This document shows positions 1 through 64,000 of a stretch of DNA of 64,000 bases, one piece after another. Below the pieces are notes generated by a model, which was not told where the DNA came from, searched no databases, and saw nothing but the letters and a program-made list of their open reading frames with translations. The translations under genes were made by a program, and so were the position numbers. Location of the stretch: sequence record OQ363659.1; one strand, 5' to 3'. Within the stretch, counting starts at the first letter, position 1; every line of letters starts with the position of its first letter.

Positions 1-123
1 GATACCGGTAGCAGGATCGTACGACACGCTATTCAATCCACGCTCAATGGTAAAACCGTTTGCTGCTTCTGGTTTTGCGATCAATGCATGGATCATATCT
101 GCTACACGTGCAAAGTTACCCAT
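1..123 (-). CDS. Hypothetical early protein, partial (runs off window)
   Basis: ATG at 123 with GGAG upstream; frame MGNFARVADMIHALIAKPEAANG... is open to position 1; lies downstream of an early promoter motif at 157-164. Confidence 0.65.
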   Translation of the reverse strand, partial: MGNFARVADMIHALIAKPEAANGFTIERGLNSVSYDPATGI

Positions 124-156
124 TTCAAACTCCATGATGGTTGTTATATCACGAGA

Positions 157-164
157 GTAATATA
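157..164 (-). promoter_or_regulatory. phiKZ-type early promoter core TATATTAC
   Basis: Exact TATATTAC on minus strand, just after a terminator and about 35 nt before the ATG at 123. Confidence 0.7.
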
Positions 165-193
165 GGCTTGTAGGAAAGTCTAATACGGCATAA

Positions 194-211
194 AGCCTCC
201 CGAAGGAGGCT
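194..211 (-). terminator. Intrinsic terminator
   Basis: AGCCTCC-TTCG-GGAGGCT hairpin followed by TTTATGCC on minus strand. Confidence 0.85.
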
Positions 212-656
212 AGCCGCGTGGGCGTGGTCTACCCATGCCTGGGTGTTGTCGTGTTGATTGTTCGCGTTGACGGATTTCGTACATCTTCTCTAGGATAGCC
301 TGTTGTTGTTCTGATGTAAACTCGAAGTGTTCCTTAGGAGGCGGATTGAACTTGTTTGGGTTAGGTGGGTTAGCATTCTGCCATGCTTCATCTACTGGAT
401 GGATGTAACCCCCAATATCGCCAAACCGTAAGAAGTCATTGAACTGGTCGGTACGCTCGAAGCAACGAATACGCCCTGCTCCACGAGAATGACCAATGTA
501 GAAGTCTGCCTTAGGTGGACACGTGTAATCAGCACCTGGGTCTATGGTTACATCAACACCGTTACTCTGAAGGAACTGAACGATATCAGCGTAATACTTC
601 CGAGCGATTTCATTGTTGATGTACTTGGGATTGCCTGTGATTAAGACTGCTTTCAT
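210..656 (-). CDS. Hypothetical protein with GHSRG (G-x-S-x-G) motif, possible minimal alpha/beta-hydrolase-like fold
   Basis: 148-aa ORF, FYIGHSRGAG motif; coupled to upstream gene. Confidence 0.6.
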   Translation of the reverse strand: MKAVLITGNPKYINNEIARKYYADIVQFLQSNGVDVTIDPGADYTCPPKADFYIGHSRGAGRIRCFERTDQFNDFLRFGDIGGYIHPVDEAWQNANPPNPNKFNPPPKEHFEFTSEQQQAILEKMYEIRQREQSTRQHPGMGRPRPRG

Positions 657-658
657 GG

Positions 659-1702
659 TTAGGCCGTTGTGGTTAATGGATACATCGTGCTTACCAGTTC
701 TTCGACCCGCATTGGTGTGTAGAACGGTGCTGTCAGAATAGCATCCCGATAGTCAGGGCTAGACAAGAAAAGCGTTACAGCGTTCTCTGAGGACGTTGCA
801 AGGGTACCCAGGTTCCATACTCGTTCATTACCCCGAGTGGTCCAGAACCAATCGGGTTTGAGCATGTCCATTAGTTGTACAAGCTTGGTTAACTGTGATG
901 GATAATCCGCAACGGTAATACCTTCAACGAATGCGAAGTTCGATAGTACCTTGGTAGCGAAGTCAGGAGTGTTTGCATTGAGTGCATTAGAACCGATGTT
1001 CTGTGTGCCGTCAGCATTCTTTACATTGGCATAGGCTAACAAGACATCTAACGAACTGGAGGCAGAGATCTTCTCAGCGGAACGTTTGATTACAGTAAAC
1101 TTGGTAGTGTCAGTTTTATCCTTGAGGACTTTATCGACCAGATCGGGAATACCCCAAGCAGATACTTCCTCTACAACACCACGCAGGATAGCTGCTTCTG
1201 CACCTAAGTCGAATAGCTTCAAGTTAGGGTTGTCTGTCAGGTCAGAGATAAACCCAACCATTGCACTGACTTGGTTATAGCCACCGTTCTTAAATGTGTC
1301 GATCAGTTGCTTACCGTCTTCAACCATCAACATTGCACCCCGTGCTACGTCTGTTGCTGTCTTGACATAGTTAGTGCTAGTGTCAGTGCCCGTCAGTTCG
1401 CCCATGATCATCTTTTCAGTAGAAGAGGCAATCTTGATAATGTCTGCACGAGAACCCTTCAGAGCGCCTTGTACGCGCTTTACGGCTGAGTTCAAATCGA
1501 TCGTGTTAGTACGGATCTTCTCACCGATACCTTTGGTAATGCTTACAGCTTTATCGAAAGCGTCACCTAAGCCTGAACTAAACGAGTCAATCTTGGATGA
1601 CAAAGCTGTACGGAGTTCTGATGATGTTTCGCCGTATGCATCTACTACTTTTGTTGCGTCTTCTGGAGAACCCAGAAATGACGGGAGTGCAATTATGCCC
1701 AT
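659..1702 (-). CDS. phiKZ-family putative virion structural protein
   Basis: 347-aa ORF, RBS AAGGA, TATG late motifs upstream; function inferred from synteny and character. Confidence 0.6.
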   Translation of the reverse strand: MGIIALPSFLGSPEDATKVVDAYGETSSELRTALSSKIDSFSSGLGDAFDKAVSITKGIGEKIRTNTIDLNSAVKRVQGALKGSRADIIKIASSTEKMIMGELTGTDTSTNYVKTATDVARGAMLMVEDGKQLIDTFKNGGYNQVSAMVGFISDLTDNPNLKLFDLGAEAAILRGVVEEVSAWGIPDLVDKVLKDKTDTTKFTVIKRSAEKISASSSLDVLLAYANVKNADGTQNIGSNALNANTPDFATKVLSNFAFVEGITVADYPSQLTKLVQLMDMLKPDWFWTTRGNERVWNLGTLATSSENAVTLFLSSPDYRDAILTAPFYTPMRVEELVSTMYPLTTTA

Positions 1703-1752
1703 GTTTACGTTCCTTGAAAAAAAAATAGAGGTTCATAAGATCAGGCATAGCA

Positions 1753-1770
1753 GCCTCCCCGAAGGGAGGC
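1753..1770 (-). terminator. Intrinsic terminator
   Basis: GCCTCCC-TTCG-GGGAGGC hairpin after gene 1779-2165. Confidence 0.75.
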
Positions 1771-1778
1771 CACTGTGA

Positions 1779-2165
1779 TTACAACGCTTCTACAACCTCA
1801 CGAACAATACCCAACCATTCCAGATCAGCTGAGTTAGCTTTATCACCGATATGTACCTCAGTGTTTCGGTTAGCTACCAGGCCGATCATTGGACGATTGG
1901 AGATATCCCGTTGCAACGCACCTTTCAGGATATCTTTCAGATCCCGTACAAACACATACGGCATCTGCTTTTGTGCCAATACATCGAAATCTCCTTGGTG
2001 CGTGGCGCGCAACCAAGCTGGCTCTAATGAACCAGTAATGAGATACATACGGAGACCGCGATACGTGCGGAAGTTCAAACCCGTGGCAGTTTGTTTTGGG
2101 GTGTAGTTATCGATCGAAAATGGATTCGTCGAACTGATCTTGCTCAGGTCCAGAACTTTTTGCAT
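1779..2165 (-). CDS. Hypothetical protein
   Basis: 128-aa ORF, TAATG-coupled to the upstream gene. Confidence 0.7.
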   Translation of the reverse strand: MQKVLDLSKISSTNPFSIDNYTPKQTATGLNFRTYRGLRMYLITGSLEPAWLRATHQGDFDVLAQKQMPYVFVRDLKDILKGALQRDISNRPMIGLVANRNTEVHIGDKANSADLEWLGIVREVVEAL

Positions 2166-2911
2166 TACGCGATCTCGCTGTACGGATTTTCGATAGTGGC
2201 AGAATACTCAGCATCAGGCATACTGAGGATCAAGTGCGGATCATCTGTCCACTTCAACTTCAAGGTGTACACTTCTTTTTGTGGTTTCAACAACAGGATG
2301 CCACGACGGAATACGTTCCACGAAAGCTTTCCATCCAAAAGCGCTCGCTTCATCATGCTGATCGTCGAGTTAAGTTCCGACTTCTTAACACCGACATTGT
2401 TTACGGGATTCTCGGAATAATCCTGGAACAGCTTTTCCCACTGAACTTCATCAACACCTTCTTTAGCGACGATGTGGCGGAACAGATAGGCCAGGGTAGA
2501 TACCGGTTTCTTGGCTTTGGTGAATACGTTACAACCTTCGTACGTGAAGATCTCTTTATACTGCTTGGCTTCATCAGCGGCAGGATCGATCAAGATCTCG
2601 TACGTAGTGCTACTACCGTCTCGCCAGGTATAATCCATCACCAACTTTGCTTCCATTGGTGATAGGAAGTCCATCGCTTTCTTGAACCCAGCCCAAGGCA
2701 GATCATCGTTCAGCAGTGCCTTGTTGAGATTACCCTTATCGGGCTTCTCTTGGTTATGGGGTTTCTCGAAATATGCGGTCAGACGTTTGTTCCAAACAAT
2801 CTGATTCACACGACGCCACAGCAGTACTTCCCGGAACAGGAAGCACAATACGCCTTGTGCACGATTCTTACCTTTAAGGGGATCGGTCAGTAGATCTTTT
2901 ACGGATTCCAT
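2165..2911 (-). CDS. Hypothetical jumbo-phage protein with internal domain duplication
   Basis: ATG at 2911 with AGGT RBS preferred over GTG 2923; the two halves share L-x-(F/Y)-LFR...W-x-K...Y...P-x-N...ALL...L-x-W..F...L-x-P...W-x-D. Confidence 0.7.
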   Translation of the reverse strand: MESVKDLLTDPLKGKNRAQGVLCFLFREVLLWRRVNQIVWNKRLTAYFEKPHNQEKPDKGNLNKALLNDDLPWAGFKKAMDFLSPMEAKLVMDYTWRDGSSTTYEILIDPAADEAKQYKEIFTYEGCNVFTKAKKPVSTLAYLFRHIVAKEGVDEVQWEKLFQDYSENPVNNVGVKKSELNSTISMMKRALLDGKLSWNVFRRGILLLKPQKEVYTLKLKWTDDPHLILSMPDAEYSATIENPYSEIA

Positions 2912-2965
2912 GTTGCTTCGCACCTACGGTGTACATTGAAAGGGTTTGATAGTGCTAAAACCATT

Positions 2966-3517
2966 TTATCTGGTAGAGGAATCTCCTTGGTCGTGAAGGA
3001 CGTCGACAATCAGATCCGACAGCGTATAGATGTCGAAGTACACATGCAGCATCTTGCGTTGCCCATAAGTACCCTCGATAGTTTCGAGAATACCACAGTG
3101 CGCTTGTAGCAGTTGACGCAGTTGTTCCAGACACTCTTTGATGTTCAAGTGTCCATGTACCGGATCGTAGAAGTAGTTATCCAGATCGACATCAGCTTGA
3201 TGCATCAATCCAGTCCGGGTTACGTATTCGATCCGAGAGTCTTGCTCATTAGCGATTGCGTCATTTGCATCCATCAATACCTGATGCAATTGAGCAAAGT
3301 TCCGATGCCGCAGTTGTCCGACGTGTCCCATCACATCACGAATGGCCAGACCATCCAGTAATGACATATCAAACAACCGCCAGAATTCTTTGAGTTTGAC
3401 GGGGTAGTCTTCAGGTTTGCAGTTTGCCCCGTCGATGTTGTCGAGGACGTCTGCATAGGTTTCAAGCAGGGAATTACGGCGCCAACGCCTGTAATAGTTG
3501 ATGATCTTCGAGAACAT
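2966..3517 (-). CDS. Conserved hypothetical jumbo-phage protein
   Basis: 183-aa ORF with GGAG RBS. Confidence 0.7.
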   Translation of the reverse strand: MFSKIINYYRRWRRNSLLETYADVLDNIDGANCKPEDYPVKLKEFWRLFDMSLLDGLAIRDVMGHVGQLRHRNFAQLHQVLMDANDAIANEQDSRIEYVTRTGLMHQADVDLDNYFYDPVHGHLNIKECLEQLRQLLQAHCGILETIEGTYGQRKMLHVYFDIYTLSDLIVDVLHDQGDSSTR

Positions 3518-3600
3518 CTTATGAACTCCAGAATGCCGATTACGGTATATTGTTAATCAGTTGAGTATTCATTTACTCGCAAAGAATAAGGAACACTGTC

Positions 3601-4053
3601 ATGACTCATGCAGCTACCGCAATGACTATCGATGAACAGATTGCGTGGGGTCAGGAAATCCGTGAATCCATCGTCATCGAGAAGATGGCGAAAGGGTTAG
3701 GCTCCTGCGATAAGGACGACTTTGATATCATCCTTAAAGCCACGAAGGACCACACACAGTCCGCTATCCAAAACCGACGTAACCAGATTGAAGAACAAGG
3801 CAACAAGTCCAACAGCGATATGCTGAGTATGATGGCCGAGTTCATTCGGATGCAGAAGAACCGTAACCCATTCGAACGTACTCCTGAAGAAGCAGGTACT
3901 GTGGGTGAGGGTGCTGCTCCTAACCTCAAGCTGGAAGAGCTGGGTGACTACACCCATGCTACCGGTGAAGATCACATTGGTGTGATCAACGAAACTTCCG
4001 ATCAGTTCCAGGAACGCATGAAGCTAATCCGGGAACAGCAGGAAGAGGCATAA
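3601..4053 (+). CDS. Conserved hypothetical jumbo-phage protein
   Basis: 150-aa ORF, AAGGA RBS, strong codon bias, ends at a bidirectional terminator. Confidence 0.75.
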
Positions 4054-4070
4054 AAAGAAAATCGACACTA

Positions 4071-4097
4071 GCCCCTCTCCTTTTTAGGGAGAGGGGC
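4071..4097. terminator. Bidirectional terminator between convergent genes
   Basis: GCCCCTCTCC...GGGAGAGGGGC stem. Confidence 0.8.
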
Positions 4098-4103
4098 AGT
4101 ATG

Positions 4104-4265
4104 TCATTCTGCGGTGGTTTCAGCGGATGGAGCAGGCAGCAACGCCGGTTCTTTTACTTCTTCGAACTCGGCATCGACAACATTCGATTCGCCGTTGATG
4201 CAGCGGTAAGCCAGGTAACCCAGTGCAACGAGACCAGCTACGCCTGCAACGGTGGACAGTTTCAT
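4104..4265 (-). CDS. Small membrane protein, 53 aa (absent from ORF track)
   Basis: AGGAG RBS; MKLSTVAGVAGLVALGYLAYRCINGESNVVDAEFEEVKEPALLPAPSAETTAE; N-terminal hydrophobic segment and acidic tail. Confidence 0.75.
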   Translation of the reverse strand: MKLSTVAGVAGLVALGYLAYRCINGESNVVDAEFEEVKEPALLPAPSAETTAE

Positions 4266-4282
4266 GTATTGCTCCTAATGGA

Positions 4283-4450
4283 TTATTTGTTTCGCAGATA
4301 ATCAACAGCAACGGCGGTTGCGACTACGCCGATTGCAATGTATGCAGCATGGTGCCAGCTCGGGTCAGACTTCTTGATCGTGCGACGATCAATATTGACC
4401 TTGCCAGTTTTGGTGTTAAACGAGACTTTGCCAATTTTGATCGTAGCCAT
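4283..4450 (-). CDS. Small membrane protein, 55 aa (absent from ORF track)
   Basis: GAGG RBS; MATIKIGKVSFNTKTGKVNIDRRTIKKSDPSWHHAAYIAIGVVATAVAVDYLRNK; basic N-terminus and C-terminal TM segment. Confidence 0.75.
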   Translation of the reverse strand: MATIKIGKVSFNTKTGKVNIDRRTIKKSDPSWHHAAYIAIGVVATAVAVDYLRNK

Positions 4451-4460
4451 GGTTAGATCC

Positions 4461-4718
4461 TCAGGAGAGTAGAAGTCCGATAAGTTTGAATACAGACCAC
4501 ACCGTGTATATGCCGGTGGAAACCAGCAGTAGTACCAGTGAGACCTTTTGGGTGATGTATGTGATCACCGCAGCTTTGCTATTGACCAACATCAACAGCA
4601 GCATGGAGATCAGATCCAGCAGTGTAGCCCCGAACCATTTCATGACCAAACAGATCAGCCATAGTACCAGGGTTGTTTTGAATACGGGGTCAAGCGAAGC
4701 GAGAAACGCTGCAAGCAT
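4461..4718 (-). CDS. Small polytopic membrane protein
   Basis: AGGAG 6 nt before ATG 4718; highly hydrophobic, 2-3 TM segments. Confidence 0.75.
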   Translation of the reverse strand: MLAAFLASLDPVFKTTLVLWLICLVMKWFGATLLDLISMLLLMLVNSKAAVITYITQKVSLVLLLVSTGIYTVWSVFKLIGLLLS

Positions 4719-4745
4719 TTGCATCTCCTGACTATATCCACAATT

Positions 4746-4753
4746 GTAATATA
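4746..4753 (-). promoter_or_regulatory. Early promoter core TATATTAC
   Basis: Exact motif upstream of the small membrane gene trio. Confidence 0.75.
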
Positions 4754-4772
4754 GTCATCTAAAAGTTTTGAA

Positions 4773-4997
4773 TTAGGTGCGTACCGGAACAGGATCGGTA
4801 AAGGTCATTTCAACGACTGGTACAGTATCGCCATTAACCTGCTGCCACTCGATACTGAGAGAACTGATGCGTTTCAGTACAGATGGATCACGTTCAGCCA
4901 GAGCATCCGCAGTAGCCAGGATCGCATTCAGTTTATCTGTAGACTTACTGTTGGTTGGACGAGTCAGTTGATACAGTTGGTTTGCAAGGTGCGACAT
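4773..4997 (-). CDS. Hypothetical early protein
   Basis: 74-aa ORF, AAAGG RBS, in the early cassette. Confidence 0.7.
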   Translation of the reverse strand: MSHLANQLYQLTRPTNSKSTDKLNAILATADALAERDPSVLKRISSLSIEWQQVNGDTVPVVEMTFTDPVPVRT

Positions 4998-5000
4998 GAT

Positions 5001-5414
5001 TCAGCCTTTCAGGTTTTTGATTTCTTCGTAAACGTAACCGTCCCACAGGGAACGAGCACGGAAGTCTGGTTCAGTGATGATACCAACTTTACGCATGTCA
5101 CCATTTGCATCGATGGTGTGTTGGTAATCAGTGAAGTGTACTAATTTGCTACCGAGTGCGTTTGCGCGGAACAACCATGCATCAATTTGATCCGTGAAGA
5201 AATGCACTTCTTCCTGGAACACATTGGCGATATCTTGTTTGTCGCAGTGGCCTACCTTAACGGCAAAGAACCACTTGGACTGATCCATCGAGTTGTCGAA
5301 AGAACAAGCCCACATCGTCACATGTCGATCGGTATCATCAAGCCGACTGATACCTGCATGTGCCATAGGTGTACGGAACTCCGGGAGTTTCTCTTTGAAG
5401 TAGTTGCGTTCCAT
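5001..5414 (-). CDS. Hypothetical early protein
   Basis: 137-aa ORF directly downstream of an early promoter. Confidence 0.75.
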   Translation of the reverse strand: MERNYFKEKLPEFRTPMAHAGISRLDDTDRHVTMWACSFDNSMDQSKWFFAVKVGHCDKQDIANVFQEEVHFFTDQIDAWLFRANALGSKLVHFTDYQHTIDANGDMRKVGIITEPDFRARSLWDGYVYEEIKNLKG

Positions 5415-5455
5415 TGTTACCTACGTTCCTCTTTCTTTCGTTATATACCACAGAT

Positions 5456-5477
5456 GTAATATAGATCTGAGATTTTA
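5456..5477 (-). promoter_or_regulatory. Early promoter AAAATCTCAGATC-TATATTAC
   Basis: Exact core plus an upstream element shared with 55697 and 59162. Confidence 0.8.
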
Positions 5478-5500
5478 TGGAGTCGACAAAAAGGTCACCC

Positions 5501-7993
5501 TTAAAGGATGACCATGTTTTTGTTGTATTGCTCTGGGACTGTTACGTTGGTTGGATCGAGTACTACAAACTCCGCTTGGTTGAATGCACCATGAGTAGAT
5601 TGGAAGTGAGAGATGTAGAAGATCTGTTGGTACTGGCCGAGTTCAATCAGACGACCAATGAATGGTACCAAGTTAACCCGGTGTTGTTCATCGAAGGTAC
5701 GACCGAATTCATCTAACATCAATGGATAGTCATCAAAGCCCATGAACTTCAGCAACGCTACACGGAATGCGAAGTTAACGATCTCTTTCTGTGAATCAGA
5801 ACCCATGTCAATGTCGGTAGGTTCAACAGCGCCATTACCTACGTTGAGTGGGAACTTGTAATCGAGATCATCACGATCGATCTTCGATGGCAGAACTTCC
5901 ATTGGGTAAGTCCATACGTCATCGATCACGGTGTTAACTAGTTTCGTTACACCTTGCAGGAAGCCCAGCATGTACTGACCAATCAATCCACCTTTAGGTG
6001 ACAACGCTTTAGCCAGCAGTTGGAAATCGGTATGTGCATCAGCAGCATCCGCTACTGTTTCTTCCAGCAAACGGATCTCGGTGTCACGGCGTTCAGCTTC
6101 ACGCAGTCGATTACCGACGTGTGCCAGTTGTTGGTGAGTTGCGTCGATCTCAGATTCGAATGCTTTATCCAGCAACCACTCCGAGTGTTGCAGAGCTTTG
6201 TCACGCCATTCCTGATAACGATTCAACAGACGTTCAACTTGACCAATGAAACTATCAACTTCGTTACCCGAGTGGATATACGCTTCGATAGCATCACGAG
6301 TCGATTGTTGCGCCAACAGTTTATCATTGATCTCAGATTCCAATACAGCTGCACGTTGCAGCATGTAACCAGCAGCATCGAAGTCAATCGCTTCGATTAC
6401 TTTCAACCGAGCTTCGATCTGCTTAGCGTGTTCCAGTTGGATCTCGGAATCAATCATGGCACGTTGAGCATCATGCCAATACACGACTTCCGACGAGATC
6501 TGTTTCGGCAAGCGGAACAGTCGTTGATCAGTAGCCATCCACTCCCACACTTGTTGGAAGTCGCGATGGTCACGATTGATCTGTTGGAACTGCTGTACGT
6601 AACCAGCGTATTCAGTAAACCGTTCCAGCCATTCTTCGATACCACGGATTTCGTTCTGGAACATCTTCTCAGCTTCAGAAGCTCGACGCAGTTTCTCTTC
6701 CAGACGAGGAATGTCCGTTGGGTCTACACCCGGTACGAATGTGTGTTGGCAATTCGGACACTGGACGTGATCACAACCTTTCAGCGTAGCAATACGACGC
6801 ATGGTTTCTGAGATGAACTCTTCTACCGAACGCAGCTTCTGCTTGGATTCAGCTAACTGCACTTTACGAGCTTGTGCATTGGCAGTCGACAGATCACCAT
6901 CTTCATTATTCGGGATGGTCATGACAACAGTGTACACACGATCGAATGCATCTTCGAGTCGTGCCAGTTGATCACCGAACAAACCCGTACGGCACAATGG
7001 GATCTGACCTTGGTATGCTTTCACCATAGCGCTACGTTCTTCAACGATAGCCATGTGATGAGCCAAACGATCACGGAGTTCTTGGATTTCCTCAGGAGAG
7101 ATCTTATCGATCTGTGCTGGGGTAGTTGCACGAACTGTTTCGAGTTCTTCGAGCAATCGATCGATTACAGCTTGCGAAGCTTGTACGTTAGCCAGACGTT
7201 GGTTAACGATCTGGTTGTACTCACCTTTGTCTGCAACACGAACACGATCGTTCAGTCGTGGATGCATACGCAACAGACGTTTAGCTTCAACTTGGATCAA
7301 TACGAGTTCATCGTTGGCATGACCTACATCTTTGAATCGTTGCTTGGTACCGGGATTACGATGCAGGAACAATGTGTTAACACGATCAGTCAAACGCTGA
7401 CGTTCTTGACGCATCCGAGAAATCTCAGAATCATCCAGCATGTCAATGTTCTCATTAGCCAAACGTTTCGTCATGTGATCGATAACGTTCTTCTCAGCAC
7501 GAGCTGCATCATTTACTTTCGACAGCAAGTTAAAAGCATAGCCCAGGTCTACTGGAGATGCACGAGTCAACCAATCCCGTCGTTTGTTGACAGGTAGTTG
7601 GGAAAACTTAGTACGACCTGTGATCAAGTCTTGAATGTCTTGTTGCAAACCGAACTCTTGCTTGCACAGATCGAGTTGAATCTGATACGTCCCGCCTTCG
7701 TTCAGTTCGATATCGTTACGGAGGAACGAGTGATGGCCAGTGCCTTTATCGTATACTGAGGTCAGAACATACCTTGCATTCTTATGCAAGCAGTGTACTG
7801 TCTTGGAACCATTCTTGTCGAATTGAGAATGGTGAGATGGTAATGGACTCAGTTCGTCTAACAGAGAGGACTTACCCGATCCGTTCGAACCGATGATGAC
7901 CATGAGGTTCTTGGTCGGCGTCCATTCGAGAGATTGGATATTGGACAACATCAAACGCTTGTAACGTTTGAGTTGTACTAGTTGTAAATACAC
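5501..7993 (-). CDS. sbcC: SbcC/Rad50-like SMC ATPase (phiKZ gp165-like)
   Basis: Walker A GSNGSGKS, long coiled coils, CPNC zinc hook, signature MGSDSQK, Walker B LMLDEFG; GTG start. Confidence 0.93.
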   Translation of the reverse strand: MYLQLVQLKRYKRLMLSNIQSLEWTPTKNLMVIIGSNGSGKSSLLDELSPLPSHHSQFDKNGSKTVHCLHKNARYVLTSVYDKGTGHHSFLRNDIELNEGGTYQIQLDLCKQEFGLQQDIQDLITGRTKFSQLPVNKRRDWLTRASPVDLGYAFNLLSKVNDAARAEKNVIDHMTKRLANENIDMLDDSEISRMRQERQRLTDRVNTLFLHRNPGTKQRFKDVGHANDELVLIQVEAKRLLRMHPRLNDRVRVADKGEYNQIVNQRLANVQASQAVIDRLLEELETVRATTPAQIDKISPEEIQELRDRLAHHMAIVEERSAMVKAYQGQIPLCRTGLFGDQLARLEDAFDRVYTVVMTIPNNEDGDLSTANAQARKVQLAESKQKLRSVEEFISETMRRIATLKGCDHVQCPNCQHTFVPGVDPTDIPRLEEKLRRASEAEKMFQNEIRGIEEWLERFTEYAGYVQQFQQINRDHRDFQQVWEWMATDQRLFRLPKQISSEVVYWHDAQRAMIDSEIQLEHAKQIEARLKVIEAIDFDAAGYMLQRAAVLESEINDKLLAQQSTRDAIEAYIHSGNEVDSFIGQVERLLNRYQEWRDKALQHSEWLLDKAFESEIDATHQQLAHVGNRLREAERRDTEIRLLEETVADAADAHTDFQLLAKALSPKGGLIGQYMLGFLQGVTKLVNTVIDDVWTYPMEVLPSKIDRDDLDYKFPLNVGNGAVEPTDIDMGSDSQKEIVNFAFRVALLKFMGFDDYPLMLDEFGRTFDEQHRVNLVPFIGRLIELGQYQQIFYISHFQSTHGAFNQAEFVVLDPTNVTVPEQYNKNMVIL

Positions 7994-8052
7994 AGTAAAA
8001 AGCCCCCTTCCTTATTCTTAGCGCCGTTGTCTACATTAGATCTGGCTCTAGA

Positions 8053-8060
8053 GTATATTT
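8053..8060 (-). promoter_or_regulatory. Putative middle promoter AAATATAC for sbcC
   Basis: Fits the AAANNTAC phiKZ middle motif; in the divergent intergenic region. Confidence 0.5.
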
Positions 8061-8075
8061 TTCAAGGAATACAAA

Positions 8076-8945
8076 ATGGAACAAGCTGCACCTAAACCAA
8101 TAAGCGGCCAAGCCGTATCCATGTTCCGATTAGTATCGATCGGTACATCAAAAGAAAACAAACCACGGGGTTCTACACTGCTTAACGTTCTCATGAACGA
8201 GAAGGCAATGGCTACCGATGGTGAGATCAAGTTCGACCCCAAAGAGGTCGTACGGGAGTTCCAGGACTCCAGTGGAGCTACCCATCAAGTAAAGACCACA
8301 GCAGAGCGTTCTGTTCCTTGTGAATGGTTACCCTCGGAAGATAACCGTGCTACGCCACCGGATATCATGCGTAACGAAATCGTAGAGGTCTGGCGTCTAG
8401 GTGACTCGGATAAATACTTCTGGCGTTCATTAGCTCTCAAGAACGGACTCCGTGCATTAGAGTCAGTTGTGTATACCTGGAATGCTTCTCCTAATCCAGG
8501 TGGTGCTGGGATAGACTTCACCACGTGTTATTACCTAGCCGTATCAGCCCATGACAAGCATTTCACGATCGGTACGTCTAAAGCCAATGGTGAGCCCTAT
8601 GCTTGGACAATGCAGTTCAATACGGGTGAGGGAGAGTTCACAATCACCGATGACATTGGTAACGAGTTCGAGATCGTTTCCCGTGACAATCGACTGCAAC
8701 TGAAGAACCCTGATGGTACATATCTCAAGCTGGAGAAACAGATCATCGAGATGTCTGCTAACCAATCGATCGAAATGATCGTAGGTGGTACTCGGTACAA
8801 GATGGTTCCTGACACTATCACGGCCACCACACCGAATCACATCATACAGGCTTCTGCTACGATCAGCCATACCGCTCCACAGGTTACAATCGGTAGCGGA
8901 CAAGTAACTATCAATGCCCCTGGTGGGTTTGCTATTGTGGGGTGA
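8076..8945 (+). CDS. Baseplate central spike, gp5/VgrG-like (phiKZ gp164-like)
   Basis: OB-fold-like N-terminus, short beta-strand repeats at the C-terminus, immediately followed by a PAAR gene. Confidence 0.75.
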   Translation: MEQAAPKPISGQAVSMFRLVSIGTSKENKPRGSTLLNVLMNEKAMATDGEIKFDPKEVVREFQDSSGATHQVKTTAERSVPCEWLPSEDNRATPPDIMRNEIVEVWRLGDSDKYFWRSLALKNGLRALESVVYTWNASPNPGGAGIDFTTCYYLAVSAHDKHFTIGTSKANGEPYAWTMQFNTGEGEFTITDDIGNEFEIVSRDNRLQLKNPDGTYLKLEKQIIEMSANQSIEMIVGGTRYKMVPDTITATTPNHIIQASATISHTAPQVTIGSGQVTINAPGGFAIVG

Positions 8946-8948
8946 TCC

Positions 8949-9215
8949 ATGCCTGGTATTGCAAGAGTAGGTGTAGATTCTGCGGGTGGTGTTATTAGTG
9001 GAACACTACAGACAATCGCAACTATCAATGGAGCCCCTATAGCGGTCGTAGGAGACGATGTGAGTGGTCATGATACTGGCGCTCATGCTGGCCCTAAAAT
9101 GGCTCAGGGGAGCTCCATATTCACTATTAACGGCATCCCTGTGTGCCTAGCTGGACATAAGGCTAGTTGTGACCACCAAACGACTGGTGATCCTAAACAC
9201 ATGTGTTCCAGATGA
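8949..9215 (+). CDS. PAAR-repeat spike tip protein
   Basis: IARVGVD, PIAVVGDDVSGH...H, PVCLAGHKASCDH repeats with His/Cys zinc ligands. Confidence 0.9.
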   Translation: MPGIARVGVDSAGGVISGTLQTIATINGAPIAVVGDDVSGHDTGAHAGPKMAQGSSIFTINGIPVCLAGHKASCDHQTTGDPKHMCSR

Positions 9216-9225
9216 GACAGCATAA

Positions 9226-9247
9226 AGCCTTCCCGGAGGGGAAGGCT
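9226..9247. terminator. Bidirectional terminator
   Basis: AGCCTTCCC...GGGAAGGCT flanked by GCATAA and TATGTC. Confidence 0.85.
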
Positions 9248-9256
9248 AATATGTCG

Positions 9257-10426
9257 TTACTCTTCGCCTTTCTTGCGACCAGTAGCAAAGTCAATGGTCT
9301 CTGTCAGGTAATGCAACTCGGTGGAGAGTGCACGAGAGGCCCATTTGTTACCGCTAGTCAGAACAGTACCGAGACGTTGGATAACCATACCGACAACGTT
9401 ACCGATGGTGTTAGTAGCGGTGCTCTCAGATTGAGTCAGCTTACCAGCAATCGATTCCATGTTCGTTACAGCTTTCTCTAGCTTCTGTGACTGAGTCTTG
9501 TCATTGCTATTCCAGTACTCGGCAGTTTCAGTAACCAACGAGTTGATCTGTTTCAATTGATCAGCACCAGGGAATGGCAGACGCTCACCAGTGAACTCTT
9601 TCTTGGTGTTGTATTCGACAACATCAATCTTGAGATACTGTTGGATCTTCTCTACGCCCTGTGGGAACACCGTAGCAGCTGCCGCAGGATCAAACATCAC
9701 CAAACCAAAGTCACCGAGCATTGGAACAGTACGCAGGGTATGTTCTTTATCAGTGGCGTATTCGGGTGCGTAATCTTCGGTAGCGCCTTTAACACCTGGG
9801 AAGTGAATGGAACTACCAATCAGCGCGCCCAGTGCTTTCAGGAATGCTTCTGGTGATTCATCAGTCATGTGTTGAGCAACTAGTTTCTCGGTACCTTCCA
9901 GCACACGAATGAAACCGTTGATGTAATCAGTGATCAGCCAACGTACAAACTTCGATGCGATCTGAGCATGTTCCATTTCATGTCCAACAAACTCACCTGC
10001 GATACACAGTTGGTTTGGATTGAACTTGAAGGTATCTGGGTCAGCTTCGCCTTTCAACAGAGCTGTTTGGTCAGACGACAACGCTTTGATGCGCTTATCG
10101 TTCTTACGACCAACTTCACCAAGACGCTGCATGCCTTGACCAATCTTCTCAATCAACTTACCAATGGTGCGAAGCAGCCATTGGATAATGTTTTTGAGAG
10201 TGATGCCGACTTTCTTGATGCCGGTCACGAGGTCTTTACCAGTTACGCCTTTGCTTTCCGATTGGTCAACTTCAGCGTCCTCCAAGGCGATGCGCATTGC
10301 CATCGCCGTGGGACCAGTAACTACTTCACGACCTTGCATCACTCGCTGAAAGCCTTCCAGCGCCACGTTGTATTGGTGCAGGCGGGCCAGGTCAGCGCCA
10401 ACCTGGGCTAAAGTGATATCGGTCAT
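9257..10426 (-). CDS. Internal head protein, phiKZ gp93/gp162/gp163 paralog family
   Basis: Family N-terminal helix ALE...AMRIALED, A-L-E/S-K-type propeptide, GNQ/GEF core similarity to the neighbouring paralogs. Confidence 0.8.
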   Translation of the reverse strand: MTDITLAQVGADLARLHQYNVALEGFQRVMQGREVVTGPTAMAMRIALEDAEVDQSESKGVTGKDLVTGIKKVGITLKNIIQWLLRTIGKLIEKIGQGMQRLGEVGRKNDKRIKALSSDQTALLKGEADPDTFKFNPNQLCIAGEFVGHEMEHAQIASKFVRWLITDYINGFIRVLEGTEKLVAQHMTDESPEAFLKALGALIGSSIHFPGVKGATEDYAPEYATDKEHTLRTVPMLGDFGLVMFDPAAAATVFPQGVEKIQQYLKIDVVEYNTKKEFTGERLPFPGADQLKQINSLVTETAEYWNSNDKTQSQKLEKAVTNMESIAGKLTQSESTATNTIGNVVGMVIQRLGTVLTSGNKWASRALSTELHYLTETIDFATGRKKGEE

Positions 10427-10435
10427 GATAGTACC

Positions 10436-12193
10436 TTACTGAGTAGAGACTACAGAATCATCTTCGTGGTCTTTGGTTTTGCCATCGGTCTTAGCGGCAG
10501 CGTTGTTTTCACGGATAGCAACTTCGGTAGACGAACCACCTTTGTTAGCTACTTCGTTGTAGAAGCCGATATAGGCTTTGACCAGAGAGGTCAGGTAACC
10601 CATGAAGGCACGATGTTGCATCAGAGCAGCAGTGACTGCGCCTTGACCAACTTTGTTATCGGAACCAACAGTCTTACGCAGTTGCTTCAGAGCGGCCATC
10701 GAAGTGTCTTTACCAATCAGGTTGGCAACGATTCCTTTAACAGCGTTCAGAGAAGCGATAGCGCGTTCTTTCGATGGAATCTTGACGGATTCAACACCGC
10801 CTTCAGCATCACCTACGGAAGCGAAGTCGAACTTCATGAAGGCCTTACCAGCGGAAACGTTTTCCGAGGCGTTGGTGCCATCATTGATGCCGATGAACAT
10901 TGCCTTGTTACCAGGCATTACCGGAGAACGAGTGATGATCGAATAGCTCGACATGCTCGATGGAGCTTCACCCGAGTCAACTTGTTTGAACTGACCGAAG
11001 GTTGCTTCCAGAGCAGCTTGAGCAGCATCTTCGATACGGTCACTACCACCACCAGCGTCTTCTTTCGATACGACTTCAGTCTTACCGGAGCTTGTAGTTA
11101 CGCCGATGAGTTTGATCAGAGCCTGTGGCCATTCGACCAGTAGTTCCTGAGCAGTGCGTTCAACGTTCTTAACGACGTCAACCGAGTCACCGACGAAGTT
11201 ACCGTTGATCATCAGACGACCGCTACCTTTGGAAGTAACTTCCTTACCAGCGTCCAGATCTTTGGCTTGGATAGACTTGATGGTCTTGTCCAGTTCTTCG
11301 ATAAGTTTTGGGGTGTCACGACGGAAGTGGTTCCATGCATCCATGATCATTTCGATCAGACGAGCAATGGCGTTACCAGCGGCAGCGCCCAGTTCTTTCA
11401 GTTTGCCACCGATAGCCGATTCCAGACCTTTAGCTGCAACCAGTTGAGTATCGACTCGACCAATGTCTTCCAGCGAGGCAACAACCGGACGGAAGAACGA
11501 ACGGTCATGGGATTCCAGGGCGATACGAACAGCTTGAGCGAATTCACGGGTTGGCTTCTTACCAGCCTTACGCATACCAACAAGCATGGTCTGGTATTGT
11601 TCCAGTGCAGCTTCGACCTTGTTGATGTTCTCCAGGTCGTTACCAACAGCTTCAGCCTTTTGCAGGGCAGAGTCCGAGCCAACGGTAATACCTTGGTTCT
11701 CGAGATCTTCTACAGCCTGCTCAACGTTCATTACAGAATCGTCGGCTTCTTTTGGTTCGATGTGCTCTGCTTCATTCGCTTCGATAGCGTCTTCTTGAGA
11801 AACAACACCAGTGGTAAGATCTTTCTCACCAGCCGATACAGCGTCAGGAGTCTTGTTAGTAACAGCATCTTCTTCACCTGCGTTACCAGCGTCAGTAGTT
11901 TGCTTAGCCGACACTTTACCAACGTCTTGGGTCTGTGCCTTACCATCCTGAGTGGTGTCTTTCAGTTCTTTGGTCGGGGTATTCGAAACGGAAGCATCTA
12001 CTTCTTCGTTTGGTTTAACCGACTCGGTGATTTCGATCTTGACGTCCTTCTGTACAGGAGCGTCAACGGAAACTTTTTTGTCTTCTACGACGGCTACAGA
12101 TTCCATCGAGGCGAGAAAGCCCATTGCATCTTGAAAACGTTTTTTGACAGCAGGCTTCTTAGCTGCTGGTTTTTTGGTTACTGGCTTAGCCAT
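10436..12193 (-). CDS. Internal head protein paralog with long acidic propeptide
   Basis: Many S/A/G-X-E sites (ASME, SQE, ANE, ALE, SLE, GLE); conserved ALEQY...IALES block. Confidence 0.8.
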   Translation of the reverse strand: MAKPVTKKPAAKKPAVKKRFQDAMGFLASMESVAVVEDKKVSVDAPVQKDVKIEITESVKPNEEVDASVSNTPTKELKDTTQDGKAQTQDVGKVSAKQTTDAGNAGEEDAVTNKTPDAVSAGEKDLTTGVVSQEDAIEANEAEHIEPKEADDSVMNVEQAVEDLENQGITVGSDSALQKAEAVGNDLENINKVEAALEQYQTMLVGMRKAGKKPTREFAQAVRIALESHDRSFFRPVVASLEDIGRVDTQLVAAKGLESAIGGKLKELGAAAGNAIARLIEMIMDAWNHFRRDTPKLIEELDKTIKSIQAKDLDAGKEVTSKGSGRLMINGNFVGDSVDVVKNVERTAQELLVEWPQALIKLIGVTTSSGKTEVVSKEDAGGGSDRIEDAAQAALEATFGQFKQVDSGEAPSSMSSYSIITRSPVMPGNKAMFIGINDGTNASENVSAGKAFMKFDFASVGDAEGGVESVKIPSKERAIASLNAVKGIVANLIGKDTSMAALKQLRKTVGSDNKVGQGAVTAALMQHRAFMGYLTSLVKAYIGFYNEVANKGGSSTEVAIRENNAAAKTDGKTKDHEDDSVVSTQ

Positions 12194-12225
12194 GTGGTGT
12201 TACTCCGCGGATTAAAGTTACATAA

Positions 12226-12248
12226 GGTTGGTACCTGAGGCACCAACC
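12226..12248 (-). terminator. Hairpin followed by TATG, probable terminator plus late promoter
   Basis: GGTTGGTGCC-TCA-GGTACCAACC stem then TTATG upstream of gene 12193. Confidence 0.5.
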
Positions 12249-12253
12249 AAACG

Positions 12254-12535
12254 TTAAAGGGTTTTGAGCATTTGTGGTGTGACGATCTTTGCTGGAATGG
12301 TTTTACGCTTTTCTTGCCAAGCCGCTTTAATGACTCGGTGATAACCATCCAACGTAACCCATTCACCTGTAGGAAGCTGTGTGACAATAATCGGAACACT
12401 GATGTCAGCAGCACGCATGCGTTTGACATCGTAGTCATCATCGATCATCCACGTAACACGCTTGAGATCGAAATCAACAACGGGAGTGTTACGTGTCAGG
12501 TCCAGTAAGGCATCCACACTGTAGGTTTTACCCAT
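12254..12535 (-). CDS. ParB/Srx N-terminal-like domain, probably expressed as a -1 frameshift extension of 12586-13992
   Basis: PIIV...TLDGYHRVIKA motif; no SD near ATG 12535; frame open and protein-like upstream to the slippery site. Confidence 0.7.
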   Translation of the reverse strand: MGKTYSVDALLDLTRNTPVVDFDLKRVTWMIDDDYDVKRMRAADISVPIIVTQLPTGEWVTLDGYHRVIKAAWQEKRKTIPAKIVTPQMLKTL

Positions 12536-12585
12536 GTGCGTAAATGTGCTATCGGGTCCCTCACTGTAAGCTTCGTTAGATGTGG

Positions 12586-13992
12586 TTACTTTCCCTCGGC
12601 ACGGATGTGGGCAGCGATCATGGCATCGGCAATCGCACGACGTGCTTTACATGCACGCATACCGTGTTCTACCAGACCAGCCCAATCGGAGTTCAATACA
12701 GATCGCAGATAGGTAGTCACGATCTGACGTACTTCAGGAACGACCTCAGTTTTCTCCAGATCCACTTGCAGCTGTTCAACTGCATGTTCGATTTTGCCTT
12801 TGACTTCTTCGAGTTCTTCGATGTTCTCGTAGGTCAGCATTGCACGATCCAATACCTTCCAGCAATCATCACGGGAGATGACTTTGAAGTCAGTCGAATC
12901 GGGCTTATCATAGTCACCATCGACCAGTTTGAAACCGCCGCCTTCTACTTCCAGAACCTTGTTAGACGCACCTACCGCAGTAGACAACTTCTTAACAGGA
13001 TCTTTCTCAACAGCTTCTTTGATACGGCCACCAGCTTTGGTATCGGATGCCAGAGCAGACGAGATAGCTTTGATTCGGGTGAGGGTAATAGCTACCCAGT
13101 TCTGAGAGATCGAGCGCAGTTGGCTGTCTTCCCACCGACCAACGCCCTGCCAATCGTTCTCAACCGAGTTGATGTAAGCAGCTTCTGGTACAGAGATCTC
13201 CTTTGGAAGTGGCTCCAGCTTAACCGGTTCAGGCTTACGCTCTTCCTTCTCTACCTTAGGTGCTGGCTTCTCATGGCCGATAGCTTTGATAGCAGCAGCG
13301 GTCTTAGTGCCTTCCGCACCTTCTTGGTCCAGCTTAACCGAACTTGGATTGGACGATTTAGCTACCCCCAACAGGAATTGAGTTTTAGCTTTCTCTTTGG
13401 TGAAGAGCTTCTTGATCTTACCGAAGAACGACTTCAGTTCATTCCAGCGCTTCTTGATCCATTCCCAGAACTTAGCCCAAACTTCTTTAGTCTTACCTTT
13501 CAGCTTAGCCAGTTTGCCAGTGGCTTCTTTCTCAGCTTCTTTGGTATGGCCGATACGCAGTGGACCAGCATCGTCATCGATAGCTTCCAACGAGGTAGTC
13601 AGCTTAGAGAAGAACTTCGGATACATGCTTTTCAGGTCATGTGCGATAACCGATGCAGTCGCAGCTTCCAACCCGTACCGAGTCGAGCCACGCAGAATTT
13701 CCAGGTAAGCTTCAGTCGATGCACAAGCTTCATCCAGACGCTCCATTTGTTTATGGATAGCCTCGCCTTGACGTTTGGAGGCTTCATCAATAGCAGTGAA
13801 GTCTTTACCATCCACTTCTACTTCGTAAGCAGCTTCCGCTACATCGCCTTTACCAGAACCATCATCGGCTACATCTTGCACTTCATTTTTACCCAGCGAA
13901 GAACTGGTTTCTTTTACTTCGACAGGACGGGCAACGCCGTCCTCCGATTCCAGGCTAGCGATCAGCTTGGTGAGTTTAACTTTCTTAGCCAT
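12586..13992 (-). CDS. Internal head protein paralog
   Basis: LIASLESE, YGLE, TSLE protease-type sites; WAKFWEWIKK helix typical of the family. Confidence 0.8.
   Translation of the reverse strand: MAKKVKLTKLIASLESEDGVARPVEVKETSSSLGKNEVQDVADDGSGKGDVAEAAYEVEVDGKDFTAIDEASKRQGEAIHKQMERLDEACASTEAYLEILRGSTRYGLEAATASVIAHDLKSMYPKFFSKLTTSLEAIDDDAGPLRIGHTKEAEKEATGKLAKLKGKTKEVWAKFWEWIKKRWNELKSFFGKIKKLFTKEKAKTQFLLGVAKSSNPSSVKLDQEGAEGTKTAAAIKAIGHEKPAPKVEKEERKPEPVKLEPLPKEISVPEAAYINSVENDWQGVGRWEDSQLRSISQNWVAITLTRIKAISSALASDTKAGGRIKEAVEKDPVKKLSTAVGASNKVLEVEGGGFKLVDGDYDKPDSTDFKVISRDDCWKVLDRAMLTYENIEELEEVKGKIEHAVEQLQVDLEKTEVVPEVRQIVTTYLRSVLNSDWAGLVEHGMRACKARRAIADAMIAAHIRAEGK
12589..12595 (-). other. -1 ribosomal frameshift slippery heptamer G_GGA_AAG
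   Basis: GCC GAG GGA AAG TAA at the end of the internal head gene; identical to the lambda G/GT slippery site; -1 frame open for 111 codons. Confidence 0.7.
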
Positions 13993-14001
13993 GATGATTC
14001 C

Positions 14002-15375
14002 TTACTCGGCTTTGCCAGCGGTGGCAGCGACGTTCTCGTAGAAACCTACGAGTGCTTTAGTGGTGGTGTTGAGGTAGCCCAGATAGCTAACGGAGAAGCC
14101 CAGAGCACACAGTACGTACGAAGACATGAACTTACCGAACGGAGTACCTTCCATAGCGATTTCACTGAGGAAACCACGGAGGTCATTCGCTACAGCGTCA
14201 CGACGGTTACCGATATCCAGCAGGGACTTGGTACGAGTGATACCTTGTGCCAGTTCTTGTGCACTAGGAACTTTCACTTCTTTGGTAGGTTCACTACCTT
14301 CGACGCGTTCCAGTTTAACGGTAAGTGCTGAGCTCAGCTGTGTACTGACGATCTTAGGATCTTTCAGTTTGTCGTTGTGGTAGGTCAGGATAACCTCACG
14401 GCCACCTGGAAGTTCGGTAGTCTTAACGATCGACTTGCCTTCTGGATCACGTTGTACGCCAACAGTCAGAGCTTCAGGCAAGCACTTACCGAAGGTACCA
14501 GCCAGGTCTTTGAACAGACCGTTAACGATACCCAGCCATTCGTCTTCGTCTTCCAGGTTAGTATCTTTGACCTTAGCCTTGGTGCTGCGAACGAGGTCGA
14601 GGATAGCCTGTGGCCATTTGATCATCATACCTTCAGAAGCAGCCAACAGGGCCTGAACGGATTCGCCGTTAGAACCTACGATGTCACCGTTAGCAGTCAG
14701 CGATTTCAAACCACCGTAGTTAATGGCAGCGCCTTCTTTGATGCCACCAGCTTTGATGATCTTCTCAGCAGCTTCCAGACGCTTGGTGAGTTCATCACGG
14801 TTAGTGGACATGAAGTTCCAGGCGTTCATGATACCTTCGATCAGTTTCTTGATCGCTTCAACGATACCTTTACCTACAGCTTTAGCACCGGACTTCAGTT
14901 TGTCCAGGAGTTCCAGCGATACAGTCATACGACCGACTGGTGCATCAAATGATTCCAGAGCCGGAACGGTTTGAGCGAAGAACTGAGCATCATGACGACG
15001 CAGACTGATTTGAATAGCCTTAGCCAACGAGCTAGGGACGGATTCGTTACGGTCTACGTATTTGGTAACTTGACCGATGTGGTGTTCGAGGGCAGCTTTA
15101 CAAGCTTCCATCTTGGTGATGTCTTCACCGACCTGTACGCCTTCATTGATAGCGTTTTGGATAGCTGGGGTAACACCATCTGAGTCACCAGCTTTAACGG
15201 TATCAGCAGCAGTAGCAGCTTCGCCTTTCGAATCGGCTTCAGCAGTCGGTGCTTCTGGGTGATCTTTGGTGGCCGAAGCCGACGCATTGGTTACATCTAC
15301 TTGGCGAGCGACGCCATCGCTATCTTCCAGGCTTGCAAGAATGGAAGTGAGCTTATGGGTTGAGTGCTGTGGCAT
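14002..15375 (-). CDS. Internal head protein paralog
   Basis: ILASLEDS N-terminus nearly identical to the neighbour, ALEHH...ISL block, VSLE site. Confidence 0.8.
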   Translation of the reverse strand: MPQHSTHKLTSILASLEDSDGVARQVDVTNASASATKDHPEAPTAEADSKGEAATAADTVKAGDSDGVTPAIQNAINEGVQVGEDITKMEACKAALEHHIGQVTKYVDRNESVPSSLAKAIQISLRRHDAQFFAQTVPALESFDAPVGRMTVSLELLDKLKSGAKAVGKGIVEAIKKLIEGIMNAWNFMSTNRDELTKRLEAAEKIIKAGGIKEGAAINYGGLKSLTANGDIVGSNGESVQALLAASEGMMIKWPQAILDLVRSTKAKVKDTNLEDEDEWLGIVNGLFKDLAGTFGKCLPEALTVGVQRDPEGKSIVKTTELPGGREVILTYHNDKLKDPKIVSTQLSSALTVKLERVEGSEPTKEVKVPSAQELAQGITRTKSLLDIGNRRDAVANDLRGFLSEIAMEGTPFGKFMSSYVLCALGFSVSYLGYLNTTTKALVGFYENVAATAGKAE

Positions 15376-15385
15376 AGGAACTCCG

Positions 15386-16009
15386 TTAAGGGATCAGACC
15401 TTGATCTTTCAGTTTCTTGATGAGTTGCTCAGCTACCGCCAAGCGTTGTGATAGTAAAGCGTTCTTTTGCTGTTCTTCAGCAAGTCGAGCATAGTCGGTA
15501 GTACGATTAGAAATCGCAGCTTCCCGCTTAGCTTCATTTGTTTCATGTTGCTCTGGAGTAACGACACTCAACAGAGGAACAACACCAATGTTGATTGTAG
15601 GTTCAACACCGATTGTATCCGAAATGACTTTCGCAACTTGAGTCATCAAGAAGTCTAGGGATACCGTAACAGGCAGTGCACCACATGACGCTGACAATAC
15701 AACGTGGTGATACGCTTTCGAATCCAATGAAGGGTAAGCTGTTACGAAAGAAGAGGGGATATAAATTGGTGCATCTGTATCCGACAACAGAGTCAGGATC
15801 ATTACACCATTACGGCGATCGTCATTGTAGACCGATTGGGCAATACCCATCGTACCGTAATAAGTATCAAATACGTTCTCGCCTTTGTTCTCAAGGTCGA
15901 TGAACGTGCGGATTGCACCGAGTGTATAAAGGAGGCCAGGTTTTGTCGAGAAAGGGTTCTTGACTTCCCACCGTCCCTTGATTCCAATTTGCGGGATTAC
16001 GTTAGCCAT
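15386..16009 (-). CDS. Conserved phiKZ-family protein with C-terminal coiled coil
   Basis: 207-aa ORF, AAAGG RBS, TATG upstream. Confidence 0.7.
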   Translation of the reverse strand: MANVIPQIGIKGRWEVKNPFSTKPGLLYTLGAIRTFIDLENKGENVFDTYYGTMGIAQSVYNDDRRNGVMILTLLSDTDAPIYIPSSFVTAYPSLDSKAYHHVVLSASCGALPVTVSLDFLMTQVAKVISDTIGVEPTINIGVVPLLSVVTPEQHETNEAKREAAISNRTTDYARLAEEQQKNALLSQRLAVAEQLIKKLKDQGLIP

Positions 16010-16052
16010 GACGGGGCCTTTGTGAATTAATTGATCATCAGATTGGGCATAA

Positions 16053-16070
16053 AGGAGCCCGAAGGCCCCT
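16053..16070 (-). terminator. Probable terminator (imperfect stem)
   Basis: AGGGGCC-TTCG-GGCTCCT then TTATGCC. Confidence 0.6.
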
Positions 16071-16071
16071 G

Positions 16072-17385
16072 TTATGTAAACTCTTCTACGGACGACTTTG
16101 TAACTACCAGATAGTTCACACGTTGGAACACAGCCGATGCATAAACAACACCGTCTCGAATCATGCGTGAGATACCCAGCGGTACCGAAGTGTAGCGGTC
16201 CATTGTCTCGGCTTCTTTTAGTAACTTAGAGAACAACACCATGAACTCACCGGTAGTGGCCGGATCAACACGATCGAAGTCACCAGTCCCGTTGGTTACC
16301 AACATGTAGTCAGGGAACTTCTTCGAGAACCTTACAACACCTTCACGGTTCTGTGGATTACCTACAACACCGAATGCAATCGACTTGTACGTGTTAGACG
16401 ACAGTTCGTATTGGGCGTTAACCCAAGCAGTGGTATAAGCAGGACCACGAGCAGTCCGACGCAGTAGTACAACTTCAGTCCGTGGATCTACAGTCGGACT
16501 ATAGAAGCCAGAGCCGAGGATACCGGCAGCTACCGAGTACTTGTGCCAGAACGGAGTGATAATGAACTCGGTCTTCTTAAAAAGGTCCGGTAGGATTTCT
16601 TCCCATTCTTCACGAGTGTGCGTAGTGTTAGCCATGATATCTTCAATGATCTTGTCATTGATGAAGTCTTGGTTGTCAGCAGCTACGCCATAGAGCAATG
16701 CCATCCAACGAGCAGGAGTCCGTTGCGAGGTGTTCTTCGGGTTCACGTAATCGTAAGTCATAGACCGCAATTGCGTGTACGGGTATTGTGCACGTTTGGC
16801 TTGGACCTCTTCGAGTTTCTCATCGAGGTTATATGCGTTCAATGCTTGGATAACTACGAGAGGATCTTTAAAGAAGTCATCGTAAGGAATCAGTGGGTGT
16901 ACGACGTCAATGAAATACTCGTCGTATTGACCAGCAAACGATTCATCGGCATACCACAGTTGAACACGGTTAGTCTCCGTGGGAGCAGACATCTCAAACA
17001 CAACGTATTCTGGTAGCCAGATCGTGTTGTTGGTAAGCATCTTACCAGTCGAGAAGGTCTTGAGCAGTGGGCCGAATTCAGCCAACACTAATTGTCGAAC
17101 GACTTGGGGATCAGAAGTGATCGATCCAGCAATAGCACGATCCAACAGATACTTAGACAGCTTGAGGACCAGGTCCTTGGTGGCTGCATCTACATCTGCA
17201 ACAGTTTCGTCCCTTACGCTATGAAAGGAAAAAAACACTGTATTCGGTACTGACGTGCTGGTGTGGGTCGTTACGTCTTTTGCATAGGTGAGACTGTCTT
17301 TCGAAATCTCACCGAATTTTGCAACTTGGTCAGGTACGTTACTGACCATGGAAGGGTATCCAATGAAACCTTTCAAGTTATACAT
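16072..17385 (-). CDS. phiKZ-family virion structural protein
   Basis: 437-aa ORF, GAGG RBS; family assignment by recalled similarity and synteny. Confidence 0.65.
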   Translation of the reverse strand: MYNLKGFIGYPSMVSNVPDQVAKFGEISKDSLTYAKDVTTHTSTSVPNTVFFSFHSVRDETVADVDAATKDLVLKLSKYLLDRAIAGSITSDPQVVRQLVLAEFGPLLKTFSTGKMLTNNTIWLPEYVVFEMSAPTETNRVQLWYADESFAGQYDEYFIDVVHPLIPYDDFFKDPLVVIQALNAYNLDEKLEEVQAKRAQYPYTQLRSMTYDYVNPKNTSQRTPARWMALLYGVAADNQDFINDKIIEDIMANTTHTREEWEEILPDLFKKTEFIITPFWHKYSVAAGILGSGFYSPTVDPRTEVVLLRRTARGPAYTTAWVNAQYELSSNTYKSIAFGVVGNPQNREGVVRFSKKFPDYMLVTNGTGDFDRVDPATTGEFMVLFSKLLKEAETMDRYTSVPLGISRMIRDGVVYASAVFQRVNYLVVTKSSVEEFT

Positions 17386-17583
17386 TTAACGGTCCTCATG
17401 AGCGGGCGATGGTAATCCATCTATAAAATTGATAGCCCCGCTTGTGTTAACGATTAACGTCATGGTAGAGTGGGGAGTTCCCCATGGGAATGTTGTCTAC
17501 CGTTTTGAAAAGCTGTCTTGCGATAGAAACGCCGGAGTGCGTTAACGGGTAGGCGTAGTTTGGAACACTGACTAGAGGTTATC

Positions 17584-17871
17584 ATGGTCATCGTAACTAC
17601 ACAAGCCTTGCTCTCCTTGTGGCCGTTCCTCAAACGCGCGATCTTCGGTGAACGCGAAATCAAAGAGGTTCTGCTGGAAAACCGGCACATCACTTTCATG
17701 TTGTTCTGTATCATGCTTATGCTTGCTACGATCTTCTGGGTGGGTTCCGAGTTGGATGCTGTTAAAGCTGAGAACCGTGTAATCGTTCAGGAACTCAAGG
17801 ACCTCAAGGCTACCTACGAGAAACCTGATTTCGACGCTCGTCGTCGCCGATTAGACGACCTTCTCAAGTAA
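17584..17871 (+). CDS. Single-TM membrane protein with C-terminal coiled coil
   Basis: GAGGT RBS; TM FMLFCIMLMLATIFWVG followed by heptad repeats. Confidence 0.7.
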   Translation: MVIVTTQALLSLWPFLKRAIFGEREIKEVLLENRHITFMLFCIMLMLATIFWVGSELDAVKAENRVIVQELKDLKATYEKPDFDARRRRLDDLLK

Positions 17872-17890
17872 ACTACCAATGGGAGTAACC

Positions 17891-18289
17891 ATGCGTTATG
17901 CTCTATTTTTACTGTTCGTATTGAGCAGCGGTTGTGTCTTAAATCAACCATACAACTTCGTGTATTACACAGAGGTTCATACCAGCAATGTCTCCAGCGT
18001 CTCCAGTACGTCAACTAAAACAATAAAAGAGACACCAGCACCTCCACAAAAGACCGTAGTTATCGAACGAGCGGAACAAGCCACAACTACAACATGTCCG
18101 CCGTTTGTACTGCCGTCAGCTGGGATTCCACCCGCTACTCCTGTATTCGCTAATCTCCCACCAATGACTAAAGCCGGGGATGACGATGTCGTCTTGGCCA
18201 CACACATTAAAGAGATGCGCAAGTACGTGAACAGCGAAAGGTCTAAAATAGAGAAAGCCTATCGCGAGTGGCAGTTGTCCTGCAAGTAA
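17891..18289 (+). CDS. Proline-rich lipoprotein
   Basis: GGGAG RBS; signal peptide MRYALFLLFVLSSG-C lipobox; Pro-rich linker; two further Cys. Confidence 0.75.
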   Translation: MRYALFLLFVLSSGCVLNQPYNFVYYTEVHTSNVSSVSSTSTKTIKETPAPPQKTVVIERAEQATTTTCPPFVLPSAGIPPATPVFANLPPMTKAGDDDVVLATHIKEMRKYVNSERSKIEKAYREWQLSCK

Positions 18290-18346
18290 AAAGACTCGCC
18301 GGATTAATAATCTAGTGTGGTTTTATTTCTTCGTGAGGATGACATA

Positions 18347-19795
18347 ATGGATGGTATTGTTCTTTATACTGATGGTTCATTCCGTCAGAATAAAGCAGGT
18401 TGGGGAATTCACGGTTACACCTACAGCAACGTCGCTATGTCTTCCAAAGCGGCGACCAAACAGCAACCGACAGCGAAAGGGTACAAAGATGTACCTGCTT
18501 CGGAAACTGTAACGGTAATCGAGTATATCGATGCTTACGGTTCGATCGAAAACAACCCAACCAATAACACTGCGGAACTCGGTGCTGCGATTGGTGCATT
18601 TGAATATGCACTCAAGACACCTTCGAAACAGATGACTATGCTGATGGACAGCGAGTACGTCCGTAAGGGTCTGACGCAGTACGTTCCAAAGTGGTCGAAA
18701 AATAATTGGGTGAAATCAGACGGTATGCCGGTAGCCAACGTGGACTACTGGAAACGACTGGCTGAACTGAAAGCGTCGTGGGAAGAACCGAAACGTAAAC
18801 TTGATCTGTTGTGGGTCAAAGGTCATTCCAACGACATGGGTAATGACAAAGCTGACGCGAATGCTTTGTTAGGTGCTGGGCATGAAGCTAAAGCCGCACC
18901 GGTTGAAATCAAACAAGAAGGCGAGAAGGTCAACAAGCTTAAGAAGCAACCTGTGAATCCATTGGTTATGGAATCGCGACTGTTGTTCGGGTTTAATACT
19001 GGAGAAGATCCTGATGGATACTACTACATGTATAACTTGGGTCGCATGCATAACTACGGCTTCAAACCACAGGACACTCCGAAAGACAAATTAGCGAAAG
19101 CTGATCTGTTGATTGGACGACCGATTTCTGAAGCAACCTTTGGTGTTTACAAAGCGTACGAGCCAGACGCTTATCTGGAATCCGTAATTGCGATGCACGC
19201 TGCGTGTTTCCCAAGTGATAACCCTGAACTGGGTATTCTCAACTTGGCTAACGTGTTCAACGCTCAGATCCGTAACCGCATTGAAACTGCGAACTCAGAT
19301 TTGTTGTCGAAGCACACAGACATCTTGGTATTGTCGACTGCCGACTATAAACTCGTCAGCCGTACTCTCAACCCTCCGCGACGTGCAAACGATGCCGTAG
19401 CGACATTCCAGCAGCTCCAGCGACAGTTGGACGATTACCTGACAGGGAAGCTGGGTAGCGGGGTTGAAGCTTTCGATATTACATCCGCATTTTTCGAGCA
19501 GGTCTCGTCTGGAAAGAAAGAGATCCGACAACTTCTCAAGACAATTACACAGAACACTGAATCGATTAATCCAAAGATTAAGTTCCGCGGGCAAGACGTG
19601 GAACTCAAGTTGTGTCTCGGTTTGGATATTCCAACTCGTAACCAACTGAATCGAATCGGTGCTGGGTATACGAAGGTAGAAGTGTTGGTCATTGCTGTTG
19701 GGCCTCGTGCCTACACATACGCGACTGTGTTTCAAACGGATGAAGGTTCTGCAATTTACCAGAGTCCGTACACGCAGTTCATTCTACCTAAATAG
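18347..19795 (+). CDS. rnh: RNase H with C-terminal extension (phiKZ gp155-like)
   Basis: LYTDGS, TNNTAELGAAI, MDSEYVRKG, WVKGHSNDMGNDKAD motifs; ATG 18347 with GAGGA RBS. Confidence 0.92.
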   Translation: MDGIVLYTDGSFRQNKAGWGIHGYTYSNVAMSSKAATKQQPTAKGYKDVPASETVTVIEYIDAYGSIENNPTNNTAELGAAIGAFEYALKTPSKQMTMLMDSEYVRKGLTQYVPKWSKNNWVKSDGMPVANVDYWKRLAELKASWEEPKRKLDLLWVKGHSNDMGNDKADANALLGAGHEAKAAPVEIKQEGEKVNKLKKQPVNPLVMESRLLFGFNTGEDPDGYYYMYNLGRMHNYGFKPQDTPKDKLAKADLLIGRPISEATFGVYKAYEPDAYLESVIAMHAACFPSDNPELGILNLANVFNAQIRNRIETANSDLLSKHTDILVLSTADYKLVSRTLNPPRRANDAVATFQQLQRQLDDYLTGKLGSGVEAFDITSAFFEQVSSGKKEIRQLLKTITQNTESINPKIKFRGQDVELKLCLGLDIPTRNQLNRIGAGYTKVEVLVIAVGPRAYTYATVFQTDEGSAIYQSPYTQFILPK

Positions 19796-19805
19796 CGGGT
19801 ATTCC

Positions 19806-20219
19806 ATGAAACTACTAACCAAACTCCAGGAAGTCATTGCTCGATTCTTTACACGAATCGGGCTGCGCTGGTGCGCAAAGTTGGACAATGATTTTAAACG
19901 GATGTGTGTGTTAGCCATTATCCACTCTAAGTGGGTCGGCGGTGATGTTGTCAGGGAACGATATGCTAAAGCCATGTCACTGAACGATCAGATGTGTTTG
20001 GTACGTGACCCGAACGCATTGAAATTCCCTACTTGCATTGCGGATCATTGCCTTAAGGGTATCCCAAGTCTCAATGAAGCCAAAAGCTCCCCGGACTGTG
20101 GGTGGAATCGTATTCGGCGGGCAATCCCTTGCTGGCTACGATACTCCGATGAAGCAACGTTCCGTAACGACATTCAACGGGTCTTCGCTATTTGCGCTGC
20201 ACCTGTGGTTATCGCATAA
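19806..20219 (+). CDS. Conserved hypothetical protein
   Basis: ATG 19806 just after the rnh stop; Cys-rich 137 aa. Confidence 0.7.
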   Translation: MKLLTKLQEVIARFFTRIGLRWCAKLDNDFKRMCVLAIIHSKWVGGDVVRERYAKAMSLNDQMCLVRDPNALKFPTCIADHCLKGIPSLNEAKSSPDCGWNRIRRAIPCWLRYSDEATFRNDIQRVFAICAAPVVIA

Positions 20220-20228
20220 CGACATATC

Positions 20229-20248
20229 GGCTTCCCCTAGGGGAAGCC
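20229..20248. terminator. Bidirectional terminator
   Basis: GGCTTCCC-CTAG-GGGAAGCC flanked by GACATA and TTTATGCC. Confidence 0.85.
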
Positions 20249-20257
20249 TTTATGCCA

Positions 20258-21124
20258 TCAGCGGAGTTCTTTCTCAAGTGTAGCGAACACTTGGTTTACT
20301 TCAGTCAGCTTGGTGATTTGAATAGCGTACCATTCAATCCACTTAGCTGTAGTAGCCAGTTCGTTACCGATCGTTTGGATCAGCTGTTTAGAAGCCGGAT
20401 CACGCTCGGAACTGAGAGACTTGAACAACCCTTGGGCCACAGCCGAAAGTTGCTCTACCGACGCTCGTACGGTCTCTGGTGGGCATGTAGCCAACACCTT
20501 ACCATACTCGACCATCTGGAACTCTGCTTTAACAAACTCTTGGTTGTTAGAGAACAGAGAACCGAAGTTCGTAGTAGCATCGTTACCGCCTTTGAAGTAC
20601 TTCATTTCTTCAGCGTACAGCTTAGCGATCTGGTTTGCATCTAATGCACCGCCAGGGAAGTCCCGACGATCACTACGTTCCGAAGGATTGGTCACGTAGT
20701 AACCCAGCCGCTTGATAGCTGGATCAATCACCGCAGTCTTGATAGTAGCTGCCAGAGCGATGCGTGCTTGCATACCCATCACGTAGTCATGCAGGTTACC
20801 ACTGAAGCCACGAGGCATAGAGACCATCTTGCTTTGGATCTCCATGTAGTCCAGAGATCGCATTACGGTCTGCATGTTAGCAGGATACAGTGTAGTGAGT
20901 GGAGCCCAGTTAAACGTAGTCAACAGTTCGAAGCCACGTTTGATAGACATGGACACGTTGGCACCCATACGGGCAAACCAACCAGAAATTGCACCCATCT
21001 CGGCAGCTTCCATGGAAATGCTTTCACATGCGAAGTAGAACTGACGGATTGGATCGACCGACGGATTATCCGCCGATTCGTTAGATACGACTTCGTTCGT
21101 ACCATAGCGAGTAAAGAGAGACAT
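20258..21124 (-). CDS. Head protein processed by prohead protease (phiKZ gp153-like)
   Basis: VVSNES and ISMEAAE S-X-E sites near the N-terminus; TATG upstream; synteny. Confidence 0.7.
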   Translation of the reverse strand: MSLFTRYGTNEVVSNESADNPSVDPIRQFYFACESISMEAAEMGAISGWFARMGANVSMSIKRGFELLTTFNWAPLTTLYPANMQTVMRSLDYMEIQSKMVSMPRGFSGNLHDYVMGMQARIALAATIKTAVIDPAIKRLGYYVTNPSERSDRRDFPGGALDANQIAKLYAEEMKYFKGGNDATTNFGSLFSNNQEFVKAEFQMVEYGKVLATCPPETVRASVEQLSAVAQGLFKSLSSERDPASKQLIQTIGNELATTAKWIEWYAIQITKLTEVNQVFATLEKELR

Positions 21125-21165
21125 GGTAGCTACCTTGTGTTAAATGAAATCAGGAGTCTAGACAT

Positions 21166-21173
21166 AAAATTAC
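21166..21173 (+). promoter_or_regulatory. Putative middle promoter AAAATTAC
   Basis: AAANNTAC motif upstream of the recombinase gene. Confidence 0.55.
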
Positions 21174-21222
21174 GCTCAAACTCAATTAATTGATTGCTCT
21201 ATATCGATAAAGAGGATACTAC

Positions 21223-22647
21223 ATGTTTCAAAACGTTTTCAAGAAGCCATCATTCCGACCTGCGGTTAACGTCGGTTGTTTGATGGACGTGTCCACCGGT
21301 CACTATGAAGAAGGTGAACACGGTGAGATGATTCTCAATGGTGGTCTAGGTGCACTGAACGGTATCGTGTCACGACCAAACAACTTCAAGACAGCACTCG
21401 GTGTTTACATGCTGTCGATGGTACGTCGTGCATTTCCGGGTAGTCACTCGATGGTGTACGATACTGAAGGTACACTGAATCCTGTTGCACGTTTCGCTTC
21501 TGTTGCCAAGCACTGCCCTGAAATCGCTGCCATCGACTTCAACAACGATGACCAGTTCATGTTCACTGACTTGTCTCAGTACACTGGTGACGAGTTCTTC
21601 TTCACTCTGCGTAAAGCTCTGGATGCTAAGCCAAAAGATCCAAAGACTTACATGCGTACTTCGCCATTCAAAGATGTCGATGGTACCAACAAACAGTTCC
21701 TGCATCCTACTACTGCGTTTATTGACTCGTTCTCGAAGTTCATTGTATCTGCTGTAGATGAGATGTACGCCAAGAACAAAATCGGTGATGGCAAGAACAA
21801 CACCGACGCCATGACGAACGGTAAGGCCAAGAACCAGCTGTTCAACCAGCTTCCACAGGTTGCTGCTCAAACCGGTACTCACTTCATCCTGACGGCTCAC
21901 GTTGGTGACATTATCCAGATGGAAATGTATCCGACTGACAAACGTAACCTGACCGGTATGAAGAAAGATACCGTGCTCAAAGGTGTATCGGGTGGCTTCT
22001 ACTCACTGCCTAACAACGTCTGGGATGTTATCTCGAACAAACCTCTGCTGAACTCTGACAAGATGCCAGTGTATCCGCTGGGTACTGCTGCTGATCAGAT
22101 CCAGGGTGACTCTGACCTCCGTATCCTGGAAGTTAAGAACCTGCGTCCTAAAGGCGGTATCTCGGATCTGCCTGTACCGATCATCGTAGCTCAGTCTGAA
22201 GGTGTACTGGTCGGTCTGACCGAGTTCAACTACTGCAAGGAAAACAACTGGGGTATCGGTGGTAACTTGCAGAACTATTACGTCGAGCTGATGCCTGACG
22301 TATCGCTGCGTCGTACTACCGTTCGTACCAAGCTGAACGAATCGGCAGAATTGCGTCGTGCTTGTGAGATCCAATCAGAACTGTTGCAGTTCATTCACTT
22401 CAAACGTGAGTTCGATACTCCTGATCCTAAGACCCTTTATGAAGGTCTGATCAAGATGGGCTACGACTGGAAAGTTCTGCTGAACACTCGTGGTTACTGG
22501 ATGTGCAAAGAGGAAGAGCACCTGTGCGAGAAACCATTCCTGTCTACTAAAGACTTGGTTCGCATGCTGCGCTTCGAATACGTTCCATACTGGATGTCGA
22601 AAGAAGACAAAGCCAAAATCAAACCTCTGGAGGTTGCTGCTGCATGA
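21223..22647 (+). CDS. uvsX: UvsX/RecA-like recombinase (phiKZ gp152-like)
   Basis: P-loop-like GIVSRPNNFKT, YDTEG, FIDSFS Walker B, ILTAH motifs. Confidence 0.85.
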   Translation: MFQNVFKKPSFRPAVNVGCLMDVSTGHYEEGEHGEMILNGGLGALNGIVSRPNNFKTALGVYMLSMVRRAFPGSHSMVYDTEGTLNPVARFASVAKHCPEIAAIDFNNDDQFMFTDLSQYTGDEFFFTLRKALDAKPKDPKTYMRTSPFKDVDGTNKQFLHPTTAFIDSFSKFIVSAVDEMYAKNKIGDGKNNTDAMTNGKAKNQLFNQLPQVAAQTGTHFILTAHVGDIIQMEMYPTDKRNLTGMKKDTVLKGVSGGFYSLPNNVWDVISNKPLLNSDKMPVYPLGTAADQIQGDSDLRILEVKNLRPKGGISDLPVPIIVAQSEGVLVGLTEFNYCKENNWGIGGNLQNYYVELMPDVSLRRTTVRTKLNESAELRRACEIQSELLQFIHFKREFDTPDPKTLYEGLIKMGYDWKVLLNTRGYWMCKEEEHLCEKPFLSTKDLVRMLRFEYVPYWMSKEDKAKIKPLEVAAA

Positions 22648-22964
22648 CGTACATCGGGAAGGTATTAAGTTGGATTTTCAAACCGATTACCTTCCCGTTG
22701 GGTTGGTTATTCAAACACCGCTGTGAAATCATCCCTGGAACAGACGTGTGTAAAAGCATGTTCTGTCCAGTGGGCAAACAAGGTAAGAAGGATTGGACAA
22801 ATCTTAACAGAGCTGGGGAATGGTCAAAGATACCACCCCGCCCTAAGTTACCTAGTGTTGTTCCGGCACCTCCGCCTTCGGTAGCAAGAAGATGCGTCGA
22901 TCACTTGACTGCCGATGATATCAACCGGCTATTGGTAGAAGCCCACAGACGAACACAAATATGA
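22644..22964 (+). CDS. Hypothetical protein
   Basis: ATGA overlaps at both ends, 106 aa. Confidence 0.55.
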   Translation: MTYIGKVLSWIFKPITFPLGWLFKHRCEIIPGTDVCKSMFCPVGKQGKKDWTNLNRAGEWSKIPPRPKLPSVVPAPPPSVARRCVDHLTADDINRLLVEAHRRTQI

Positions 22965-23305
22965 ACGTATACACATTCCAGCTTGGTAAGTTAGAGAATC
23001 TTCTTTTCAATACGATTCCTTACTACGACACTACCGTCAAGTCGGGCATGTGGCAGTTGGCTCCTTCGTGGGACATTGTGATGGCTGTTAAAAGCAAGCG
23101 GATCACACCCGAGCAATACGAAGCCCAATACATGGCCATGCTGGAATGGCGTTACTTCACATACCCAGAATTTTTTGAGTGGTTGATAAGCCATGAACAC
23201 ATTGCGTTCGGTTGTTATTGCGCCGCCGGTAAATTTTGTCACCGGCATCTTATCACCAAGTTCCTTTCCAACATAACAGACGTTAATTACTGCGGTGAGC
23301 TTTAG
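22961..23305 (+). CDS. DUF488-like protein
   Basis: LAPSWD...Y...Y...CYC..GKFCHRHLI pattern. Confidence 0.65.
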   Translation: MNVYTFQLGKLENLLFNTIPYYDTTVKSGMWQLAPSWDIVMAVKSKRITPEQYEAQYMAMLEWRYFTYPEFFEWLISHEHIAFGCYCAAGKFCHRHLITKFLSNITDVNYCGEL

Positions 23306-23321
23306 TTAACAGGAATCAAAC

Positions 23322-23615
23322 ATGTCTTATAATCAATTCATCTTCGAGATGACCCGTGCTGTCGATCCTGAGCTAGCTGAAGATCTTAATCGTCGCATGA
23401 CGGTCACTCTGACCACAACCATCGAAATGTCAGACTTCATGAATGGCATTTTAAGTCAGTATCCATCTGACTGGGCCAAGTATTGGTTCACCAAAGGTCA
23501 GCCATACACCATCGAACAGTGGTGCACTTATTACCGTACATGTGTGTTACCATTCTTCTGCATGCATCGATTGCCTCCCGTAGCAGCAGATGCGAGACCT
23601 ATCTATCCGGTCTAA
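23322..23615 (+). CDS. Hypothetical protein
   Basis: 97-aa ORF with AGGA RBS. Confidence 0.65.
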   Translation: MSYNQFIFEMTRAVDPELAEDLNRRMTVTLTTTIEMSDFMNGILSQYPSDWAKYWFTKGQPYTIEQWCTYYRTCVLPFFCMHRLPPVAADARPIYPV

Positions 23616-23645
23616 TCGTATAGTATTCATTAATGGAGAAATACG

Positions 23646-24314
23646 ATGTCACGCAAAGCTACAGAAAAGGAAGCATTACATTTCATTGACATGTTTCTGC
23701 CAGGGAGTAAAAACAAAGAACTCCTGGCGGACATGTTCAAGCGAATGTCAGATGCCGAATTTGAACAATGGATTAACAACTTAGAGAATGGCACAGAGTA
23801 CGTTACTCTGTACGCTCCTAACTTGGCAGACGTTACACTGAGCATTGAACGGAACTATAAAGTCGCTGAGGCTTTAGGTTTTGAACTGTTCCAGCAACTC
23901 CGTCTGACTGACCAATCCACTGGGCAAGTTTATCTAACCCCAAACAAACACTTGATCGGCATGCTACCGTTACGGCGACAAGTGCAGATGCTTGCTAAGA
24001 AGCGATCGATCCCAGGTTCTAGCCACGTGGTGGATGAACGCTCGGGCCAGGCTTCTGGTGATTCTAAAGGTTCTCGTCTATCGGGTCCTGAGATCCAGGT
24101 AAACGTTTCGAAAGGTTTGAACACCGCTGTATTGGAACTGGTGAAGTTCCGTGGTGGTGACGCAGAAGCGTATAACCAAATGAACCGCCAGATCATGGAG
24201 ACTGGTGAAGCTTCACTGAACTCAATCATGGCTGAATCGCCAAGCATTGTGAAATCCAATAAAACGTTGTCGGTGTATCTGTCGGCAATGATGCTGAGGA
24301 ACAACCTAACATGA
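23646..24314 (+). CDS. rpoB: Virion RNA polymerase beta subunit, C-terminal part (phiKZ gp149-like)
   Basis: RRQVQMLAKK...GDSKGSRLSGPEIQV...LELVKFRGGD resembles the RpoB C-terminal GQRFGEME...LTVKSDD region. Confidence 0.85.
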   Translation: MSRKATEKEALHFIDMFLPGSKNKELLADMFKRMSDAEFEQWINNLENGTEYVTLYAPNLADVTLSIERNYKVAEALGFELFQQLRLTDQSTGQVYLTPNKHLIGMLPLRRQVQMLAKKRSIPGSSHVVDERSGQASGDSKGSRLSGPEIQVNVSKGLNTAVLELVKFRGGDAEAYNQMNRQIMETGEASLNSIMAESPSIVKSNKTLSVYLSAMMLRNNLT

Positions 24315-24784
24315 CCCAACCTCTAATCGATTCCATCCGCCGTGCGTGGGTGGAAGGGTTAGAAGAGTTTTTGTCTACCGACCCCGTTGGCGGTAAGTCA
24401 CTGCTCCCTAACCTAACTGCCGTAATCGGTAACATTCGTATTCACCAACTGCTACGCGAAGGTAAGAATGAATCTTACGTCCGTCGCGTGTATGATGACA
24501 TCCGTAATATCCCTGACTTCTACACACTGTTCATGTCGGCAGTTTCTGCTTTTATGTTGCAGTTAGATCAGCCTCATGCAGCGATGGAATACTTCAGCAA
24601 TCGTGTTGAAGTGTATACAGACAAGTCTGGTGTCGTTGACGCCACCACATTGTCCCGTAGAGCGCCTACAGGCACGTTATTAGCGATCTTAACAGAGAAC
24701 CCATGGCTCTTTATGCTTTTGGTCGCATCAACGCATGAGCGCGATACTATCGCCGTTCTGGTCAAACATGGACTGAAGAAATGA
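24311..24784 (+). CDS. Conserved hypothetical protein
   Basis: 157 aa, ATGA-coupled. Confidence 0.7.
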   Translation: MTQPLIDSIRRAWVEGLEEFLSTDPVGGKSLLPNLTAVIGNIRIHQLLREGKNESYVRRVYDDIRNIPDFYTLFMSAVSAFMLQLDQPHAAMEYFSNRVEVYTDKSGVVDATTLSRRAPTGTLLAILTENPWLFMLLVASTHERDTIAVLVKHGLKK

Positions 24785-25608
24785 TTCGACGTATTCTCAT
24801 CGGTATAGATGAACTACTCGATACTCGACTGGGTGTTATTGCTAACATCAGTCAAGAAGCGGCTAAGTTACTCGTAAACAATCCTGGGTACTGGGAACGA
24901 GACTTTGATGACTGGCCTAAACTAACGAATGGACTTGTCACGAAAGAAGCATTCGAGAAAGCATGGGCTGAACGTGGTGGTGATAACAGTGCTGCTACGA
25001 TCAACGCTAGCTTTGAAACAGGACTGGCTCCATTCCTTTACCAGATGCTCGCTGAAGCAGATATCAACATGATGGATGGGATGACCCGGTCTAGTGATGA
25101 AATCGGCTTAGCGATCAACACAGCGCCATATGTGATGTCTCCTAGCGAACGTGCTACGATGATCGAGATCATTCAATTGAAGTATGGCCGTGAGTTGAAT
25201 GTAAAGCTGGTCGACTACACAATCGAAGAGCTAACGGTTGAGCGGCTGGCTGATGAATTCGGTGCGATGATTATCTATGACTTTGCTAATTGGTTTAAGA
25301 TTCACCATGTAGCTATCGTAGGTGTGTTGATGCCCGACTTCAACATTGTCCATCCCAAGTTGTTTGACATGGACCCTAGTGAACTGACGTTAGAAGAGAA
25401 ACGTCACGAGTTCGTTAAGTTCCGTTCATTCACCCAGCACAACATGGACATCAACTGGATCGATGCCCGCTACTTCAGCTTGATCAATACCAGACATTCG
25501 TTAGCCCCACCGACAGATGACGTTGATGAAGACGAAATCCCGCAGGTAGGTTTGATCGATGAAGACTTCCGTGATCTGATTCGAAATGGCATAAAGGCCT
25601 CCCCTTAG
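24781..25608 (+). CDS. Conserved protein with degenerate HAD-like N-terminus
   Basis: RILIGIDELLDTR start, IIYDF motif. Confidence 0.6.
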   Translation: MIRRILIGIDELLDTRLGVIANISQEAAKLLVNNPGYWERDFDDWPKLTNGLVTKEAFEKAWAERGGDNSAATINASFETGLAPFLYQMLAEADINMMDGMTRSSDEIGLAINTAPYVMSPSERATMIEIIQLKYGRELNVKLVDYTIEELTVERLADEFGAMIIYDFANWFKIHHVAIVGVLMPDFNIVHPKLFDMDPSELTLEEKRHEFVKFRSFTQHNMDINWIDARYFSLINTRHSLAPPTDDVDEDEIPQVGLIDEDFRDLIRNGIKASP

Positions 25609-25615
25609 GGGAGGC
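25597..25615. terminator. Bidirectional terminator
   Basis: GCCTCCCC-TTA-GGGGAGGC flanked by GGCATAAA and TTTATGTC. Confidence 0.85.
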
Positions 25616-25624
25616 TTTATGTCG

Positions 25625-26293
25625 TTACAGACTGAACGTTTCAACAGGAGTGAATAGTTCATCGGGGATGGTTGGCAGTTCAGCCAGTGTGGTTGCGGCT
25701 TTAACTTGGTCCTTAAGAACCCACGCAGTGCCATAACCTTCAGTAACACGAGCAAACGTAGTGTCAGCCAGAGCTACGAATTCAGCAGCAGTCAACGTAA
25801 CGTTAACGTTCTCGAATACACGGAACTTGATTTCCATGTCACGGGATTCAGCGATTGCTTCTTTGGCGATCACTCGGATAGAACTGATGTTCTGGCGATC
25901 GGTAGTACGGATCTGTACATGGTAAAGACCCTCAGCGAATTGATAAGGGAAACCCTTTTCAAACTGAGCTACACGGAAAGCTTCGATCTGTGGTTCCAAC
26001 AGTGCTTTGGCTTGAGCCAGGTTAGATGCAACTTCGTCTTCAGTAAAGCTACGTGCGACGTAAGTGCGGTACCATTCGCCATCGGTTAGTACAGGTTTAC
26101 CTTCAACAACAACATCTGCTTCTGGCACTGCTACATCATGAACGACTTCGTAACCGTAAGCAATCAGTTCATCGGAATCGATGCTAGATGGGAAGATAGT
26201 GGTCTTGACGCGGCTGGACAGCTCGCTCAGGTACACTGGGTAATCACCGGTATCCGATTCAATCAGACGGGTGGTTTTAGTAACTAGAGTCAT
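25625..26293 (-). CDS. Tail-fibre assembly-type protein (DUF4376-like)
   Basis: IEAFRVAQFEKGF...QIRTTDRQN...LKDQVKAATTLAEL pattern; directly after the fibre gene. Confidence 0.7.
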   Translation of the reverse strand: MTLVTKTTRLIESDTGDYPVYLSELSSRVKTTIFPSSIDSDELIAYGYEVVHDVAVPEADVVVEGKPVLTDGEWYRTYVARSFTEDEVASNLAQAKALLEPQIEAFRVAQFEKGFPYQFAEGLYHVQIRTTDRQNISSIRVIAKEAIAESRDMEIKFRVFENVNVTLTAAEFVALADTTFARVTEGYGTAWVLKDQVKAATTLAELPTIPDELFTPVETFSL

Positions 26294-26335
26294 GGGTATT
26301 CCTTGATTGGAAATGGATTCATAGGATGAACATAA

Positions 26336-26355
26336 GGCTCTCCCGAAGGAGAGCC
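26336..26355 (-). terminator. Intrinsic terminator
   Basis: GGCTCTCC-TTCG-GGAGAGCC then TTATG. Confidence 0.8.
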
Positions 26356-26362
26356 CTTGTCA

Positions 26363-29300
26363 TTAGCTGGCGGTTTGAGCACCAACAGCACCGATCAACA
26401 CAGGCGAGGCACCACCGATAACCAAGAAGGTTACGACGTTGATACCAGCTTGGTAGGTCGGAGCAACACCACCGTTCCAGATCAGGTTCGAAGCAGTAAC
26501 TGCTGTACCGTTGATTTGGAAGCTGAGAGCCGCGACAGAGCCACGGACCAACAGCACCAGGGTAGTAGCACGACCAGCACCTGGGAGGTTAGTGAAGTTG
26601 ATGGTCTTAGCCACTGCACCCGTGGTGTTAGTGATATCCATCAGCTGTTGAGTAGCAGCGTTGAACGTTGCGGAAGCCGTACCAGCAGCGACAGCAGTAG
26701 ATGCTGTGTCGTAGCTATCGAAGGCAACCCAGTCCGTTGCAGTACGCAGGTACTTCTTGGCATCTGCCGGAGCATTGATACCAGTGTACTCTACCCAGTT
26801 GGTGTTCTGACCAGAACGCAGGTAAGTCTTGCCTGCTGTGGTTGGAGCTTCACCGATACCCGCGGACGGGATGACGATCTCTTTCCAGATTGGAGCGGAA
26901 CCAGCAGCTTCGTATACACGAACGTAGTTCTTACCATCTTTAACAGTCAGGTCTGCGATACCAGCAGGGACTTCAGTCCAAGCGCCATTGGTCTGACCGT
27001 TAGCACGACTGCGAGCGTAAAGCTTACCGTCAGCTGTTGGTTCAGGGAATGCAGGGAATTGGATTTCAACCCACTCGCCTTCATCCGTGGTACCAGACTT
27101 CAGTTGACGACCGTAGACCTTGCCACTTACGAGGCTCGGTACTTCATCAACCGGCAGTTTGACCCAGTCGCTACCCAGACGTACAACCTTACCGAGGTTA
27201 GGCAGTGGTGAGTTAACGTCACCAGCAACCAGACGGCCCATTTGCAGCCAGCCGGAGGTGTTGTCTTTGTAGAAGGTATCGAACTGTGCGTTAACAGCCC
27301 AGTCACCTGCACGACCGTAGTCTGGGGTAGGTTCGAACACGCCGTTAGGCAGTACCAGCCACAGAGAACCACGCTCACCGGTATTACCAGTGTTACCTTT
27401 CAGACCAGTCTTACCCTGAATACCTTGTTCACCCTGAGGGCCACGAACAGGACCAGCGTTGAACCACTCAGTGGCACCACCGACAGGATTGATACCGTAC
27501 AGGTACAGATCGCTACCAACCAGGTAACCTTCACCGGCAGTACCGGTTGGGTGTGCAGCTTTCAGAGCGGACTCAGTAGCGTACGAACCCATGATAGTGA
27601 TCGAGGTACCGGCAGGGCCTTGAATACCCTGTTCGCCATCTTCGCCTTTCTCACCACGCAGGTAGATACCTGGGTTGTAAACACCAGCGTCGTTGACTTG
27701 GTACAGGCGACCATCTTCTTGGGTGTAGTAAGCATCGCCTACTTCCAAGGTCGATGGATCTGGCAGGTTAGCGATCAGATCGACTTCACCTTTGATGTTC
27801 AGGCCAGGACCCGCAGGACCGACCGCACCATCTACACCGTCAGTACCATCGGTACCGTTGTTACCAGTCTCACCTTTGTCACCCTTATCGCCTTTGAATT
27901 GACCCAGGTTGACCCAAGCACCAGAGATCCACATGTAGAGGATACCAGTGTCCAGAGTGGTGTAGGCATCTTGTTCAGCTGCACCAACAGGCAGAGCCGC
28001 TTGGTTAGCTACAGAGCCTTTGATGACAACGTTGCGACCATTGGTGCCGTCCGTACCATCTGCGCCGTCTGCACCTTTCAGCGTAGCCAGGAATTCTGCC
28101 TCGGTACCGCTGTTACCAGCGTCGAGCCAGATTTGGTAGACAGACTTACCATCAACACCATCCGTACCATCTGCGCCGTCTTCACCACGGAAAGGACCAG
28201 CATCGATCCAAGCGCTAGTGGCGTAGATGTGCAGGTGACCAGTATCCAGTGCAACCCATGCATCTTGGTCAGCTGGAGTTGGCAGGGCCTGAATAGCAGC
28301 CAGGTTAGCCTGGGTACCTTTGACTTGCAGGTTACGACCGTCAGTACCATCGGTACCATCAACGCCGTTGGTGCCCTTCAAGGAAGCCAACCAAACATCT
28401 TCAGTACCTACGAAACCATTTTCAACCGCGATGTCGTATGCCGACTTACCGTTCAGGGAACCGAAGTTGACGTAATCAGAATTCGCAGGAGTGGTTTCAT
28501 CAACAATCCAGATGTACAGATCGCTGCCCACGTAGTAGGCTTCAGCTGGGGTACCCGGACGTGGCAGTTCCGATTCATTGGTCAGACGACCTTTGATCTC
28601 AAACGCCAGTGCAGGATCACCTTTATCGCCTTCATCACCTTTCAGAGATGCCAGCCACTGTACTTCAGTACCGACAAAACCATTGGCTACAGCTACTGCG
28701 TAAGCAGAGTCCCCGTCATCACCTTTCTCACCATCGATACCATTAGTACCGTTAGTGCCATCAGTACCGCGGTCACCCTTAGTACCTTTCAGCGAAGCGA
28801 TGAAGTCAGACTCAGTACCAGTGTTGCCAATATCCAACCAGCTTTGGTAAGCAGACTTACCAACAGGACCAGGTACACCGATGTCCACCCAACGACGGGT
28901 AGGTTGTTCAACCAGCGTCCACAGAGAGCTACGCCATACGTACGTGTCACCAGCTTTGTAGTTCACGTCGAGTGGCAGCTCAGCACCAGTGGGCCATTCA
29001 CCCAGATAGTTCAGACCACGACCTTCAGGACCTTGCATCGAGTTAGACTTAACCCATGCAGTACCATTCCAGACATGCAGGAAAGTATCAACGATGTAAG
29101 CATCACCTACAACGGATTCACCCAAGTCAACCACTTCTTGGAATTGTTCTTCCGAGATAGTGTCGATAACATTCAGGCCTTGACCGATGTCCCCTTTCTC
29201 ACCAACTAGACTTTCCAGCCATTGTTGCAGGGTACCTACGAAACCATCATCTACAGCAACCTGATAGGCCGAATCACCATCTGCACCTTTCAGTGCATTA

Positions 29301-30478
29301 AGGAAGTCAGCTTCAGTTTTACCTGCGTTACCAGGCTGAGCCAACCACAGCTCGAAAGCAGATTGGCCATCCTCGCCATCAACACCGTCCGTGCCGTTGG
29401 TACCATCGTCGCCTTTATCGCCTTTCAGCGAGGCAATCCAAGCAGCTTCGGTGGTCAGGGATGGGTCCAGTTCTTTAGCGATCTCGAATGCAGACTTACC
29501 GTCTTCACCATCCGTACCGTTAGTACCATTGGTACCGTCAGAACCTTCCAGGCTTTCCAGGAACTGTGCTTCAGTACCGCTGTTACCAGCGTCGAGCCAC
29601 AGTTGATAAGCCGATGCACCTTCCAACGATTTCAAGTAATCGGATTCAGAACCTACGAAGCCTGCATCTTTAGCGGCTTCATAAGCAGACTTACCAGTCT
29701 CACCTTTCAGAGATGCAATGAAGGCTGCTTCGTCCACGAGAGACGGATCTTCTTCTTTTGCGATATCGAAGGCGGACTTACCTTCCAGCGACTTGAGGTA
29801 TTCTTCTTCAGTGCCTACGAAACCAGCTTTAACAGCAGCTTCATATGCGGATTCACCAGTTTCACCTTTCTGTGCGGCCAGGTACTCTGCTTCGGTCTTA
29901 CCGGCATTACCCGGTTGGGATTGCCAGACCTCAAAAGCAGACTTACCGTCAGGGCCAATCGGACCGATGTCGCCGTCTTTACCAGCGTCGCCGGTATCAC
30001 CCTTGGCACCTTTCAAAGAAAGTAACCATTGTGCTTCTGTACCAACATAACCTTGCTCTACGGCAGTTTGATAAGCCGATTTACCAACCAAAGTTTTTAG
30101 GAAGTCAGCTTCAGTACCGATGAAGCCATTACGTAGAGCGACATCATAGATCGACTCACCTACTTCACCCTCATCGCCTTTCAGCGACGCGATGAATGCG
30201 GCCTCATCACCCACAAAGCCCAGATCGACTGCGATCTGATAAGCGGACTTACCTTCTAACGAGACAAGCCATTGTTCAACAGTGCCTACGTAGCCGTTCT
30301 GGACAGCAATCTCGTAAGCGGACAGACCTGCGTTATTGCGGATCTTGGAAACTAATAGACGGTAGTTTTTATACGTACCATCCGCTTCCATGCGGATAAC
30401 TTCCAGAAACTCATCGCCACCGATACTCAGTAGCGAATCCATTCCAGAGATCATACCCTTCTTATTTGACTCTGCCAT
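26363..30478 (-). CDS. Long collagen-like fibre protein (1371 aa)
   Basis: About 20 GKSAY..A...GF.G.E..WL.SL repeats, Gly-X-Y runs, repeated small beta knobs, foldon-like repeats near the C-terminus. Confidence 0.88.
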   Translation of the reverse strand: MAESNKKGMISGMDSLLSIGGDEFLEVIRMEADGTYKNYRLLVSKIRNNAGLSAYEIAVQNGYVGTVEQWLVSLEGKSAYQIAVDLGFVGDEAAFIASLKGDEGEVGESIYDVALRNGFIGTEADFLKTLVGKSAYQTAVEQGYVGTEAQWLLSLKGAKGDTGDAGKDGDIGPIGPDGKSAFEVWQSQPGNAGKTEAEYLAAQKGETGESAYEAAVKAGFVGTEEEYLKSLEGKSAFDIAKEEDPSLVDEAAFIASLKGETGKSAYEAAKDAGFVGSESDYLKSLEGASAYQLWLDAGNSGTEAQFLESLEGSDGTNGTNGTDGEDGKSAFEIAKELDPSLTTEAAWIASLKGDKGDDGTNGTDGVDGEDGQSAFELWLAQPGNAGKTEADFLNALKGADGDSAYQVAVDDGFVGTLQQWLESLVGEKGDIGQGLNVIDTISEEQFQEVVDLGESVVGDAYIVDTFLHVWNGTAWVKSNSMQGPEGRGLNYLGEWPTGAELPLDVNYKAGDTYVWRSSLWTLVEQPTRRWVDIGVPGPVGKSAYQSWLDIGNTGTESDFIASLKGTKGDRGTDGTNGTNGIDGEKGDDGDSAYAVAVANGFVGTEVQWLASLKGDEGDKGDPALAFEIKGRLTNESELPRPGTPAEAYYVGSDLYIWIVDETTPANSDYVNFGSLNGKSAYDIAVENGFVGTEDVWLASLKGTNGVDGTDGTDGRNLQVKGTQANLAAIQALPTPADQDAWVALDTGHLHIYATSAWIDAGPFRGEDGADGTDGVDGKSVYQIWLDAGNSGTEAEFLATLKGADGADGTDGTNGRNVVIKGSVANQAALPVGAAEQDAYTTLDTGILYMWISGAWVNLGQFKGDKGDKGETGNNGTDGTDGVDGAVGPAGPGLNIKGEVDLIANLPDPSTLEVGDAYYTQEDGRLYQVNDAGVYNPGIYLRGEKGEDGEQGIQGPAGTSITIMGSYATESALKAAHPTGTAGEGYLVGSDLYLYGINPVGGATEWFNAGPVRGPQGEQGIQGKTGLKGNTGNTGERGSLWLVLPNGVFEPTPDYGRAGDWAVNAQFDTFYKDNTSGWLQMGRLVAGDVNSPLPNLGKVVRLGSDWVKLPVDEVPSLVSGKVYGRQLKSGTTDEGEWVEIQFPAFPEPTADGKLYARSRANGQTNGAWTEVPAGIADLTVKDGKNYVRVYEAAGSAPIWKEIVIPSAGIGEAPTTAGKTYLRSGQNTNWVEYTGINAPADAKKYLRTATDWVAFDSYDTASTAVAAGTASATFNAATQQLMDITNTTGAVAKTINFTNLPGAGRATTLVLLVRGSVAALSFQINGTAVTASNLIWNGGVAPTYQAGINVVTFLVIGGASPVLIGAVGAQTAS

Positions 30479-30583
30479 CGCGATGTTCCTTTAAAAGAGA
30501 GCCTTAGTAAAATCAACCGGTCGTCTTACTAAAACTAGAATAAGACTCATACAGTAGGTAAAAAATTACTGAGACGGCATAAA

Positions 30584-30601
30584 GGAAACCCGAAGGTTTC
30601 C
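30584..30601 (-). terminator. Intrinsic terminator
   Basis: GGAAACC-TTCG-GGTTTCC then TTTATGCC. Confidence 0.8.
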
Positions 30602-30608
30602 CCTATGT

Positions 30609-31145
30609 TTACGGCTGTACTACACCAGCGTCGAGTTTCCAATCGCCATTGCCATCTTTGGTAAAGCCGATGTCAGTCAGCAGTGCCAGGAGAGAAGCAG
30701 AGGTAGCGAACTTTGCATCGTCCGTACCAGCGATCAGTTCAGCGCCAGTTGCTTTCACCGGTACATCACCAGCGTCAGCTTTAGCATCCAATGCATCTTG
30801 CAGGTCAGTGACCTTCGAGATATCCAGGTCTGGTACTTGTGCCACTGGTACTTTGCCAGCTACCAGAGAAGCAACACTAGTACCTACGTCAGTGGTCTTA
30901 ACGGTAGCAGCCAGAGCTGCATCCAGACCATCGATGTCGGCAGTAGTCAGAGTCTGTGCATCCAGCTTATCATCGATAAGTTGGTTAACAGCAGCAGTGC
31001 TCAGGCCACCTACTAGCGAACCACCCGCAGTGACACCGTCATGCACGTAAACCAGTTTGGTAGTTAGGTCAACGAAGAGCGAGCCTTCAGCGCCTACCCA
31101 AGCAGCGGCTTGTGCAGTAGTACCACGTTTGAATTGAATAACCAT
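30609..31145 (-). CDS. Short fibre protein with Mtd/hyaluronidase-like N-terminal motif
   Basis: IQFKRGT...GSLFVD...VHDGVTAGG; IDGLDAAL and VTDLQDALDAK tail repeats. Confidence 0.7.
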   Translation of the reverse strand: MVIQFKRGTTAQAAAWVGAEGSLFVDLTTKLVYVHDGVTAGGSLVGGLSTAAVNQLIDDKLDAQTLTTADIDGLDAALAATVKTTDVGTSVASLVAGKVPVAQVPDLDISKVTDLQDALDAKADAGDVPVKATGAELIAGTDDAKFATSASLLALLTDIGFTKDGNGDWKLDAGVVQP

Positions 31146-31168
31146 GATCAGTTCCTTCTATGGAATTA

Positions 31169-31762
31169 TTACGGCGTTACGCGACCTTCGTCAAAGACGA
31201 TGTCTTTCATATCGCTTGTATACCGAATACCCGGAAGTGCCAGAAGCACTTTCATTACTTCGGTAGTCGTCCGAGACCGCAGGAGATACCGAGCGAACTC
31301 AGTCTTCTGTGGTTCGGACACAGGCTTATCCTTGTCCAAGGTATTGTCGATCTGATCAAGACCGACGTCAGCAGGTGTGAGTTCTTTAAAGACACCCACA
31401 CCGTCTGCATCTGCTGTCAATACCTGCCCAGCTTTTGCAGCATCGTGTTCGTACAGAGCTTTCACCGATTGAACCCATTCGGATTCAGTGCCGGTGAACT
31501 CGCCAATACGAACAGCGGTTTGGTAAGCTGATTCGCCAACCAGCGTTTTCAGCCATTCAGCCTCTGTTCCAACAAAGCCGTTCGTCACAGCCAGGTCATA
31601 TGCAGTTTTACCTACACGGAGCTTAGAAGCCAATGTACGATAGTTCTTATAAGAACCATCTGGCATCAGCCGAACAACTTCTACGAATTCATCCCCTGAA
31701 AGACTCAGCAGAGATTCAAACCCAGAAATCATACTTTTGTTTACGGCGTTAGTCTCAGCCAT
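31169..31762 (-). CDS. Short fibre protein sharing its N-terminus with the 1371-aa fibre
   Basis: MISGFESLLSLSGDEFVEVVR...YKNYR, SAY repeats, DVGLDQIDNTLDKDKPVS repeat. Confidence 0.75.
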   Translation of the reverse strand: MAETNAVNKSMISGFESLLSLSGDEFVEVVRLMPDGSYKNYRTLASKLRVGKTAYDLAVTNGFVGTEAEWLKTLVGESAYQTAVRIGEFTGTESEWVQSVKALYEHDAAKAGQVLTADADGVGVFKELTPADVGLDQIDNTLDKDKPVSEPQKTEFARYLLRSRTTTEVMKVLLALPGIRYTSDMKDIVFDEGRVTP

Positions 31763-31790
31763 GACTAGATCCTTTTCTTACATAGAATTG

Positions 31791-32567
31791 TCAGCCCCGA
31801 TGGGCTGCAACTTTGGATTCGAACAGTTTGATGATCGCACCGATCGTCAACGGAGTCTTCTTATCACGGGCGTAGAAGATACCGACGTTAGCTGCTGCTT
31901 GGCGTGGGAACAACTCTGCACCAAGTGCTGATTGATCAGCTAGTAAGAATTTCTTAGCCGTACCAGCACCAAAGAAGTGCGCAGCATACAACTCAGTATC
32001 CGTTGGTTCACGACCCAGGCCTTGACGCAGAATACGCGCGTTGTCTTTCAGGAACTCAGCACCCATCAAGCCATTAGCTCGTGGGTCAGTTCGCAAACTA
32101 CGACGAGCGTTATCCTTCAGTGCGTACTTGCCGAACGTTTGCGTCAGGATGTCATCCCAAGTCTTATCTAAGAATTGGAACCAACCTGTAGCACTAGAGG
32201 TCGAAGCTTTCACCGTGTAATCGAAGTTAGATTCGATCGATGCGAAGGTAGCCAACAGAGTTGGACTTACACCCGTAATCTTTCCAATTGCTTCTAAGGT
32301 CGGCATGGCAGCGGAGCGTGACCGATTAGCCTTAGGCATTGGGATAGGATCTAGGACTGAACTTTGCACTAGTCCCAACGCAGTCAGCGTTGCGTTACCA
32401 GCAATACCATCCGCTACCAGGTTAGTGGCTTTCTGGAAAGCAACCACTGCGTTATACGTTGCTGGACCAAACTGACCATCGGCTACGAGTTTGTATCCTT
32501 TACGCACTAATGCTTCCTGCAATTTGCGAACGGAGTCGCTAGTGTCACCTTGTTTTAAAGCAGCCAT
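31791..32567 (-). CDS. Modular endolysin: peptidoglycan-binding domain plus lytic transglycosylase (KZ144-like)
   Basis: LKQGD...LQEAL...DGQFGPATYNAVVAFQ...DGIAG; IESNFD catalytic Glu, ATGWFQF, YAAHFFG. Confidence 0.93.
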   Translation of the reverse strand: MAALKQGDTSDSVRKLQEALVRKGYKLVADGQFGPATYNAVVAFQKATNLVADGIAGNATLTALGLVQSSVLDPIPMPKANRSRSAAMPTLEAIGKITGVSPTLLATFASIESNFDYTVKASTSSATGWFQFLDKTWDDILTQTFGKYALKDNARRSLRTDPRANGLMGAEFLKDNARILRQGLGREPTDTELYAAHFFGAGTAKKFLLADQSALGAELFPRQAAANVGIFYARDKKTPLTIGAIIKLFESKVAAHRG

Positions 32568-32576
32568 GTTAATACC

Positions 32577-33116
32577 TCAGCGGTGCTCGAGTTCTCGGAT
32601 TTCTCCATTTTCCAGTTGGCGCATGTCACCATCTTCCAGGTAACGCGCAAATGGATTCGCATCAATCACATCTACAATGATGTCGGTCTCGCCGTAGTAA
32701 GGGTAGCTACCTGTCATTGCCTTCAGGCGATAGACAAATGAAGCCTCACTGTTTTCAATAACGACTGTAGAGAATGAAATGTCATCAGGGCCGAAAGACA
32801 TCTTCCGACTACGATTGATTTCAGCAGCGATATTAGCCGGGGTTGGAAGCCCCACAATTTTGATTCTTGTGCTCGTGCCTAGTACCTTTGGGTGTGCCAA
32901 ATCCAGACGACGATATACGAAGAATTCTTTAAGCCCCGTAAGGAGGTTGGTCATCTCAATAAAGGTACGGCCAGGGATGGCAGGCAGAGGGGCAAAGAAC
33001 ATGTCCTCAAAGCTAACTTGATTAGGTTTATAGTTCCTTTTCAAGTCATGGTTCACCTGCGCCACGAGTGCATCGCGGGAAGGCGTATCAAACGGGAAAC
33101 GATCTGTTGTGATCAT
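32577..33116 (-). CDS. Virion structural protein ending in an R-x-L-E-[DN]-G repeat
   Basis: FVYRRLDL block shared with 50516 and 51402; C-terminus ARYLEDGDMRQLENGEIRELEHR. Confidence 0.7.
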   Translation of the reverse strand: MITTDRFPFDTPSRDALVAQVNHDLKRNYKPNQVSFEDMFFAPLPAIPGRTFIEMTNLLTGLKEFFVYRRLDLAHPKVLGTSTRIKIVGLPTPANIAAEINRSRKMSFGPDDISFSTVVIENSEASFVYRLKAMTGSYPYYGETDIIVDVIDANPFARYLEDGDMRQLENGEIRELEHR

Positions 33117-33171
33117 GTTTTAACCTCAGTCCTGTGGTTACAAAGTTGATTAACCCACATAGCATAATAAA

Positions 33172-33194
33172 GTCCGTCCCATAAAGGGACGGAC
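33172..33194 (-). terminator. Intrinsic terminator
   Basis: GTCCGTCCC-TTTAT-GGGACGGAC then TTTATTATG. Confidence 0.8.
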
Positions 33195-33205
33195 AGTATT
33201 ATTTT

Positions 33206-33604
33206 TCAACCTGAGATAAGCAGTTTCGCAATTTCAAACAGCCCTGTGATCAGTACTTTGAACACGTCGGTAACGCCCGCAGCTGCTTCGCCTTCCAATT
33301 TGGCAACACTTCCAGCAAAGCCCAGTCCTGCCATCACAGCCAGTACGGCCATTGACAAGACTAGGAACTTATAACTGTCTTTCTTCCTCAGGGGCGTGAA
33401 CTCCTTTTGGAAGATGGTATCCTGTTTCTCACGCTCAGCGCGATAGATAGCTGAAATGGCTTCAGTGCCGGTCGAAGACGTCGTCAATGCGGTCTCGCCG
33501 GATAGCAACAGCTCATTGTTCAGGTATCCAATCAGCATTGCTGCTGTGGGGTGAGTTGAAATCGGACTCCGGTCAATCTCATTTAGGATTTCCGAGATTT
33601 TCAT
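33206..33604 (-). CDS. Two-TM membrane protein, holin candidate
   Basis: Start MKISE at 33604; soluble N-terminus and C-terminal hydrophobic helices; last gene of the spanin operon. Confidence 0.55.
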   Translation of the reverse strand: MKISEILNEIDRSPISTHPTAAMLIGYLNNELLLSGETALTTSSTGTEAISAIYRAEREKQDTIFQKEFTPLRKKDSYKFLVLSMAVLAVMAGLGFAGSVAKLEGEAAAGVTDVFKVLITGLFEIAKLLISG

Positions 33605-34052
33605 TAGGCTTCTCCAAACCACGATGTTTGTTTACCCACTCACGTGATTTGCGCACTTGTTGGTTACATACCCCCAGTGCATCTGTTTGTAGGAGCCAGT
33701 GATCAGACATCAACAGGTAACGTGCTTCCCAATCCGTCATCTTACCGACCACACGATAACGCTGCGCAGCGTTAATTATGTCGTCGGCTGTTGGGGGTGG
33801 TGAGACGTAGCATTCAGCGGTTAGTACCGATGGCATTACAACCGGTACCACGTTCTGGGGCGGCTTTGCAGTAGTGGTCGTGCATCCTGTTAGCCAGGAG
33901 CACAATGCGATCAGCATCACTGCTAGCAACAGGCCTTTCGGGGGCGGGCCTATTTTCAACTGCTTTTGGCCGCGTTGCAACCTTTGCCTTAGGCTTGTCC
34001 ACACTCGGGGCGGGGACAACCGGGGCGGTTGCCATGTCAATGTAGTCATCAA
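33579..34052 (-). CDS. o-spanin (Rz1-like lipoprotein); true start uncertain
   Basis: LLLAVMLIALCSWLTG-C lipobox, Pro-rich ECYVSPPP, GVCNQQV; overlaps the i-spanin in another frame. Confidence 0.78.
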   Translation of the reverse strand: MMTTLTWQPPRLSPPRVWTSLRQRLQRGQKQLKIGPPPKGLLLAVMLIALCSWLTGCTTTTAKPPQNVVPVVMPSVLTAECYVSPPPTADDIINAAQRYRVVGKMTDWEARYLLMSDHWLLQTDALGVCNQQVRKSREWVNKHRGLEKPNENLGNPK

Positions 34053-34317
34053 TCACTCCTTCACGTGACTGCTGTAGCTCTTCCTTCACATCTTCTTTTT
34101 GTTGGACAAATTCAGTAACGACCTGATCCGAGATGGTGGCGGATTGATCCTGATATTTAACTGTCTCCGTAAGCACTGAGTTCTCGGTAATTAACCCACC
34201 GACTTGTTCAGTTCGCTTTTCGTATTTGTCCCACACCAAATAACCTACTCCTAACATTGCCACAATGACACCTGCTAGCAGCCACTCATACCAATGCAGA
34301 CTTTTAAAAAACATCAT
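33814..34317 (-). CDS. i-spanin (Rz-like)
   Basis: N-terminal TM, periplasmic coiled coil, C-terminal HYC...GC. Confidence 0.78.
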   Translation of the reverse strand: MMFFKSLHWYEWLLAGVIVAMLGVGYLVWDKYEKRTEQVGGLITENSVLTETVKYQDQSATISDQVVTEFVQQKEDVKEELQQSREGVIDDYIDMATAPVVPAPSVDKPKAKVATRPKAVENRPAPERPVASSDADRIVLLANRMHDHYCKAAPERGTGCNAIGTNR

Positions 34318-34958
34318 CGTCTTTTACCTCGTCTCCGCTTTTTGCGTTCCTTCTTGACCTTGATCTTCTTGACAGGCTCAGCGGGCATTACCCTAGGGGT
34401 TATGTGTTCGGCACAATACAGCCCGATAGCGCAAGCATCGACACTGTGTTCGTCAAGTGATTCTAGATCGACGTTCCACTTAATGCCTTTACGTTTACGC
34501 ATTGCACGACGTACATCTTCCTTATCAGTTCCTTTAATGCGTTCCATACCCGCATTGATCTTCGCAGTGGATGGATCAACTTGGAACAAAGGCATAAAGG
34601 GGTCGTACATATACACAGCACTACGTACCATCGCAACGCACTCAACGAGCGCTGCGAAGGCGGTAGCGAAACGTCCTAGATAGTTAGCCTCTACAATAAC
34701 CGCATGTGGCCTGTGCGTTCTCAGGAGGTCTAGGACAGCATCTCCGAGTTGCATCAAGCGTATTACGCGGTTACCATGGAGGTCACCTAGCTCCGAGTAC
34801 ATCGGGCAGGTATCCTTCAGATGTACAGTGAAGGATTCATCCATTGTTACATCAGAACCGTCGAGCTGGTCTAGTAGAATCGCTACACCTAAGTGCGAAG
34901 AGCCAGGGTCGAGAGACAGAATCTTAAAGGGTTCTGAATTCGCTGGCATCTTAAGCAT
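34314..34958 (-). CDS. ruvC: RuvC-like Holliday junction resolvase
   Basis: ILSLDPGS, VIVEAN, KEDV, DEHSVDACAIG acidic tetrad; basic tail. Confidence 0.88.
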   Translation of the reverse strand: MLKMPANSEPFKILSLDPGSSHLGVAILLDQLDGSDVTMDESFTVHLKDTCPMYSELGDLHGNRVIRLMQLGDAVLDLLRTHRPHAVIVEANYLGRFATAFAALVECVAMVRSAVYMYDPFMPLFQVDPSTAKINAGMERIKGTDKEDVRRAMRKRKGIKWNVDLESLDEHSVDACAIGLYCAEHITPRVMPAEPVKKIKVKKERKKRRRGKRR

Positions 34959-34960
34959 AA

Positions 34961-35860
34961 TTAGACCTTAGCAAATTCTGCAACGTTCAGGGCTTGATCA
35001 CCAAGCATTGGTTCCGAAGCACCGATATCGTAGACCATGGTCAGACCGTTCGAGTTATAAGCGATTGGGTGGTTGGTTGCAACGTGTACGGAGATCTGAG
35101 CACCGATGACCTCGTTGTAGTCGAAGCTACCGCCACCACCTGCTGCACCCGATACCAGTTTATCCACACCGGTAACCAAACCGATCTCGGAGATAACAGG
35201 GGAACGAGTCGAGCCGGTACGAACGCGGTGAGCGTTAACGATCTCAGCGATGTCTTCCTTAGTGAACTTAACTTCTACAATAGCAGAAGCCGAGATGTAC
35301 TTAGGGGAACCTACAACAACACCAGTATTCGGGATAGCTGGTGGCGTAGGGTTCAGGTCATCCAGGGTTGGTACGTATGGCTTTGTAACTTCTACCCCGT
35401 TGATGATTTCGATTTCCAACAGTTGTGGAACAACAGCAGAGATGTTGATTCGACGACCGTAGTATGCAAAGTAAGGTTTCCCTTTATGGGTCTCGGCAGT
35501 ACGCAGACAATACTTCTCACGTTCCAATGCAGTCAGGTCATCAGTGACTTCCCGCAACACGAATGGAATGTGATTGTACAAACCGTTATGGTTGGTGCGG
35601 TGTGGACGAACATCAGTTTCATCAGAGCCATCATCAGCAACAACAGTGTAGTGACCTTTGTTACCAATCACGAGGTAACGGAAGTTCAGGGATTGTGCAT
35701 CAGCTGGCAGTACGCCATTTTGTACGTTGAACTTTTGGTTCAGCGTGGTATTCTTTAGCAGGGCGAGCTTCTGAGGTAGCCCTAAATACTTGACAGTTTG
35801 CAACAGTGCCCCGACTGCTGTCCGAGTCACGTTAACGACTTGTTGGTCTAGAATCGACAT
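34961..35860 (-). CDS. Virion (baseplate-type) structural protein (phiKZ gp139-like)
   Basis: YLVIGNKGH...[10 protein letters not shown]...[11 protein letters not shown] pattern; synteny. Confidence 0.75.
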
Positions 35861-35891
35861 GGGTGAATCCTTTGCGAATTAGTACATTGTA

Positions 35892-36398
35892 CTATTGAGT
35901 TGAATTGTCTTGTTTGCAAGTAGTATGGCATCCACGAATCATGGTACATGCCCAAAGCCCACCGAGTGGCGACTCATTAACTTGGTGGACTGTAGAAAGA
36001 CGGAAAGCGATACCTTCCCCTTTCTTAACGTAGACTGTGTCACCTTCCAGGTTGATATGCATGCCGTCCTGCAACGCATATGCAATTACAGTACCACATC
36101 CTTTCGAACCTACCCACACTGTCATGGTATCTAAGAAACCGGTGTGTGGGGAGAACTCTAAGAACCAGCACTGTAGCGAGCGCTTAACGATGTTCTCGGG
36201 AATGATCGAGCTATACTTAGCACGTTGATGACGGTTCCATGAGAACCAACGGCTGTACTGGTACTTACTTTCTTTTTCAAGAATGTTTTTACCGACACGA
36301 AGTCGGTGACCTACGGAATCAAGCATGGTTAGTTCGCCACGTAAAGCGACGAGCTCTTCTACTTGTTTTTCATCCAAGGCTGGCAAAAGTGTATACAT
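35892..36398 (-). CDS. Degenerate 2OG-Fe(II) oxygenase-fold protein
   Basis: CWFLEF..GFLDTM, VIAYAL, GEGIAF..VHQV pattern parallels the upstream oxygenase but the HxD His is missing. Confidence 0.55.
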   Translation of the reverse strand: MYTLLPALDEKQVEELVALRGELTMLDSVGHRLRVGKNILEKESKYQYSRWFSWNRHQRAKYSSIIPENIVKRSLQCWFLEFSPHTGFLDTMTVWVGSKGCGTVIAYALQDGMHINLEGDTVYVKKGEGIAFRLSTVHQVNESPLGGLWACTMIRGCHTTCKQDNSTQ

Positions 36399-36406
36399 GG
36401 CAACAC

Positions 36407-36859
36407 CTAGTTGTAGAGGTAGATAAGGACGTACCGACGTTTAGAAACTGGTGGTACACCATGAGGTTCTGATTTGATCGGGAATACAACGCCTTCACCA
36501 GGACGATCTTGATGGAACACTCCAGAGATTTCGATACCATCACCATCGTCATTTAAAGCAATAACCATGTTGTGGCGATAGTACGCTCGGTCTATGTGCT
36601 CAGGCATTCCTGTACCGGGTTCATAACGATTGACGCAAACTTCCCCTAAAGGACAACGTTCAATGTCCGGGGCGAGTGCCCAAAGGACTTCACGTAGTGC
36701 CTTAGGCATCTGCCTGTCTCCTAAGAACCAGTAGTCGGCTGTAGGATCGCCCTGGGTTGGTATTGAGTTGATCTTGGTGCGATGATACCAGTAACTCTCA
36801 GGAAGCTCTTCTAGAGCCTCCCTGATAGCTTTAGCGACATCAGCTGAAAACGCGACCAC
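36407..36859 (-). CDS. 2OG-Fe(II) oxygenase
   Basis: VNRYEPG.GMPEHID (HxD), EPHGV (distal His), RRYVLI (2OG-binding Arg); probable GTG start at 36859 (track extends to 37033). Confidence 0.8.
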   Translation of the reverse strand: MVAFSADVAKAIREALEELPESYWYHRTKINSIPTQGDPTADYWFLGDRQMPKALREVLWALAPDIERCPLGEVCVNRYEPGTGMPEHIDRAYYRHNMVIALNDDGDGIEISGVFHQDRPGEGVVFPIKSEPHGVPPVSKRRYVLIYLYN

Positions 36860-37406
36860 CCGTGACCTGTCTTGGACCGAGTGCCTCGTGTACACCGCCT
36901 TCGTAACGCTGGAGCTCTTGTTCAGCAAGTTCTGCATTGGAGATGTATTGATAGGCTGGGTCATTTGCGTAAGACTCCTTGTGTTCCCGGTTGGTGTTGC
37001 GAGCCAGTTGAATGTAATCCAGTAGCTCTTCAAGTTCGTCTAGTTCGATCCCATGTTCTTTCGCCAGGGTTTGAACTGCTCGACCTAGGATGTTTACCTG
37101 TTCAGCGATCGGATAACGTTCAGTGATCTTGGTGGCCATCATCTGATCGAGTTCCATTTCGTAGATAACTTGCGGTAGATCCGATTTGGCAACGATCTTG
37201 TAGTCTGGGTAAGTACCCTGAACAACGTCTTCGGTCAGACTCATTTGGTCTGTTACGAAAACGAAATGTCCAGGGTTGGTCAGATCTTCGATCTTGGTAT
37301 TAGCCAGGGCGAACAAGAAGACGCCGTTAACTTTGTTGAACCCGAGTACACACTCAGAGCGATTTTCTTGTGTACCTAGTGCTTGAACTACGTCAGTGCT
37401 AAGCAT
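36840..37406 (-). CDS. Hypothetical protein in the fibre operon
   Basis: 188 aa, AAGGA RBS; KITERYPIAEQVN block resembles fibre-assembly proteins. Confidence 0.7.
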   Translation of the reverse strand: MLSTDVVQALGTQENRSECVLGFNKVNGVFLFALANTKIEDLTNPGHFVFVTDQMSLTEDVVQGTYPDYKIVAKSDLPQVIYEMELDQMMATKITERYPIAEQVNILGRAVQTLAKEHGIELDELEELLDYIQLARNTNREHKESYANDPAYQYISNAELAEQELQRYEGGVHEALGPRQVTGGRVFS

Positions 37407-37418
37407 GTTTGTTTTCCT

Positions 37419-38747
37419 TTAGAATTGAGACCAGCCACCGGCTGTACGTTGGAACGTCCAGACGTTGCGTTGTTGTGTGTCGTATGGTGCCAAGTGATAC
37501 TGTGCCAAGGCCAGGGAACCTACAGGCCATGTTGTGGCATCAGCAAACACCGTGTTCAGAATGTTAAGTGCCTGAGCTACTGTCGAGACTGCACCGATAT
37601 AAGCAATACGTCCACGAGAGTCATTGAGTGGTTTGAGGAAATCTTTCCAATACGACCACATTGAGTTGCCCGTCAATACGTAGTCAGGAACAGTGCCACC
37701 CGCACTACCGTAACCCGTACCAAGTTGCGTGTAAGGGAATCGACCAGACACCACGTTTTGGATAGGGATATTTGTCCGACACTGGTTGGAATATGCAGCT
37801 TGGCCAATGCCGCCGAAAAGACTCGAGTTCGTAGACGGTTCATTCCAACGCAACTTCAATGCCAAGGCACTGTTAACATACGTCTTAGTATAGACGTTTG
37901 CCATATCAGCCGTAACCCCGTGAGGGTTATTGAAGTTGATGATGTGTGCATTGAGAGCTGGGATCAAACCACCAGCCAAAATCTGGTAAACCCCACCGAT
38001 TGGGAAGTAAGTATTGTTGTTGTTCGGGTCAGCAATTGCAAGTACGCCGGAGAAGCCCCAGTTGTTGAGTTTCTCACGTTGAACTTGCAAGGTCGTTACA
38101 CGATGAGGGTTATTGAAGTCACGCAAGTGTGCGTTCACTGCTGCTTGATACTTATCGATTTCAGCCTTAGCCGTGGCTAAGTATTCATCAGCATAAGTTT
38201 CGTTCTCGTTCATTACCGCAGAGTTACCTTTCTCCCATGCAGCTGCAATACGGTCAATCTCTTTAACTGTTGTTTCCAGTCCATAGAGCTGCCAGTATTT
38301 GTGCAGGTGGTCTTTCGGTTTATAAGCTGTTGGCTTCCCGATGATATCGCCCCAAACAAATGGAAAGTTCGTTTCATCGATAGCATTCAACAGCTCACGC
38401 AATTCATCTGCCGAAATAGAGAATGGTCCACCGAGAGCTTGGTACTCTACCGTCACTGGCGACTTAACATTGGGGTTGGTTACAACAACAAACCCCATGA
38501 CTTCTTTACCAGTCAGAGTAGAAACATCATCGTAGTGATAAACCGTTTTATAGTCGATGCCTGGTTTCAACGCAGCAGTAGTGGCATCGCGGATAACCAT
38601 CGAAGCCGAGTAGAATGCACCGAACTTACAAACGAATGCACGGTTGGTTTTACCCGCAACCGTAATGAGGTTGTGTACCTCATCGCGCCGTCTGTTTGAC
38701 AACGCCTTACCCGTAAGGTCATACGGGACAAATGTTAAGTCCACCAT
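37419..38747 (-). CDS. Tail fibre/baseplate paralog (phiKZ gp131-135 family)
   Basis: YDLTG..N N-domain, WGDIIGKP, H..DFNNPH.VT repeats. Confidence 0.8.
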   Translation of the reverse strand: MVDLTFVPYDLTGKALSNRRRDEVHNLITVAGKTNRAFVCKFGAFYSASMVIRDATTAALKPGIDYKTVYHYDDVSTLTGKEVMGFVVVTNPNVKSPVTVEYQALGGPFSISADELRELLNAIDETNFPFVWGDIIGKPTAYKPKDHLHKYWQLYGLETTVKEIDRIAAAWEKGNSAVMNENETYADEYLATAKAEIDKYQAAVNAHLRDFNNPHRVTTLQVQREKLNNWGFSGVLAIADPNNNNTYFPIGGVYQILAGGLIPALNAHIINFNNPHGVTADMANVYTKTYVNSALALKLRWNEPSTNSSLFGGIGQAAYSNQCRTNIPIQNVVSGRFPYTQLGTGYGSAGGTVPDYVLTGNSMWSYWKDFLKPLNDSRGRIAYIGAVSTVAQALNILNTVFADATTWPVGSLALAQYHLAPYDTQQRNVWTFQRTAGGWSQF

Positions 38748-40138
38748 TATGCTGGTCCTGTAGTGTTAACGAATACACCTGCTGCGTTCTTGACACACAT
38801 ACCGATGTTCTGAGTGGTTGTTGCAACGTCACCACCGTTACCCGTAGCAATGTATCGAGTAATAGGCATCCGCATGATTGCGATTGTACCCGGAGGATAG
38901 ACCGTGTTGTCAGCCAGCAGCGAGTTAGCCAAAGCAACCTTACCTGCATCAGACGATGTCGTATAGCCGAACAAAGGAACGACCTTAGTGGGCACTACTT
39001 CATGCTTCTTAAACTGATCTTGGATTGGATACCAGTTCAAGTCAGGAGCGAGGTAATACTGACGACCAGGCCAGCCTTCCGTACGAGTAAATCGACCTAC
39101 ACCTAGGCGACCAGATGCATTGCTCAGGTTACCTACGTCATTGTTAACCCGCATTGCATTGTACCACTCGGTTGGTGTATAACCATAGATCCGGTTGGAT
39201 TGTAATGTCGTGGAATTCAATGGGACGTAACTTGGTACCAATGCATTGTATTCGGCGATAGTGTACGTGCTTAGTTGCGCAGCCGTAACCCGATGTGGGT
39301 TATTACGGGCTTGCACGTGTTCATTCAACTTGGATGTGAAGTTTACACTGATCGCAACAGACAGACTGTAAGGTGTAGCATATCGGTTAAGAATTGCTCC
39401 ACTTGGGTTGGATGCTTCTGCCTGAGTGGCTTTAGGCTCATTCTGTACGAGTGCTAACGATGGTACCAGGTTACCTTTAGTTTCCCGGTGTGGGTTAGTT
39501 GTCTTATCGTTAATGTGTGCCGTGAGCTGTGCGTCAACTTCATCTAACAACTTTTCCATCGCCGTCATGTCTTGGTTGAACTTAGCCATCAGTGCATCAA
39601 AGTCTTTCTGCACGGATGCTTCAAACCCACGAGTCATTCGCTGGAGTTGTAGAACTTGCGGAGTAAAGCCGAACAGTTCCCACAATGCATGCAAGTGTCC
39701 ATTAGGGGTGAAGTCATCTGGTTTACCAGTGATGTTATTCCAATGGATTTTACGAGTAGAGTTCTGAAGACCTTTTGCTGCTTCGATAATTGACTTACCT
39801 ACAGAGCAATAAGGACCACCCACCATTTGCGCATCTACTTCAATAACGTAGCCAACTTTAGGGTTGGTAATGACGATAACAGAACAAACAGTCTTAGCTG
39901 TTTTATCTACAGCATCAGACAAGAAGCCAATGCATTGATAATCAATGCCTTCTTTCAGTTCTTTACCATTACCATCGATGATGTACATGGTATCAGTAAA
40001 GAAGTAGCCATTGCGTAGGACCGCGATTCGAAATGGCAAATCAGATTGATCTGTCAAATCGTGGCGTTCACCTTTAGTTCTGTTATCTAGGGACTCACCA
40101 CTCCAGTCGAGTGGTAGTGCATGAAGAATTGGATTCAT
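38747..40138 (-). CDS. Tail fibre/baseplate paralog
   Basis: LDWSGESLDN N-domain, WNNITGKP, NPH repeats. Confidence 0.8.
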   Translation of the reverse strand: MNPILHALPLDWSGESLDNRTKGERHDLTDQSDLPFRIAVLRNGYFFTDTMYIIDGNGKELKEGIDYQCIGFLSDAVDKTAKTVCSVIVITNPKVGYVIEVDAQMVGGPYCSVGKSIIEAAKGLQNSTRKIHWNNITGKPDDFTPNGHLHALWELFGFTPQVLQLQRMTRGFEASVQKDFDALMAKFNQDMTAMEKLLDEVDAQLTAHINDKTTNPHRETKGNLVPSLALVQNEPKATQAEASNPSGAILNRYATPYSLSVAISVNFTSKLNEHVQARNNPHRVTAAQLSTYTIAEYNALVPSYVPLNSTTLQSNRIYGYTPTEWYNAMRVNNDVGNLSNASGRLGVGRFTRTEGWPGRQYYLAPDLNWYPIQDQFKKHEVVPTKVVPLFGYTTSSDAGKVALANSLLADNTVYPPGTIAIMRMPITRYIATGNGGDVATTTQNIGMCVKNAAGVFVNTTGPA

Positions 40139-40145
40139 AGATCAC

Positions 40146-41501
40146 CTAGACTTGTTGCCATCCGGCATTGGTTCGTGCAGCTGCATATTGCAGGTTATAG
40201 CCGTAGTAGTCTGCACCGTTACCTTGACCTTGATAGAGACGAGTGTAGACGGTGAAGAATGCGACAGTCCCGATGGGTGCTGCTGTAAGGCTACTGTAGA
40301 CCGTATTGAGCACGTTCATAGCCACAGCTACAGAAGACTGTGCCGAAAGCTGAATGAGCTTATAGTTCTCTTGCGTGCCGTATTCGGGGATCAACTGACT
40401 GATGTCTGTCCAACTACCATCCCCCCGTAGAATCCGAGTACCTGTTGGCGTACCATAAGTCAGTTGCAGTGGCGACAACATACCCGAAGGGAATGCTGAT
40501 GCATCCAGATTCGCTCTGACATTATCACGGTATTCATCAACACCCATCCAACGACCAGCCCAGAATACCGCATTGGTATTATTCACTGTATCGGAGCGAT
40601 TGTGTAATGCCGCCAGGTTAGCTGTCATCTGCTGTTTAGAATGAGCATTGACTTGACCAGGTAATGTAACGTGTGGGTCAGCAGGTCTCAGGTTAACGTG
40701 GTTATTCAGTGCGGTTGTAGGTCCACGATTGATCACATAGTGCACCAGGTTAGGTGTCAAGTAATGGTCGTCTGATGTCCCCGTTTCAGCACCAGCCTGT
40801 GTTGCTACGGGATAGTTATTCACCGTACCCAGTCCAACTTGCTCTGGTGTTACCGCGTGTGGGTCGTTACGATCATCAATGTGATTCTGTAGGCGTGTGT
40901 TGAATCGCGCCATGAATTGATCATAACGGGATTTCACCGCAGTACGGTAATTACCTTCAGCATTCAATGCACCAATTGTAATTGCACGAGAGATCTTTTC
41001 AAGTTCATTGTTGAGTGGTTGGTATTTATCCAAACCCCAACGTTCCTGTGCCAGTTCACCTGGTCCCCAAATGGGTTCGGTGCCGTCATAGTCGTTAGTG
41101 GCAGGAACATATCCCGCTGGTTTAGATTTGAAGAATGTGATGTAGTCATTAACTACAGTAAAGCTGAATGCTAAGTCACCGCCAACCATCTGTGCCTGAA
41201 GGTATACTTTACCTTGCAGTTGTTGATTCAGGAAAACGATGGCGCTTGCAATATCACGACCTGTCCGCTCGGATAGGTTTTTATGCCGATAAGTCCAGAT
41301 GAAATCTGTACCGGCTTTAAGGCGGTTGTAGTTCTCATCAAATACCTTAAGAGATTTGGTATAGAACCCACCATGTTCCATTGCGATGATTCGATAAGGG
41401 AAGCCCGAGATCGAGACAAGTAAGTGCTCTTCAGCACCCACCAAGTTATTTGGGCTAGTGCCCGAAAGATCTAGTGGGAGTTGGACGATTGTATTCGCCA
41501 T
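40146..41501 (-). CDS. Tail fibre/baseplate paralog
   Basis: LDLSGTSPNN N-domain, DPHAVTPEQVGLG repeats. Confidence 0.8.
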   Translation of the reverse strand: MANTIVQLPLDLSGTSPNNLVGAEEHLLVSISGFPYRIIAMEHGGFYTKSLKVFDENYNRLKAGTDFIWTYRHKNLSERTGRDIASAIVFLNQQLQGKVYLQAQMVGGDLAFSFTVVNDYITFFKSKPAGYVPATNDYDGTEPIWGPGELAQERWGLDKYQPLNNELEKISRAITIGALNAEGNYRTAVKSRYDQFMARFNTRLQNHIDDRNDPHAVTPEQVGLGTVNNYPVATQAGAETGTSDDHYLTPNLVHYVINRGPTTALNNHVNLRPADPHVTLPGQVNAHSKQQMTANLAALHNRSDTVNNTNAVFWAGRWMGVDEYRDNVRANLDASAFPSGMLSPLQLTYGTPTGTRILRGDGSWTDISQLIPEYGTQENYKLIQLSAQSSVAVAMNVLNTVYSSLTAAPIGTVAFFTVYTRLYQGQGNGADYYGYNLQYAAARTNAGWQQV

Positions 41502-41528
41502 GATTGCTCCAATTGTAAACAGCAGAAA

Positions 41529-41549
41529 GAGACACGTAAACCGTGTCTC
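41529..41549 (-). terminator. Intra-operon terminator
   Basis: GAGACACG-GTTTA-CGTGTCTC then TTTCTG. Confidence 0.65.
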
Positions 41550-41558
41550 GATCTAGGG

Positions 41559-41876
41559 TTAAGGTAGACGTGCAGCAGCATCCCTGAACGCTTCACCGAT
41601 AGGACCGTAGACATTCTCTTCGGCCCAGTCAGTGGTTCGTTTAGGAGTCATCACTGTGGTGTTGTTCACCCCAGTAACGGCTTGGTTTTTGGTTGCTGGT
41701 GCGTAATTAGGAACTCGGTCCAAACCTAAGTCAGCAGCTTCCAAGCCATGTACGTTACCCTTTTCCAGAATATGCTCATTGGTGCGGCTGAAGATTGTGT
41801 TCAACTTCACCATTGTAGCTGCACCAAGCTGGCGTGTAGTCGCCAGCAGTTGTTGCAAGAAGATTTGGTTGATCAT
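41559..41876 (-). CDS. Small fibre-repeat protein
   Basis: TAATG coupling at 41876; GNVHGLEAADLGLDRVPNYAPAT repeat. Confidence 0.75.
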   Translation of the reverse strand: MINQIFLQQLLATTRQLGAATMVKLNTIFSRTNEHILEKGNVHGLEAADLGLDRVPNYAPATKNQAVTGVNNTTVMTPKRTTDWAEENVYGPIGEAFRDAAARLP

Positions 41877-44197
41877 TACTTGTACCACACTTTGGTAGAG
41901 TCAGTCGGATCGATAATTGTTCCACGACGGGAGAACAACATCGAGTTATCTGGTGAGTCACCGAAGAATTGTGTCTGATTCACAGCATTAACGGTAACGG
42001 TATAGTTGTACCCAGCAGCAATAGCGATCAAACCAACTTGGTTAGTTTGGATATCGCATTGGCCTTGTGAGTTATCCCCATAGAACCATGGATTACCTTT
42101 GTTGGTAATCATGGCGGCATGTCCGTAAGCACCGGCAATTTGCGAGATGCCTTCACCGTTAGTAGTGTTGTTTGTCAGCTCCGCCGAACGGATCGAAATC
42201 GAACGTCCATTACCATCGTTGAGTTGCAATGTATTCTGCAATGCCACAGTCAACGCAGCTGGGTTAGCTCGGTTAATCAATGCACAGAACAAACCTTTAG
42301 TGGCCGTTAGCATCCAGATATGATCATTAGTGATACGGATATCTGTGATCTCATCGGTCGCTTTTACAGTATTCAATGCAGAGGTCATTGACGTAACGAA
42401 CGTAGCGTCACCCAGAACTGTAAAGTCTTGAGTTACGACTTGAGCTGCCTCAGATGCACCTGTGGTAACCTCGATCTCAGCAATTGCAATCGACTGAGTA
42501 TACGCGAATTGATTCGACGTATAGAGGGTCACTGGAACGCGACCTGTGCCACCAGGAGTCCACTTGGTAGACGGAATTACTTGGACGTTGGTGTTGTCCG
42601 CTTTGAATCGACGGATAGGTCCGCCGTCTTTCAACTGTGCGTACAATTCAGTCTTAGTTGCCCACAAGCCATCAACAGCGTTAGCCGTGTTGAAAGAAGC
42701 ATCGTCTTTAAAGCCTACTGGCGGAGCAATAGCTGCGCTACCGGAGAAAACGATACTGCCACGTGCAGTCACGTAGTAACGGGCATTCTGAACGTTAGCC
42801 CATTTGTCCTGACCATTGACGATGTACTCAGGATAAGCTGGTGTACCCTGCGACGGACGCATTTGGATAGCCGAGTCCGCTACCATTCGAACATCCCAAC
42901 GATTGTTGTTAACCGCATAGGCATCGAATGCAGCGGTTACCCCAGTTACCAAAGAGGCAGCGATTTCCTGTTCCTGCTCAGGAGTAATTGGAGGTTCTTC
43001 ACTGACGCTTTGGACACTTTGAACTGCATCGTTCAATGCACCTTGCAACTGGGTAGCACCAATGAAGGTGTCGAACTCAGTTACTGAGATGAATTCAGCC
43101 GCCCATTCAGCAGGAGACTTACCACCAAACGTTGAAGCGTCGCCACCACCACCTGTTGCTTGTGCGATCAACTGATCGATACGCGCTTTGGTGTAAGTAC
43201 CGACTTGTTCTGCCGTCACTTTGTGCGGGTTAGACGTAGTGTCATTGATGTGCGCATTAATCGCATTTTCGAGTTCATCGATACGTGCGGTATTCGCCAA
43301 CTTCTGGACCATCAACGCAACGCTGTACGGAGTCGACAATGTAGAGTTGTTGGTAATGTCAATGGCTTGAGTAGCGTTTGCCGCTGGGTAGTTAGGAACG
43401 TTACCCAGGTTGATATCAGCCGCAGTCAGTCCGTGAACGTTACCAGTCGCATTGATGTGCGCGTTCATTGGGTTGATGGCTTTTGCAGTAATAGCCGCCA
43501 ACATAGATGCAGGGCTGATATAACGATCGCTCAACAGACCAGCGATGGCTTCAGCGTTAGTGGCCATCGCATAGTTCATTACCAGTGCCAGACCAACCTG
43601 TGCTTTGGTAACTTTGTGCGGGTTGTTAAAGTCTTTCAAGTGCTGGTCACTAGCGCCAGCAGCAGAAGCTTCAATGATATCAGCCAGACGATCGAGTGCT
43701 TCCAGAATCTGAGCTGAACCTACGAGAGAGTCAACAGACTGATCGTGTTCCAATACAGGGAACGAGTACGGTAGTTCACCGATCATACCCCAGCTACGAA
43801 CCAGCGGGTTCAGCAACTTACGGTTAAGTTCCGCAAGAATCTGTGTTTCAGAGAAGCCCCAGTTACCACCAATCGTCCGATACTTCAGACGCACTTGACC
43901 AGTGATGGTACGCTTCATGAAACGGATCGAACCAGCAATCGGACGACCGATCGAGTCCATGGCTTCAACGAACCAGTGACCTACGAGATAGTCTTCGTTC
44001 TCTTTATAGAGAGCACCTGTTTGATGGTTGCGTACCTCCAGAGAGTCTACAAAGAACGGTGCGGCTTGTGGGATGATAAAGTAATAATCATCTTTGCCGG
44101 GGACCTGTAGCGTCTGGATTTCATTTGGGATGAGGTTCAACGGGTTGTTACCGTTTAAGTCCTCGGGATAAAGACCAGTAGTACTAAGGGTGGCCAT
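41876..44197 (-). CDS. Large tail fibre/tip protein (phiKZ gp131-like)
   Basis: ATG 44197 with GGAGG RBS; EDLNGNNPLN N-domain, three NPH/VHG repeats, RCC1-like/propeller C-terminal repeats. Confidence 0.8.
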   Translation of the reverse strand: MATLSTTGLYPEDLNGNNPLNLIPNEIQTLQVPGKDDYYFIIPQAAPFFVDSLEVRNHQTGALYKENEDYLVGHWFVEAMDSIGRPIAGSIRFMKRTITGQVRLKYRTIGGNWGFSETQILAELNRKLLNPLVRSWGMIGELPYSFPVLEHDQSVDSLVGSAQILEALDRLADIIEASAAGASDQHLKDFNNPHKVTKAQVGLALVMNYAMATNAEAIAGLLSDRYISPASMLAAITAKAINPMNAHINATGNVHGLTAADINLGNVPNYPAANATQAIDITNNSTLSTPYSVALMVQKLANTARIDELENAINAHINDTTSNPHKVTAEQVGTYTKARIDQLIAQATGGGGDASTFGGKSPAEWAAEFISVTEFDTFIGATQLQGALNDAVQSVQSVSEEPPITPEQEQEIAASLVTGVTAAFDAYAVNNNRWDVRMVADSAIQMRPSQGTPAYPEYIVNGQDKWANVQNARYYVTARGSIVFSGSAAIAPPVGFKDDASFNTANAVDGLWATKTELYAQLKDGGPIRRFKADNTNVQVIPSTKWTPGGTGRVPVTLYTSNQFAYTQSIAIAEIEVTTGASEAAQVVTQDFTVLGDATFVTSMTSALNTVKATDEITDIRITNDHIWMLTATKGLFCALINRANPAALTVALQNTLQLNDGNGRSISIRSAELTNNTTNGEGISQIAGAYGHAAMITNKGNPWFYGDNSQGQCDIQTNQVGLIAIAAGYNYTVTVNAVNQTQFFGDSPDNSMLFSRRGTIIDPTDSTKVWYK

Positions 44198-44307
44198 TGT
44201 GCCCTCCTGCATAGCGCTGGTGCGCAGTTGTTATCTTAATGATGTGTATAGCACACCAGTGTTTTTAAATTCACATAGGATTATCCAATCCCCACGGAGG
44301 TTCCATA

Positions 44308-45558
44308 ATGTACACTCTAGTACGTTCTCGCTATCGTGCCGATAGACGTAGTGGCCGATGGCAAGAAGCTGACCTCAGCAATGAAATCGTAACTACGTTG
44401 TCAACTAAATTTGGCGATGTCTATCTGTACATCTCTTACGGTGGTGCAGGGTCGGTACAAACCAAGGCATTGCGGTTCGACAATGTAACTACTTGGATGA
44501 ATAACGTTTCTCCAACAGCCACTGTCCAACAATGGTTGACATCTATTGGTAACCAGACTTTACCATTCGATGCTAAGCTCCCCAATGAAACTGAACAACT
44601 GGTTCGTTATGCTCAGGCATGGCACGCTGGTTACATCCTTCAACCAAAAGGTCGAGATCTACACGTTAATTCTACAGCTTCTAAGTTTGTTAAAGAAGAT
44701 CTGTTGATGACACACCCAACACATTCTTATGCTGATTACGATAAGTACTGTCTGACTACGGTGAATGGATATTTCCATATCTCTGATTTCACTGCGGATG
44801 GCATTCGTATTTGGGATGGTAACAAATCTGTACGTCGAGCGAATAACAATCAGATCGGAATCTATTCATTCGAAACGATTGGTGCTATTAAGAAAGTACC
44901 TATCACGGCTGCAATGGTTAAGCCTCAACGTGAAGGTGCACCGCTGAATGATGCTGCTTACATTACCATGCCGAGTAACATCGATATCAAGAACAAAACT
45001 GTTCTGTTAGTAGTTGGTGGTTATCTGAACGTGCTGAGCAAAGTCTATAAGCCGGTAGGTGATCGGACGTGGCGTATTGAAGTTGGTGGTTCGATGTTCT
45101 TGGATCGGTATATCCAATCCGTGAAGGAACTCGATCTGGATGCATTGGGCCTAACGATTGATCCAAAGAACCCAACCTTGATGTCTCTGGAACAAATGCG
45201 TTCTGATGACACTGTGATGAAATATCTCACTATGTCTCAGTCGTTCTTTGTAATCGTAGATACTCCATCGTTCTTCCAGGATTATGAACCCGTCGAATGG
45301 TTGCGCCTCCCAGGTCGATTCATCGATCCTAAAGGTGACAATCTACCAATGGTTGGCGCTTATGGACGAATGCTGGATTACCACACAATCCATGAAGTAG
45401 ATACTTACGTATACGCTGGCTCTAACAACCTGCGCTACGACTACGATGCAAACCATCGTAAGAACTGGACAGCTAAAGCTATCGTTGATGGTGGCCGTTA
45501 TCCAGCCCATCCGTTCAAACACGATGAAGCATTCTTCCGTATCCTCGGTACAAACTGA
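44308..45558 (+). CDS. Virion structural protein (phiKZ gp130-like)
   Basis: 416 aa, GGAGG RBS; synteny next to the portal. Confidence 0.7.
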   Translation: MYTLVRSRYRADRRSGRWQEADLSNEIVTTLSTKFGDVYLYISYGGAGSVQTKALRFDNVTTWMNNVSPTATVQQWLTSIGNQTLPFDAKLPNETEQLVRYAQAWHAGYILQPKGRDLHVNSTASKFVKEDLLMTHPTHSYADYDKYCLTTVNGYFHISDFTADGIRIWDGNKSVRRANNNQIGIYSFETIGAIKKVPITAAMVKPQREGAPLNDAAYITMPSNIDIKNKTVLLVVGGYLNVLSKVYKPVGDRTWRIEVGGSMFLDRYIQSVKELDLDALGLTIDPKNPTLMSLEQMRSDDTVMKYLTMSQSFFVIVDTPSFFQDYEPVEWLRLPGRFIDPKGDNLPMVGAYGRMLDYHTIHEVDTYVYAGSNNLRYDYDANHRKNWTAKAIVDGGRYPAHPFKHDEAFFRILGTN

Positions 45559-45566
45559 CGGCATAA

Positions 45567-45587
45567 AGCCTTCCCTGAGGGAAGGCT
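45567..45587. terminator. Bidirectional terminator
   Basis: AGCCTTCCC-TGA-GGGAAGGCT flanked by GGCATAA and TATGTC. Confidence 0.85.
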
Positions 45588-45596
45588 AATATGTCG

Positions 45597-48311
45597 TTAC
45601 AGAGGTTGCTCTTCTTCGTCATCGGTTTCTTCATCAGCTGCTGCTGCACCCGCTGGGTCATCCAGTCCGGTTGTATCGGCTGCTGAGTCTTCATCCAATG
45701 CTGGTTCACTATCCATGCCGAGGTCATCCCCGCCACCCATGTCACCACCAAAGCTATCGTCACCACCCATACCGTCATCTGCGCCGAAGCCGTCATCGCC
45801 TCCGCCCATTCCATCGTCACCACCGGCGCCATCACCAAAGGAGTCACCCCCTCCACCGAAATCACCGCCGCCGCCACCCGATTCTTCGATGAGTTTACGG
45901 AACTCACGAGCGAACTCAGATTTGGTTTTGGTTTCGTGTTCAATGAACTCCATGAATGCACGACCCATTGTGGATTGAGCAGTAGCCATGTAGTCAAGCA
46001 ACGAGAACGCTGGTTTGTCACCATCCATTTCCAACAGCACACCCAGTTCAGGCATGACGTTGTTGTTAGACAGCCACTGACGTTTGAAGTAAGCTTTAAC
46101 GTGGTTAAGGATCTTATCAGCAACACCAGACATACCCAGAACTTCATCAGGGAACAGATCAGGTGTGATGTAAGCTTCCAGTGCAGTATCCAACAGATCC
46201 GAGTAAGCACGGTACGATTCGGATTGACGTTCGTGTTGGGTGTTGTCAGGAGCCGGGAGGGCTACTTCCAATGCGCCAATGAAATCGTCAATGATATCAT
46301 CGATTGGTTGCTCTACTTGTTCAGGCGACAACATCTTACGGTTCTTGATGATAGCCTTGGCCATCTTCTGACGCAGTACCGAAGAGTGGTGCGTGTAAGT
46401 ACGGATGAACTTCTGAAGGAACTCAGTGAATGCTTTCTGATAAGCACGAACACGACGAGAGAACACGAGGTCGTTCTGAGTTGCAGTTGTTGCGAAGTCT
46501 GGAGAAGACATCGGGTCAACTTTCTCAGGGTGGACACCCATACCCGAGATGTGCATGCGACGCAGACGGTCTTGTAGTTCTGGGTTACCAGCCTGTTGGT
46601 TGGTATTGTAATCGTCGTACTCTACTTTGGTCTCAGCATAGTCAGCACCGTTAACGTTAATGGCAAAGTCGAAGCCAGAACGAATCAGGTGGTCCATTGC
46701 TTGAGTCGGATCGGGAGCAGCCAACGGGAATGCCCGGTGAGCTTGTTCCATGATACCCGACTGAATGTTCGAGATGGTTTGTTCAGCATCAGGATCATCA
46801 GGGTCGAGTGTAATGTTGACTTTCTTACGACCTACAGCGTTACGCATACCACCAACGGTATCAGCCATCAGCAGAGTCGAACGCATGGTAGCGATCATCT
46901 TCGAACGAGCCAGCAGCGATTCGCCGACGCCGTTAGCGTTGAAGTTGAATGCCATGTAAGTGCAGAGTTCAGCAGGAATAAACACAAGCTGTGTGCACTT
47001 CTGTTCCCAGCTACGGAACAACATGATCCGTTGGATTTCTTCAGACAGCCCGATATCCAGTTCTTGATCGTACTCACCGTTACGGAGACGGTTATGCAGA
47101 TCGTTCACGATGATCGAGTTGTAAGTCTTCTGGATCTCATCCACTTCGTAGTCTTGCTTCGAAGCATTAGCACCCATAGCCTCACGAGTCAGTCGTAGAA
47201 TCTCAGAGTTGTTGTCTTGGTTCTGTCCCCCTTTCCACGAGGCTTGGAGCTCACCATAGAAGTCACGAGTCGAGTCTTTCGATACTGGATAACCGTTCTG
47301 ATCTACCAGCAAGAAATAACCAACGTGCTCGTTAGGACGACCTTGCATGAACACAGGGATCACAGCTTCCATTGGTGGGAGCAGAGCCAGTGGGTGACCT
47401 ACAGACTTACGATCCATAAACTGTGGAGACGTTACTACCTGAGCATGCTCAGTCACACCGTTACGGTTACGCTGATACAGCTTCTCGATGTCAGCGTTAG
47501 TGAAGTTGTAGTTCTGGGTTTCTTTCTCCATCTCAGCTTCAAGCGATACGCGATGTCGGTTCAGACGATCAGCAATACGCATCTCACGAACACGACGCCC
47601 CATCACGGGAGACTTGAGGATGTTGAAGTTGTCTGTTACCAACAGGTTCTTGTCACCACCGATCATGTTGGAATTGTCGTTACCGACGTTCCAGCTCTCT
47701 AACGAGATGTTAGCATTGGTTGGGTGACCGAGGAAACCGAGTGGTTCGCCTTGAGACATTCGTTTACGGAAACCTGAGTAAGCTTCCATAGAGACTTTGC
47801 GAGTACCGTTAACCAAATGGTCCAGTACGTTTTCTGGTAAGACGATGTGGATCGATGCCCCTTTACGGAACATGATTTCGCGGAGCACCAGGTCGAGACG
47901 GTCGTTAATCTTATAGTCTCTTTTAAAGTGCTCTTCCACGGGCTCCATCAATAGACGGGCGATTTCGCTGTCAAACAGAATGGGGTCTACGGACCACGCC
48001 AGTTCTGTCTCACCCAAGTCCTTCGGGCTCAGGATGTTGCCGACCATTACGGTCTCAACAAGTTCCAAGTCTGGGTTAAGCTGCATGATCGCATCGTTGT
48101 CAGTAATGTCTTGAGACGTCTGACGTGACACGCGATCCATTGTTTGTTTGTTGATACCAACTCGTGGTTGGTTGACACTCTGTCCCTTTTCATTTACTGA
48201 CTTACGCAGTAAATTAATAACCCCGCCAAGCGGCGTTAATGGATTGATGCCTTCTTGTGTTTGTTCGAACATCGGGTAAGTCTTAGTATTACCCGTAGTC
48301 TTTCGAGCCAT
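45597..48311 (-). CDS. Portal protein (phiKZ gp129-like)
   Basis: 904 aa; VSME, ISLE, VSLE cleavage sites; GYFLLVD..G.P, LGESLL motifs; acidic Gly-rich tail; synteny. Confidence 0.8.
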   Translation of the reverse strand: MARKTTGNTKTYPMFEQTQEGINPLTPLGGVINLLRKSVNEKGQSVNQPRVGINKQTMDRVSRQTSQDITDNDAIMQLNPDLELVETVMVGNILSPKDLGETELAWSVDPILFDSEIARLLMEPVEEHFKRDYKINDRLDLVLREIMFRKGASIHIVLPENVLDHLVNGTRKVSMEAYSGFRKRMSQGEPLGFLGHPTNANISLESWNVGNDNSNMIGGDKNLLVTDNFNILKSPVMGRRVREMRIADRLNRHRVSLEAEMEKETQNYNFTNADIEKLYQRNRNGVTEHAQVVTSPQFMDRKSVGHPLALLPPMEAVIPVFMQGRPNEHVGYFLLVDQNGYPVSKDSTRDFYGELQASWKGGQNQDNNSEILRLTREAMGANASKQDYEVDEIQKTYNSIIVNDLHNRLRNGEYDQELDIGLSEEIQRIMLFRSWEQKCTQLVFIPAELCTYMAFNFNANGVGESLLARSKMIATMRSTLLMADTVGGMRNAVGRKKVNITLDPDDPDAEQTISNIQSGIMEQAHRAFPLAAPDPTQAMDHLIRSGFDFAINVNGADYAETKVEYDDYNTNQQAGNPELQDRLRRMHISGMGVHPEKVDPMSSPDFATTATQNDLVFSRRVRAYQKAFTEFLQKFIRTYTHHSSVLRQKMAKAIIKNRKMLSPEQVEQPIDDIIDDFIGALEVALPAPDNTQHERQSESYRAYSDLLDTALEAYITPDLFPDEVLGMSGVADKILNHVKAYFKRQWLSNNNVMPELGVLLEMDGDKPAFSLLDYMATAQSTMGRAFMEFIEHETKTKSEFAREFRKLIEESGGGGGDFGGGGDSFGDGAGGDDGMGGGDDGFGADDGMGGDDSFGGDMGGGDDLGMDSEPALDEDSAADTTGLDDPAGAAAADEETDDEEEQPL

Positions 48312-48344
48312 GAGAAGCTCCCATTATTCAAGTGAGTAAAAAGC

Positions 48345-50507
48345 ATGAGCAACGTTTATTTCGAAGTTTACCGAAACGATACAATGCGGTTAGCTCGTAC
48401 AGTGGTGATTAAGTTTGATGCAGCAGCCACCATTCTGAACGAACGGCTTGCGGAGGAAGGTATCGTCTCGGACGAGCTTAATCCAAAATCTTGGAAGTAC
48501 TACATGAACATGGCTGGCGAGTATCACTCGACTGACAGCATGATGACGGTACGGTCCATGGACACGTTGGAAATGATAGACTTCACAAAGGATAATCTAG
48601 CATTGCACCGTGCAACTGCCCGTGAGTATGTTCCAGGCAGTATCTATTACAATAACCTAGTGCGTCAGTTCCCTGACCAGGTAGGTTTGATCAACGGGAT
48701 TCTCTATCCAATTGATATCGACAAAGCGATTGATTCAAAGGATGGAGAGATTTTGTACTACGATCCTCAGTATGTCGAGGATAACGAAGACAACTTCGCA
48801 TTCGAACTGCAAGACTGGGTAACGTGTTTCTATAACCGTTGGTATAACGAACAGTTCAACATCTCTGACGATTTGTACTTCGCTGGTTTCTTGGGTTCTC
48901 TATACACCCAGCTCCCGATGGCTATCATGCTGATCCGTTTACGGAACGCTAAGACTCGTCGAGCTAACAGCTTCTTCATTCGTGAGTGGTTAGGTTCGAA
49001 CTCCCGTCTAGATGAGTTCATGCCTTACCTCGATAAAGGTCAGCAACTCCATCTGTACCGTGACATCAACTGGTACGAACGAAATGTTGGTAAGGAATCC
49101 ACGTGGCAACGGTTGGTAGACAATATCCTCACGCCTCGCGGCATTCCGTTGATCTGGTATAACATCAAGCAGAATGCATCGGCAATGCCAGGTGAACTCA
49201 AACCTAAAGCTGAACTGCTCAAGCTTGATGTTAACTTCCCTATCGTTCACGAAGGACAAGACAAGACTACGGTCGAACTATTGTTGGAACGGGAAGACGG
49301 GTTAGCTCGTGATAACGCACTCGTACGGTTCGATGCTGAGAAAGAGATTACTGAAAAAATCGAATCTGACCAGTTCTCTACTCTGCCAACTAAGGTACTG
49401 GACTCGGAAGTAATCGACCGGTCTACATCTTCGGTTCGTTCGCATATGAACGTATTGATTAACCATTGGCTGGATCTCTCCGCTCGTGGTAAATACCGCG
49501 CTTATGTTCAGATCCCTAACCCACGTACGGGTGAGCTCATGACTATCTCGGTGAAAGATGCTTTCATCATGATGCTCTACGCTTATATCCAGGTTTGGGA
49601 ATGGGACATGCCAATGATCCCTTCAGTTATTGCTTATGAAGTCATGCGAGATAAACTACCACCGTTGGCAGAACTGAAGAAGTTCGTATCCCCTCGGGTT
49701 ATGCCAGATAAGATCTTAACGGCTATTCAAGACCGTGTATTCCCAATGGGTTCGTACATCTCGACTGAACAGTTCTATCTGGATGCTACACGTTGCCATA
49801 AGTCTTATCTGCGTTTGTGGGAACTCTATTCGTTCCAAGAGCATAAAGACGGTCGGGCTATGTGTGAGAACGCTGTTAAGGCTCACTACATGAACCGTAC
49901 TTGCCGTTTGGTAAGGGAACCGATCTCTTTTGATGATTACTTCCTACCACAAGGCATTGACATTCGTGGCTTCCGTCAATCGGAATATGAACAGCTCGTA
50001 ACGGATTGTATCAACATTGCTACGGGTGCAAACCTGTACAAAGTGATCACACTGGGTGAGATCCAACGTGAACTGCTGCGGTTGATGAAGCGTCTATCCT
50101 CATACCCGCTCCAGTACCTCCGTAACGTCGCTTACACGAACTTCCACGTCATCGGAATGCCATCGGTAAGGTTAGGTGACTACCGTGCTGAAATGAGCGC
50201 ATATTTCCGTGCTACTGTGGATGAGATTGATGTTCATGCTTACCGGTCTAAAGGTGAGCAAACTATCAAGATCTCTGACAAGATCGTAATGCCTACGATT
50301 CGTGAATCGGCAGATGGGAACATCTACCGTAAGATCGATCCGATGGTTTACATCAATAACCTGTCGCTGTCGATGGTTAATGTCAAGACTCGTGTACCAC
50401 ACATCGGTTTGCAGAAGGTTACCTTCACGGTAGATGATGCTCCACCGGTGGACAACTACCTGGGTCAATACCAGAACTCTAACGATCCTAATTACCCAGA
50501 CATGTAA
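48345..50507 (+). CDS. Virion baseplate-type structural protein (phiKZ gp128-like)
   Basis: WKYYMNMAGEYH N-terminal motif; 720 aa; divergent from the portal. Confidence 0.78.
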   Translation: MSNVYFEVYRNDTMRLARTVVIKFDAAATILNERLAEEGIVSDELNPKSWKYYMNMAGEYHSTDSMMTVRSMDTLEMIDFTKDNLALHRATAREYVPGSIYYNNLVRQFPDQVGLINGILYPIDIDKAIDSKDGEILYYDPQYVEDNEDNFAFELQDWVTCFYNRWYNEQFNISDDLYFAGFLGSLYTQLPMAIMLIRLRNAKTRRANSFFIREWLGSNSRLDEFMPYLDKGQQLHLYRDINWYERNVGKESTWQRLVDNILTPRGIPLIWYNIKQNASAMPGELKPKAELLKLDVNFPIVHEGQDKTTVELLLEREDGLARDNALVRFDAEKEITEKIESDQFSTLPTKVLDSEVIDRSTSSVRSHMNVLINHWLDLSARGKYRAYVQIPNPRTGELMTISVKDAFIMMLYAYIQVWEWDMPMIPSVIAYEVMRDKLPPLAELKKFVSPRVMPDKILTAIQDRVFPMGSYISTEQFYLDATRCHKSYLRLWELYSFQEHKDGRAMCENAVKAHYMNRTCRLVREPISFDDYFLPQGIDIRGFRQSEYEQLVTDCINIATGANLYKVITLGEIQRELLRLMKRLSSYPLQYLRNVAYTNFHVIGMPSVRLGDYRAEMSAYFRATVDEIDVHAYRSKGEQTIKISDKIVMPTIRESADGNIYRKIDPMVYINNLSLSMVNVKTRVPHIGLQKVTFTVDDAPPVDNYLGQYQNSNDPNYPDM

Positions 50508-50515
50508 GGTGCTCT

Positions 50516-51394
50516 ATGTACATCACACAAGACTACCTAAAGGTAGGGTCGTGGCAAGCTGTCATCGACATGATCAATGACAAGTATAACTTCCAACTCC
50601 AACCCGGAATTGTGAAGCTAAAAGAAATGAAAGCTTTGGGTCCCAAAAGGACCCAGATCGAAATCATTCCTAATCGGTCAACCAATCCGATTAACTTGAT
50701 GCCTGAGATCACTGAAACGATCTTCACCTACGATCGACTGGACTGCACTGAGTTCTTCCGTAACACAGTGGCGGTTAACATCAGTGGAATGAAGCTCCCG
50801 ATCACTACGTTCGATATCCTGAACTACATCGGTGCTAAGAATGAGATCGTGTTTGAGGTTGACGACTTCATTCACCAAACTTTCGATCACTACAGTGCTA
50901 TTGGTGAGGCTGACTTCGTTATCAAGGCTGACCCACGTTCCCTGCGATTTGTAGGGAGTCTAAAGGTTCGGTTAACCAACACGTTGAAGTTTGATCTGAC
51001 TACGCTATCAGGTCAAAGCTTTGAATTCCCGGATGTAGCGCAGCAACATGACAAGTTATTCATCAATGGTAACTTCGAAATGAATCGTTTCGACTTTACT
51101 GAACAACGTGAATTGTTGCGTAGTATTCCAGTTGGGTTGTACCATGATCCGGGTAAGGTAGCTCAGGCTATAAGTCGGCAGACCACGCAGGTATACTCAG
51201 TCAAGCCTACGCCCGCTACGCGCTCACTGGTGCACACTTTAGTTCAAGGTGAGCCACACTGTAAGGTTCTGTATAACGGCGCTCCTATCCCGCGATGGAC
51301 GTCTCGTACGGACTGTCAAAGGGTGATCGTAATCGAACTGAACACGACGTACTGCACGAGTGTCAGTGGTTATCTTCGTCTGCATTATAACTGA
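50516..51394 (+). CDS. Virion structural protein (phiKZ gp127-like)
   Basis: FTYDRLD block; 292 aa. Confidence 0.7.
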   Translation: MYITQDYLKVGSWQAVIDMINDKYNFQLQPGIVKLKEMKALGPKRTQIEIIPNRSTNPINLMPEITETIFTYDRLDCTEFFRNTVAVNISGMKLPITTFDILNYIGAKNEIVFEVDDFIHQTFDHYSAIGEADFVIKADPRSLRFVGSLKVRLTNTLKFDLTTLSGQSFEFPDVAQQHDKLFINGNFEMNRFDFTEQRELLRSIPVGLYHDPGKVAQAISRQTTQVYSVKPTPATRSLVHTLVQGEPHCKVLYNGAPIPRWTSRTDCQRVIVIELNTTYCTSVSGYLRLHYN

Positions 51395-51401
51395 GGTAGC
51401 C

Positions 51402-51827
51402 ATGATCAACTACGACGTAAAAGAAGCGCTATTGAATCGCTTCAACAAAGCTACAGGGCAAAATGTCCAACTAGACGATGTGAACTTTATCAATGCGGGT
51501 GTCTGGTTACAGAATGCTTGCAACGCTAAGGTAACCATCCAAGCGAAAACTACATCTAACGATTACGGTGGCACTATTGACTTACTGTACAACCGTTATC
51601 GAATCGATGAGTACATTCCCGATTTGGTACTGGGTGGTAAACCTGGGGACTTTGCTACTAATCATGAAGTGTTGGCATATCTGCGATCGGTATATCAACT
51701 CCCTGCATACCCCGAAGACTTCAACCTTGCAACGATCAGTCCTACGGCAACGTCGGTTACGCTGACTCCACGGATCAATGCGATTGCTTGGCTGCCTCCT
51801 TACCCCGTCACACTCCGTTTCGAATAA
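51402..51827 (+). CDS. Virion structural protein, short paralog
   Basis: GAGGT RBS, ATG 51402; LLYNRYRI block. Confidence 0.7.
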   Translation: MINYDVKEALLNRFNKATGQNVQLDDVNFINAGVWLQNACNAKVTIQAKTTSNDYGGTIDLLYNRYRIDEYIPDLVLGGKPGDFATNHEVLAYLRSVYQLPAYPEDFNLATISPTATSVTLTPRINAIAWLPPYPVTLRFE

Positions 51828-51845
51828 AAAAAAATAAGGCATAAA

Positions 51846-51866
51846 GGCCTCCCATTACGGGAGGCC
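51846..51866. terminator. Bidirectional terminator
   Basis: GGCCTCCC-ATTAC-GGGAGGCC flanked by GGCATAAA and TATGTC. Confidence 0.85.
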
Positions 51867-51875
51867 AATATGTCG

Positions 51876-52331
51876 TCAGATTTCAATAGTGGTTATTTGT
51901 TTAAGTTCGGGCTGGTTTACCCACACATCGCCTTGTCCTTGGTTATAGGAGACGACGTGGTTGTCTTGGATAAACTGCTCGAGCTTGCCCTTGTTAACGA
52001 CGATGGATTGCCACACACGATTTTCTCCATCGGTCGTCTTCAGCACACGTACAATTACACCTTCATATGCAGCACGCTTATGCTTCAGCAATGCACTATG
52101 CAAGATGCGACGTTGCTTCATAGGCAACCTGTCTCTGCGAGCCCAGGCTTTAACTACACGCACGCTATGTTCAGTCAATAGCGGCGTGTACACTGCTCTC
52201 AACATGAGCTGGAGTACGGAGCGAAGACGGTTTCTCCTGTCAGCCATCTTCTTGGCAATGCGATGTTTCCGCTTGCCCACCATAAACCACTCTGCTGAGG
52301 CAGACACTTTTCGTAGTCGTACTTTAGTCAT
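51876..52331 (-). CDS. Highly basic hypothetical protein
   Basis: 151 aa, Arg/Lys-rich; ATGA-coupled. Confidence 0.65.
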   Translation of the reverse strand: MTKVRLRKVSASAEWFMVGKRKHRIAKKMADRRNRLRSVLQLMLRAVYTPLLTEHSVRVVKAWARRDRLPMKQRRILHSALLKHKRAAYEGVIVRVLKTTDGENRVWQSIVVNKGKLEQFIQDNHVVSYNQGQGDVWVNQPELKQITTIEI

Positions 52332-53062
52332 TCAAATACCACCACGAATTCGTTGTCTTTGAAACCGATCATACCACGATCAGCATGGAACACTTCTACA
52401 CCAATGCGTTCGAGTGCTTCTACATAGTCCTTCTGGAACTGGCCAGCCTTGCGCACTTGGTAGCGCAGTTGATCAGCCAGTGCACGATGCGAGAAGCGGA
52501 AATACATTGCACGTTGTTCAGCCAGGCTAGTAGTCGACTGGATTCTCCAGCGCTCGTTACTCGGCATCATATCCGCATACGACCAATCGCGTACCCCTTT
52601 CAGGTACAGGTCATAGCGAAGCGCGTGTACATTGTAAACAACAGCGAGTGGGCCTTTCCCACCAGTTGGCAGTTGTGCTGTTGGGTCAACAATCTCAATG
52701 CGCGGTTGAGCTAGTTGTTTGGATTCTTCAGCGTACGGATTAAATGCCACATATTGTCCGTCGTTGTACATGAAGAGATCGCCAGTGGATGTGATCTTGT
52801 AAGGAGCATCAGTACGACCCGGTTCAGGCAGGTCGTCCATTGAAGCGTAGTGGTAACAACCATCTACGAGTTCACGATGTTTACGAGGCGCTACTGCCTC
52901 TGGGAAAAGAGCCGGTAGAATCTGCTCATTGTACATTTGGTTATGGCGGCGGCAGTGTTCATCAGCTGCGTCTGTGAAACGGCAACCTGTGCCTTCTTTC
53001 AGTGCATCGAGATCCATAACTTGAGCCAGAGCGGTGTCACACAGGTCAACAGTAGCGTTCAT
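52328..53062 (-). CDS. Hypothetical protein
   Basis: 244 aa, AAGGA RBS. Confidence 0.7.
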   Translation of the reverse strand: MNATVDLCDTALAQVMDLDALKEGTGCRFTDAADEHCRRHNQMYNEQILPALFPEAVAPRKHRELVDGCYHYASMDDLPEPGRTDAPYKITSTGDLFMYNDGQYVAFNPYAEESKQLAQPRIEIVDPTAQLPTGGKGPLAVVYNVHALRYDLYLKGVRDWSYADMMPSNERWRIQSTTSLAEQRAMYFRFSHRALADQLRYQVRKAGQFQKDYVEALERIGVEVFHADRGMIGFKDNEFVVVFE

Positions 53063-53099
53063 CGTAATGTCCTTAAAAGTTTGAGTTTAGCGAAATAGG

Positions 53100-53444
53100 T
53101 TATTCAGTTGGAACGAATTCGAGGTATTGGATAACTGCGCCGATTGGCTTGCCTTGGCGGAACTGCATGGCGTACACCGGTTCGATGGTGTAGTCCAGGT
53201 GATCGTCTTCAGTCCAACCATCCAGCAGGTTCAGATCGAAGTCGAAGCCATGGTCGTTGAACTTCACGTTGGTGATGTAAGCCTTGGCATTGCGAGCTTC
53301 ACTTACCACATCGACAGGAGAATCTTTGTGAGCCAGGTAAACCCACTGGTTCGATTCAAAGAACTTACGCCAGTCTGCGGCAACCAGGCCTTTGTCACGA
53401 GAGAAGTTACGAGCGCATACACTTACTACATTGCTACCAGTCAT
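53100..53444 (-). CDS. Hypothetical protein
   Basis: GGAG RBS before ATG 53444; strong codon bias. Confidence 0.7.
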   Translation of the reverse strand: MTGSNVVSVCARNFSRDKGLVAADWRKFFESNQWVYLAHKDSPVDVVSEARNAKAYITNVKFNDHGFDFDLNLLDGWTEDDHLDYTIEPVYAMQFRQGKPIGAVIQYLEFVPTE

Positions 53445-53468
53445 TACAAACTCCAAACCGAAATAGAA

Positions 53469-53486
53469 CCCTCCCCGAAGGGAGGG
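53469..53486 (-). terminator. Intrinsic terminator
   Basis: CCCTCCC-TTCG-GGGAGGG then TTCTATTT. Confidence 0.8.
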
Positions 53487-53498
53487 CTTTATGATGTC

Positions 53499-55637
53499 TT
53501 ACGCTACGCGCTTGAACATGAATGCCGATTGAACCAGCACGCCTTTGAAGAACTCCAGGTAAGCACCGTCGAGGGTGACTACACGGAAGCGGGAGAGGAT
53601 ACGCTCTGCTTCGCTAGCACGCTTGTACATGCCTTTGATTGCATCGATCAGCGCTTGGTGGGTATAGCTCGACACGAGTTGTGCTTCGCTGTTCAGCTTG
53701 CTGTCCGTCAGATCAGCCAGCACCCAACCGGTTTGCAGGTTCACGAACGAATCGTTGATCGAGAACACAACTTCACCATCTTCTTCTACGGTACGGTGCA
53801 GCTGTACCGCGCGAGCCAGGATCAACGAAGCAGCTTCTTTCAGCAGCTTGATGTACTTGGCATCATAGTTGGTGTTGAGCTCATCGAACAGCGGGGTGAT
53901 GTCTTCGATGAAATCGTCGATATCGATATCCATCGACATTGCATCTTTCAGGAAGCTGTTGGTTTCCTGGGTCAGACGTTCGTTGATGAAGTTGAACACG
54001 CGATCCGGAAGCAGACCTTGACGGTTCGCCAGAGCGAAGTCTTTTGCGATCTGTTGCAGATCGTTGGTATCCAACGAGGTCATCAGAGCATCGAAGCAAT
54101 CTTGATCGATGTCGATCAGGTGAGTACGAGTGGAAGCATACTCATGCGAGGGCAGCTTAGCTTCTTTCGACAGACCCAACATCGAACGCAGAACCTTACG
54201 CGATTCGACTTCGTTTTCCATGTCGGTAGTACCTTGGAAATCGACAGTCATTTTAACCGGCTGAGTTTCGTCAACCAGTTGGAGTTCTTTCACTTGCTCG
54301 ATCGGCAGCATGTTGTTGATCTCGGTGGAAACCTTCAGCGCCGTCACACGGACTTCGCCATCTGGTTTGTATGCAGCACCACGAAGATCAGCATCGATCT
54401 CGTGCCTCATGTAATCCATCATTTCATTCATTTCGACAATGCTCTCTTGAACCATGCCGTCTGGCCACTTCGTATAGAAGCGGATAAACTTCTCAGGGTT
54501 CACCATCTGCGTGTAGACGAATGTATCGTTACGCGTTACTTGCCAATCAACTTGGTAAGCAGGACGCGTTACAACACCGCCTGGGGAATAGACGTAGTCG
54601 TAAGGACGTTCACGATCGATCGTTACACCTTGTGGGGTGTAATAGTCGGGATCGAGAATGACATCACGAGCGGATGTTGGGATCGGACGATCCAGTTCTT
54701 CTACCGGCACCAGAGGTTGCTGGATTACCGGTGCAGTTGCTTCAGCTACCGACACACCGTAAGACTCCACTGGATTCAAAGCTGGGGTCATTGCAGGTTG
54801 TGCTGGTTGTACAGCCATTGGTTGTTGGACTGGTTCCGCAGCAGGGATACCATAATCCATACCGGTGCTACCTTGACCCTGAACCGAGTGAACAGCCATT
54901 GCTGGTTGTACGCTCAGGGACTGAGAACCGACAGCCATGCTCGACAGTTGCATCGGAGCACGCTGAACCATTTGTTGCTGACCATATTGCATGGTGTTGC
55001 CAATCGCTGGCAGTTGACCCATACCTGGTTGCTGCATGGAAACCATCTGGCCATTTTGCTGATACATCTGTTGCTGTGGAGCCATCATGCGACCCGAGCG
55101 ATAGGCTTGGATGTCTTGCATGATTGCGCCGTAGACCTGGCTGAACTTCTGGATGTCGTTTACTGCTGCTTGGTCATTGCCCACGAACTGCATCAACTGT
55201 GGTTGTGCGGCAACGCACGTCGACAGATAGCATTTGAACATGGTCATGGCTGCTTTATCAGTAGCGCCATCTGGAGTGTTGTTCTGGCCCTGTACTACGA
55301 GCAGGAACTCCAGGAAGCCAGCAACGTGATCAACCCACTGATTCCAGATTTGATTCTGGAAACGATTCTGGGAGATCTGGTTGTATGCCCAGCTGTGCAG
55401 ACAGGAGCGGTTAGAACGGCTTTGCAGATGCAGTCGGAACTTGCCCACTGCCAATGCCAGCAATTGTTGCGCTTGTGGGTTCTGAAGCCACTGAGTTGGC
55501 TGGATAGCGATCTGAAGATCGTTACCATGAGGCAGATTTGGGTTGAAGGAACTTTGATCGACCTGGTTGTAACAGATGTTAGCCAGGTATTGCAGTTGGT
55601 TCTGTTGCGGCTGTTGCATCATTTGCTGCGTATACAT
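53499..55637 (-). CDS. Conserved 712-aa protein with central Gln/Met/Pro-rich disordered region
   Basis: Low-complexity aa ~170-290; own early-type promoter; strong codon bias. Confidence 0.8.
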   Translation of the reverse strand: MYTQQMMQQPQQNQLQYLANICYNQVDQSSFNPNLPHGNDLQIAIQPTQWLQNPQAQQLLALAVGKFRLHLQSRSNRSCLHSWAYNQISQNRFQNQIWNQWVDHVAGFLEFLLVVQGQNNTPDGATDKAAMTMFKCYLSTCVAAQPQLMQFVGNDQAAVNDIQKFSQVYGAIMQDIQAYRSGRMMAPQQQMYQQNGQMVSMQQPGMGQLPAIGNTMQYGQQQMVQRAPMQLSSMAVGSQSLSVQPAMAVHSVQGQGSTGMDYGIPAAEPVQQPMAVQPAQPAMTPALNPVESYGVSVAEATAPVIQQPLVPVEELDRPIPTSARDVILDPDYYTPQGVTIDRERPYDYVYSPGGVVTRPAYQVDWQVTRNDTFVYTQMVNPEKFIRFYTKWPDGMVQESIVEMNEMMDYMRHEIDADLRGAAYKPDGEVRVTALKVSTEINNMLPIEQVKELQLVDETQPVKMTVDFQGTTDMENEVESRKVLRSMLGLSKEAKLPSHEYASTRTHLIDIDQDCFDALMTSLDTNDLQQIAKDFALANRQGLLPDRVFNFINERLTQETNSFLKDAMSMDIDIDDFIEDITPLFDELNTNYDAKYIKLLKEAASLILARAVQLHRTVEEDGEVVFSINDSFVNLQTGWVLADLTDSKLNSEAQLVSSYTHQALIDAIKGMYKRASEAERILSRFRVVTLDGAYLEFFKGVLVQSAFMFKRVA

Positions 55638-55696
55638 GCTTTTTCCTGTTTGGAGATTTGCATAGGGGTTACCCCTTCTGTGTGGATCTTACCCCT

Positions 55697-55717
55697 GTGA
55701 TATAGATCTGAGAATTT
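55697..55717 (-). promoter_or_regulatory. Early promoter variant AAATTCTCAGATC-TATATCAC
   Basis: One mismatch to the core; upstream element shared with 5456 and 59162. Confidence 0.7.
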
Positions 55718-57344
55718 ATCGACTGAAACGCGACTGCGCGTGATCGATTCGTTCTCTTACTTCTTCACGTCGTTCGATCAGACCGTCATGACGGAACTTA
55801 GCGAACAGGTTTAGACGGCCACGACCATCAGGGTTGTTTTTCGGTTGGTTCCGATATTGACATACCTCAGCAATCGAAGCGTTCAACAGTCGGGAGTTAT
55901 CCGCGAGCAGGGATTTGTTGTGAGCCAATGCAGACTTCGCTCGGTCCTGTGGAACGAGGATAGAGGTACAACGAATCACCTTGTTAGAACCCGGCATGGA
56001 CAACGTATCCAATTCACCGTGTTCCGAGGTCAGCTTACGAATGGCTGTGTTCAGTTTGAATGAACGCTTCAAGCCATCGTTGAGTTCTTGCATGGACCAT
56101 TCCGTTTTATCACGACGGCCTTGGAACATATACGAGAACATCGATACTGCGTAGTTGAAGTCTTCCATCACATACGGCAGTACAGTGAGGCGCTTGTTAT
56201 ACATCGACGTTTCATCAATGTCGGATGCGTACAAGTGGTGGGCCATGTCCGTCAGGATCGAGTGGAACAGTTCCCAGATGCTGCCAGCTTTAACCCCTAC
56301 GGATTCAAGCTCTTTGCTGGTCATCTCATCGAGCGTGGTTTCCAGCGAATACATGTGCGACTTGATGTTCTCTGCAACTTTACCCTGGTGCTCGAAGTCA
56401 CCGAATACCATGTGGCCGAGGATAATGCGCCACAGGTCAATGGTGTCTGCGTAGTGGGGTTCAACAAACCGGTTAGGGAATGTGTCAACCACATACCAGA
56501 AACCGGCTACCAGTCGCTTGACCAGATCAGTTTCCTGATGTGCGGGTACTACCAGGACATGTTCACCGGTTGGGTGATTACCTGTCAACTGGGCGGACTG
56601 ATACACGTTCCATTGGTCACGTGGGTATTTCTCTGGTGGGAAATCTTTCAGATAACCGACTTGTACATCTGCTCCAGCCCATTGCTTGAATGTTTGCGTC
56701 ACACCAAACTGAGCGAAGAAGTATTGCGCCAACGATGATTCAATCCGATCGCGCTTGTCGTAATCTTTCTTGGTACGCTTACCCATCTCGTTGTGAATCT
56801 GAGACCAGATAACGTACATGATCTTGCGGTTACCGTTACAGAAGTAGTGATGCGACTTCTGCTTGAACGTCAACTTGGTTCTGCGGAATGGAATGAAGAT
56901 GCTACCATTCAATACCGAGAAGCCTACGTCTTTCGACACTGGAGACACAGTGTAGTTTGCACCATTGAGCGTGACGATGCCGCCGTCTTCTACATAGGGC
57001 AACAACAACGGACGAGGGAACAACGGCTCGTTCTTGTAGGTGAAGTTCAAGTTCACCATGTACGTGTTCGTTTTAGCGATGTTTGCAATCCGCTTCGAAC
57101 CATACTCACGAGTGATCTCATCGAAGTGCTTCCACGCTGTTACCAACGTGTTCCCGACATACTTGAAATCGTCAGGCCAGCTGCTTGCGTTAATTGCCAT
57201 GATCTTATCGATTTCTTTCCGGGTCTGGTTCATCCCGGTTTCTTCATCGATTGACATCATCTGTTCTACTGCGATGCCGTTTGCCAGGATAGGATTCATC
57301 CGCGGCATTCTTGCTTTGATACCAGCAATTAGTTTCGGGTCCAA
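55716..57344 (-). CDS. rpoB: Non-virion RNA polymerase beta subunit, N-terminal part (phiKZ gp123-like)
   Basis: LLLPYV..GGIVTLNG..Y.VSPV RpoB-like region; synteny with capsid; probable TTG start at 57344 with AAGGAG RBS. Confidence 0.85.
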   Translation of the reverse strand: MDPKLIAGIKARMPRMNPILANGIAVEQMMSIDEETGMNQTRKEIDKIMAINASSWPDDFKYVGNTLVTAWKHFDEITREYGSKRIANIAKTNTYMVNLNFTYKNEPLFPRPLLLPYVEDGGIVTLNGANYTVSPVSKDVGFSVLNGSIFIPFRRTKLTFKQKSHHYFCNGNRKIMYVIWSQIHNEMGKRTKKDYDKRDRIESSLAQYFFAQFGVTQTFKQWAGADVQVGYLKDFPPEKYPRDQWNVYQSAQLTGNHPTGEHVLVVPAHQETDLVKRLVAGFWYVVDTFPNRFVEPHYADTIDLWRIILGHMVFGDFEHQGKVAENIKSHMYSLETTLDEMTSKELESVGVKAGSIWELFHSILTDMAHHLYASDIDETSMYNKRLTVLPYVMEDFNYAVSMFSYMFQGRRDKTEWSMQELNDGLKRSFKLNTAIRKLTSEHGELDTLSMPGSNKVIRCTSILVPQDRAKSALAHNKSLLADNSRLLNASIAEVCQYRNQPKNNPDGRGRLNLFAKFRHDGLIERREEVRERIDHAQSRFSR

Positions 57345-57345
57345 G

Positions 57346-58506
57346 CTATTTTTCTCCTTTGAGGCTGTCAATGATCTTGATGATTGCCTCGATGCCTTTC
57401 GGACCGGTAATCAACAGACCCACCGCACCCTGAACGAGCGATAGGACTGCTGCACGTTTAACATTCGTGCTGGCTTCTTTCTTATCTGTTCGTTGGTCAT
57501 TATAGGCGCGTTCTTCTCTGCTCAGCTGCAAGGCTTCACGGAGTTCTCGAGCTTCTCGTTCGGCTTCTTTAATCCGCCGTTCGTATTCTCGGTTCTCAGC
57601 TTCGCGCTGTAGCTTTTCTTCATTCTGTCGACGGTCATAAATCGTCTGGTCTTCTTTGATACGTCTTTCGTAGTCTCGGTCTACCTGCTGTTGATAAGCT
57701 CGTTGAGCCTGAGCGATCTCTGCTGCGGTTTCACCGCGTGCAGCTGCTGCATCTTGCTCAGTCATATAAAAACCATTCGCAGACAACTCGTCTATGCGAT
57801 ACGTTCGTTCGGTCCCATTCGAATGGATAATAAGTCCTTCGGGTTGGTTGGGATCATTCTGGTTCTTACACAAGAACCGTGTGGTCGTGCCTTTTAGATT
57901 AAGCCAAATCCCCTCGATGCAATAATCGATCTTGTTAAAGGAGGCTACAATGCCTTCGCCTGTATGAACAATTGCCGGTGGACGATAGTCCGCCGGATAG
58001 ATCGGTGCACCTTTGTGATGTTTCGCCAGTCTGATTACGATACCCAGGGCTTCGATGTGAACACCGCCTGGAGATCGCTTCAACATTTCCAGAGGGATGT
58101 CCCAATAGAAATACAGTGTACCTGCTGTAACTGCCTGAGTATGTTCGAGATCTTGTCCCTTCAGAGCTTTGTCGATATAATCAACCATCTCTGGTGGTAC
58201 ATGTTGCATGAGCTCATGCATACCTAGGTAATCTGGTTTTGCACTACCACAAGGTTTCAACGACACCTCAACCCGCACTACTTCAGGATTATCTGGAGAG
58301 CGTGGGTCGAGGTGATATGGAATGCAAAGATTATCCCAAGCAACAATCTCCATCCGTGTACGGTTTTCGATGTTCACGGATTTGACTAGAGTTGCGTACT
58401 TGGGATTAGATACAGGGAACGTATCAGTCTTTGTATTCGGCTTTGTGGTTGGGGTTTTGTTAAACCCAGTAACGCGAGAGAATGGATCGATGATGCTTGA
58501 CGTCAT
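57346..58506 (-). CDS. Conserved protein with C-terminal charged coiled coil (phiKZ gp122-like)
   Basis: 386 aa; DYERRIKE / EYERRIKE duplicated helix; synteny. Confidence 0.7.
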   Translation of the reverse strand: MTSSIIDPFSRVTGFNKTPTTKPNTKTDTFPVSNPKYATLVKSVNIENRTRMEIVAWDNLCIPYHLDPRSPDNPEVVRVEVSLKPCGSAKPDYLGMHELMQHVPPEMVDYIDKALKGQDLEHTQAVTAGTLYFYWDIPLEMLKRSPGGVHIEALGIVIRLAKHHKGAPIYPADYRPPAIVHTGEGIVASFNKIDYCIEGIWLNLKGTTTRFLCKNQNDPNQPEGLIIHSNGTERTYRIDELSANGFYMTEQDAAAARGETAAEIAQAQRAYQQQVDRDYERRIKEDQTIYDRRQNEEKLQREAENREYERRIKEAEREARELREALQLSREERAYNDQRTDKKEASTNVKRAAVLSLVQGAVGLLITGPKGIEAIIKIIDSLKGEK

Positions 58507-58511
58507 AAAAG

Positions 58512-59120
58512 CTATTCCAACCTGAACCCGAAACCTAGATCACTCAGATTTACTTTTTCCGGTGTCTCGGCTTCTTGTGTACTACCACTGTCTCGGTTAC
58601 CGTTTTTCCGAGGACTCTTGTTTCCCGTTTTTCCACCTTTACGTCCGGTGGCTTCGGCGGCTCTTCTTTGTTGGCGATTTCCACCTTCGGCTTTGGGGGC
58701 CTTGGTAGCTTTACTCGCTTTCGCTGGACTAGCTACCCTCCTTGACGACTTCTTGGTCGCCGGTTTGGGTATATCGTCGCTTACAGCGTCTTGTGGTTCA
58801 GGTTGTACAGGATTATCTGGCTCAGTATTTTTTCTCCTTTTATCCATTTCAGTATCAAGGTCGATTACCTTGAAGTCGATCTCGGATTGAACCGGTGGTT
58901 CTGCAACAACTGGCTCAACTACGGGTTCATCCGATAGTTGGACATCAGGTGTCGTTATATAACCATTCTCCTTGGTCTTGCGACGATCTATTTCGTTGAT
59001 GCGAACAGGACCGTCCACACCAGGGTAATAGTCGAAGCGGTGTTCCGCATTAACCATGGCTGAGAAATCACCATGGAAGTTGTTTTTGAGTACGTTATCA
59101 AACCGATCAAAAAAGTCCAT
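58512..59120 (-). CDS. Hypothetical protein with acidic then basic low-complexity tail
   Basis: GAGGA RBS; first gene after an early promoter. Confidence 0.7.
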   Translation of the reverse strand: MDFFDRFDNVLKNNFHGDFSAMVNAEHRFDYYPGVDGPVRINEIDRRKTKENGYITTPDVQLSDEPVVEPVVAEPPVQSEIDFKVIDLDTEMDKRRKNTEPDNPVQPEPQDAVSDDIPKPATKKSSRRVASPAKASKATKAPKAEGGNRQQRRAAEATGRKGGKTGNKSPRKNGNRDSGSTQEAETPEKVNLSDLGFGFRLE

Positions 59121-59161
59121 GACTAAATCCTCAGACAGGTCTTGTGGGTTACTGCCTAACA

Positions 59162-59181
59162 GTAATATAGATCTGAGATTT
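59162..59181 (-). promoter_or_regulatory. Early promoter AAATCTCAGATC-TATATTAC driving the nvRNAP beta operon
   Basis: Exact core just after the capsid terminator. Confidence 0.8.
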
Positions 59182-59208
59182 AATAGAGTCGGGTCGAGAC
59201 GCCATAAA

Positions 59209-59226
59209 GCCTACCCGAAGGTAGGC
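59209..59226 (-). terminator. Major capsid terminator
   Basis: GCCTACC-TTCG-GGTAGGC then TTTATGGC; lies 8 nt beyond the readthrough extension stop. Confidence 0.85.
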
Positions 59227-59233
59227 AGTATGA

Positions 59234-59320
59234 TTAAGCTTCTAGGTACCGTTGGGTAGTACCGTCTTCGAAGTACCGGATTGTACCGTCTTCGTATCGA
59301 CGGACTATTCCCGGATTCCT
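59234..59320 (-). other. In-frame C-terminal readthrough extension of major capsid (28 aa)
   Basis: After CCT TGA: RNPGIVRRYEDGTIRYFEDGTTQRYLEA-TAA; no start codon in frame. Confidence 0.7.
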
Positions 59321-61546
59321 TCAAGGTGCCTTAACAGCATCGATCAGTGGTTTGTTCCACTGCGATTTGCCCATCACTTCTTCCAGACCGGTGATGGTCA
59401 GGTTGATTGCGAACGGGATGTTGTTAACGTGCAGGTTGAACGGAACAGCTGCGATCTCACGAGTCACTTGCTGGCCACCACGAGTGATCGGCAGGTCGGC
59501 GATGACAGTCGACACGTAGAAGAACTGACCGAAGGACAGGATGTCGTTTTCGGTTGGGTTCTTACGAGTAGGAACGATCACCAGCTTACCATCGAACAGT
59601 TCGTTGTTGGTAGTTACCAGGTCGTACTCGAGGATTGCGCCCAGGGTACGGTCGTCGCCTTGAGTCATCAGGTAGTTACCGATTTCTTTGTCGGTAGCGA
59701 AGATGAACATTGGCTTCTCGTCTTGGTTGCCCGAGATCACACGGAACGCAGCTTCGATGTTCGATTCACGGTAGGCCGGGAACAGAATACCTTTAGCGAA
59801 GTTCAGGATGGTCGAGCAGACGTCTTGCCAGCGATCCTGAGACTTCAGGGTGTCGATGTGGTCTGGCAGGTGCAGCGAACCTTCACGGTAGGTCGGACGC
59901 ATCATGATGCTCAGGGCGCCTTCAACAGCACCGAACTTCGGACGGTCGTAACCATTACCAACAACTTCCTTCAGCTGAGCCAGGTAGTTCAGCAGACGTT
60001 TAACAGCGTTGTTGCTGTTACGGATGTTGGTGTTGACAGTCAGCGCCTTAACAACGTCGCCTGGACCTTGCTCATCCATGGTGGACATTGGCAGGGTAAC
60101 TGGGGCGTGCATTGGGATCGGGTGACGGAACTGGATCGCACGAGTTTGCAGCAGGTGACCACGCTGACGACGGTTGGTGTTGGTGAACTTCAGGTCGAGG
60201 TCGTAACCAACAACTTCCAGAGCACCGATAGCGTCTACCAGGGTTTTACCATCGCCGGATTCGATCGAGATCAGCTTACGGTCTTCGTCGACGATACGGT
60301 CGATTTCGATACCGGTAGCGCCGTAACGAGCGTCACCACGCGAGGTGGATACCGAACCGTTGAACGATACGCTGATACGAGCAGTCCACTTACGGTTAAC
60401 CAGCTCTTGCATCTGAGCCGAAACCGAACCGTCGATTGCTTTGGTGTCTTCGCCAACAACCAGGTCTTCAGAGATGAAGTCCAGTTTAGCCAGACGGGTG
60501 TCACCGATCAGACCAGGCTGGAACACAGCGGTAGGCAGACGGTCAACTACGAAGCGAATGATCTTACCGTCGAACTTGACGTACAGAGCTTTCAGGCGGC
60601 CGCTTGGGTCGATGGTGTCCGAAATGTCCAGCATGCCTTTGTTGATCAGCAGGTTGGCGTTCGAGTTACCCATCAGGTCGATCTTGACGTTCGGACGCAG
60701 AGGACCAGTAGTGATGGTCATGTTCTGTTCGTTGGTCACGGTGTGGTGCGGAACTACAGCCGGATCGGTGAAGAACTTCAGGTTGGTACCATCAGGATCT
60801 ACAGCAGGGATCAGGTCGGTGCAGTTGTCGTCCAGGATCGACGGATCACGGTAGGCTTCTACCATGTTGACTTCTTCGTTGGCCAGCTTCTGACCGGAGA
60901 CAGCGTGGTAAACGTCTTTCATTACAGCGATGTAAGGAAGGACCTGAACAACACCACCTTCTACCGGGTTAATAACGGTAGTTGGGTACAGACGTTCAGC
61001 GAACTCATCCTGACGGGAAGCTTCCAGGTTGTAGCCAACGGTGACTACGCGGAAGTCGCGCTGAGATTTTTCGTTGTAGTTTTCCAGACCCAGGTGGTCT
61101 TGGAAGACTTGCAGGGAACCAGCAGGACCAGCGAATTCGTGACGGACGTTGTGGACGTGCTCTTCGTTCGAGACGACTTCTTTAGCAACGGCACGCAGAG
61201 CTTTCTTGTAAGCTTCTGGGTCAGCACAGGCGATGGCAGCCATGGCAGCAGCGCGCTGTTGGTTCTCGGTGATGTAAGCCTTGCCCGACTTGTGGTCGAA
61301 GTGTTCGAAACCAAACTTCTTCATGGATTCGCCGATGGTGCTATACAGCTGACCAGCAGTGGCGCGACCGCTTTCGGTGATGTCACCGAAGTCTTCTTGG
61401 CTGACGAATTCTACCAGGCCTTTACCTTTGGCCAGGACGGAGTCGCCGTAGTTCTTTTCGAGATCCAGTGCACCGAGGAAGTCTTCCATCGAGAAGCGGG
61501 TGTATTGCTTCTGTGCATTATGTTTAAACAGTGAATCGAGATTCAT
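59321..61546 (-). CDS. Major capsid protein (phiKZ gp120-like)
   Basis: 741 aa, strongest codon bias; FSME, VSQE, LGLE propeptide sites; QDEFAERLYPT, TNTNRRQRG motifs; next to DnaB. Confidence 0.92.
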   Translation of the reverse strand: MNLDSLFKHNAQKQYTRFSMEDFLGALDLEKNYGDSVLAKGKGLVEFVSQEDFGDITESGRATAGQLYSTIGESMKKFGFEHFDHKSGKAYITENQQRAAAMAAIACADPEAYKKALRAVAKEVVSNEEHVHNVRHEFAGPAGSLQVFQDHLGLENYNEKSQRDFRVVTVGYNLEASRQDEFAERLYPTTVINPVEGGVVQVLPYIAVMKDVYHAVSGQKLANEEVNMVEAYRDPSILDDNCTDLIPAVDPDGTNLKFFTDPAVVPHHTVTNEQNMTITTGPLRPNVKIDLMGNSNANLLINKGMLDISDTIDPSGRLKALYVKFDGKIIRFVVDRLPTAVFQPGLIGDTRLAKLDFISEDLVVGEDTKAIDGSVSAQMQELVNRKWTARISVSFNGSVSTSRGDARYGATGIEIDRIVDEDRKLISIESGDGKTLVDAIGALEVVGYDLDLKFTNTNRRQRGHLLQTRAIQFRHPIPMHAPVTLPMSTMDEQGPGDVVKALTVNTNIRNSNNAVKRLLNYLAQLKEVVGNGYDRPKFGAVEGALSIMMRPTYREGSLHLPDHIDTLKSQDRWQDVCSTILNFAKGILFPAYRESNIEAAFRVISGNQDEKPMFIFATDKEIGNYLMTQGDDRTLGAILEYDLVTTNNELFDGKLVIVPTRKNPTENDILSFGQFFYVSTVIADLPITRGGQQVTREIAAVPFNLHVNNIPFAINLTITGLEEVMGKSQWNKPLIDAVKAP

Positions 61547-61604
61547 GATCTATTCCTTCGAAGGGATGAGTTTTTGGTGGTGTTACAAAAATCTAGGGAT
61601 GCAG

Positions 61605-62150
61605 TTACTTAGCCTGCAATGCCTCTAAATAATAAGTGAACAGATTTGTCGAAGCGACACTCTCGAAAGTGCGAGTTCGCATCAGTTCGCCGATCATACT
61701 ATCAAATAATGTACGATTGGCCTTGATGGAGAGTCGAGTAGGATCGCCATTACCCGTGTGCAAACTCTTTTGCACAGCAACCCAAAGATTCTCATCTACA
61801 GGATAAAGGCTGTATTCATAGCATTCGAGGCTAGGATGTAGGCCTTTAGTTAGTGCGTTGTTGGTAATACGTCCTTCTACACGATTGTACAAATCTTGCA
61901 TCTTAAGGTTCGTAACGCCTTCTGCACTGGCTAGTTGCATGAGTCCTGTAACCGGACTACCTGCTAATTCAACTTTTGTAGCAGGACAAAACTTGAATGG
62001 GAATTTATTGATGGCGTCATGGATTGCAGCGAAATCGCTAACAGACGCAACGCTTGCCATATAGTTGATGTCAAGCAATTTGGTTAGCTGAACGCCGTCA
62101 TTACGGAAATGATCCAGCATGTCGGCGGGTAGTACTAACAGTTTGACCAT
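61605..62150 (-). CDS. Head structural protein (phiKZ gp119-like)
   Basis: 181 aa upstream of the capsid gene, TATG motifs upstream. Confidence 0.7.
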   Translation of the reverse strand: MVKLLVLPADMLDHFRNDGVQLTKLLDINYMASVASVSDFAAIHDAINKFPFKFCPATKVELAGSPVTGLMQLASAEGVTNLKMQDLYNRVEGRITNNALTKGLHPSLECYEYSLYPVDENLWVAVQKSLHTGNGDPTRLSIKANRTLFDSMIGELMRTRTFESVASTNLFTYYLEALQAK

Positions 62151-62279
62151 TTGGAGGGCACCCCGTTGAATGTTGACATTTCATAGCCTTATACATAGGG
62201 ATATGTAATAAACTACCTGTGAAGTTAATACTACATGGCTCATTATTAAAAACATTCACTCTTCAGGAATATCGCTAAA

Positions 62280-63812
62280 ATGTCATCGCATAAACAACTA
62301 TTGGTTAGTTGCATCACTTTGCTCTGCCTGGAGCATCGCGAGGACTCCCCTGCATCGGCATCGACCGAGCTGATTTCTGACGTAATCGACACGATCCAAG
62401 TTAAAGAAACTTCGATCGATAGCGACCATGGACGTCAAACCTTTCTCGAACTCCGTCGTCTGGTAGTTGATCTCAACTGCAAGACTCCGACGGAGTTTCC
62501 TAGCATTATGCAAGTTTTGCAAAACGTGCAAGTTGCTGCTCGAGAAGAGTCTTACCTATTTGAAGCAGTTGCGACTGCGGTTAACGAAGTATTCCCTAAT
62601 GGCTTGTCCATTATGCAACGTATCAACGAGAAGCGTAACGTTCTGCGTGAGCATTTGAACGACACGAAGATCTCATCGATCATGAAAGAATACTCTCACA
62701 AGCTTTTGTTCAATCCAGTTGGTTCTACTAATAGCATCAGCTTGATTCGTGAAATGCAAGCTAAGCTCGATCCTTATGTTCAGGCTCGTGCAGAAGCTCG
62801 TCACCCAGCAGAGATTGGTACTGTTGACTTCGATGATCCAGAAGTCGTAGCGAAGTACTTCGAAGCTGTTAAAGAAACAATGTCTATTGAAGGCGCATTC
62901 AAGACTGGTTGGAAAGGTCTGAACCGAATGCTCGGTAAGCTGGGTGCACTGCGTCGAGGTGAGTTCATCCTCGGTGGTGGCTTACAGCACAACTTCAAAA
63001 CTGGTTTTGCTCTAACTGTGTTTGCTCACATCTGTTTGTTCAACAAGCCATTCATGCGTGATAAGAACAAGAAGCCTCTGTGCTTGTTCGTTACGCTTGA
63101 GAACGAACTGTCTGACAACTTGCTGATTCTGTACAAGTACCTCTGGGAAAACGAAACAGGTGAAGCTGTAGATGAAACGCTGATCGATCCTGTTGCAGCA
63201 ACGCAATACATTTCTGCTCGTTTGCAGGAATCTGGTTTCAAAGTTCTGATTACTCGTTTTGACCCGACTGAATTCACTATCTCTGGTTTCACTAACTGGC
63301 TGGATAGTCTGCAAGCTCAAGGTTACGAGATTCAGTATCTGTGTGTTGACTACTTAAACATGCTACCGAAGACTGGTCTGGATGCTAAAGTGGCTGGTGA
63401 TGACATTCGACTGCTGTTCCGTCGTATGCGTAACTACACTACACCACGTGGCATTACCTTCTTCTCTCCACATCAGCTTTCTTCTGACGCTCTGCAACTG
63501 ATGCGTGAGAACACCGAAGACTTCGTTAAGATTGTAGCTAACCGTGGTTACTACGATGGTTGCCGTCGTCTGGGTCAAGAACCTGACTTGGAACTGATCT
63601 TTCACATTGTGAAAGTAGCAGGCAAGTCTTACTTCACTATTCAACGTGGTAAACACCGGAACACAGTAACGCCAGAAGCTGACCAATACTGTGTACTTCC
63701 ATTTGCACCTGTGGGTACGATTCCATGGGACATCGACAAAGAAGTGGACTTCAGTCTGCGTCAGCTGCCAGGCATGTCTGGTGAAGCTGGTGATGAGGCT
63801 TGGTCTATTTAA
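62280..63812 (+). CDS. dnaB: DnaB-like replicative helicase (phiKZ gp118-like)
   Basis: TGWKGLNRMLG, GGLQHNFKTG P-loop, CVDYLNML, SPHQLS, QRGKHR. Confidence 0.92.
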   Translation: MSSHKQLLVSCITLLCLEHREDSPASASTELISDVIDTIQVKETSIDSDHGRQTFLELRRLVVDLNCKTPTEFPSIMQVLQNVQVAAREESYLFEAVATAVNEVFPNGLSIMQRINEKRNVLREHLNDTKISSIMKEYSHKLLFNPVGSTNSISLIREMQAKLDPYVQARAEARHPAEIGTVDFDDPEVVAKYFEAVKETMSIEGAFKTGWKGLNRMLGKLGALRRGEFILGGGLQHNFKTGFALTVFAHICLFNKPFMRDKNKKPLCLFVTLENELSDNLLILYKYLWENETGEAVDETLIDPVAATQYISARLQESGFKVLITRFDPTEFTISGFTNWLDSLQAQGYEIQYLCVDYLNMLPKTGLDAKVAGDDIRLLFRRMRNYTTPRGITFFSPHQLSSDALQLMRENTEDFVKIVANRGYYDGCRRLGQEPDLELIFHIVKVAGKSYFTIQRGKHRNTVTPEADQYCVLPFAPVGTIPWDIDKEVDFSLRQLPGMSGEAGDEAWSI

Positions 63813-63840
63813 AGAACCTTGGTGGTGGTTGCAGGAATGG

Positions 63841-63858
63841 TTCTCCCTTCGGGGAGAA
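63841..63858 (+). terminator. Intrinsic terminator
   Basis: TTCTCCC-TTCG-GGGAGAA then TTTATT. Confidence 0.8.
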
Positions 63859-63890
63859 TTTATTCCGCTACTGAATTCCTGGAGTACGGA

Positions 63891-64000
63891 ATGACAGATT
63901 TAGAATACTTGATCGATGCGATCAAGGAGAAAGTGCAGTACCACTCCATAGTTGGCGTTGGTCTGCGGTTACAAGTGTTGGTAGCTGCTCAAAATGAGAA
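63891..64000 (+). CDS. Hypothetical protein, partial
   Basis: GGAG RBS, MTDLEYLIDAIKEK..., open to window end. Confidence 0.55.
   Translation, partial: MTDLEYLIDAIKEKVQYHSIVGVGLRLQVLVAAQNE

What the first reader, a model, noticed from the sequence alone, without database searches (positions are those of the whole stretch)
59234..59330. Major capsid stop codon looks programmed for readthrough, adding an R-x-x-E-D-G repeat tag
Seen: the capsid ORF ends AAG GCA CCT TGA, and the next 28 codons in the same frame read RNPGIVRRYEDGTIRYFEDGTTQRYLEA-TAA. The terminator starts only after that TAA. The extension has no in-frame ATG/GTG/TTG. It holds three R-x-hydrophobic-E-D-G units whose copies differ at synonymous positions (CGA/CGG, ACA/ACT), as expected under protein-level selection. 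The same repeat (ARYLEDGDMRQLENGEIRELEHR) ends the 179-aa structural protein at 32577-33116. Known: UGA followed by A is a leaky context in bacteria, and Qbeta makes its minor coat protein A1 by UGA readthrough. Inference: a minority of capsid subunits carry a 29-residue extension, i.e. a minor capsid protein made by recoding.
Basis: partly seen in the sequence, partly recalled or inferred. Interest (0 to 1): 0.9.

Follow-up and report, generated by a model that had tools for sequence, protein, structure and literature searches.

The report
Capsid gene with conserved leaky stop
The major capsid gene of this giant Pseudomonas phage, and of nearly all its phiKZ-like relatives, ends in an invariant TGA followed by a short in-frame peptide under protein-level selection, so a small share of capsid subunits very probably carries a read-through tail that nobody has annotated.

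Summary
The window is Pseudomonas phage D6, a phiKZ-like jumbo phage. Its major capsid gene (minus strand, 59321-61546) ends in TGA-A. Twenty-eight in-frame codons and a TAA follow, and then a terminator-like hairpin.

Comparative evidence supports programmed read-through:
- All 26 distinct relatives that carry the tail have TGA as the first stop, and the next base is never T. The second stop and the neighbouring genes' stops vary.
- The tail frame is open in all of them, and every indel is a multiple of three.
- A codon model gives omega 0.35 (p = 1.5e-15 against neutrality). The two shifted frames show no constraint.
- None of 107 capsid protein clusters has a sense codon at this position.
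- Two lineages that lost the tail switched to TAA-T.
- D6 encodes no suppressor tRNA.

The tail is the same C-terminal module (RxLEDGxxRYLEDGxxRxLEx) that ends the phiKZ gp143-like DUF7941 protein.

No protein evidence exists. What the tail does and how efficient the read-through is remain inferred. I found no published report. It resembles the Qbeta A1 read-through protein, here in a dsDNA jumbo phage, but it is dispensable in some natural lineages.

The parts
59321..61546 (-). Major capsid protein gene (741 aa, phiKZ gp120 homologue), stop included.
   Evidence: ORF list. Pfam PhiKZ_MCP E=2.5e-228. Annotated 'major capsid protein' WDS62272.1 in OQ363659.1.
59321..59323 (-). The TGA stop proposed to be read through. 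The next base is A and the preceding codon is CCT (Pro).
   Evidence: TGA in 26 of 26 distinct tail-bearing relatives, with next base A in 18, G in 7, C in 1 and T in 0. Neighbouring genes' stops vary.
59237..59320 (-). In-frame 28-codon extension RNPGIVRRYEDGTIRYFEDGTTQRYLEA. It is not annotated in any record.
   Evidence: Open in frame 0 for 24-30 codons in 23 of 23 unique relatives, while the other frames are broken. All indels are multiples of 3. Omega 0.345, likelihood-ratio test p=1.5e-15. tblastn shows 'none' annotated under it.
59279..59302 (-). Repeat unit 1, RRYEDGTI.
   Evidence: Alignment A6. R, E and G are invariant and are encoded by 2-4 different codons across relatives.
59252..59278 (-). 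Repeat unit 2, RYFEDGTTQ.
   Evidence: Alignments. The Arg column uses CGG, CGT, CGA, AGA and AGG.
59237..59251 (-). Truncated repeat unit 3, RYLEA, which would be the C-terminus of the read-through product.
   Evidence: It ends in the same register as the gp143-like tails (RELEHR, RYLES, RRLEDE).
59234..59236 (-). Second stop (TAA), which ends the extension.
   Evidence: Among 23 relatives it is TAA in 16, TGA in 5 and TAG in 2. It is often backed by another in-frame stop 1-2 codons later.
59209..59226 (-). Terminator-like hairpin GCCUACC-UUCG-GGUAGGC, followed by UUUAUG.
   Evidence: strand folding. Relatives have a hairpin at the same position with different stem sequences. The consensus scan does not call it.
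59299..59304 (-). 5' arm (UCCGUC) of a possible conserved long-range RNA stem. It starts 17 nt after the UGA.
   Evidence: RNAalifold and pair counts: 89.5% of cells paired against 30-50% when slid, and covariation above 499 of 500 shuffles. The codon before the first Arg ends in C in 18 of 19 sequences.
59261..59266 (-). 3' arm (GACGGU) of that possible stem, inside repeat 2.
   Evidence: The Asp codon of repeat 2 is GAC in 16 of 18 sequences, whereas the Asp/Asn codon of repeat 1 varies freely.
32577..33116 (-). 179-aa virion protein, homologue of phiKZ gp143, with a DUF7941 N-terminal domain and a tail.
   Evidence: tblastn to PHIKZ143. The AF2 model matches PDB 9xqd_0 (phiKZ peripheral baseplate, 150-aa chain) at E=2e-6.
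32580..32645 (-). C-terminal RxLEDG module of the 179-aa protein (RYLEDGDMRQLENGEIRELEHR). It is the only other copy of the module in the genome.
   Evidence: It aligns in register with the capsid extensions. It is conserved in phiKZ, Noxifer and 10 metagenomic relatives.

Best explanation
The capsid mRNA runs through the TGA and the 28-codon tail to the hairpin. Most ribosomes terminate at UGA and make the normal 741-aa capsid protein. A minority decode the UGA, most likely with tRNA-Trp(CCA), and continue to the TAA. The product is a capsid subunit with a 29-residue C-terminal tail. Selection keeps the stop as UGA, keeps U out of the following position, and keeps the tail's sequence.

In phiKZ the capsid C-terminal arms meet at the centre of each capsomer. 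In pentons they contact the outer decoration protein gp244. The tail would therefore emerge at capsomer centres, probably on the outside, on a few subunits per capsid. The tail is the same 2.5-repeat module that ends the gp143-like DUF7941 protein, so it probably binds the same partner as that module.

Shown here: the anatomy, the conservation, the coding selection, and the link between TGA and the presence of the tail. Inferred: that translation occurs, its efficiency, which amino acid is inserted at the UGA, where the tail sits, and what it does.
For: 1. The first stop is TGA in 26 of 26 distinct tail-bearing sequences from at least seven genera (phiKZ, PhiPA3, 201phi2-1, Phabio, Psa21, HPP-Temi, Noxifer) and from metagenomes.
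2. The second stop varies (16 TAA, 5 TGA, 2 TAG). The stops of the two neighbouring genes vary among the same 10 phages.
3. The base after the TGA is never T, although TGA-T is the commonest TGA context in D6 (38 of 88).
4. Frame 0 is open in every sequence and all indels are multiples of 3.
5. Codon model: omega 0.345, 2dlnL = 63.7, p=1.5e-15. The shifted frames give 0.88 and 2.66.
6. Invariant Arg, Glu and Gly residues are encoded by up to 5 synonymous codons, including switches between CGN and AGR.
7. No canonical start codon lies in the tail.
8. None of 107 capsid protein clusters has the module fused through a sense codon.
9. The two lineages in the clade without the tail (L068, by a deletion that leaves an out-of-frame remnant, and L072) both have TAA-T. 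The distant relatives without a tail have TAA.
10. The tail aligns in register with a genuine C-terminal protein module in the gp143 homologues.
11. No UCA-anticodon tRNA is found in the whole D6 genome.
Against: - No peptide, ribosome-profiling or reporter data exist. A literature search for the tail's tryptic peptides found nothing.
- The tail is dispensable. An identical tail-less capsid protein occurs on 15 contigs from several samples.
- Constraint is moderate: omega 0.35, against 0.12 for the last 300 codons of the capsid gene.
- Some nucleotide-level conservation, a possible RNA stem, overlaps the tail and could account for part of the signal.
- The published phiKZ capsid structure reports no extra density attributed to a tail (PMC11297242). 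Icosahedral averaging would hide a rare, flexible tail.
Confidence: 0.78

Rival explanations
1. Tolerated leak. UGA is read through at a basal rate in this very highly expressed gene. Selection has only shaped the downstream codons so that the accidental product is harmless and ends quickly. The tail has no positive function.
For: The tail has been lost without obvious cost in two natural lineages. Constraint is moderate (omega 0.35). Extra in-frame stops often back up the second stop.
Against: If the leak were only a burden, changing TGA to TAA would remove it. Instead TGA is invariant wherever the tail exists and TAA appears only where the tail is gone. 'Harmlessness' does not explain a specific 2.5-repeat module shared in register with another protein's C-terminus.
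Confidence: 0.08
2. The conservation is at the nucleic-acid level. The region would be an RNA structure or DNA repeat in the 3' untranslated region (mRNA stability, termination control) that happens to be open in frame 0. It is not translated.
For: A 5-6 bp long-range stem is better conserved than slid or shuffled controls. Two synonymous sites are unusually fixed. The D6 region folds with z = -3.3.
Against: The stem covers only 12 of about 84 nt. An RNA element does not explain frame-specific omega < 1 with neutral shifted frames, indels only in multiples of 3, Arg conserved across CGN and AGR codons, or identity with a protein module elsewhere. No Rfam family matches.
Confidence: 0.05
3. The tail is translated on its own as a free 24-30 aa peptide, by reinitiation after termination at the TGA or from a non-canonical start.
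For: A purine-rich stretch (GGAAAGGG) follows the TGA in many relatives. In the metagenomic relative L029 an ATG lies two codons after the TGA and opens a 201-aa Big_2 ORF in the same frame.
Against: No ATG, GTG or TTG occurs in the D6 tail, and no near-cognate start is conserved at any column. This reading explains neither the in-frame requirement nor the invariance of TGA, since reinitiation works after any stop.
Confidence: 0.04
4. Specific recoding by dedicated machinery: selenocysteine insertion, a phage suppressor tRNA, or an alternative code in late genes.
For: UGA is the selenocysteine codon, and a hairpin lies downstream. D6 carries 14 tRNA genes.
Against: None of the 14 tRNAs has a UCA anticodon. 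No SECIS or other Rfam match was found. The stem starts 17 nt from the UGA, has a 35-nt loop, and has no conserved apical motif. TGA ends about a third of D6 ORFs normally.
Confidence: 0.02
5. Decaying relic. An ancestral longer capsid protein suffered a nonsense mutation, and the downstream codons have not yet eroded.
For: The tail looks like a real protein C-terminus.
Against: Synonymous sites are near saturation across the clade (pS about 0.6). Even so, the frame stays open and constrained in 26 lineages. No lineage or database cluster retains a sense codon.
Confidence: 0.02

Closest known systems
Qbeta A1 (read-through) protein of ssRNA coliphage Qbeta
   Same: The coat gene ends in a leaky UGA. 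A few percent of ribosomes read through, without any suppressor, into an in-frame extension. This gives a minor coat variant that is built into the capsid (my own knowledge of the classical literature).
   Different: Qbeta is a small ssRNA phage, its extension is about 200 aa, and A1 is essential for infectivity. Here the phage is a 307-kb dsDNA jumbo phage with a T=27 HK97-fold capsid, the extension is only 24-30 aa of short repeats, and natural tail-less lineages exist. Read-through here is inferred, not measured.
Frameshift-derived long capsid proteins of tailed phages (T7/T3 gene 10B; Listeria phages A118, A500, PSA; Lactobacillus phage A2)
   Same: A dsDNA tailed phage makes a minor, C-terminally extended version of its major capsid protein by recoding near the 3' end of the gene, at a set ratio (review PMC5009743).
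   Different: Those phages use -1 or +1 frameshifting into another frame, often adding an Ig-like domain. Here the extension is in frame 0 behind a stop, and both other frames are closed.
C-terminal tail of phiKZ gp143-type DUF7941 proteins
   Same: Same module, same length and same register: RxLE[DN]Gxx, RYLE[DN]Gxx, RxLEx, then the C-terminus. It occupies the position of the 'linker' that follows the DUF7941 N-terminal domain. A preprint proposes that this linker docks onto the next protomer (10.64898/2026.04.21.720040).
   Different: In gp143 the module is part of the normal ORF. On the capsid protein it lies behind a stop. The other DUF7941 protein in the window (50516-51394) has no such motif in its linker, so the motif is not a general DUF7941 feature. 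gp143 is also reported as a holin regulator (PMC12894885).
Stop-codon reassignment in crAss-like and Lak phages (suppressor-tRNA driven)
   Same: In-frame stop codons are decoded in late structural genes of large phages (PMC9523058 listed).
   Different: Those phages carry suppressor tRNAs and many in-frame stops. D6 has none, and only this one conserved site was found.

Membership tests
Programmed stop-codon read-through giving a minor coat protein (Qbeta A1 type) | The coat ORF ends in a leaky stop (UGA) that is conserved as that codon. | tested here: met
   TGA in 26 of 26 tail-bearing relatives. The next base is never T. Control stops vary.
Programmed stop-codon read-through giving a minor coat protein (Qbeta A1 type) | An in-frame downstream ORF with no start of its own, under protein-level selection. 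| tested here: met
   Open in all sequences, indels in multiples of 3, omega 0.345 with p=1.5e-15, shifted frames neutral.
Programmed stop-codon read-through giving a minor coat protein (Qbeta A1 type) | The extended protein is detected in infected cells or virions at a few percent of the coat protein. | not testable with these tools
   No proteomic or ribosome-profiling data are held. A peptide search of the literature was empty.
Programmed stop-codon read-through giving a minor coat protein (Qbeta A1 type) | Decoding is by an ordinary near-cognate tRNA, with no dedicated suppressor. | tested here: met
   No UCA-anticodon tRNA in the 307-kb genome. tRNA-Trp(CCA) is present. The identity of the decoding tRNA was not tested.
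Programmed stop-codon read-through giving a minor coat protein (Qbeta A1 type) | The read-through product is essential for infectivity. | tested here: not met
   The L068 and L072 lineages lack the tail. The L068-type capsid protein is on 15 contigs.
Frameshift-derived capsid extension (T7 10B, Listeria PSA type) | The extension is encoded in the -1 or +1 frame and reached at a slippery site. | tested here: not met
   The extension is in frame 0. Frames +1 and +2 carry early stops in about half of the relatives.
Selenocysteine insertion | A SECIS hairpin lies directly 3' of the UGA. | tested here: not met
   No Rfam match. The only conserved stem starts 17 nt downstream and has a 35-nt loop.
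Stop-codon reassignment by a phage suppressor tRNA | A suppressor tRNA gene and many in-frame stops in late genes. | tested here: not met
   14 tRNAs, none a suppressor. About a third of long ORFs end normally in TGA.
gp143-type C-terminal RxLEDG module | 2.5 repeats, RxLE[DN]Gxx / RxLE[DN]Gxx / RxLEx, ending the polypeptide. | tested here: met
   Essentially gapless alignment in register. R4, E7, G9, R12, G17 and L23 are invariant across 8 capsid tails and 5 gp143 tails.
gp143-type C-terminal RxLEDG module | A shared binding partner or function. | not testable with these tools
   Only single-chain prediction is available. In the AF2 model the tail has pLDDT of about 68, with beta-bridges every 8 residues. 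There is no PDB sequence match.

The most novel reading that the evidence does not exclude
The read-through tail is a functional address tag. A few capsid subunits per virion display, at capsomer centres, the same C-terminal module as the DUF7941 protein gp143, which is both a virion protein and a holin regulator. The capsid and gp143 would then bind a common partner. That could anchor DUF7941-type fibres to the head, or couple capsid accumulation to lysis timing. The UGA, its context, a possible downstream RNA stem and (in D6) a phage tRNA-Trp with a U11-A24 D-stem would together set the dose.
Probability: 0.25. Interest if true: 0.85.

Novelty: new member of a known kind. Interest (0 to 1): 0.72.

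Why it matters
phiKZ and its relatives are the main model for nucleus-forming jumbo phages. Their capsids have been solved by cryo-EM and their virions analysed by mass spectrometry, yet this product is absent from every annotation and from the papers I could search.

If confirmed, it would be a case of programmed stop-codon read-through in the capsid gene of a dsDNA tailed phage. It would add a hidden minor capsid species to a well-studied virion. It would also give a short, naturally tolerated display site at the C-terminus of the capsid protein. The shared module ties the capsid to a DUF7941 virion protein and lysis regulator, which suggests a concrete interaction to test. More generally, it shows that conserved stop identity plus downstream coding selection can reveal recoding events in phage genomes that gene callers miss.

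Tried and rejected
- Short-peptide tblastn of the tail against 50,697 phage records found only the closest relatives and one chance hit, so it was too insensitive to be useful.
- A profile of the module against PDB sequences gave only chance hits.
- Pfam gives nothing for the 28-aa tail.
- I tested whether the motif is the general DUF7941 linker. The 292-aa DUF7941 protein in the window has no such motif, so that version of the idea was dropped.
- I tested whether loss of the capsid tail goes with loss of the gp143 tail. It does not: the tail-less lineage keeps ARYLEDGDPRLMETGEIRELEHA.
- The simple terminator scan does not call the hairpin. I rely on the fold and on its conservation instead.
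- A guess at the position of the Noxifer capsid gene was wrong. The gene was found by blastn instead.
- One contig look-up failed because the stop codon was included in the coordinates.
- Literature searches for read-through in phiKZ-like phages, for the tail's tryptic peptides and for phiKZ ribosome profiling returned nothing relevant.
- The sub-threshold RAGATH-23 Rfam hit at 59100-59183 (23.5 bits against a 92.6-bit cut-off) is treated as chance.
Full report
**What the window is.** A megablast of 58500-60300 matches Pseudomonas phage D6 (OQ363659.1, 307,402 bp, host P. syringae pv. tomato DC3000) at 100% identity. Window coordinate x corresponds to record coordinate x + 124000. D6 is a phiKZ-like jumbo phage. 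The ORF at 59321..61546 (minus strand, 741 aa) is annotated as the major capsid protein and matches Pfam PhiKZ_MCP at E=2.5e-228.

**Checking the observation.**
- On the minus strand the capsid ORF ends AAG GCA CCT TGA (TGA at 59323-59321), and the next base is A.
- Frame 0 continues RNPGIVRRYEDGTIRYFEDGTTQRYLEA (59320-59237) and ends in TAA (59236-59234). Both other frames contain stops.
- None of the 28 codons is ATG, GTG or TTG.
- A hairpin, GCCUACC-UUCG-GGUAGGC (59226-59209), followed by UUUAUG, begins 8 nt after the TAA. The consensus terminator scan misses it because the U-run is short. Relatives have a hairpin at the same place with different stem sequences.
- The peptide holds two full R-x-x-E-D-G-x-x units and a truncated third.
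- The 179-aa protein at 32577..33116 ends ARYLEDGDMRQLENGEIRELEHR.
- In six-frame scans of the window and of the whole genome the double motif occurs only at these two sites. It gave no hits in 30 shuffles of the window.

**Relatives.** I extracted the capsid 3' end from three sources:
- ten GenBank phages: D6, Psa21, RVTF4, HPP-Temi, PhiPA3, PA1C, Viktualia, Phabio, 201phi2-1 and KTN4 (phiKZ species);
- 29 IMG/VR contigs;
- Noxifer and 11 metagenome contigs.

Twenty-six distinct sequences carry an in-frame extension of 24-30 codons with consensus xGKGxxRYLE[ND]GTxRYLEDGxARRLER. For example, phiKZ has AGKGYRYLENGTIRYLEDGNARKLEE and Noxifer has LPAAPSSRKFEDGSLRSTEGGVPRTLES. No record annotates it.

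**Stop-codon pattern.**
- The first stop is TGA in all 26 sequences. The second stop is TAA in 16, TGA in 5 and TAG in 2 of the first 23.
- In the same ten phages the upstream gp119-like gene ends TAA in 4, TAG in 4 and TGA in 2. The downstream gene ends TAG in 4, TGA in 3 and TAA in 3.
- About 267 long D6 ORFs end in TAA (55%), TGA (33%) or TAG (12%).
- TGA-T is the commonest TGA context in D6 (38 of 88). The capsid TGA is followed by A in 18, G in 7, C in 1 and T in 0 sequences.
- The codon before the stop encodes Pro, Ala or Gly.
- Many relatives have a further in-frame stop one or two codons after the second stop.

**Is the extension coding?**
- Frame 0 is open for 24-30 codons in 23 of 23 unique sequences. 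Frames +1 and +2 are closed within 16 codons in about half.
- Every indel in the codon alignment is a multiple of three, unlike the non-coding DNA further downstream.
- Invariant residues use many synonymous codons. The first Arg uses 4 codons, the second Arg uses 5 (including AGA and AGG as well as CGN), and the Gly columns use 3-4.
- In nine phylogenetically separate pairs, differences by codon position are 61, 46 and 84 (p=0.003). Nei-Gojobori pN/pS is 0.55 in frame 0, against 0.88 and 1.5 in the shifted frames.
- I fitted a GY+F3X4 codon model to 26 sequences, on a tree built from the last 900 nt of the capsid gene. It gives omega = 0.345 and rejects omega = 1 (2dlnL = 63.7, p=1.5e-15). 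The shifted frames give 0.88 and 2.66. The last 300 capsid codons give 0.124.

The extension is therefore under protein-level purifying selection in the capsid frame. The constraint is weaker than on the capsid shell itself.

**Sense codons and natural knock-outs.**
- A search of 5.8 billion proteins with the capsid C-terminus returned 107 clusters at 90% identity. None has the module fused in frame, and all end where the TGA lies.
- Two lineages inside the clade lack the extension, and both have TAA-T.
- L068 (RCUK01000188.1, 93% identical capsid protein) retains an out-of-frame remnant, 'GTARFLE*', of the third repeat. A deletion of roughly 58 nt removed the TGA and the first two repeats.
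- L072 (64% identical) has no trace of the tail.
- The L068-type capsid protein occurs on 15 contigs. Some of these have a GIY-YIG homing-endonuclease gene inserted just downstream.
- More distant relatives end in TAA without the module. These are the metagenomic capsids at 55-57% identity and the phages LucasX, Deimos-Minion, SPN3US and RSL2.

Two conclusions follow. TGA tracks the presence of the tail, which is what a functional read-through signal predicts. The tail is not essential.

**How the stop could be decoded.** ARAGORN on the whole D6 genome finds 14 tRNAs, all at record 9.9-19 kb, and none has a UCA anticodon. Near-cognate decoding by tRNA-Trp(CCA) is therefore the simplest route. 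This step is inferred from the classical literature on UGA read-through, which I recall rather than retrieved.

D6 itself encodes a tRNA-Trp(CCA). Its D-stem reads GUUC/GAAC, which gives a U11-A24 pair. From memory, that is the configuration created by the G24A Hirsh UGA-suppressor mutation in E. coli tRNA-Trp. I did not verify this, and I did not check whether relatives or the host share it.

RNAalifold finds one conserved long-range stem:
- It pairs xCCGUx, starting 17 nt after the UGA, with xACGGx in repeat 2.
- 89.5% of cells are paired, against 30-50% when the partner is slid.
- Covariation exceeds 499 of 500 shuffles, but most double changes come from one clade.
- Two synonymous sites are unusually fixed.

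It may modulate read-through or mRNA stability. This remains open. No Rfam family, SECIS included, matches the region.

**What the tail is.**
- The 179-aa protein is the homologue of phiKZ gp143.
- Its AF2 model (pLDDT 76) matches the 150-residue chain 9xqd_0 of the phiKZ peripheral baseplate at E=2e-6. A Goslar preprint identifies that part of the baseplate model as the N-terminal domain of the DUF7941 protein gp127. It lists gp143 as a DUF7941 protein and proposes that the segment after the N-terminal domain docks onto the next protomer (10.64898/2026.04.21.720040).
- A separate study reports gp143 as a non-essential regulator of the holin gp142 (PMC12894885; TnSeq preprint).
- Capsid tails and gp143 tails align essentially without gaps, and both end in the same register. 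The consensus is xxxRxLEDGxxRYLEDGxxRxLEx, with R4, E7, G9, R12, G17 and L23 invariant.
- The other DUF7941 protein in the window lacks the motif.
- The tail-less lineage keeps the gp143 tail, so the two copies of the module do not depend on each other.
- The phiKZ capsid structure places the capsid C-terminal arms (residues 728-747) in a six-helix bundle around a 9-Å pore at each hexon centre. In pentons the arms lie against the outer protein gp244 (PMC11297242).

A tail would therefore emerge at capsomer centres, probably on the outside. Six tails per hexon might not fit there. That would explain why a stop, rather than a sense codon, is always kept. This last step is inference.

**Comparison and novelty.**
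- The closest mechanism is Qbeta A1: UGA read-through of the coat gene, no suppressor, and a minor capsid component.
- Among tailed phages, the known way to make a long capsid protein is frameshifting, as in T7/T3 gene 10, Listeria phages A118, A500 and PSA, and Lactobacillus phage A2 (PMC5009743).
- Searches of about 8.4 million papers found no report of read-through in phiKZ-like capsid genes.

I class it as a new member of a known kind: read-through-derived minor coat protein. It is unusual in three respects: a dsDNA jumbo phage, a very short repeat tag shared with another virion protein, and dispensability.

**Verdict.** I put 0.78 on the tail being translated by read-through and maintained by selection. 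The function of the tail is unknown. The best lead is a binding partner shared with the gp143 tail.

Noticed in passing
L058:14813-14888 (D6 record 14813-14888, outside the window): D6 encodes tRNA-Trp(CCA) with a GUUC/GAAC D-stem, which gives a U11-A24 pair. From memory, this is the configuration produced by the E. coli Hirsh UGA-suppressor mutation G24A. It might raise UGA read-through during infection.
   Followed up: partly
L029:5257-5871 (IMGVR_UViG_3300043122_000192): A distant capsid gene (55% identity) ends ...GDTTTP TGA AAG GGT ATG. The same frame continues for 203 codons and encodes a Big_2 Ig-like domain (E=4.7e-9), followed by the usual terminator. Sister contigs have TAA and no such ORF. 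This is either a second read-through case or a tightly coupled decoration gene.
   Followed up: partly
L042:1380-1470 (Escherichia phage Goslar, NC_048170): The Goslar capsid gene also ends TGA-A and is followed by 28 open in-frame codons (TTVAASLDDILDDNVADGFIAPDIHPAP) with no RxLEDG motif. I did not check whether relatives conserve it.
   Followed up: no
L079:12346-12993 and L080:5123-5770: A 215-aa GIY-YIG homing-endonuclease gene is inserted just downstream of the capsid gene in some members of the tail-less lineage and is absent from L078. It may be linked to remodelling of this region.
   Followed up: partly
window 59140-59208 (minus strand): The sequences CUUUAUG(G/U)CGUC, right after the hairpin, and AAUCUCAGAUCUAUAUUAC, about 35 nt further on, are nearly invariant across genera. 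They are probably phage-type promoter or processing signals for the next gene.
   Followed up: no
P0062-P0106; L027, L030, L032, L038: More distant PhiKZ_MCP proteins carry 15-35-residue low-complexity tails rich in T, P, E, D and G, usually ending in -TP, at the position where the Pseudomonas clade has the stop plus the read-through tail.
   Followed up: no
P0001, P0003, P0006, P0007: JGI names these capsid proteins 'virulence-associated protein VapD', which appears to be a mis-annotation.
   Followed up: no
window 59100-59183 (minus strand): A sub-threshold Rfam hit to RAGATH-23 (23.5 bits against a gathering score of 92.6, E=0.017) lies in the leader of the next gene. It is probably chance.
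   Followed up: no
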